A DNA stretch of 30,979 nucleotides from Candidatus Thorarchaeota archaeon (GTDB lineage: Archaea; Asgardarchaeota; Thorarchaeia; Thorarchaeales; Thorarchaeaceae): positions 1 through 30,979 of the forward strand of contig PRDI01000115.1 of assembly GCA_003345595.1 (NCBI GenBank), in the 5' to 3' direction. The notes beneath the pieces are model-generated. The model did not search any database, was not told where the DNA came from, and worked only from the letters and a program-made list of their open reading frames with translations. Position 1 is the first letter of the stretch. Each line of letters opens with the position of its first letter. Of this stretch, positions 1-30,979 are shown in pieces. The position numbers and the translations under genes are program-made.

Positions 1-1
1 T

Positions 2-289
2 GGACTGTCAGTAGCCAATGTCGCGCTAAACGCTCTATGTTCGCTAGTGGTTACCGAGTCTGAGCAAGCAAGGGCAATGGCCACCTACTCAGCTGGGATG
101 GATGGAGGTATTATGGTTGGCTCCTTTGGAATCGCAATCCTGTTGTATGCCGGTTTCAGTCTACCTATCATTCTCCTCATGCTTGCAGGGTTGTCGCTTC
201 TCACGGTATTCAATACGCCCTCCCTTCGTCGAATGGAGGCCGTGTCAAAGGAGCTCCGTGGCGCTTCTGAAGGTCAAGAATTCCGATGA
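2..289 (+). CDS. MFS transporter, C-terminal fragment (5' end outside window)
   Basis: Frame is open from base 2: GLSVANVALNALCSLVVTESEQARAMATYSAGMDGGIMVGS followed by hydrophobic helices, typical of MFS TM10-12. Confidence 0.7.
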   Translation, partial: GLSVANVALNALCSLVVTESEQARAMATYSAGMDGGIMVGSFGIAILLYAGFSLPIILLMLAGLSLLTVFNTPSLRRMEAVSKELRGASEGQEFR

Positions 290-542
290 CCGTGCGTTCG
301 GTTCTTCTCTGTCTTCTACACCGAGCAATTCAAAAGCACAACGGCAAAGAGAGCATTCCATAGGAGCGTGAATCTCCGGCCATACTTGTTCCAGAATGCA
401 CAAGTCGTCGGTATTGGGCTGACTACAGATCGGAGCCCAGTACCTTGAGGGTGAACAAGCTACGAGTACCCACCAAGATTCCTCAGCCGAAGGCACAAAG
501 GTAGCACTCAAGCGGGACATAGGCTGGTTCGGTTCTTTCTCG

Positions 543-2375
543 ATGGGCTATGCGGACGTCGGGGCTGACATCTATCTTGCTCTGGGTCTCGTAGCCGCTT
601 ATGCTGCCGGATGGGCGCCGGTGGCGTTTCTTGTCGCGTCAATCACATACGTGGCGACAGGTCTTGCCTATGCTGAGCTGGCAACTGCATATCCCTATGC
701 TGGTGGGGCACACGTCTACTCAATGAAGGCATTCAACGACTGCGCAGGTTTCCTGGCCGGGTGGCTTGTCATGCTCGACTACACTGTATGCATGGCCCTC
801 TTCTCCATAGCAACGACCGGCTATCTGACATTCTTCTTCCCTTGGCTGAAGACACTAGTAGTCACCATCGCGGTCCTGGGCTTTCAGGTAAGTTTCACCG
901 GGATGGGCCTCACCTCTCTCGCATTTGTGTTGCTGCTGATCTCCATCAACATCATTGGCATCAAGGAGTCTTCGACGCTTAATGAGCTGATGGTGGGCCT
1001 GAACCTGATCGTCCTATCGGCAGTCATGGTCTTGGGGGTGCTTCTCGCATTCAGCCTTAATCTGTTCACCCTTCAGCTTTCGATTGTCGGGTCTCCTGAA
1101 CAGTTCAGCCACATATCATACATCTGGCAGGGTGACATTAGTGGTCAAAATCTTCTGTACGCGGTGACGCTGGCGATGAGCTCGTTCATCGGCATAGAGT
1201 CGATAGCCCAGGCTGCGGAAGAAACCAAAAGACCTGACAGGACAATTCCCCGAGCCACGAAGATGTCTGTGGTTTCTGTATTGGTGTTTGCCGTCGGGCT
1301 CTCTGTCCTGAGCATTGGCGTACTGCCATGGCAGGTTCTAGCGGCCAACTTAGACGCTCCGATTTCGGCTCTTGTTGGATCGTTCGCCGTAATTGGCCCA
1401 GTAATAATACCCATCGTGGCATTCACTGGTTTCGCGATCTGCCTTGTTTCCGCCAACACAGGTATAATCGGTGTTTCAAGAGTGGCATTCTCGATGAGCC
1501 ACTTCGGCCTCTTGCCCAGATGGTTCTCAAGAGTCAACACAAAGACACGCACTCCAGTCCGGGCCATACTCGCCTTTGGGTCGATTGGAGCAGTCATGGC
1601 ACTTGTGGGTCAGTTAGACTGGGTGGCCGACTTGTACAACTTTGGCGCACTGCTTTCTTACCTACTGGTTAACCTCTCTCTGATTGTCCTCCGTCACACT
1701 GACAAGGACACTCATCGTGCATGGGAAATGCCATTTAGTCTGAGAGTCAGTAGGCGGGGTCGTTCGTACCAGATACCGATACCAACCGCCATCGGTGCCA
1801 TTGCATGTTTCTCCATATGGTCTCTTGTGATGCTGTTTCATCCTATGGGCCGGCTCCTAGGTATTACTTGGACAAGCGTAGGCCTACTCGTGTATGGTGC
1901 GTATCGGCGAAGGACGGGAAAACCATTCTTCTCCCGAGAGATTGGTGCGACGATAAAACCAATGGCCTACAAGTTCAACGCACTTGTTCTAATCCGTCCC
2001 GAGGAGAAGGAGGAAGTCGTCGAATCCATCAGGAACAGCCTCAGTACTCAGTTCCGTCTGACCTTGATGAGTGTCGTTCGGACAGGTCGATGGCACATTC
2101 CCTTGTCCATAGCTGATCAATACAGAGAGCTCACCATGGTGGACCTGAGGGAAATGGCTCATGCACTCTCAGGTTTCGGCTTCGAAGTGTCTATCAGGGT
2201 TGAGGTTGGCCCACTTGCACGAGTGATCACTGACACAGTCTTGTCACCTGAATTCGATTTCGTCGTCTTGCTGCTGAGGAAGGGCTTTAAGAAGGCACAG
2301 AAGAAGGACAAAGAAGACCTTGTTACATTGGTCTCTTCAGTTGCACCAGGCAAGATCATGGTGGTGAGGAAGTAA
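543..2375 (+). CDS. APC family amino acid permease with C-terminal USP-like domain (true start probably upstream of 543)
   Basis: About 12 TM helices. APC motifs GYADVGADIY, YAELATAYPYAGG, FIGIESIAQAAEE and SRVAFSMS...LP. The in-frame upstream sequence LKRDIGWFGSFS is a typical APC N-terminus. Soluble C-terminal alpha/beta tail is USP-like. Confidence 0.9.
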   Translation: MGYADVGADIYLALGLVAAYAAGWAPVAFLVASITYVATGLAYAELATAYPYAGGAHVYSMKAFNDCAGFLAGWLVMLDYTVCMALFSIATTGYLTFFFPWLKTLVVTIAVLGFQVSFTGMGLTSLAFVLLLISINIIGIKESSTLNELMVGLNLIVLSAVMVLGVLLAFSLNLFTLQLSIVGSPEQFSHISYIWQGDISGQNLLYAVTLAMSSFIGIESIAQAAEETKRPDRTIPRATKMSVVSVLVFAVGLSVLSIGVLPWQVLAANLDAPISALVGSFAVIGPVIIPIVAFTGFAICLVSANTGIIGVSRVAFSMSHFGLLPRWFSRVNTKTRTPVRAILAFGSIGAVMALVGQLDWVADLYNFGALLSYLLVNLSLIVLRHTDKDTHRAWEMPFSLRVSRRGRSYQIPIPTAIGAIACFSIWSLVMLFHPMGRLLGITWTSVGLLVYGAYRRRTGKPFFSREIGATIKPMAYKFNALVLIRPEEKEEVVESIRNSLSTQFRLTLMSVVRTGRWHIPLSIADQYRELTMVDLREMAHALSGFGFEVSIRVEVGPLARVITDTVLSPEFDFVVLLLRKGFKKAQKKDKEDLVTLVSSVAPGKIMVVRK

Positions 2376-2641
2376 TGTCCAACATCCGGGTCATCCTGAG
2401 CGTGTACATCGAGTCCAATCTAGAGGAAGTGGCTGATGCAATCACTGAGATTCCTGAAGTCCTTGATGTGTACGAAGTGACGGGGGAATCGGACATAGTC
2501 GTTGTCCTTGAAGCTGAAGATGTGATGGAGTTCCGCAACATCCTCAAGAATAACATTCTGAAGATACCTGGAGTGAAAAGTACAGTTTCAAGCGTCGTGA
2601 TGTACATACACAAGAAAGACGGCAGAATAGTTGAAGAATGA
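2375..2641 (+). CDS. Stand-alone Lrp/AsnC ligand-binding (RAM) domain protein
   Basis: IPEVLDVYEVTGESDIVV...IPGVKSTVSSVV is the AsnC C-terminal signature, with no HTH. TAATG stop/start overlap with the permease. Confidence 0.88.
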   Translation: MSNIRVILSVYIESNLEEVADAITEIPEVLDVYEVTGESDIVVVLEAEDVMEFRNILKNNILKIPGVKSTVSSVVMYIHKKDGRIVEE

Positions 2642-2660
2642 AGGGGGCTTAGGTGGACCT

Positions 2661-3092
2661 GTGGAAGAGAGCGCACCCGACTCTGTGTTAATGCCATTCT
2701 CAGGGGACATCGCATATTCGGACATGGTGGCGGCAATGCTCCCACTTCTGAAGCTTCAGACGAAGTCTCTGACCCTTTTTCACGTGATTGAAACGCCTAT
2801 TTCCGCGCCTCTTGACACTTCAGAGATGAAGGACCTCTTTGCTGCTGCTGAGATTCGGATAAAGCCCCTTGCAGACTGGCTTGCGAAGCAGGGGTACCGC
2901 GTACAGATCAAGATTGCTGCCGCAAGACACGTGAAAGACGCGATAGTTGAAGAGGCACAGAGTTCTCGATACTCAATGCTCTTCATGATGAAACGAAGAA
3001 AAAGAAGAGGGCTGCGTAGTCGTTTCACGAGGAGCGTAACGGAAGAAGTGATCCGACGCGTTAAGTGTCCCGTTGTGACAGTTCTTGTCTAG
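2661..3092 (+). CDS. Universal stress protein (USP)
   Basis: VLMPFSG...LTLFHVIE...SVTEEVIRRVKCPVVTV USP pattern. GTG at 2661 is preceded by AGGTGG; the ORF track start at 2631 is an alternative. Confidence 0.85.
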   Translation: MEESAPDSVLMPFSGDIAYSDMVAAMLPLLKLQTKSLTLFHVIETPISAPLDTSEMKDLFAAAEIRIKPLADWLAKQGYRVQIKIAAARHVKDAIVEEAQSSRYSMLFMMKRRKRRGLRSRFTRSVTEEVIRRVKCPVVTVLV

Positions 3093-3135
3093 CTTCCTTC
3101 GCAGGGAACGTCAACATTATGCCCCTAGTATGGGG

Positions 3136-3211
3136 ACACAGGGTGACTCTGTCATCAATCCCACAAGTCGTCTTTTCGCGACTGTTTGTGAGTCGACTAG
3201 TCACCCTGTGT
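3136..3211 (-). terminator. Long stem-loop between convergent USP and iscU genes (terminator or structured 3' UTR)
   Basis: Perfect 13-bp inverted repeat ACACAGGGTGACT / AGTCACCCTGTGT enclosing further paired segments; begins 4 nt after the iscU stop. Confidence 0.55.
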
Positions 3212-3214
3212 TTT

Positions 3215-3994
3215 CTAATCGATGAGGACCACTGCGTCAACGAAGAGGTCATACTTCTCGTCTTCATTGAGGTTGTGGACCAACACCTTCTCCACTTCGT
3301 CCTGTCCTCTTATCTCAAGGAGCTTAGACCCATACAGTATCTTGATTCCTGAGGCCTCAAGGTCCTCCTTGAGTTTCGTATTGGTCCGTATCTGTGCATC
3401 TGGAGTGAGGAGCACTACTCTACCCGTATGCTTGCTGAGTTCGATTGCAGTCTCGAGAGACTTGTCACCTGTGTGGACGACGAGCACCCTCTTCTCTTTG
3501 AAGTCTTCAGGGTTCGTCACGGAGAGATAGACACCCTTTCCAAGGTAGTTCTCTTTCCCTATTGCGCATTCAGCTCCCCCGGCCTGAGTTTCTTCTCCAG
3601 GGATTACCTCTCCTGTCATCCTCGCACGGTATCTCTTGATCGCCTCGTGCAAGGCGTCGGCCGCCAAATTCGAACAATGCATCTTGATAGGTGGCAGCCC
3701 CTCCAGTTCTGAAGCGACGTCTTCCCTTGTGACTTCCATCGCTTGCTCCAAGGTCATACCCTTCACAAGTTCTGTCGTCATGCTACTCGTGGCGATTGCG
3801 GAGCCACAACCGAATGTCATGAATTTGGCATCCACGATGCGGTCGTCCTTAACCTTGATGAAGACCTCCATCAGGTCGCCACAGATCGGGTTGCCTACCT
3901 TTCCTACTGCCACGTCATCGCCCTCAAGGGTTCCGACATTGCGAGGATTCCTAAAGTGGTCCAACACTTTCTTACTATATTGTGTTGACTTCAT
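3215..3994 (-). CDS. iscU: Fe-S scaffold IscU/NifU-N fused to a degenerate thioredoxin-reductase-like NAD(P)H-binding domain
   Basis: YSKKVLDHFRNPRNVG, GNPICGD, FGCGSAIA and KMHCSNLA retain all three Cys. The C-terminal ~115 aa (GKGVYLSV...KRVLVVHTGDKSLETAIELSK...VDAVV) resembles the TrxR middle domain. ATG at 3994 follows the iscS stop. Confidence 0.9.
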   Translation of the reverse strand: MKSTQYSKKVLDHFRNPRNVGTLEGDDVAVGKVGNPICGDLMEVFIKVKDDRIVDAKFMTFGCGSAIATSSMTTELVKGMTLEQAMEVTREDVASELEGLPPIKMHCSNLAADALHEAIKRYRARMTGEVIPGEETQAGGAECAIGKENYLGKGVYLSVTNPEDFKEKRVLVVHTGDKSLETAIELSKHTGRVVLLTPDAQIRTNTKLKEDLEASGIKILYGSKLLEIRGQDEVEKVLVHNLNEDEKYDLFVDAVVLID

Positions 3995-4001
3995 CTTCAC
4001 A

Positions 4002-5171
4002 TCACCTTCTCCGTGCAACATAGATTGGGGAAAGACCCCTCAAACGAGCAACAATCTGAGGGATTGTTTCAATCGCCCTGTCGACATCGCTGTCAATGTT
4101 GAATCTTCCAAAACTCAGCTGAAGCGAACCATGAGCCTCTTCATGCACAAGTCCTGTCGCTATTAGGGTATGAGAGGGCTCAAGTGTCTTTGAGGTGCAT
4201 GCCGAGCCTGTTGAAACAGAAACTCCCAGATCCTTCAGAGAGAGGAGCATTCCCTCTCCTTCAATGCCGTCGAATCTGAAGTGTGCATTGCTGGCCAAGC
4301 GCTCAGTAGGGTGCCCGTTCAGATGGCTGTCGGGAACATCCTCTAGTATATGCGTAATGGCCTTGTCTCGATACCCTCTGAACCGTTCGACTTCAGAAGG
4401 CATTTCCTTCGCCATAATGTCAGCAGCAGCGCTCATTCCAACGATGCCCGGCATGTTCTCTGTGCCGGATCTGAGACCTCTCTCCTGGCCGCCGCCTATG
4501 ATCAAGGGGTTTATCCTGTACCCTTTTTTCATGTACAGGACTCCCACGCCCTTCGGTCCATAGATATCATTGGATGACAGACTCATCAGATCTATGTTGT
4601 CACGTTCTACATCGAGATCGATGAGCCCCTCCGCGGCAACTGCATCCGTGTGGAACGCAATGTTTCTCTCTTTCGCAAGCTTTCCAATCTCGGCGATAGG
4701 CTGCACTGTGCCTATCTCGTTACTCGCATAGCCAACAGATATCAGGATGGTCTTGTCGGTGAGTCTGCGCTCGAGCTTTTCGACCCTCACTCTTCCGAAT
4801 TGGTCGACTGGTACTGTGGAGACCTCAAAGCCCAGCGATACGAGGTACTTTGCTATGTTGTGAATAGAGATATGCTCAACCTCTGAGATCACTATATGGT
4901 TTCCTTTCTTCTTGTTTTTGAGCGCATAGCCAATCAGCGCCATGTTGCTCGACTCAGTCGCTCCAGAAGTGAACAGTATTTCGTCATCGTCGGCATTGAT
5001 GAACTTCGCAATGCGTTTCCTGCTCTGTTCAAGCGCGTCAGTAGCCACATCTCCTACCTTGTGCAATGAGGAAGGATTTCCAAAGAGGTCATGGAAGTAT
5101 GGCATCATCTCCTCTATGACCCTCGGGTCGACGGGCTTTGCCGACTGGTAGTCTAAGTACACTTCTCTCAT
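4002..5171 (-). CDS. iscS: IscS/NifS-like class V PLP protein, Archaeoglobus type (Schiff-base Lys replaced by Asp)
   Basis: YLDYQSAKPVD, GNPSSLH, FTSGATE, GGGQERGLRSGTEN and STGSACTS present; SSNDIYGPKG replaces SxHKxYGPKG. Start at 5171 or 5180 after GGAGG. Confidence 0.9.
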   Translation of the reverse strand: MREVYLDYQSAKPVDPRVIEEMMPYFHDLFGNPSSLHKVGDVATDALEQSRKRIAKFINADDDEILFTSGATESSNMALIGYALKNKKKGNHIVISEVEHISIHNIAKYLVSLGFEVSTVPVDQFGRVRVEKLERRLTDKTILISVGYASNEIGTVQPIAEIGKLAKERNIAFHTDAVAAEGLIDLDVERDNIDLMSLSSNDIYGPKGVGVLYMKKGYRINPLIIGGGQERGLRSGTENMPGIVGMSAAADIMAKEMPSEVERFRGYRDKAITHILEDVPDSHLNGHPTERLASNAHFRFDGIEGEGMLLSLKDLGVSVSTGSACTSKTLEPSHTLIATGLVHEEAHGSLQLSFGRFNIDSDVDRAIETIPQIVARLRGLSPIYVARRR

Positions 5172-5191
5172 GGCGAACATTGCCTCCTTGT

Positions 5192-5569
5192 CTAGAACCA
5201 CATGGTCGCGCTTGCTTCAAGGGCCAGATCATTGAGAGTTGCGGCGCCCACTATCTTGAGCCCAGGAATCAGGTCCACTTTCTCCCATCCCAACATCTGC
5301 TTTGATGCTTCGCAGACGTATATTGGGATTCCCGCCTTGAGGGTTGCATTGATCATATCGAGTACGCTTGGAAAGCTCCCGAGCTTCATCTTCTCCGCAA
5401 CACCGGGCTTCAGAATCCTCAGGGCCTGGCCCAAGAAGTATACCTTTGCATCGATATCCATCGCCTTTGCACTCTGCGCTAAAACAAGTGGAGAATACTG
5501 CCTTTCCGGATTGTCACTCGTCTGAACGTATAGAATCGAGTTCTTTCTTGTTGAAGTCTTCTTGCTCAT
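5192..5569 (-). CDS. DsrE/DsrF-like family protein (putative sulfur carrier)
   Basis: LVLAQSAKAMDIDAKVYFLGQAL...GIPIYVCEAS...IVGAATL DsrE-like pattern with conserved Cys. Confidence 0.85.
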   Translation of the reverse strand: MSKKTSTRKNSILYVQTSDNPERQYSPLVLAQSAKAMDIDAKVYFLGQALRILKPGVAEKMKLGSFPSVLDMINATLKAGIPIYVCEASKQMLGWEKVDLIPGLKIVGAATLNDLALEASATMWF

Positions 5570-5578
5570 TTCGTATCC

Positions 5579-5821
5579 CTACCTCTTCTTTCTTATTAGA
5601 AACTTCATGACCCCATCACTCATCTTCTCGAAGCTGACCAGTTCGTTCTGTGTCCTCTTGACGAACCTCTTGAGGTCCTCCTCTGCCGCGGGATCATCGG
5701 CAAGGACCTCGAGAATCTGACCAGATCGGAGTCTGTCCATGGCCTCCCTTGTCTGAAACAGCGGTTGAGGACAAAAGAGTCCCACGGTGTCCAGTGTTTC
5801 CGCAGGTTCGTCGCTCTTCAT
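5579..5821 (-). CDS. tusA: TusA/SirA family sulfurtransferase
   Basis: LDTVGLFCPQP...GQILEVLADDPAAEEDL is the CPxP signature; 80 aa. Confidence 0.9.
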   Translation of the reverse strand: MKSDEPAETLDTVGLFCPQPLFQTREAMDRLRSGQILEVLADDPAAEEDLKRFVKRTQNELVSFEKMSDGVMKFLIRKKR

Positions 5822-5951
5822 CTCTGCTCATCTCTTCACGATTGTTAATCAAAACAATAGTAAACTCTGCAGCTTATAAGCCTATGTATAAGTCAACCAC
5901 GGTTTCCACTTGGACAAGAGGCCCATACCAGTTCTCGGACTCCTACAGGGC

Positions 5952-6413
5952 TTACTCTCTTTCTGGACGTTCTGCGCCGGCCATTGACGTTACGTGCTTC
6001 TGAGATCTATCAGCGGCCAGCTTCTCCTGCATTGACCTACATCTGTCGTACCAGAGAATACGATACTGTGAGTGACTAATCACCCTGTTCCGAAGGTCTG
6101 GTATTGTCCTAATGCCTTCCTCCTTGCACCATTGGACACATATTGCATATTCCTCCCAGTCAAGGTTCTCGGTTTCCCACACGACCTCTACCTCTTGGTG
6201 GCCCGCAAGGAATAAGGCCAGTCCGCGAGTGTGACCGTCGGTGCATATCACCTCACCGGCGAGTTCCTTGACCGGGATGGGCTCCAGATGCTTGTGTGAA
6301 TCAGGCTCAAGACACTTCGTCACTTGGTCGAGTTTCGCACGGCTGATGTACAGCTGGCTCGGCTGGATTTTCTCCAGGGGCATCAGAAAGGTGTCGCTCA
6401 TGGGCCAGTCCAA
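5952..6413 (-). CDS. ParB/sulfiredoxin-like N-terminal domain protein
   Basis: IQPSQLYIS...PIPV...DGHTR matches the ParB/Srx fold core; no HTH. Confidence 0.65.
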   Translation of the reverse strand: MDWPMSDTFLMPLEKIQPSQLYISRAKLDQVTKCLEPDSHKHLEPIPVKELAGEVICTDGHTRGLALFLAGHQEVEVVWETENLDWEEYAICVQWCKEEGIRTIPDLRNRVISHSQYRILWYDRCRSMQEKLAADRSQKHVTSMAGAERPERE

Positions 6414-6553
6414 CCTTGCTCACTATACCGACAACTTGGATGGGCTTTCGCGTGATTATAACACTAGCTCTGTGCAGCCCGAACTCCAGTACTACTTATA
6501 GGGTACTCATGCTGAGCTAAGTAGCACATTCTGCTCAAGGAGGAAAGAAGTGG

Positions 6554-7342
6554 TTGGTTCTGAATCCCTTGGGTCCGGGCCTAGAACTTGCCTGGGACCT
6601 TGTTGCTATGCTGATATCGGTTTTTGCAGTCATGATGGTTGTCCAGATTAATGGAATCATACGAAAGAGTGGAAAGCTATCCTCTGACGTGACACGCAAG
6701 ATTGTGCATATCTTTGCGGCGCCCGTGTTTGCCGTGACTTGGTATCTATACTCTGGAGATATCTACAGTCGCTACTTTGCGATGATAGTGCCCATCCTTT
6801 TCGTGCTTCTATTCGTGGGGATAGGTACAGGAAAGGTGAAGAACGAGGCCTTTGTCACATCGATGTCGCGCTCCGGAGATCCAAAGGAGCTGCTGAAAGG
6901 AACACTATACTATGCAATAATGATCGTCATCGTGACGGTTCTATGGTTCTACTATCCTGCGAACCCCTTGGCATTCGTCATCTTTGGCTGCCTTGCCGGT
7001 GGTGACGGCTTTGCGGACATCATCGGCCGCAAGTACGGTGGCAACAGGAAGTTCGGCATAGGCGGTGCACAGAAGACGGTAGCGGGGTCCATTGGGATGC
7101 TGTTTGGGTCTCTTCTGTTCAGCTATGTACTGATAGCCATTTTCTCAGTGGAAATCGCTGCCTTCAGCCTTGTCACCTTGTTCCTCCCGGTCCTCGTCAT
7201 CAGCGTAGTGGCCACGATAGTGGAAGCGCTCTCGCCAAAGAACTTGGACAACTGGACAGTCCCGATTGCAGTGATTGTAGTTGTCGCTCTGTTCATCTAT
7301 CTGATGCCGGCATGGTGGCCCTTTCCCCTTCTGAGCATCTAG
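6554..7342 (+). CDS. Polyprenol (phytol/farnesol/dolichol) kinase, CTP-dependent SEC59/VTE5-like family
   Basis: RKIVHI, SMSRSGDPKELLKGTLYY, GDGFADIIGRKYG, KTVAGS and EALSPKNLDNWTVP; multi-TM. Confidence 0.85.
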   Translation: MVLNPLGPGLELAWDLVAMLISVFAVMMVVQINGIIRKSGKLSSDVTRKIVHIFAAPVFAVTWYLYSGDIYSRYFAMIVPILFVLLFVGIGTGKVKNEAFVTSMSRSGDPKELLKGTLYYAIMIVIVTVLWFYYPANPLAFVIFGCLAGGDGFADIIGRKYGGNRKFGIGGAQKTVAGSIGMLFGSLLFSYVLIAIFSVEIAAFSLVTLFLPVLVISVVATIVEALSPKNLDNWTVPIAVIVVVALFIYLMPAWWPFPLLSI

Positions 7343-7364
7343 GACATCAGGCGGTGTTGGGAAA

Positions 7365-8183
7365 ATGGGAAACGACCTCACAGTGATAAAGCTAGGTGGG
7401 TCACTCCTTACAGACAAGTCCAAGCCCTATGAGGCACGCAAGGCAGTAATCAAGTCTGTCACACGCGAACTCAAGACGTGCGTTGACGAGGGACTCATCA
7501 AGTCGCTTGTTGCAGTCCAGGGAGTCGGGTCGTATGGACACCCTCCGATTCTCGAACATGGTCTCCACAAGGGGTTCAAAGGACCTGAACAACTGATTCC
7601 GCTGTCGAAGACGCAACGCATAGTGAATGAGTTCCGTGAGATGGTTGCGGGGGAGTTCCATCTGGCTGGACTACCGGTTAATCTACTTCACCCATCCTCG
7701 ATGGTCGTGGCGGAGAAGATGCGCATTACCAAGTATTTTTTGGACCCTCTCAAGGGATACCTGTCCCTAGGTATGGTCCCACTGCTTGGTGGTGACATGC
7801 TATATGACACCGCGATGGGATTCAGTGTCGGAAGTGGCGATCAACTGGCTGTGCTGTTGGCTCGTGAGCTCAGTGCCAAGCGTCTTATCTTCGCGATGGA
7901 TGTAGCGGGAATCTACACAGGCAATCCAAAGACGGACCCGAAGGCATCGGTCATCAAAGAGGTCAACCTCAATGAAACCGACAAGGTCTTGGCCCAAATG
8001 GGCTCTTCGGGAACAGTGGATGCAAGCGGCGCAATCAAGGGAAAGCTGGCAGCGATTGCACAGGTCAAAGACCTGGTCGGAGCAGGTCTGCAGGTCACTC
8101 TGCTTTCAATGATGAAGCAGGGGAATCTTCTCGCTCTGCTCAGGGGTCAAACTGTTGCGTGCACTCATGTGGTGGTGAAGTAG
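7365..8183 (+). CDS. ipk: Isopentenyl phosphate kinase (amino acid kinase family)
   Basis: IKLGGSLLTDKS, GVGSYGH (catalytic His retained), PLLGGD, SGDQL, DVAGIY and DASGAIKGK. Confidence 0.85.
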   Translation: MGNDLTVIKLGGSLLTDKSKPYEARKAVIKSVTRELKTCVDEGLIKSLVAVQGVGSYGHPPILEHGLHKGFKGPEQLIPLSKTQRIVNEFREMVAGEFHLAGLPVNLLHPSSMVVAEKMRITKYFLDPLKGYLSLGMVPLLGGDMLYDTAMGFSVGSGDQLAVLLARELSAKRLIFAMDVAGIYTGNPKTDPKASVIKEVNLNETDKVLAQMGSSGTVDASGAIKGKLAAIAQVKDLVGAGLQVTLLSMMKQGNLLALLRGQTVACTHVVVK

Positions 8184-8220
8184 CCAGGTCCTCGTATCCC
8201 ATTCTTCATAGGTTGGCTAT

Positions 8221-9321
8221 GTGGGAAATTCAACCGTGAGCGTACGGCATTCGAAACGAAGCTGTCGAGTTGCGTATCTGTGGAGTCCGGATTTTGACGG
8301 CTTTGACTATGGCGAGAGGCATCCTCTCAAGGCAGGCCGCTTCAGAATGATAGATGGCTTCCTCAGCGACGCGGGCTTCTTTTCGCTCCCCAATGTGAAA
8401 AGAGTGGATGCAGCTCCTCTGCCTGTAGGCCTTCTTGCCAGGACACACTCGGCTGGGTATCTGGAAAAGGTCCGATATATCTCAGCCACTGGGGAAGGCG
8501 AAATCGACATCGACACTCCCGGTTTCAAGGGCATATATGAAAACGCAGCGATCCTATCGGGAGCAACCGTTACAGGCGTTCGGACGGTCATGTCTGGAGA
8601 TGTGGAGCACTTCTTCTCCCCGACGGGCGGTTTCCATCACGCCAAGTACGATGCAGGTGGAGGGTTCTGTGTCTTCAATGATATTGCCGCCGCAGTCTAC
8701 GAGCTCAAGGAAGGGGGCCTGAGTCGGATACTGATTGCGGACTTCGATGTGCATCACGGAAACGGCACACAGTCCTATTTCTATGAAGATCCGGAGGTCA
8801 TGGTCATCTCCTTCCATGAGGACCCTGAATGGATGTACCCGCATGAAGGATATGTGAAGGAAACTGGCAGTGGACCGGGTCTAGGTTACAAGGTCAACAT
8901 GCCCTTCCCAATGGACTCGTGTGATGGTGTCTACAGGTATGCTTTCGATGAGCTGGTCCCACCCTTGATTGATTTCTTTCGTCCGGAGTTCATCCTCTTC
9001 CTGCCAGGGTTTGACACCCACTACATGGACCGTTTGGCCCATCTCAGGCTCACGACACATATGACCCGCTACATCGCCGAACGTATGCACACCTCTGCTC
9101 ACAAGTGGTGTGGGGGCAGAATGGGGGTCGTGACAGGAGGAGGATACCATCCTGACTCTCTGAGTTGGGGTGTCTGTACCGTGATGTCAGTGCTGTCTGG
9201 CCGTGAATACAAGCCGCCAGAGCAGAAGCCGCCCTTCATGGATGACGCGGAAACATGGGCGATTGTGCGGGAGAATGTCCGTCAGGTGAAGAGCCTCGTA
9301 TTCCCGGTTCTCGGAATGTGA
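8221..9321 (+). CDS. Zn-dependent histone deacetylase / AcuC family amidohydrolase
   Basis: HPLK, GGFHHA, GFCVFND, DFDVHHGNG, GFDTH and GGGY motifs. Confidence 0.92.
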   Translation: MGNSTVSVRHSKRSCRVAYLWSPDFDGFDYGERHPLKAGRFRMIDGFLSDAGFFSLPNVKRVDAAPLPVGLLARTHSAGYLEKVRYISATGEGEIDIDTPGFKGIYENAAILSGATVTGVRTVMSGDVEHFFSPTGGFHHAKYDAGGGFCVFNDIAAAVYELKEGGLSRILIADFDVHHGNGTQSYFYEDPEVMVISFHEDPEWMYPHEGYVKETGSGPGLGYKVNMPFPMDSCDGVYRYAFDELVPPLIDFFRPEFILFLPGFDTHYMDRLAHLRLTTHMTRYIAERMHTSAHKWCGGRMGVVTGGGYHPDSLSWGVCTVMSVLSGREYKPPEQKPPFMDDAETWAIVRENVRQVKSLVFPVLGM

Positions 9322-9408
9322 AGCGGATTCGTTAGGACCAAGCTCCAGGCTTAGAATCAGGAAATGCTGAAGGTCGTCCCTGCACGATGGCCAGGTCCTG
9401 AGTATATG

Positions 9409-10305
9409 CTACGCAGGCTTCCAGAAGTCGATAATATACTCGAAAGTCGTCGTGAGAGTGATATAGTTGTTTGGCCACCCGAAAATACCTGCCCTGTTCA
9501 CGATGTTCCTCCTGTCCCAAATGATGGTGTTCCTGAGCTCATAACCGGCATTTTGCAGCGCGTGAATCACATAGAGGTGTGCCGGTACTCTCTTATTCTT
9601 CCACCAGTAGTCAGTCATGTTCACGACGCAATGCCCGCGAGGTCGCATGAGTGGCAGGATGTTTCCGAAGATACCTCCGAGCGTCTTTGCGTAGGCCTTG
9701 ATCTCCATTGTGCCGAGGTCTCTTGAATCCTCCGAGTACTGCTGCACCTCTAGATAGTGCTCGTCCTTTCTGAGATCACCCCTCATACTCTTGTTCAGTC
9801 GACTTCGGTTGAGCAGGTTTGCATAGGGCGGAGAAGTGACGCAGAGTGTGATAGTATCCTCCTCAAGGTATTCTGGGATGTTGCGCGCATCATCACATAG
9901 GGCAATCTGATCTGTGCCACTGCCTTGTGTCTGTTCGACTCTGCGATTCGCGAGTTCGACATATTCTTTCTTCAGGTCAAACCCGACTGCGTTTCGACCA
10001 AGATCGTTTGCGGCGACCAAAGTCGTGCCGGTTCCAACAAAGGGGTCTAGAACAAGTTCTCCTCTGTGGCTGAAGAGCGAGATGCATTTCAATGGCAGTG
10101 CTATTGGAAACGCTGCAGGATGCACGCTCTTGTCCCGTATGTCACGTGCTTCGTAGTAGAACTCCCAGACCGCTATCTGGCTCTGCATCCATTCCTTTGC
10201 AGACAGGCAGTTGATGTGACTCTGAGGGCAGTCACATGTCCGCCTATGCCCGATCACGATTCGTTTGCTGGTTTCCAAGGATTCAGGCGTACGCATGTAG
10301 AACAT
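9409..10305 (-). CDS. Orphan amino (N4-C/N6-A) DNA methyltransferase
   Basis: HPAAFP, motif I DPFVGTGTT and motif IV TSPPY (SPPY suggests m4C). Confidence 0.88.
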   Translation of the reverse strand: MFYMRTPESLETSKRIVIGHRRTCDCPQSHINCLSAKEWMQSQIAVWEFYYEARDIRDKSVHPAAFPIALPLKCISLFSHRGELVLDPFVGTGTTLVAANDLGRNAVGFDLKKEYVELANRRVEQTQGSGTDQIALCDDARNIPEYLEEDTITLCVTSPPYANLLNRSRLNKSMRGDLRKDEHYLEVQQYSEDSRDLGTMEIKAYAKTLGGIFGNILPLMRPRGHCVVNMTDYWWKNKRVPAHLYVIHALQNAGYELRNTIIWDRRNIVNRAGIFGWPNNYITLTTTFEYIIDFWKPA

Positions 10306-10717
10306 CCGACCTTGAGTTTCACGGATTGCATTGAGTGTGTCAGATGGGGCCGTATGGCTTCACTGGTTTCCAATCCTGCGACACGAAGGATTGCGCATCG
10401 GCTCGATTCGCAGTCACGCAGACAGAGATAAATGCGGTGAGGAATGCCGCCAGTGCCTGGCATAAGTCCGGTCATTTGTCGAGAATAGGCATAAAGGGTA
10501 GTACAACGCCATTTAGGCCACTGTAACCATTAGAAGTGCGTTCAGGCTGGCATTTGAAGTAGGCGGAAATAAGCAGATGGGAGCCATCTGTGGCAAATGC
10601 GGGTAGGATCAAAACAAGGAGTCGACGTGAATGATGGCTGCTTCACTCAAAACTGACCACTTGAGCATTTCTCCGGGTCGGGGGGTCTTGGTGTGAGAGT
10701 GTGGAGGCGAGGGTCCG

Positions 10718-12103
10718 TTGGATGAGGCTCTCCTCAGGTCTATCGTGGACAGCTCAAGTGACGGTATAGCCATCATTGGAGACAACAACATCATTGAGTA
10801 CGTGAATGCCGAATGGTGTAGACTCACGGGGCTGCCGAGTAAGAGCATTCTGAATCACAGTTTCCGGGAAATGCACTCACGCCTTGTCAAGACCTTGGGA
10901 AGTCCCCACTTCGAAAGAGTGGACGGCGTGGAGATTTCTTCCAGGCCTGTGAGATTTGAAGTCGCCAGGGGTGACGGCACTTCAAGCACGCTAGAGGTCA
11001 CACTTCGTCACGTAGACACTGGACAAGGTAGTCCAAAGACAGTAGCCCGCATTGTCGATATCACTAGTCAGATAACGGAGCGCAAGGCTCTCGAAGAGAG
11101 TCAGCTGAGATATGCGTTGCTTGTTGAGACGATGAACGATGGGCTCGCAATCGATGAACCCGACGGTAAACTAGTGTACTGCAACAAGGCTTTCTCTGAA
11201 ATGATTGGATATCCACCCTCAGAACTTGTAGGGAAGAACTGGGTGGACTTCACCTACAGAAAAGATCGAAAGATGGTCGATCAGAAAGTCCGTGATCGAA
11301 GGAGAGGGAAGTCCGAGAGATACGAGCTCGAGTGGGTTCGAAGCACTGGCGAAGTGGTTCCCACCATAGTTTCAGCCATGCCCATCTTCGATTCATCTGG
11401 TGAATACGTCGGCTCATTCGCGGTAGTGACAGAGATAACGGACCAGAAGGAGGCCGAAGAGTCAATCCAGTTCTATCTGGATCTTCTCACACATGACATC
11501 GCGAACCAGCTTCAGGTCATTATTACGTCCGCAGGGCTCATGGAGCGCGACCTGCCGCAGTCCTATCTTGACGATGCGCGTCGGGATATCCTCGACGCTG
11601 TCGAACGCTGCAACAGACTCATCACGAAAGTCAAACGGGCAGGCCAGCTCAGGCAGATACCAAGTTCGAGTGTGGACGTTAGCGGTGTGGTTTCCGAGAA
11701 AGCCAGAGTCCTCGAGCGTGTCTACGGAGCTACTGTTCACATTGAGGGCTTCGACACCCCTGCCTGGGTTAGAGCTGATTCTCTTCTAGGAGAGCTCCTC
11801 TGGAATCTCCTCGAGAACGCTGCGCGACATAATCCAAAGGCGGAGAAGCACGTATGGATTTCCTGTGTCAGGGGTGAGCGCACGCTGGATGTGTCAATCG
11901 CTGACAATGGTCCGGGCATGAGCTCCGCAAGGAAGAAAGCCCTCTTCGACAAAAGCAGAAGATCTGGTGGAGTGGGGCTCACCTTGGTTGCTCAGATGGC
12001 ACGCAAGTATGGGGGGAGGGTAGAAGTAGAGGACCGCGTGCATGGCCGCCCGTCTCAGGGAGCGAAGTTCGTGCTTCATCTACAGTATTCGGAGCAGGCG
12101 TGA
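10718..12103 (+). CDS. Cytoplasmic PAS-PAS sensor histidine kinase
   Basis: Two PAS/PAC domains (…DIT, …EIT), H-box HDIANQL, N-box NLLENAARH, DNGPG and GVGL; no TM segments. Confidence 0.92.
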   Translation: MDEALLRSIVDSSSDGIAIIGDNNIIEYVNAEWCRLTGLPSKSILNHSFREMHSRLVKTLGSPHFERVDGVEISSRPVRFEVARGDGTSSTLEVTLRHVDTGQGSPKTVARIVDITSQITERKALEESQLRYALLVETMNDGLAIDEPDGKLVYCNKAFSEMIGYPPSELVGKNWVDFTYRKDRKMVDQKVRDRRRGKSERYELEWVRSTGEVVPTIVSAMPIFDSSGEYVGSFAVVTEITDQKEAEESIQFYLDLLTHDIANQLQVIITSAGLMERDLPQSYLDDARRDILDAVERCNRLITKVKRAGQLRQIPSSSVDVSGVVSEKARVLERVYGATVHIEGFDTPAWVRADSLLGELLWNLLENAARHNPKAEKHVWISCVRGERTLDVSIADNGPGMSSARKKALFDKSRRSGGVGLTLVAQMARKYGGRVEVEDRVHGRPSQGAKFVLHLQYSEQA

Positions 12104-12133
12104 AGGAGATTGGTCTGACACCATTCCTGAAAC

Positions 12134-12520
12134 CTATCGCTTAATTGTCGACACTCGCTTGTAGAGGCCTTCGTAGAATTCCTTCTTGCAGACGCGTTCC
12201 TTGTTGATGGCAAAGAAGCTGGTGCTGATTCTATACAGTCGCTTCTTGACTTGTTCGAAGTCATGCATCTGCTTGCTCTTGATCATCTCGTGAAAGACAG
12301 AGGCGACATTATCGGGGAAGTCGTCAATGTATTGACACTGCTTAATCTGAATGTGGAAGAGCGTGCTACGCAAGATGGCTTCACGACTGATACTGGCGCT
12401 TCGCATTGCAGTGGTCCCAACGTTTTGAAGGCGTGGAGCATTAGTTAAGGGTTCTGGGAAAACTGTCCACAACGGTCTCTGAGCGTGTTCTCCGGATACG
12501 TACGGACGTGTTCTCAGCAT
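12134..12520 (-). CDS. Hypothetical protein (start uncertain)
   Basis: 128-aa ORF filling the gap; the C-terminal half looks protein-like and helical, but I recognise no motif. Confidence 0.45.
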   Translation of the reverse strand: MLRTRPYVSGEHAQRPLWTVFPEPLTNAPRLQNVGTTAMRSASISREAILRSTLFHIQIKQCQYIDDFPDNVASVFHEMIKSKQMHDFEQVKKRLYRISTSFFAINKERVCKKEFYEGLYKRVSTIKR

Positions 12521-12700
12521 ACATGGGTGATCAAGAGATCATAGGGCACGGTCAAGACGGCATTGCACCGAAAGGACTATCGTGGACTCGACTGGACATC
12601 CGGATGTGAGGACTCGATAGAAAGACAGATGCGTGTTGACTATTCCTCTTCCACAGTTCACTTATGTGTCCGACAGAAGAATCTGGCAAAGGTGCAAACC

Positions 12701-13396
12701 ATGAGGATTGCCTCAATAATCGACGTGAGCACAGTTGATGTGCCCGGTATTCCAGTTACCGTGCTCTTCACTGCTGGCTGCAACTTCGATTGTCCCTACT
12801 GCCAGAATGCTCAGATTATCCCACTTTCTTCCGGATCTGAGATGCCCATCGAGGTTATCGTCGGAAAGACCTGCGGGAGCCTCTCGAGCGGCCTTTGTGT
12901 TTCAGGAGGCGAACCGACAATTCACCGGGATCTTCCCGAACTGCTTGGCGAACTGAAGCGAGTGAGAGGAGGACACATCAACTTGAACACACAGGGATCA
13001 GTGCCCGAAGTCCTTGAGGAGAGCCTCCCCTACATCGACTCCGTGTGGTTTGACATCAAAGCGGCCCCAGATCGATATTCCCAAGTGGCTCGAGTTCGCG
13101 AAAACCCATGGAACGCGGTTCACAAGAGCATAGAGATGGTCATGAGTTCCAATGTGGCCTTCTGGCCTCGGACTACATATGCCGCTGACCTCATGTCGCC
13201 ACACGACATTGAAGGGGTTCTCCACATCTTGGAGGAAGAGGATTTCCAGGGTGAGTATGTCTTACGGAACTTTGTCCGATCGTTGGGGACAAGGAGGTCA
13301 GAGGACTCGAACCTGAGGGCTGCAAAGAGGGAGGAGGTTGAGCCGCTCTTCGAACGTCTGCCCTCAGGTATCACTCTAAAACTCGAAGGATTCTGA
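12701..13396 (+). CDS. Radical SAM protein, glycyl-radical (anaerobic RNR) activase-like
   Basis: STVDVPG...LFTAGCNFDCPYCQN (CxxxCxxC), SGGEPT and DIKA. ATG at 12701 matches the family N-terminus better than 12563. Confidence 0.85.
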   Translation: MRIASIIDVSTVDVPGIPVTVLFTAGCNFDCPYCQNAQIIPLSSGSEMPIEVIVGKTCGSLSSGLCVSGGEPTIHRDLPELLGELKRVRGGHINLNTQGSVPEVLEESLPYIDSVWFDIKAAPDRYSQVARVRENPWNAVHKSIEMVMSSNVAFWPRTTYAADLMSPHDIEGVLHILEEEDFQGEYVLRNFVRSLGTRRSEDSNLRAAKREEVEPLFERLPSGITLKLEGF

Positions 13397-13469
13397 TGCT
13401 GGGCTGAGGCTGAGGACACGCGTCGCCGGTACAAGAAAGAGTGATGAGGCCGCAAACACACAGACAAGC

Positions 13470-13476
13470 TTTTAAA
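13470..13476 (+). promoter_or_regulatory. Probable TATA box for psmA
   Basis: TTTTAAA in intergenic DNA, about 70 nt before ATG 13545. Confidence 0.5.
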
Positions 13477-13544
13477 CGCCGTCTGGTTGACCATCCTTGC
13501 CAAGTTGGCAGATACGCCTTATTGGGCTGGAGAGTCAGCGTACT

Positions 13545-14279
13545 ATGTTTCCTACACAGAGTCTCGGATATGACAGGAACATCACGATGTTTAGTCCCGA
13601 GGGCAGACTGTATCAAGTGGAGTACGCCACGGAGGCCGTGCGCCATGGTCCTCTTGCAGTTGGTGTCAAGGCCACAGATGGAGTCGTCATCGCGGGTGAA
13701 AAGCGCTCTCCTCATGCTCTCGTTGATCTCGACACACTGAAGAAGATCCTTCTGATTGACGATCACGTGGGCACCGCTATCGCGGGTCTGCATGCAGATG
13801 CCCGCAGGCTGATTGACTATGCTCGAGTCAGAGCTCAGGTGAATCGGTTGAGCTATGACGAACCTGTTTCGATTCAGTCTCTGGTTGTGGAGATATGCGA
13901 CATTAAGCAGTCCTACACGCAGGGAGCTGGAGCCCGACCCTTCGGTGTATCTCTGCTGGTCGGTGGCGTTGATGATGGTGGTCCACAGTTGTACACGACG
14001 GACCCGTCAGGTTCATTCTGGGGCTGGAAAGCCGCAGCCATCGGAAAGGAGTCCGACCTCGTACGTGACTTCTTCAAGGACCAGTATCGACCAGACATAG
14101 ACCTCGCCGGAGCCCTCAAGCTCGCTGTCCAAGGTCTCATGAAGGCAGGCGGTGAGAAGGCCGCAACTGATATGACTGAGAAGGCCAAGACGGTGGAGAT
14201 AGCTCGGATTGACACCACTACTAAGGTCTTCAAGATTCTCGGTGCGGACGAGGTCGACGCGATTCTGAAGGCAATGTGA
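13545..14279 (+). CDS. psmA: Proteasome subunit alpha
   Basis: GYDRNITMFSPEGRLYQVEYA alpha signature, RPFGVSLL and TDPSG. Confidence 0.97.
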   Translation: MFPTQSLGYDRNITMFSPEGRLYQVEYATEAVRHGPLAVGVKATDGVVIAGEKRSPHALVDLDTLKKILLIDDHVGTAIAGLHADARRLIDYARVRAQVNRLSYDEPVSIQSLVVEICDIKQSYTQGAGARPFGVSLLVGGVDDGGPQLYTTDPSGSFWGWKAAAIGKESDLVRDFFKDQYRPDIDLAGALKLAVQGLMKAGGEKAATDMTEKAKTVEIARIDTTTKVFKILGADEVDAILKAM

Positions 14280-14366
14280 TCTCAGAGTACTGGGAGCACC
14301 TGGTTCACACAAGACCCATTGTATGAGTTTCTTCCGTCAGTCGCCAGCGCGGCACAGTCGTGGTGC

Positions 14367-15272
14367 TCATTTCTTTGCCAGTTCGACAAGCCTGTCGACA
14401 ATCATGCCCGCAATGTCAAGCCCGGTGACCTGCGACAGGCCGCTCCATGAAGGTGCTGCATTCGCTTCGATGACACACGGACCGGCCTTTGATTCGAGTA
14501 TGTCAACACCAGTGTAGTCGAGACGCAGTACCTCTGCGGTTTTGATGGCACACTCCTCATACTCCTCGCTGAGTTGAGCGGGTTCTGCCCGTCCTCCTTC
14601 GTGGATATTGGTGCGCCACTCACCCCTTCGTTCTGGAACATAACGATACATGGCACCAACAAGCTTGCCGCCTATGACAAACGCCCTGATGTCGCGCTCT
14701 GGCTTTTGGATCGTTTCCTGAACGTAAAGCACTTGACCTAGTTGGTGAATGAACTTCATTGCTCTGTAAGTCAGCTCGGGGTGCTCAGCATGGATTGAGC
14801 CCAGTCCTCGTGAGCCAATCATGGGCTTGATTACTACGTCTCCTACTTCGTCCACGAACTTGACGGCAGCGTCGATGTTCTCGCCGACAAATGTGCGCGG
14901 AACGTAGATTCCGGCCCTGTGTAGAGTCGTGAGTGTGGCATACTTGTCCTTAGCTCTTCGGAATGAATATGCAGGATTCATGACGTAGATTCCCGCATCC
15001 TCGAAGTGCTCCAGCAGGCTGATCCGGAAAGTGACCTGGTCTCCTGTGCCGAATCCAATGGTCCTCACAACAACCCCGGCCATACCAGATATGTCTTCAT
15101 CCTCGAGGTGTGTGAACCTGTAGGGAATCTGCGCTGACACATCCGATAAGCGAAAGGCCTTCACTTCGTGGCCTGCTCCCTTCATGGCCTCGATCAAGCT
15201 GGCTGTGGCCCAGTTATTGATGTTCTCGTCGTATGAGATACCGAGAAGCATGGCGCCCATCTCCATCTTCAT
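14367..15272 (-). CDS. RimK/LysX/MptN family ATP-grasp ligase
   Basis: AKDKY, VVIKPMIGSRGLG, YVQE, DIRAFVIG, WRTNIHEGG, GVDIL and IEANAAP. Confidence 0.9.
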   Translation of the reverse strand: MKMEMGAMLLGISYDENINNWATASLIEAMKGAGHEVKAFRLSDVSAQIPYRFTHLEDEDISGMAGVVVRTIGFGTGDQVTFRISLLEHFEDAGIYVMNPAYSFRRAKDKYATLTTLHRAGIYVPRTFVGENIDAAVKFVDEVGDVVIKPMIGSRGLGSIHAEHPELTYRAMKFIHQLGQVLYVQETIQKPERDIRAFVIGGKLVGAMYRYVPERRGEWRTNIHEGGRAEPAQLSEEYEECAIKTAEVLRLDYTGVDILESKAGPCVIEANAAPSWSGLSQVTGLDIAGMIVDRLVELAKK

Positions 15273-15453
15273 GTAGGAGTCTGATTGAGTGCCTTCGCAT
15301 AGCCAGGTCCTTTTTTGAAGGTGTTGATAGTCTGTGGATCAGGTCAGCGTGATGAGAAGCGTTATGAGTGGATGCGTGGCACTTTCTCGTGAGCGTTCGC
15401 GGCAGAGGTTGGGTCGCCGGAACTGCATCTGGCAATAGGGAGAAAGGAAGCAG

Positions 15454-16464
15454 ATGCTTGATGCGTTGATCGAGAAGTCGAAAGAGTCGGCGGAGACCAG
15501 ACTGGGCAACTCCCAGCTGTTGGCCAAGATGGAAACAGCCTCGAAGGGTCAATCGCCGGCATTTCTCATAGTATCAAGCATCCAGAGATGTGTTCAGGAC
15601 GCTCAGCTCTTGAGCATTCAGCAAGGCGATGCCTTCTGGGCAACACGATTTCCCGGGCTTCCATTGATGCGTCAGGACCTCTCACCTTTTCTCTTCGGAG
15701 GGCCAGCTGCCTACAGCTCTAGATTCCACCAGCGCACTGGGGTCGTGGCGACCTTCGAGTCTGCCGAGAGGGACGATGTCGTGTTGGACACCCTGTCAGC
15801 AATCCGTCAGAATGAGAGTCTGAAAGGGCTTCCCATTGTAGGCCTCAGGGTGGATTACGAACTGGGTCGTGTTCGTCTAGTCGTTCACAGTATGGTACGC
15901 AACTACGTTCTCGAAAACTCGCTGCTCCGGCGCATCGTCAGGCCCAGTACGTTGGATGAAAGAATGCTTGTCTTGATGTGCTCAGATTCGCGGCTCACTC
16001 CTCCTACGACTCGCACCGCCGCGCCCATGGCCATAAGAACTCTCGGTGCCTTTCTTCCCTCGTTCAGCGGAGTCCCAGATGAAACATCCCAGCTGAACAC
16101 ATTCCTGTCTCAGTGGCTTGAGAAGGACGCCATCGAGAAGAAGATCATCATCGTGGCTCATGGGAGCGCCACTGAGGAGCATGCATCCTGTGGAGCTGCG
16201 AGAGCTTCTCTCGAGCCTTCTGAGGTTTCCGACAAGTTACTTAGGTCAGTCGTGGAACGAATCGGGATTGACGCTACACGACAAAGCAAGTCCCGTCTCC
16301 AGAATCCTGAAGCCCAAGCGATGGCTATCATCAGAGCCACAAAGGAGAATCTCCTAGAATATCCTGTGTTCGTCGACCTAGCTAAGAAGAAGGTCCCAGT
16401 CGTGGACCTGATTCTGTTGGCTCGCATGGATACAGTGACGAACGTCTTGACAAAGGTTCAGTGA
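15454..16464 (+). CDS. Beta-carbonic-anhydrase-like protein, tandem domains (N-terminal copy degenerate)
   Basis: C-terminal half has LMCSDSR and VAHG-x7-CGAA. N-terminal half retains KGQSPAFLIV but lacks the Zn ligands. Confidence 0.65.
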   Translation: MLDALIEKSKESAETRLGNSQLLAKMETASKGQSPAFLIVSSIQRCVQDAQLLSIQQGDAFWATRFPGLPLMRQDLSPFLFGGPAAYSSRFHQRTGVVATFESAERDDVVLDTLSAIRQNESLKGLPIVGLRVDYELGRVRLVVHSMVRNYVLENSLLRRIVRPSTLDERMLVLMCSDSRLTPPTTRTAAPMAIRTLGAFLPSFSGVPDETSQLNTFLSQWLEKDAIEKKIIIVAHGSATEEHASCGAARASLEPSEVSDKLLRSVVERIGIDATRQSKSRLQNPEAQAMAIIRATKENLLEYPVFVDLAKKKVPVVDLILLARMDTVTNVLTKVQ

Positions 16465-16522
16465 TGTCCATCCTCGTGGTATTCTAGCTTTATGGCGAAT
16501 AATGGGGTTTGTCAATGGGCGT

Positions 16523-17185
16523 CTAGACGCATGCGTCGAAAGAAACCAACAGGTCCTCATACATTGAAAGGTCGAACAGAAAGGAGTTCAGTTCGAAGAT
16601 GGGTACTATTGGCACTCCCTCATGAAACGCCACTTCCTCGACAAGCCAAGTCACGAGGATTGGTATCAACCGGTATGTGCCCTCTCTCAATCCGCCTATC
16701 TTTTCGGAGAGTTTCCGCATCTGGCCTGGCAGTCTGGCTGTCCTCTCTTTCTGTTTCTCTGCTGCGGTCATCAGCGCCGATGACTTTCCCGGCCTAACAC
16801 CCCACATTTTCGCATCAATGACCACAACTGTGCTGCCCTTGACCCCGATGACATCAATCTCCATGCCGCGGAGCAATTCGCTTCCTCTTCTACGAAAGCT
16901 CTCGACACAGATGTAGTCATTCTCGCTGAGAACCCTCGCCACAAGCCCCTCGAAGTCCTTCCATGTCGTCTGTTCCACGACGGATTCGATATCGACGCCC
17001 AGTGAAACCGCCTCCGTAACGAGAGAGATCCTGTTCTCTCTCGAAACGACAATGCTACCGTCAGTGTCCTCCTGTGCCCCAAGTCTGGTCAGCAGACTCC
17101 TCGCAGCATCGCTCACTTCTGTGAGTGTTTCAGAGTCCTTTGTTTCCTCAAGGAGCCGCAGTATCATCTGGGACCTATCGTTCAT
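16523..17185 (-). CDS. PD-(D/E)XK restriction-endonuclease-like protein (Mrr-cat/NERD-like)
   Basis: WKDFEGLVARVL...EIDVIG...VIDAKMW motif. Confidence 0.8.
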   Translation of the reverse strand: MNDRSQMILRLLEETKDSETLTEVSDAARSLLTRLGAQEDTDGSIVVSRENRISLVTEAVSLGVDIESVVEQTTWKDFEGLVARVLSENDYICVESFRRRGSELLRGMEIDVIGVKGSTVVVIDAKMWGVRPGKSSALMTAAEKQKERTARLPGQMRKLSEKIGGLREGTYRLIPILVTWLVEEVAFHEGVPIVPIFELNSFLFDLSMYEDLLVSFDACV

Positions 17186-17210
17186 CTCATATCCGCTTCT
17201 GTCGCTCTAC

Positions 17211-17217
17211 TTTATAA
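17211..17217. promoter_or_regulatory. TATA box in a 64-bp divergent intergenic region
   Basis: TTTATAA (+) / TTATAAA (-), about 26 nt from ATG 17185(-) and about 33 nt from ATG 17250(+). Confidence 0.55.
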
Positions 17218-17249
17218 CATAGATTGCCTCCGGATAGTGGTGATGGCCT

Positions 17250-17744
17250 ATGTCCGAAACCAGCGAGATGTGGCATCATGTGCTCTCAGCGTTCGAGGAC
17301 TGGATTGACTACGAGGCGACCGGCTTCGGTCCTTGGACGGGATATTTCTCCATTGACAACCTGAGGGACCTGACCGATGATGAGCGGCTGGCGTGGATGC
17401 GTTCGATGTGTGATGAGATAATCCCTGGCCGCGTGGAGAAGTGCAGGGCTGCCAGCGTGGCGCTTGAGGACTTCCTCCCATACATGCCCGACCCTGAAAC
17501 AATTGAAACGGTCCGGTCGATGATCGAGCTGAGCAATGTCATCGAACATGCCATGCTCCGTCAGAGTGACATGATCTTTGACATGATGGAGGAGTATAGC
17601 CCTAGTGGATTGGATGACATTGTGCAGTATCTGAGTTCATTGTCGGAGGCCGAAGAGGACGTCAGACACCACATGAGCCTGTACAGCCAAGGCTTTGGCA
17701 GATTGAAGTCACTCGGTCTCGAGGTTTCCGATGATATTGCGTGA
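17250..17744 (+). CDS. Hypothetical acidic helical protein
   Basis: 164-aa ORF with ATG start and upstream TATA; no recognised family. Confidence 0.7.
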   Translation: MSETSEMWHHVLSAFEDWIDYEATGFGPWTGYFSIDNLRDLTDDERLAWMRSMCDEIIPGRVEKCRAASVALEDFLPYMPDPETIETVRSMIELSNVIEHAMLRQSDMIFDMMEEYSPSGLDDIVQYLSSLSEAEEDVRHHMSLYSQGFGRLKSLGLEVSDDIA

Positions 17745-17889
17745 TTGCGTGAGCACATCGGGCACCGCTGGCAAAGCTTAAGTACAGAGTCAGGATGAGG
17801 TTCTTCCACCCGAACATGTGAGGTGAAAAGCAAAATGGGTAGTGAAACCGTAACTTCTGCCCATCGAAGTCGGGTCGCTCGAGCAAAAG

Positions 17890-18279
17890 GTGAGTGCCAA
17901 ATCCACATACGAGGTGGATGCGTTCTCCAGTGCTGATGATGCAAGAGTAGCGAGCACAGAACCTGCCGAGAAGCCTTCTTTTGAGAGCCTTGCTGCAACG
18001 TTCTTCAGACTAGCAGAGGCCCGGCTGAGTGACACACAGAAGACAGTACTGAAAATGAGTGCCGAGTTGCTCAGGTTCCATGACCTGACAGTAACCGCTC
18101 TTGCGGATCATGTGTCACGAAGAAGCGGGGTACCATACAGCACAGTCAAGTGGAACCTACATTCTCTCATCGACCTGGGTCTATTGGTCGGGGGTGACAT
18201 GGTAAGCAGGGGTGTTCAGGCATACCTGACAGCGACGGCGAAAATGCTTGCCGCGTATCTCGAGCAAGCTGGCTGCTAG
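17890..18279 (+). CDS. Winged helix-turn-helix protein
   Basis: LSDTQKTVL...TVTALADHVSRRSGVPYSTVKWNLHSLIDLGLL...AYLT wHTH pattern; start uncertain. Confidence 0.8.
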   Translation: MSAKSTYEVDAFSSADDARVASTEPAEKPSFESLAATFFRLAEARLSDTQKTVLKMSAELLRFHDLTVTALADHVSRRSGVPYSTVKWNLHSLIDLGLLVGGDMVSRGVQAYLTATAKMLAAYLEQAGC

Positions 18280-18350
18280 GAGATGGGGCTGTGATACGGT
18301 CCCTCTTCTCAGCCGATTCACAGCGTCCGAATGTTGAGGGGTGCTGCCCC

Positions 18351-18396
18351 GGCCTCGATCAGTACCTTTCAGCTTTGCGCACTGACTTCATCGGCC
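18351..18396 (-). promoter_or_regulatory. Eukaryote-like SECIS element
   Basis: Minus-strand RNA GGCC-G-AUGA-A-GUCAGUGC-GC-AAA-GCUGAAAG-GUACUGAU-C-GA-GGCC. It has a lower stem GGCC/GGCC, a 3-nt bulge, tandem GA/GA, an 8-bp upper stem, and AAA exactly 11 nt after AUGA. Confidence 0.8.
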
Positions 18397-19194
18397 CATT
18401 GTCCTAGTGAAGAGCTCCCATCCTCTCGTGATGAGATCTCTTGCTTCATCAAGCTTCACAGCGGAAGCGAGTATGAGCTCCACTGAGTGACTCTTGCTGG
18501 GCGACATGTCTCCGAGGTTCCATTGCAGACCAGTCGCGATATCCTTCGGACCTTCCAAGGTGTTGTTCACTAGCTGGCCTCTTGAGTCATCAAGCCTCAT
18601 GCGTGTTGGGGTCGATATCTCCCAGGCCTGTGGGTCAGGCCGCGATGCCATCAGGACATGGACTGGGCTGTTGTCCCATACATGGAGTGTCCTTGTGTCT
18701 GTTTCGAACGATCCGAAGTCGTCGTTATAGCTGCTTGCGCCGCCGATGTCAAAGTCCATGAAGTTGTAGAGTTTCATGTCTCCGACGGTCCTTGTGCTCA
18801 CGTTGATTGCCGTGCAACGGACGAGCATGATGGGCTCGTTATAGCTCCAGAGTTCGATTCCGAGCTCTAGGACTGGAACACTCTCTTCTTGTTGAGAACA
18901 GCTCAGGCCGACTCTCAGCTTCTGTCCTTCCCGCTTGTTTTCTTTCACGGAGATACCGGTGACTTCTGTGGAACTGAAACGGTGTTGCCGTCCACCCACC
19001 CTGTAGGTTCCCCAGAACCCTCCTTGGTATTCTGCTGGGTTTCTCAGCAGCAGGTGCTCGGCACCGTTCGAATCGATCAGGCTGAGACGCTTGATGTAGA
19101 AGCCAAAGCGACCCCTTCCTCAGGACGAACATTCGACTGCATAGGCAATGTCCAGTCTCGGAGTGCGGTTGCCGGTTTCCAGAATCTCAGACAT
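18388..19194 (-). CDS. Putative selenoprotein, 268 aa, CxxU motif (Sec25, UGA at 19122-19120), beta-sandwich-like body
   Basis: ATG at 19194 reads MSEILETGNRTPRLDIAYAVECSS-UGA-GRGRFGFYIKRLSL...GTYR and continues in frame into the listed 18999..18388 ORF. TATA upstream and SECIS downstream. Confidence 0.82.
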
Positions 19195-19232
19195 GCCGAT
19201 CACTGGTCCATTCCACGAAGACTGCTCGTTCG

Positions 19233-19240
19233 ATATAAAA
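19233..19240 (-). promoter_or_regulatory. TATA box for the putative selenoprotein gene
   Basis: TTTTATAT on the minus strand about 40 nt upstream of ATG 19194; GTGAT SD-like element just before the ATG. Confidence 0.6.
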
Positions 19241-19360
19241 CTAGTCCGGTGAGGCTCACCAGACATGATCGAACTGCCTAAGCACTAAGGGATTGACGCA
19301 GTGTGACCTGAGCGCAAAGCTTGATAAACCGCTCAGGAGAGCCGCTATCGCTCTGGATGT

Positions 19361-20605
19361 GTGACGGCCATGCCGACTCTCACTATCGATCAGCTCGAGA
19401 AGTGGTACAGGAAACGTCTTGCAGACAAGTCAAAGGACTTCGTGAAGCTCGCTGAGAGGAGCTACAAGGCTGTTGAGAGGTCACTGAAGGATGTCGAAGC
19501 AATTGCCAAGGAACTGAAAGAGGCAAGTGCCGAAGAAGACGCTGAGTCAACCGGGATAGCGTCGCGTTTTGCCCTGAAGATAAGCGAGATCGTACGCGAC
19601 TTCGATGTGAAGAAGACTATCACGTATGAAAGCACCGAAGCCATGCAAGCAGAGATACAGCGTTTCATCCAAGAGCTTTGGGGCGCGGGCCGTCGCTGGA
19701 TAGGAAGGATGGACAAGAAGCACAAGTCATCAATCAAGTCACTAGACGTCTACATGAAGGATCTTTCGCTAGAGATGAAGAAGATAGGCAAGCTTCTGTA
19801 TGACTTCAGCTGGCTCAAAGACCTTGAACGCATCGAAGGCAGAATTCAGGCATTCCGTGAGCTGACTCTCGGAAGGGAGAACTTCGATGAGCAGGTACGC
19901 CAAGTCAGGCTCAAGATTAACACAGCCAAGTCTGAGTCTGCAGTGGCAAACGCAGCTTATGAGGAATTCAAACGATCATCAAATGTAGCTGAGCTCCTGA
20001 GTGTGGATGAGGAGTCGGAGCGGGTTTCCAGCATTCTCAGGATGAAACTGAACCCACTTAAGAAGCAGGTGAAGGCCTTTCTACAGAAAGACACAGGCAT
20101 CCGTGTTGGAGCATCGGGACAAAAGGCTCTCATCGACTACTTCGAGGACCCTCTGCTTGCCATTGCGCAGGACGCCGACGGCTACGCATCTCTTGTCGAA
20201 GGCTTGGAGGGATTGAGGGAGGCTCTTGAGGACGGCAAGCTCATGTTGAAGGATAGACTCGAGAGAAGGGCGATTGAAGAGATAGACGACATAAAGAACG
20301 GTTCGCTGCGAGATCTTCAGGCCCAGGCCAAGGCACTTGATGAGAAACGGCATCGCTTCGTCGACTCGGAGATTCATGCCAAGAACAAGGAGATGGCAGC
20401 AGCTGTCCAAGAGGCGGCGAAGAACCTTGAGTATCATTGCAGTGACCTTCTCAGAATGAGGGATGAGATTACACGTCAGCTTGAGAAGATCAAAGAGTCA
20501 AAGAGCCGTATAGAGAATGACATAATGACCGCCTTTGGAGAGCAGGTCACTGTGGACGTGGGAGTGACACTTGAGCCTATTCTTGAGAAGTGCAATGTCG
20601 AATAG
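19361..20605 (+). CDS. Hypothetical coiled-coil protein
   Basis: 414 aa, K/E/L-rich heptad character; no NTPase motif seen. Confidence 0.8.
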   Translation: MTAMPTLTIDQLEKWYRKRLADKSKDFVKLAERSYKAVERSLKDVEAIAKELKEASAEEDAESTGIASRFALKISEIVRDFDVKKTITYESTEAMQAEIQRFIQELWGAGRRWIGRMDKKHKSSIKSLDVYMKDLSLEMKKIGKLLYDFSWLKDLERIEGRIQAFRELTLGRENFDEQVRQVRLKINTAKSESAVANAAYEEFKRSSNVAELLSVDEESERVSSILRMKLNPLKKQVKAFLQKDTGIRVGASGQKALIDYFEDPLLAIAQDADGYASLVEGLEGLREALEDGKLMLKDRLERRAIEEIDDIKNGSLRDLQAQAKALDEKRHRFVDSEIHAKNKEMAAAVQEAAKNLEYHCSDLLRMRDEITRQLEKIKESKSRIENDIMTAFGEQVTVDVGVTLEPILEKCNVE

Positions 20606-20620
20606 GGGGTTTCTGGCCCT

Positions 20621-21445
20621 TTGAGAGTACTTGTCACTTCGGAGCGTGACATCGCCAGTCAGACCATCCGCGATGTCCTCATTGAGGAGCATGGGTTCCG
20701 TGAAACGGGACAGACTTTCGAGGGCCATCCCGTCATGAGTCTGAATGGGTCAACACTTCTTGTCACTTCGAGCCGGGACTTGACCATGTGTGACCATCTC
20801 GAAGAGCACTTCAAGTCTGAGGTCTTTGTCTTCTGTTCTCGTCATAGGGCTCAGTCAGGCCGGCCTGCCCTGCTAGTGCATAGCACAGGCAATTTCGGAA
20901 ACGAAGCACTGTTCGGCGGTTCGCCTCGGCAACTCTCGGTTTCCATTGCATCGCTTGTATCCTCAGCTTTGACAAGGCTTCAGCGAGAGCAAAAGGAGAG
21001 AGGGCTCATGAACTTCGATGTTACGATGGAAGTCACTCACCATGGACCAACCTCCATGGAAACTCCTCTGTTATTCGTTGAGCTCGGCAGTGATGAGGCG
21101 TGTTGGCGGAACAGGGAGGGTGCCCGTGCCGTGGCAGCAGCGGCGCTAGAATGCACAAAGGAGCCTATTACGGGCGACGCTGCAATCGGGTTCGGCGGCA
21201 CTCACTATGCGAGCAAGTTCACTGGTCTTGCCCTCGCCGGGTCATTCAGAATCGGTCACATAGCCCCCAAATATGCTCTCGATGACATTACTGATGATGT
21301 AGTACATCAAATGGTCGAGCGTGCGAGAGAGAAAGTCAGTGCTGCCCTCATAGACTGGAAGGGAACCAACGCAGAGCAGCGGGCAAGGATCATGCCAATG
21401 ATTGATAACCTCGGCCTAGAGATAGTCCGTGCAAGAGGGGCCTAG
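20621..21445 (+). CDS. dtdA: D-aminoacyl-tRNA deacylase (archaeal DTD2/GEK1 type)
   Basis: SRH, LLVHSTGN, EVTHHGPT, FVELGS and GFGGTHY motifs. Confidence 0.93.
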   Translation: MRVLVTSERDIASQTIRDVLIEEHGFRETGQTFEGHPVMSLNGSTLLVTSSRDLTMCDHLEEHFKSEVFVFCSRHRAQSGRPALLVHSTGNFGNEALFGGSPRQLSVSIASLVSSALTRLQREQKERGLMNFDVTMEVTHHGPTSMETPLLFVELGSDEACWRNREGARAVAAAALECTKEPITGDAAIGFGGTHYASKFTGLALAGSFRIGHIAPKYALDDITDDVVHQMVERAREKVSAALIDWKGTNAEQRARIMPMIDNLGLEIVRARGA

Positions 21446-21525
21446 GGCTTTGCCTATTCGGTATTCTGGGCGAGGTGGCACCTAGACGTCCTTCTGTATG
21501 CTCGGAGAAAGTCTAAATACGCGTC

Positions 21526-22503
21526 ATGCTCCTGATGCACATCAACGCCACCAACGTAGGGGTCATAATGCCAGAAGGATCACTTGCGGACCTTGAGAAG
21601 AAAGTTGACCGTCTGAAGGATGAGCTTGACGATATCAAAAGTGATGTTAAGGCTCTGTCTCAACTCCCATCAATTGCTGAGGGTGTAGAGTCAATCGGAT
21701 CGGAGATGGCAAAGCTCCAAGCACAATCATCAATGAGCGACAAGCTGGAGGAGCTTTTGTCATATACACAGAGTATTGAATCGAGCATGAAGGAGGTTGC
21801 TGGTTCAAAAGAGACGGAGGTACTCTTCAAGAAGATAGATGACATACTCATCTCGGTCAAGGACCTCGGCTCGAGTTCCCAAGAGATTGGCGGACTAGAA
21901 GGAGAAACCACTCTGGGTAAGAAGATTGACGATCTTCAGCACTATGTTGCGAGTCTGTCAACACTGGAGGAGAAGTTCGGAGATCTCTCTGATGCCTTTG
22001 CTGAAACGAAGGAGATCGTCGGGATAATTGTAAGACAGCTGGACGACATCGAGCGCAAGTACAACAAGACTCTCGAGGACGTCAACAAGGCCCTTGAGAT
22101 GGTTCTGAAGGTTACGGGAGTAGGCGCCAAGGTGGAACCCGCGAAAGCCACTCCGAAAGCAGAGTCGAAAGAGCCGCAACCCACGGAGTCTGCTCATACC
22201 GAGGAACCCGGCAGTGACGTGTCGACGACAGCCTCAGTTGATGAGCTCATTGACGGCCTTCTGAAGCTAGTTCGGCCACGGACCAATGCTGACCGAATGT
22301 CAAGGGCGCTGGAGGACACTAGGGACAAACTGACTGCGCTCGTGCCGAGTGGCACCCCAGTCCTCTACCAGTTTGGCAAGTTTGCACGCGAGCTGAAATC
22401 GTATCCGCCAACAGCTACTCTGAATGAGAATGACATAGCCCGCCTCAACAAGGAAATACGGGGTTGGGCTCAGAAGCTAAAGGAGCTTGCTAAGAGCGAT
22501 TAG
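21526..22503 (+). CDS. Hypothetical coiled-coil protein with small C-terminal helical domain
   Basis: Long acidic heptad region, Pro/Ala/Glu linker and compact C-terminal domain; start may be ATG 21568. Confidence 0.8.
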   Translation: MLLMHINATNVGVIMPEGSLADLEKKVDRLKDELDDIKSDVKALSQLPSIAEGVESIGSEMAKLQAQSSMSDKLEELLSYTQSIESSMKEVAGSKETEVLFKKIDDILISVKDLGSSSQEIGGLEGETTLGKKIDDLQHYVASLSTLEEKFGDLSDAFAETKEIVGIIVRQLDDIERKYNKTLEDVNKALEMVLKVTGVGAKVEPAKATPKAESKEPQPTESAHTEEPGSDVSTTASVDELIDGLLKLVRPRTNADRMSRALEDTRDKLTALVPSGTPVLYQFGKFARELKSYPPTATLNENDIARLNKEIRGWAQKLKELAKSD

Positions 22504-22700
22504 GGTTGATATGTCCGAGGTTCAGCTCGTCACTCATGAAAAACGCACTCGGAATGTCTTCGTGTATGTTCCATAACTTTATCATGCAAAACCTCAGATG
22601 CGCATCCGCAATTCGAATGCGATAGGCACAGCGAGCAGCAGGTACGGCTGCTGAAACCGAGAACTGCATCAGAGTACTTGTCATTGGAGTTGAGACCGCG

Positions 22701-23513
22701 ATGGACTACGAGAAGCACGACAACGCACTGGCCTCGAGGATGAGGCTGCTCGACAAGACCGCAGACACTCAACTCGCAAAAGAACTGATGCAACTTCACA
22801 AGAAGAAGTGCACTGACTGTCAGGAAGACAGGCTTGGCTGCACTGTTCGCCCAGCCTGCAAGGACCGCAACTTCCTGATAATGCTCATTGAACTTGGTGT
22901 TGAGCCGCCAGACCTCCCGAGCTTCTGTTACTCCCAGTACCTTGACCAAGTGAAGCGTTTCATACTTGAGCGAAAGGGCCGGGATATGATCGACCGCAGG
23001 ATCCCGATTAAGGATCTGCTCTCTGTCCTGAACATGGGCTCAATCAGGCAGTTCACAACTAGGTTCTCTAAGATCTGGTCTCGGTCCTCTGCAGTCCGGG
23101 AGGACAATGTCATGATCGTGATTGGAGACGAGTTGCTGTTCCATTTCGATTTTGCGCGTGGCATAGTCACGCTGAACCCAGATCACTTTCCGATTGGGAA
23201 TTTCCACTTGCTTAAGCTTTACGTGAATTTGCTGTCAGAGCACTACGGACTGACTTCTAGAGTATCAGACACCACTCGCAACTGGTGGGTTCTTCGCATG
23301 GACTTGACCGATGGAAGGTCCGAGGATGAGCTGAACTCATTATCTTCGATTCTTGACAATCGCATTGAGTCCATGAATGTGAGCTCCTCGAATCGTGGCA
23401 TGGTCTTGCAGATAGAAATCATTGATGATGGACACACGCCTCATTTCGAGGTGGGCGATCTCAAGAGAGTCTTTGCCTTCGCCTCGAAACAGGGCAGAGA
23501 AACACCAGCCTAG
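22701..23513 (+). CDS. Hypothetical protein with N-terminal Cys cluster
   Basis: HKKKCTDCQEDRLGCTVRPAC...FCY; ends 5 nt before the next gene. Confidence 0.8.
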   Translation: MDYEKHDNALASRMRLLDKTADTQLAKELMQLHKKKCTDCQEDRLGCTVRPACKDRNFLIMLIELGVEPPDLPSFCYSQYLDQVKRFILERKGRDMIDRRIPIKDLLSVLNMGSIRQFTTRFSKIWSRSSAVREDNVMIVIGDELLFHFDFARGIVTLNPDHFPIGNFHLLKLYVNLLSEHYGLTSRVSDTTRNWWVLRMDLTDGRSEDELNSLSSILDNRIESMNVSSSNRGMVLQIEIIDDGHTPHFEVGDLKRVFAFASKQGRETPA

Positions 23514-23518
23514 CGACC

Positions 23519-26500
23519 TTGCTGGCCGCACTTAACGCAAAGATGGGTGAACACGCCTTGAGTAAGAAAGGGCAAAATGAAACTATCACGAAAGCACTGG
23601 AGAAGAGCCTTGGGATAGGTGAAGTTGATGCCAAGGCCTTGACTGCAGTGCTAATGGGCGGAAACATGACCGCGGGGGCCGTTTCGATTCTTGCCGGTGA
23701 AAATCTGCATGATGTGGAGGCGGCCTTGGAGAATCTCCACGGTAAAGGCCTTGTCGTTCGAATGGATAGTGTTGTGCCTGTCTACAGGGGAGTATCTCCC
23801 GCGATTTCAGCTGTGGAGAGCCTAGCCGCGACAGCTCACAAGATCAGGCCATTGATTGACCTGTCGCAGTCAACTCACAAAGTCTATGATGAGTCTCTGA
23901 CCACAGCCATGGAAGGACTGCAGTCCTCGCGGAAGGGCTTGGTGTCTGAGCTTGGAATCGCGCTTGACAATTATGAGTCGACAGTCCTCGAAGGCATGCG
24001 GACTAGTTGCGGAAGCATGATCGAGTCTGTTCGCCAAGTGTTCATTACATTCTCTCAGGATGTCAGTACGTCGTTCGCTGAAACGCTCGAGAGCGTGGAT
24101 GGGGGGTTTGTCGCTGGTTGCTCGAATCTTCGGATTGAGCTCGAAGCAGTTCAGAAGCAGTTGCAGACAGAACTGGATGATATCAGCAGGGAGTTTGGCC
24201 AGTCGATTGCGGCTCAATCCTCTTCCTCATTAGAGTCGATGACTGACTTCGGCAAGAAAACCAAGGCACTTGCCCAGAAGACGAAGTCCGCCACAAAGGA
24301 TGCCATTGCAAGCGCCGTTCAGGGGTTTCATGATGCAGCCGCAGAGGCAGCTGCCCAAGTCGACGCGGCTTCTTCCGGGGTTGCTGATCAGACTGTAGCA
24401 GCCCTTACTGCAGTATCACAGGAAACAGACCAGCTATTGGAGCAGTTCAATTCCGAATTGGATAAGGCGCGTGATGATGCACAGAACTACCTTGCTGCCC
24501 TTGTGGCGCAGGCACGCGAGCTCTCAGGCGACGTCGCTGGCACTGCTCGTGGCAAGGTTGAGGAAGCGCAGGCAGTCATCGGCTCGGTGGTTCCTGACGT
24601 TGACTCGTGGGGAAAGGAAACTGGTGACTTCATGAACTCTGCAGCCCAGACAGTGGTCGCTCAGCTTGATCAGGTGAGCTCCACGAATGCCGGCTACCTT
24701 GACGGAATGAAAAGCAGCATAGCAGCATACTTGGATAGAGCAGGCTCTACGCTTGGAGGCTCCTACAGCTCAGTCAAGAATCTGTCTTCGGAGTGCCAAG
24801 CTGCCATGGAAAAGCATGTCGGAGACTCTAACGCATCACTGCTGAAGATAATGCAGGCCTTGTCTTCCACCAATGAGGAGCGGATACGCATTACATCAGA
24901 GTCCCTACTATCGGGGCTCGACAAATGGATCGGTGACATAGGACGGAACATCGAGAAGAAGATGACGCAAGCCGGCAAGGATGTCACTATTGGCCTTGAC
25001 GCAGAAACCAAGACGTTTTCTTCAATGACAGCGGACATAGCAAGCAGGCTGAGCACGGCCCTTGGCACCGTAGTATCTGATACCGCCGGCAAGAACAAGT
25101 CCCTCATGACGAAGGCAAGGAAGATCGCTCGTGAATTCGAAACCGATGTAGCGACCGGACTAAGCGAAACCCTTTCTCAGCTGGCATCGTCAGCAGGTTC
25201 ACAGACAGTGGAAGCCAAAGAACTCTATGATAGCATGAACTCGTTGCTTGACTCCCATATGACACAGAGCCTCTCGACATTGAGTTCTTACTCGGACAAG
25301 GTCCAGAAGCAGATCGATAGCACAATCGATGAGCAGATGGCGAGGTTAGAGAGTCACGCCCAGGGAATTCGAGAAGACTTCCACGCGCACATCGGTGAGA
25401 TGACAAAGGAGTTCCTTACAGCAGCCCAAAGCATGCAGGCAGCTTTCAACGGTATGCTCTCAAGCAAGAGTCTTGAAACCCGCGACTCCCTGAGCTCTGC
25501 GCAGACGGAGTTCAAGAACGCGATAAAGACCGAAATGGCTGAGCTACAAGAGGGCTCTGTGAAGATTCAACAGGAATATGCATCTGGTATAGCCGCCAGG
25601 GTCGAGGAGGTCACCGCCTCGCATCAGGCAATGAAGCAATCTCTCGAGGACATCACCACCAAACGACAGTCCGATTTCTCTGAAGGCTTGGCAGACACGC
25701 TCAGTGCGATTGAGGCAGTCATCGCGGATGTTGAGGGCAGACTGAAGGAGATTCAGTCAGACACTGGAGCGTCTTCATCCACGAGCAAGGCCAAGTCGCT
25801 CTTGACGAAGGCCAAGAAACTTGCACGAGAATTCGAGGCCGATGTAGCGACCAGGCTCAGTCAAACCGCCTCCCAGTTTGCTTCAGCAGCCGGCTCACAA
25901 GCAAAACAGGCGAAAGCACTCTACGAGAGCTTGAACTCATTGCTCGACTCCCATCTGACACAGAGTGTGTCGACACTGAGTTCGTATGCTGACAGACTGC
26001 AAAAGCAAATTGATGGCACAGTCGATGAGGAAATGGCAAGGATAGAGACTAATGCCCTAGGAATTCGAGAGGATTTCCATTTCCACGTTGAAGAGATAAC
26101 GAAACAGTTTCTCACGATGGCTGAGAACGTGGAGTCGGCATTCAATGGTCTGCTCTCGGGCCAGAGTCTTGAAACCCGGGACTCCCTGAGCTCTGCGCAG
26201 ACGGAGTTCAAGAGCGCTATCCGGTCCGAACTAGCCAGTCTACAAGAGGGCTCGGTGAAGATCCAAAAGGAGTATGCTTCCGGCTTGACCGCCAAAGTCG
26301 AGCAAATCACTGCCTCACATCAGGAAATGAAGAAGTCGCTTAAAGACATGGCTGCCGAACGGCAGTCCGATCTATCTCAGAAACTGACAGGTATTGTCGG
26401 CGCGTTCGAGGGAGTCGTTGCGGACGTTGATGCCAGACTGGGAGACATTCAATCGGTCACGATCCCGCAGGTGAGTCAGGAACTTGCTAACGCATCGAAT

Positions 26501-28153
26501 GAGTTCAGCACTTCAGTCGTCACAACGTGCGACGGCATGACTTCTCGGATTGGAGCTGTCGTCGACGCCACCAACGAATATCTCACCAAAGGAATGACTG
26601 GCATGAGGACGACAATCGAAACCTTCGCGACAGAGCAGAAGGATGCAGAGCAAGGTATGGTTGCTGACGTAGGCAAGAAGCTCGAAACTCTTGCAAACAA
26701 GATGACGAAGGACCTCTCACAGGAATCTGAGTCGTATCGTGAAACCGTAATAGCCAAAGAGGAGGAGGCAATCAGTGCCCGTGCTGCGGTGGAGGCGGAA
26801 CTCGCATCGGTGCTTGATTCGCGTAGGGGTGAGGCTGAGCGCGCATTAGTCACAGCCTCGACGTGGATGGAATCGACGGTTAACAGTGTGTTGTCGACAC
26901 TTGCAGTTCTCGGTGAGAAGGTCAAGAACGAAGTTGCGGCTGTCCAGCAAGGCTTGGCCACTGCAGCCGACGATGCTGAAACCGGAATTGTTCAAAAGAC
27001 GACGACGAACATTGACAAGTTCGAAGAGGCGGCCACAGCCCTGATTCGAAAGGTGGAGCGCAGTTTCAGGGATAAGGCGTCTGGCTTCCAAGCTGGGTGC
27101 GATGTAGCAGTCGCAAAAGGCATCAAGTCTGTGTCCAGTCTGCCCAATTCGCTTTCTAAGAAGGTTCGAGCTACAATGGACCAAGGCGAAGCTGGCATGG
27201 GGTATGCTAGTTCGGGTGTCCTGGATAGCTTGTCTGACGACGTTTCTGCATATGAAGGTGCATCAAAGGCTGCGGTCGAGGAACTGAGTTCGGAAGTAGT
27301 CCGTTTCAAGGAACAGCTGATTGGAGTGAGAGACTCATTGCTGGAGCGCATAATGGCAAGTGCTGCGGCCACAAGTCGACAAGCGTCAGAGAAGCCCGAG
27401 TCGACAATGACTGAAGCAAAGACCCTACTGAGTGGCAGCCTACAGGTGCTTACAGGGATGATAGCGAGTGACGCTGCTGACAGAGACGCTGCAGTGTCTG
27501 AGTGGTCCGGTCAGCTTATTGGCCAGGCAGAAGCGGCAGTTTCAGGGGCGAAGAAGGCGCGTAACGACTCGATAGCGAGGTTTGTTTCAGAAGCTGACGA
27601 GAGCCTTCAACGCTGGTCGACAGATCAGAGGAGACGAGGCACCGAACTTGCGAACAAAGTCGAAGAAACGTTGACTCAGGCGGAATCCACCGTTGTTGCT
27701 TCGGCAGACTCCTTGGAGGCAGTCAAGGTAGCTAGTCAAGAGATGGAGAAGGTTTCGACTGGCAAGACATGGTATCTGACTGGGGAAGAAGAAACGCGCG
27801 CCCACATATTGGATATGACCCAGAGGGCAAAAGAGTCTATACTCATCTCTACTGTCAGTTCGTCCATCTTGGACATCAAGAACCTAGCCAAGGTTTCTGA
27901 CTCCGTCAGGAGAGTGCTGATCCTGCCTGAAACGGAGGAACCTGAGTCAGTGCTTCAGGAGCTTGAAGGCTGGCGTATATGGAGTGTCACGACTCCAATG
28001 CTCTTGGCAGTCATGGATGACAAAGAAGTTCTGATTGGGGGCGCGGCCGAAACGGGTCCGTCATTGGTGCTGGTGTCAAATGACGAGGCATACCTGCAAC
28101 TGTACCATGACATACTCGGGCCCCGTTTGACAAACCAGCGCAAGAGATCATAA
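23519..28153 (+). CDS. Giant TrmB-like protein: N-terminal wHTH, ~1300-aa helical rod, C-terminal TrmB effector/PLD-like domain
   Basis: N-term LGIGEVDAKALTAVL.GGNMTAGAVS...ALENLHGKGLV...YRGVSP is a TrmB-like HTH. C-term TWYLTGEEETRAHILDMTQRAKESILIS...DDKEVLIG is TrmB-C-like. The middle is amphipathic helical repeats. Confidence 0.75.
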   Translation: MLAALNAKMGEHALSKKGQNETITKALEKSLGIGEVDAKALTAVLMGGNMTAGAVSILAGENLHDVEAALENLHGKGLVVRMDSVVPVYRGVSPAISAVESLAATAHKIRPLIDLSQSTHKVYDESLTTAMEGLQSSRKGLVSELGIALDNYESTVLEGMRTSCGSMIESVRQVFITFSQDVSTSFAETLESVDGGFVAGCSNLRIELEAVQKQLQTELDDISREFGQSIAAQSSSSLESMTDFGKKTKALAQKTKSATKDAIASAVQGFHDAAAEAAAQVDAASSGVADQTVAALTAVSQETDQLLEQFNSELDKARDDAQNYLAALVAQARELSGDVAGTARGKVEEAQAVIGSVVPDVDSWGKETGDFMNSAAQTVVAQLDQVSSTNAGYLDGMKSSIAAYLDRAGSTLGGSYSSVKNLSSECQAAMEKHVGDSNASLLKIMQALSSTNEERIRITSESLLSGLDKWIGDIGRNIEKKMTQAGKDVTIGLDAETKTFSSMTADIASRLSTALGTVVSDTAGKNKSLMTKARKIAREFETDVATGLSETLSQLASSAGSQTVEAKELYDSMNSLLDSHMTQSLSTLSSYSDKVQKQIDSTIDEQMARLESHAQGIREDFHAHIGEMTKEFLTAAQSMQAAFNGMLSSKSLETRDSLSSAQTEFKNAIKTEMAELQEGSVKIQQEYASGIAARVEEVTASHQAMKQSLEDITTKRQSDFSEGLADTLSAIEAVIADVEGRLKEIQSDTGASSSTSKAKSLLTKAKKLAREFEADVATRLSQTASQFASAAGSQAKQAKALYESLNSLLDSHLTQSVSTLSSYADRLQKQIDGTVDEEMARIETNALGIREDFHFHVEEITKQFLTMAENVESAFNGLLSGQSLETRDSLSSAQTEFKSAIRSELASLQEGSVKIQKEYASGLTAKVEQITASHQEMKKSLKDMAAERQSDLSQKLTGIVGAFEGVVADVDARLGDIQSVTIPQVSQELANASNEFSTSVVTTCDGMTSRIGAVVDATNEYLTKGMTGMRTTIETFATEQKDAEQGMVADVGKKLETLANKMTKDLSQESESYRETVIAKEEEAISARAAVEAELASVLDSRRGEAERALVTASTWMESTVNSVLSTLAVLGEKVKNEVAAVQQGLATAADDAETGIVQKTTTNIDKFEEAATALIRKVERSFRDKASGFQAGCDVAVAKGIKSVSSLPNSLSKKVRATMDQGEAGMGYASSGVLDSLSDDVSAYEGASKAAVEELSSEVVRFKEQLIGVRDSLLERIMASAAATSRQASEKPESTMTEAKTLLSGSLQVLTGMIASDAADRDAAVSEWSGQLIGQAEAAVSGAKKARNDSIARFVSEADESLQRWSTDQRRRGTELANKVEETLTQAESTVVASADSLEAVKVASQEMEKVSTGKTWYLTGEEETRAHILDMTQRAKESILISTVSSSILDIKNLAKVSDSVRRVLILPETEEPESVLQELEGWRIWSVTTPMLLAVMDDKEVLIGGAAETGPSLVLVSNDEAYLQLYHDILGPRLTNQRKRS
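25091..26455 (+). repeat. Intragenic tandem duplication, period 696 bp (232 aa): 25091-25759 and 25787-26455
   Basis: KNKSLMTKARKIAREFETDVAT...SLETRDSLSSAQTEFK...IQS versus KAKSLLTKAKKLAREFEADVAT...SLETRDSLSSAQTEFK...IQS; same offset at both ends. Confidence 0.92.
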
Positions 28154-28615
28154 AACCAGCGTATAGATGATGGCGTCTTCGTCTCCGTAGTATCCCGGCC
28201 GCCTTCCTGCGGGGGTCATTCCAAGACTTTCGTATAGGAGTCGTGCGGCTGTATTGCTCTCCCGGGCTTCAAGACTGCAGATTCTCAGGCCACTTCTTCT
28301 CATGGCATCAACGGTATAGGCCATCAACAAGCGACCTTGGCCTCTCCTCCTGCAATCTCTTCTGATAGCGATGTTGAGGACTGTGCCAACGGGTCCTTTT
28401 CCTGCCTGCTGCCATACGACATAACCTGTGACTTTTCCGTCTTCTTCTACCACGCGCATGACCACACTCTCTCCTGAGGGAGTTTTGACTGTCCCACCAT
28501 GTGAAGCCAAGTCTTCGAATATCGCGCGATCCCACGGGTCCGGGAAGCTAGTCTGCTCTATCTCTGAAACCATAGCCACATCTTCCAGTTTCACAGGTCT
28601 GATTGTGCGTACCAT
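28148..28615 (-). CDS. GNAT N-acetyltransferase, RimI/Ard1-like
   Basis: IEQTSFPDPW, LNIAI...RRRGQGRLL, RESNTAARLLYESLG and YYGDEDA. Confidence 0.9.
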   Translation of the reverse strand: MVRTIRPVKLEDVAMVSEIEQTSFPDPWDRAIFEDLASHGGTVKTPSGESVVMRVVEEDGKVTGYVVWQQAGKGPVGTVLNIAIRRDCRRRGQGRLLMAYTVDAMRRSGLRICSLEARESNTAARLLYESLGMTPAGRRPGYYGDEDAIIYTLVL

Positions 28616-28659
28616 CAGATCACTTCGTAGTTTCGGTCGGCGTCAGTTTCTCGACAAAT

Positions 28660-29058
28660 CTATTGTTTTGATACGATATCTACGGAGCTGCCGCATCTTG
28701 GACAGAAGGACGCTTTCTCTGGCAATGGCGCGCCGCACATGGAGCACCGGCCCACCATTGGCACATACAGCCGCTCGGCAGCTGGAGGGACTGATGTTTC
28801 CCAATCGGCCATTCTGCGGGAAGTCACTACTGTCAGGAGCAGTGTCATCAAGAACAGGAACAAGAAGGCAAGCCCAATAGTCCATAGAGGGCTCATGTTG
28901 CCGAAGAAGAAGAATGGGAATATAAAAATGAAGCCGCCTCCGAGATTGGCATCAGATAAGGCCAGCAGCAGGAAACCGGCCGCGATTGCTGCGAACCCAA
29001 TCAGGACGAGCGCCAAAGGTCCTCTCAAAGGTTTCACCAGATCAGGACTTCCACACAA
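28660..29058 (-). CDS. Membrane protein with C-terminal zinc ribbon
   Basis: Hydrophobic segments including GGFIFIFPFFFFG, then CSMCGAPLPEKASFCPRCG. Confidence 0.78.
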   Translation of the reverse strand: MCGSPDLVKPLRGPLALVLIGFAAIAAGFLLLALSDANLGGGFIFIFPFFFFGNMSPLWTIGLAFLFLFLMTLLLTVVTSRRMADWETSVPPAAERLYVPMVGRCSMCGAPLPEKASFCPRCGSSVDIVSKQ

Positions 29059-29142
29059 ACCGTTGTTGTCCGCACTGATTCATGAATTTGTTAACCCCTC
29101 AAAGCAAATGGGAAGTTCGCCATCAGGTCTAGTGCAGGTCAA

Positions 29143-29490
29143 TCAGAGCATGCCTTGCTGTTTGAGCTGCTCTACAATCCTGTTGTACTTAGTGTCATCG
29201 CCAATCATGGAGTTGACTGCCGCTTCTTGCGAATGGGAGCCAGGAATGACGCTAACCTGAACCTTGGAGTCGGGGTACGATTCCTCCAGTCGGTGCCGTA
29301 TCAGGATGCCGATGAGTCCACCCATAGGGCAGTGCGGCGATGTCGGCTTGAACCTGACCTTGATGGTACCGTCCTTCACTTCGATGTACTCCGTCTTTAT
29401 TATGCCCATCCTTGGATCAGTTATGCTGACTGGATAGTCTGGATCCATCACTGGTTTCAGAGTCTCGAAGACTTCAGCAGGCGTTGTCAT
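29143..29490 (-). CDS. DUF59 / MIP18 (CIA2/FAM96-like) Fe-S assembly protein
   Basis: DPDYPVSI, PTSPHCPMGGLIG and PGSHSQEAAVN. Confidence 0.88.
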   Translation of the reverse strand: MTTPAEVFETLKPVMDPDYPVSITDPRMGIIKTEYIEVKDGTIKVRFKPTSPHCPMGGLIGILIRHRLEESYPDSKVQVSVIPGSHSQEAAVNSMIGDDTKYNRIVEQLKQQGML

Positions 29491-29714
29491 ACGTTTTCCG
29501 AGTAGCGCCGCCTCTTGAGAACTTAATAACCTATGTCTATGCTCAACACGACGGCCTTTCTGAGGAAGTCCTTCAGTCTGGTCCCAATGCCACTACCTAG
29601 TATCCGCAACTCTCTGGGCGTCAAGGCGGGTCATAAGGTATATCAATGGATAGGAGGTTGGTAGTGACAGCCTAGCTGCTTTGCCACCCTGACCGCAGCG
29701 ATATTTCAGGGAGA

Positions 29715-30203
29715 ATGAGGACAGGAATCATGTCACCACAGAGCTCCACACGCAGAGGAGAGCGAGAGAGTAGGTCGCGGTACCTCTTCAAGATCACAGT
29801 ACTTGGTCCTGAGGACACTCTGCTTGAGGAGGTTCTGCAGGTGTTCAGCAAGCGTGTTGTAACCGTTGACGGCATCAGCATAAGCGCAGCAGACCGCGCA
29901 ACAGATGGTTCTGATGTCAAAGCTCTAATCATGTCACCAAAACATGATGCGCTTGATATAATGCTCTCTCTGACATACAAAGGTGCCAATGCCGCTATTA
30001 TCGTCCTCCGTGAGGCTGACCCCGAGGTGGAAAAGCACTACCGGAATGAGGTTAGGGTGAAGGCTGGCGGACTGCCGACAAGGGTGTTCTCGGTCGGTTC
30101 GGACTTCAACGAAACAAAGAGATGTGAGATTCTAAGGACTCTGGACAGCCTTCTTGAGGAGATACTGGCATCAAGACAGACCACGCGTCCTGTGGAAAGC
30201 TGA
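29715..30203 (+). CDS. Degenerate Rab/Ras-like small-GTPase-fold protein
   Basis: YLFKITVLG, VKALI and TYKGANAAIIV align by eye with the Rab beta1, beta3 and YYRGA elements; G1, G3 and G4 motifs are absent. Confidence 0.6.
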   Translation: MRTGIMSPQSSTRRGERESRSRYLFKITVLGPEDTLLEEVLQVFSKRVVTVDGISISAADRATDGSDVKALIMSPKHDALDIMLSLTYKGANAAIIVLREADPEVEKHYRNEVRVKAGGLPTRVFSVGSDFNETKRCEILRTLDSLLEEILASRQTTRPVES

Positions 30204-30253
30204 GCGCCGCGTATTGCAAAGCTATATCTCGAACTCATGTAATGTAGTCATCG

Positions 30254-30979
30254 GTGTCACAATTGAGCTCTGACAGAGACGAATCGTACTGGCTCGGCGT
30301 GCGAGACGCACTCCGAATGATCGACTCTTTTGTAGCTTGGTCACGTAGAAACCCTGCGCGAGCCAAGAAGCTGGATGACTTTGTGGATGATGCATTGATT
30401 GCTGTAGGTAAGCGATGCAAGTCTTGTCTCAGTCAGGCACTAGGAATAAGCTTCGCCGGGTCCGATGCAGAAGAGGGCAGTCCATTCGACATTCACGAAC
30501 CCGCGCCCGAAACGATAGAGAAGCCTGCTCACGGCGGCGTACAGCAGCCGGTCCCCGATGTGCCTTCGCCATGGGCTCCAACGTACTCTCATGAGCCAGT
30601 TTCCCCTGTAACGCCTACTGAGTTAGAAGAGGCTCCCAGTGAGGCCCTTGGAGAGATGCGGGACCTGACCGAGGAAACTCCGTTGGACCTGCCTGACCGC
30701 GGTGATGAGTCTGCGCGCATTGAAGCTGACATGATACGCCGAGCCGAAGAGGAAGCTCGTGCTCCGTCTGAAACTGGTGACTCATCTTATCCAGAAGCAC
30801 CGGACATCTCCTCAATGGGTATTCCTCCTTCTGTTGAGCCCAAACATGTTGAAGAAAGGCGTGAGGAAGGACCCAGAGACTTCATCTCTGACTTTGAGCT
30901 CATAGAACCGACCCCACTGATTGTGGAATCGGCCAAACCGGAAGAAGAAACTCCTCCAGCGCCTCCTCCAGAGATAGTT
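30254..30979 (+). CDS. Hypothetical protein, 3'-truncated by window end; CxxC helical N-domain plus Pro/Glu-rich disordered region
   Basis: Open from GTG 30254 to the end: SQLSSDRDESYWLGVRDALRMIDSF...KRCKSCLSQALG...EEETPPAPPPEIV. Absent from the ORF track because there is no stop. Confidence 0.75.
   Translation, partial: MSQLSSDRDESYWLGVRDALRMIDSFVAWSRRNPARAKKLDDFVDDALIAVGKRCKSCLSQALGISFAGSDAEEGSPFDIHEPAPETIEKPAHGGVQQPVPDVPSPWAPTYSHEPVSPVTPTELEEAPSEALGEMRDLTEETPLDLPDRGDESARIEADMIRRAEEEARAPSETGDSSYPEAPDISSMGIPPSVEPKHVEERREEGPRDFISDFELIEPTPLIVESAKPEEETPPAPPPEIV

Follow-up and report, generated by a model that had tools for sequence, protein, structure and literature searches.

A conserved tusA-dsrE-iscS-iscU cassette with a lysine-less IscS in Thorarchaeota: a candidate sulfur relay for Fe-S assembly

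The tusA-dsrE-iscS-iscU locus and its proteins

In the window, by which we mean the whole stretch of 30,979 nucleotides of Thorarchaeota DNA that was analysed, the minus strand of region 3215-5821 holds four co-directional open reading frames: tusA (5579..5821, 80 aa), dsrE (5192..5569, 125 aa), iscS (4002..5201, likely start ATG 5171) and an iscU fusion (3215-4021, likely start ATG 3994, stop codon 3215-3217), with spacings of 9, ~20 and ~7 nt, respectively. The operon is flanked by a gene for a Usp protein and an unknown ORF of 153 aa, and its content is restricted to these four genes, with iscR, iscA, hscBA and fdx all absent from it. Upstream of tusA lies an intergenic region (5822..5951, read on the minus strand) in which inspection of the letters suggests a TATA-like element (TTATAA, 5874-5879) and a palindrome (ATTGTT-N6-AACAAT, 5841-5858). 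An earlier note on this DNA had described four tightly packed co-directional genes that encode two small sulfur carriers, an IscS lacking the PLP lysine and a fused IscU, and this description was borne out in all of its parts.

TusA, DsrE and IscS each exhibit a single cysteine. In the case of TusA this is C17 (codon 5771-5773), present within a CPxP motif (CPQP), and the protein matches Pfam PF01206 with 83.1 bits (cut-off 28.6, E 1.2e-23) whilst scoring under the NCBIfam TusA equivalog cut-off (53.4 vs 78); the closest PDB entries are those of E. coli TusA (1DCJ/3LVJ). DsrE matches Pfam PF02635 with 54.9 bits (cut-off 22.7, E 1.2e-14) and carries its sole cysteine, C86 (codon 5312-5314), in the motif YVCEAS, which aligns with the first cysteine of its best PDB match, the DsrE3A-type trimer 3MC3 (SSO1125, E 1.5e-12). 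The second cysteine of 3MC3 is replaced by leucine in the window protein, and thus we assign it as DsrE3-like and not as DsrE3A. Both carrier cysteines are well maintained: the Cys-Pro of TusA is at least 95% conserved among 77 neighbours of IscS, and the DsrE cysteine is at least 95% conserved among 55 homologues.

The IscS protein matches Pfam Aminotran_5 (E 3.8e-75) together with NifS/IscS models (E 1e-142 to 1e-117, all under the equivalog cut-offs). Its PLP-site motif reads SLSSNDIYGPKG, as opposed to S(G/A)HK in canonical IscS: Asp212 (codon 4566-4568) takes the place of the lysine that forms the Schiff base with PLP, and aligns with Asp199 of IscS2 from Archaeoglobus fulgidus, the best PDB match (4EB5, E 3.9e-133), with the SSND motif found in both proteins. 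PDB entry 4R5F is the D199K variant, whose sole difference from 4EB5 lies at the residue aligned with Asp212. SSND is present in 121/121 of the closest database homologues, and among the representatives of 50% clusters further lysine-less variants occur (SSSA, SSGP, SGSD, SAQG, SAQQ and SAHT, amongst others). The lysine-less clade has also lost other contacts to PLP and substrate, with Gln183 replaced by Ala, His205 replaced by Asn and Arg354 no longer conserved; with the exchange of Lys to Asp and the loss of the Gln183 and Arg354 equivalents, the protein departs from a canonical ISC desulfurase. Retained in the clade are Thr76, His104, Asp180, Ser203 and the Cys loop, the window protein showing Cys335 in the loop motif GSACTS (codon 4197-4199). 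The loop (KTLEPSH) is more strongly conserved across the lysine-less clade than it is among normal IscS proteins, and the mobile-loop cysteine of this clade is under strong constraint.

According to PMC7585200, which cites Marinoni 2012, Yamanaka 2013 and Pagnier 2015, the IscS of A. fulgidus has no desulfurase activity, and its cysteine is given as the fourth ligand of the [2Fe-2S] cluster on IscU. The supposition of the earlier note that an IscS of this type cannot desulfurate cysteine is in keeping with this reported inactivity of the A. fulgidus counterpart. Lysine-less IscS as such is already known, the lysine also being reported as absent from IscS1 of Methanosarcina acetivorans, and the window protein is, as judged by sequence comparison, of the A. 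fulgidus type (MisS subgroup).

The final gene encodes an IscU scaffold domain (3617..3994) that is fused to a C-terminal domain (3215..3565). The scaffold domain matches Pfam NifU_N (E 3e-49, residues 14-135) and reaches 186.8 bits with NifU_clost, just under the cut-off of 187.9; in the PDB it is closest to the IscU proteins of Methanothrix (7C8M) and A. fulgidus (4EB5_C), the latter also matched by the AF2 model of the fusion (Foldseek E 3e-16). The ligands C47, C72 and C116 together with D49 and H115 are present and are invariant in 38 fusion homologues: as judged by sequence, the IscU of the cassette is an intact scaffold. In the AF2 model (pLDDT 86.8), residues 131-140 of the model form a disordered linker, followed by a domain with the fold of the thioredoxin reductase (TrxR) NADPH domain, for which Foldseek returned the thioredoxin reductases 2ZBW and 3F8D (rmsd 1.7-2.0, ~119 residues). 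This agrees with a Pyr_redox/TrxR match over residues 153-268, in which only part of the TrxR model is matched (TIGR01292 positions 118-231 with fusion residues 153-265). The domain is not itself a thioredoxin reductase: the FAD domain and the CxxC motif are absent (SVTN occupies the CxxC position), the NADPH motifs GxGxxA (GGGNSA) and HRR are changed to HTGDKS and LTP, respectively, and a conserved cysteine was not found in this domain across 48 homologues. Speculatively, the domain would itself be unable to bind FAD and probably NADPH too, and would more likely act in docking, with a reductant of the thioredoxin type as one conceivable partner.

Distribution of the carrier linkage

The earlier note had proposed a survey of whether SSND-type IscS co-occurs with tusA/dsrE, and such co-occurrence is very clear in three samples. 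Across 151 Asgard genomes, tusA lies directly upstream and on the same strand at 69/76 lysine-less IscS loci compared to 0/43 lysine-bearing loci, whilst dsrE is found upstream at 49 and IscU downstream at 68 of the same 76 lysine-less loci. In other phyla (a sample including Bathyarchaeia, Hadesarchaea, Thermoplasmatota, four methanogen orders, Actinomycetota, Rokubacteria, Nitrospinota, Bacillota and Spirochaetota, amongst others), a carrier gene accompanies 42 of the 43 lysine-less loci and none of the 32 lysine-bearing loci, and in the Halobacteriota sample linkage was observed at 29/30 loci. The linkage of lysine-less IscS to carriers is, on these counts, nearly obligate. The same four-gene cassette occurs in many anaerobic archaea and in some bacteria, with dsrE missing in about a third of cassettes, and A. 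fulgidus is among its hosts: the surveyed Archaeoglobus genome, which we take to be that of A. fulgidus DSM 4304, exhibits the loci feoB-dsrE-iscS2-iscU and tusA-dsrE-iscS1-iscU. The window's genome also encodes a second lysine-less IscS-IscU pair that lacks carriers, as do 14 of the 31 family members.

A FastTree phylogeny built from 236 IscS sequences shows just two changes of lysine state, with the window IscS and both A. fulgidus IscS proteins on the lysine-less side, and it offers only 2 usable independent pairs. Because the lysine-less IscS form one clade, with two state changes on the tree, the counts are to be read as retention and not as repeated convergence; the carrier linkage thus represents one old, retained cassette that stems from a single inherited event. 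SufB/D were not found in the window's genome or in two other genomes of the genus (83-93% completeness), and the cassette is probably a housekeeping system in this genus, where a SufB-type scaffold was not found. The literature that we searched on TusA/DsrE with IscS/IscU in archaea, Asgard archaea and methanogens does not describe the cassette, although an earlier mention is possible.

Comparison with characterised systems

The closest known system is the A. fulgidus IscS2-IscU pair (AF0564; PDB 4EB5, 4EB7 and 4HVK; D199K variant 4R5F), which shares the SSND motif, the loop cysteine, the adjoining IscU and the clade with the window proteins. The cysteine of A. fulgidus IscS that would take part in a transfer is Cys321. 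As in the window, dsrE lies directly upstream of the crystallised pair, with the full cassette found at the IscS1 paralogue; unlike in the window, the IscU lacks a TrxR-like domain, tusA was not found at the crystallised pair and feoB is located upstream. The complex was crystallised without settling the sulfur source or the electron donor. TusA occurs 0 times in PMC7585200, and neither TusA nor DsrE is mentioned in the literature searched on the A. fulgidus IscS-IscU complex. The MIS system (MisS/MisU; classification of Garcia et al. 2022, as described in PMC13066941) likewise consists of an IscS-like and IscU-like pair from archaea and anaerobes, encoded in an operon without HscAB, Fdx and IscA. 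As portrayed there, it has no additional components, whereas the system seen here regularly includes two carriers and an additional fused domain. The same 2026 review lists the sulfur route and the electron donor of MIS as unknown. The two carriers are concrete candidate sulfur donors for a MIS with a dead desulfurase, and the link reaches the A. fulgidus loci themselves; the question of the sulfur source can therefore be tested with proteins that have already been expressed and crystallised.

The E. coli IscS-TusA complex (3LVJ; PMC2854127) is comparable in the CPxP cysteine of TusA, E. coli TusA being the closest solved relative of the window carrier, and from the alignment the TusA residues R27, D45, D51 and F55 are also kept. 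It differs in that an active IscS is the donor there and TusA the recipient, the sulfur being destined for tRNA thiolation and Moco, and R31, F58 and M24 of TusA as well as W45 of IscS are not kept in the window proteins. Conservation at the TusA-binding residues of E. coli IscS (W45, E49, D52, R55, R220 and R237) did not discriminate the lysine-less from the lysine-bearing set. The DsrE3A/TusA and rhd-tusA-dsrE2 relays of sulfur oxidisers (Metallosphaera, Allochromatium, Hyphomicrobium; PMC11094781) also exhibit an adjoining tusA/dsrE-family pair. For these, cysteine-based carriage of persulfide or thiosulfonate and transfer from DsrE to TusA are documented, and the carriers load from polysulfide in vitro (PMC11094781). 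Such relays feed dissimilatory oxidation via Dsr/sHdr, whereas the partner in the window is an Fe-S scaffold pair and the only rhodanese in the window's genome (83% complete) is unlinked to the cassette. A YeeE/TsuA thiosulfate transporter was not found in the same genome.

A possible sulfur relay and its alternatives

That the carriers feed sulfane sulfur to the IscS cysteine and to IscU is a plausible reading of these gene and motif patterns. In such a relay, C86 of DsrE would be loaded from sulfane sulfur, for instance polysulfide or thiosulfate/tetrathionate, and would pass it to C17 of TusA; TusA would then dock on IscS as in E. coli, but would act as the donor (C17 to C335). The IscS loop would finally hand the sulfur on to the cysteines of IscU, for reduction and incorporation into a cluster. 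The direction is inferred: an IscS of this type is unable to make persulfide, and therefore any transfer between TusA and IscS would be opposite to that in E. coli. We consider the chances evenly balanced that the locus represents a conserved four-gene Fe-S assembly cassette in which a persulfide (or thiosulfonate) relay replaces the cysteine-desulfurase half-reaction. We hold more tentatively, and with some doubt, the wider proposal that lysine-less IscS, TusA and DsrE make up a distinct and ancient cysteine-independent Fe-S system (polysulfide/thiosulfate to DsrE, TusA, IscS loop cysteine and IscU) that would be the main or only sulfur route in organisms such as those of the window's genus and A. 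fulgidus, the TrxR-like domain of some lineages recruiting a thioredoxin-type reductant to supply two electrons per sulfur. The recurrence of the cassette suggests a testable answer to the sulfur source of "dead" IscS-IscU pairs. It is also relevant to the way in which Fe-S clusters were formed prior to the mobilisation of sulfur from cysteine, and to the assembly of such clusters in Asgard archaea, to which eukaryotes are more closely related than to any other archaea.

Several points speak against a relay: the single phylogenetic event, the cassettes without dsrE and the lack of tusA at the crystallised A. fulgidus pair, the carrier-less second IscS-IscU pair, the use of sulfide by minimal systems, the TusA-binding residues of IscS, which are not distinctly better kept in the lysine-less clade, and a SufS-like enzyme that could load the carriers from cysteine. 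Free sulfide could feed IscS-IscU, as proposed for A. fulgidus and methanogens, with TusA/DsrE being co-transcribed for another role such as tRNA thiolation, molybdopterin, buffering of sulfane sulfur or competition with IscU for IscS. Both MIS and SMS are able to use free sulfide according to review PMC13066941, the carrier-less pair of the window's genome fits this explanation, and E. coli TusA does accept sulfur from IscS and compete with IscU (PMC2854127). However, without its lysine IscS is unable to form the persulfide that TusA would receive, and a TusA that accepts desulfurase-made sulfur would be expected to be linked to lysine-bearing IscS: the opposite is observed, with carrier linkage confined to the lysine-less clade and seen at none of 75 lysine-bearing loci. 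Elsewhere in the window's genome there are moreover genes for a further TusA/DsrE pair and for a TusBCD-like trio, and overall we judge the free sulfide explanation unlikely.

Less likely still is a relay that is real but draws ultimately on cysteine, with a SufS-type desulfurase loading TusA/DsrE for the lysine-less IscS-IscU. The window's genome does encode a SufS-family protein (C75:17025-18296) with the HK lysine and a GFHCAGP cysteine, reaching 440.7 bits against a cut-off of 475.1; this gene is, however, unlinked to the cassette, and the protein also scores as a relative of selenocysteine lyase in a genome that uses Sec. In A. fulgidus, another recognisable cysteine desulfurase was not found among the 8 best class-V matches, which beyond the two lysine-less IscS comprise an aminotransferase, two SepCysS and three MfnA-like decarboxylases; judged by these matches, the cassette thus functions in A. 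fulgidus in the absence of a desulfurase of this kind. The earlier note had also offered selenium trafficking as an alternative, for which an SelD with an in-frame TGA in the window's genome and a weak match of TusA to YedF models could be cited. This alternative is not supported: a SelD scoring above the family cut-off was not found in any of five Halobacteriota genomes with the cassette, A. fulgidus among them, and selenium trafficking was rejected as a general function. The TusA model moreover outscores the YedF models and the cassette has IscU as one of its integral components, and we regard it as very improbable that the cassette handles selenium and not sulfur.

The tusA-dsrE-iscS-iscU cassette and its IscS

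The four close-packed, co-directional genes described in the earlier note were recovered as four ORFs on the minus strand of the window (3215–5821), all with family matches far better than chance: tusA (5579–5821, 80 aa; TusA family, E 1.2e-23), dsrE (5192–5569, 125 aa; DsrE family, E 1.2e-14), iscS (4002–5201; Aminotran_5, E 3.8e-75) and an iscU fusion (3215–4021; NifU_N, E 3e-49). The iscS ORF begins at a GTG, and since homologues align from ~residue 11 the start is likely the ATG at 5171; likewise, the iscU fusion likely starts at the ATG at 3994, because its homologues begin MKSTQYS. With these revised starts the intergenic gaps are 9, ~20 and ~7 nt. The source genome is a MAG of 2.73 Mb (83% complete), and the nearest IscS homologues come from Asgard archaea, listed under the names Thorarchaeota or Promethearchaeota. 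Upstream of tusA lies a 153-aa ORF without a Pfam match (5952–6413, minus strand), homologues of which are found in the same orientation upstream of the cassette at four other Thorarchaeota loci (L020, L022, L023, L025). A perfect palindrome, ATTGTT-N6-AACAAT (5841–5858), sits just upstream of the tusA start, after a TATA-like TTATAA (5874–5879), and may be an operator.

The IscS belongs to an already described type: among solved structures it is closest to A. fulgidus IscS2 (4EB5, 4EB7, 4HVK; E 3.9e-133), and the motif SSNDIYGPKG, with Asp at the site of the PLP Schiff-base lysine, is common to both proteins; the sole difference between 4R5F and A. fulgidus IscS2 is a Lys at the motif Asp. 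In a summary of published work, the Asp in place of the essential Lys leaves A. fulgidus IscS inactive as a desulfurase, and one Cys of this IscS serves as a ligand of the [2Fe-2S] cluster carried by IscU (PMC7585200). SSND is present in every one of the 121 database homologues nearest to the window IscS. Comparison of 127 lysine-less with 77 lysine-bearing homologues reveals that the lysine-less clade has changed Gln183 to Ala (88%), His205 to Asn (100%) and Lys206 to Asp (96%) and has lost constraint on the substrate Arg354 and on the ATTP Thr, whilst Thr76, His104, Asp180, Ser203 and Cys328 (99%) are retained and conservation of the Cys loop KTLEPSH exceeds that in normal IscS: this argues that PLP chemistry has been given up and that the mobile cysteine arm is still under selection.

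The nearest relative of the window TusA is E. coli TusA (1DCJ, 3LVJ), with the CPxP cysteine retained. That of the window DsrE is 3MC3 (SSO1125), a DsrE3A-type trimer, whose first Cys is aligned but whose second is missing from the window protein. TusA, DsrE and IscS hold exactly one cysteine apiece; in the carriers encoded next to lysine-less IscS, the TusA and DsrE cysteines each reach at least 95% conservation. The full ligand set is present in IscU, and the C-terminal 115 residues of this protein are predicted to adopt the fold of the thioredoxin reductase (TrxR) NADPH domain (AF2 model, pLDDT 86.8; Foldseek matches to 2ZBW and 3F8D, rmsd 1.7–2.0 over ~119 residues). This domain is not a reductase: it has neither FAD domain nor CxxC, its glycine and arginine motifs are degenerate and the homologue alignment exhibits no conserved cysteine.

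Linkage of the carriers to lysine-less IscS

The survey proposed in the earlier note, of SSND-type IscS together with tusA/dsrE, found the linkage in three genome samples, with neighbours called on stop-to-stop ORFs using profiles from the window's own proteins. In Asgard archaea, a homologue was present in 94 of 151 genomes of the phylum (128 loci, all fetched). There, tusA was directly upstream on the same strand at 69 of 76 lysine-less loci (ND, NE or NS at the site) and at none of 43 lysine-bearing loci, with dsrE upstream at 49/76 versus 0/43, IscU downstream at 68/76 versus 17/40 and the TrxR-like fusion at 44/76 versus 0/40. The sole lysine-bearing IscS-IscU locus with carriers nearby is L127 (G025:C79:10844–17004, from another sampled genome), where both carriers are encoded on the same strand beyond the 3' end of iscU, TusA and DsrE being 304 and 682 nt from IscS.

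Across other phyla (one genome per species; 75-residue segment alignment; 80 loci), TusA and/or DsrE were upstream at 42/43 lysine-less versus 0/32 lysine-bearing loci, these loci being motif-selected ([LI]SSND[IML]YGP and GGGQExG[LW]RS). The cassette was found in Bathyarchaeia, Hadesarchaea, Thermoplasmatota, Methanocellales, Methanosarcinales, Methanotrichaceae and Methanomicrobiaceae, and among bacteria in Actinomycetota, Rokubacteria/Methylomirabilota, Nitrospinota, Deltaproteobacteria, Bacillota, Stahlbacteria and Spirochaetota. Since the IscU-TrxR-like fusion also occurs in several bacterial phyla (L157, L188 and L203, Actinomycetes; L182, Stahlbacteria; L209, Spirochaetota) and in one methanogen order (L179, Methanosarcinales), we suggest that the whole cassette moved between domains. 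In Halobacteriota (401 genomes sampled), carriers were present at 29 of the 30 best loci. The A. fulgidus genome (G337) matches the IscS2 segment at 100%; the locus of its crystallised IscS2-IscU pair (4EB5) reads feoB-dsrE-iscS2-iscU, with no tusA found there, and the IscS1 paralogue locus exhibits the full cassette, tusA-dsrE-iscS1-iscU. The gene directly upstream of dsrE-iscS2-iscU encodes a FeoB-like ferrous iron transporter (L250:1217–5454; G337:C1 ~509700–513950), placing iron importer, sulfur carrier and scaffold pair in one row.

On a tree of 236 IscS sequences (all trees by FastTree), every ND, NE and NS protein, those of A. fulgidus among them, falls in a single clade, and His occupies the lysine site in a small group apart from it. 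Since the lysine state changes only twice on this tree, the carrier association represents one inherited cassette; the treekit independent-pairs comparison comprised two pairs only, too few to give it any power. Evidence for functional coupling lies not in independent-event statistics but in gene order and carrier cysteines, which are retained across phyla of both archaea and bacteria, even where IscS identity falls to ~45–50%.

A proposed carrier relay and the selenium alternative

The earlier note had proposed a cysteine-independent sulfur relay for Fe-S assembly. The most economical reading is that the downstream ISC half is kept and the PLP half-reaction replaced by a carrier relay: DsrE would load TusA, trans-persulfidation from TusA would take the place of the PLP half-reaction, and the action of the loop Cys of IscS on IscU would be the retained downstream chemistry. 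We infer the DsrE to TusA to IscS steps; homologues have been shown to load from polysulfide and to pass sulfur from DsrE on to TusA (PMC11094781), and in E. coli TusA Cys19 lies ~4 Å from IscS Cys328 (PMC2854127). Speculatively, the stripped TrxR domain could dock a thioredoxin-type partner. Two electrons are needed per sulfane sulfur atom. The electron donor for such systems is called unknown in a review (PMC13066941). Selenium trafficking, the alternative raised earlier, fails as a general function: SelD above cut-off is absent from five cassette-bearing genomes including A. fulgidus, whereas the source genome does encode it. Our literature search found no paper linking TusA or DsrE to lysine-less IscS.

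Other Fe-S and sulfur genes

No SufB/D scaffold was found in the source genome or the two other genomes of the genus (83–93% complete); one is present in 17/31 genomes of the family. A second IscS-IscU pair in the source genome (G000:C101:13266–14402, minus strand) has His in place of the PLP lysine, retains GSACSS and has its own IscU downstream, with no TusA or DsrE nearby. Such paralogues, with H, V, R or L at the site, occur in 14/31 family genomes (L133, L002, L260–L272) and represent an independent lysine loss on the FastTree tree. The source genome also exhibits a second tusA/dsrE pair (contig C64) and a TusBCD-like trio (C128). Cysteine independence is not established for this genome, because a SufS-family protein (G000:C75:17025–18296; 440.7 bits, cut-off 475.1; also scoring as a selenocysteine-lyase relative) has both lysine (SVHKMCGP) and catalytic Cys (GFHCAGP). 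A second SufS-family protein (G000:C49:22240–23475) is without the lysine (LSGNVGFMGSPG). In A. fulgidus, the eight best class-V matches comprise, beyond the two lysine-less IscS, one aminotransferase, two SepCysS and three MfnA-like decarboxylases. Of the 150 top-ranking representatives of clusters at 50% identity, 15 are IscS relatives in which the lysine is replaced by a different residue (SSSA, SSGP, SGSD, SAQG, SAQQ, SSHT, SAHT, AANT; P0128, P0133, P0158, P0177, P0205, P0185, P0215, P0225), one being named from a Proteobacteria MAG.
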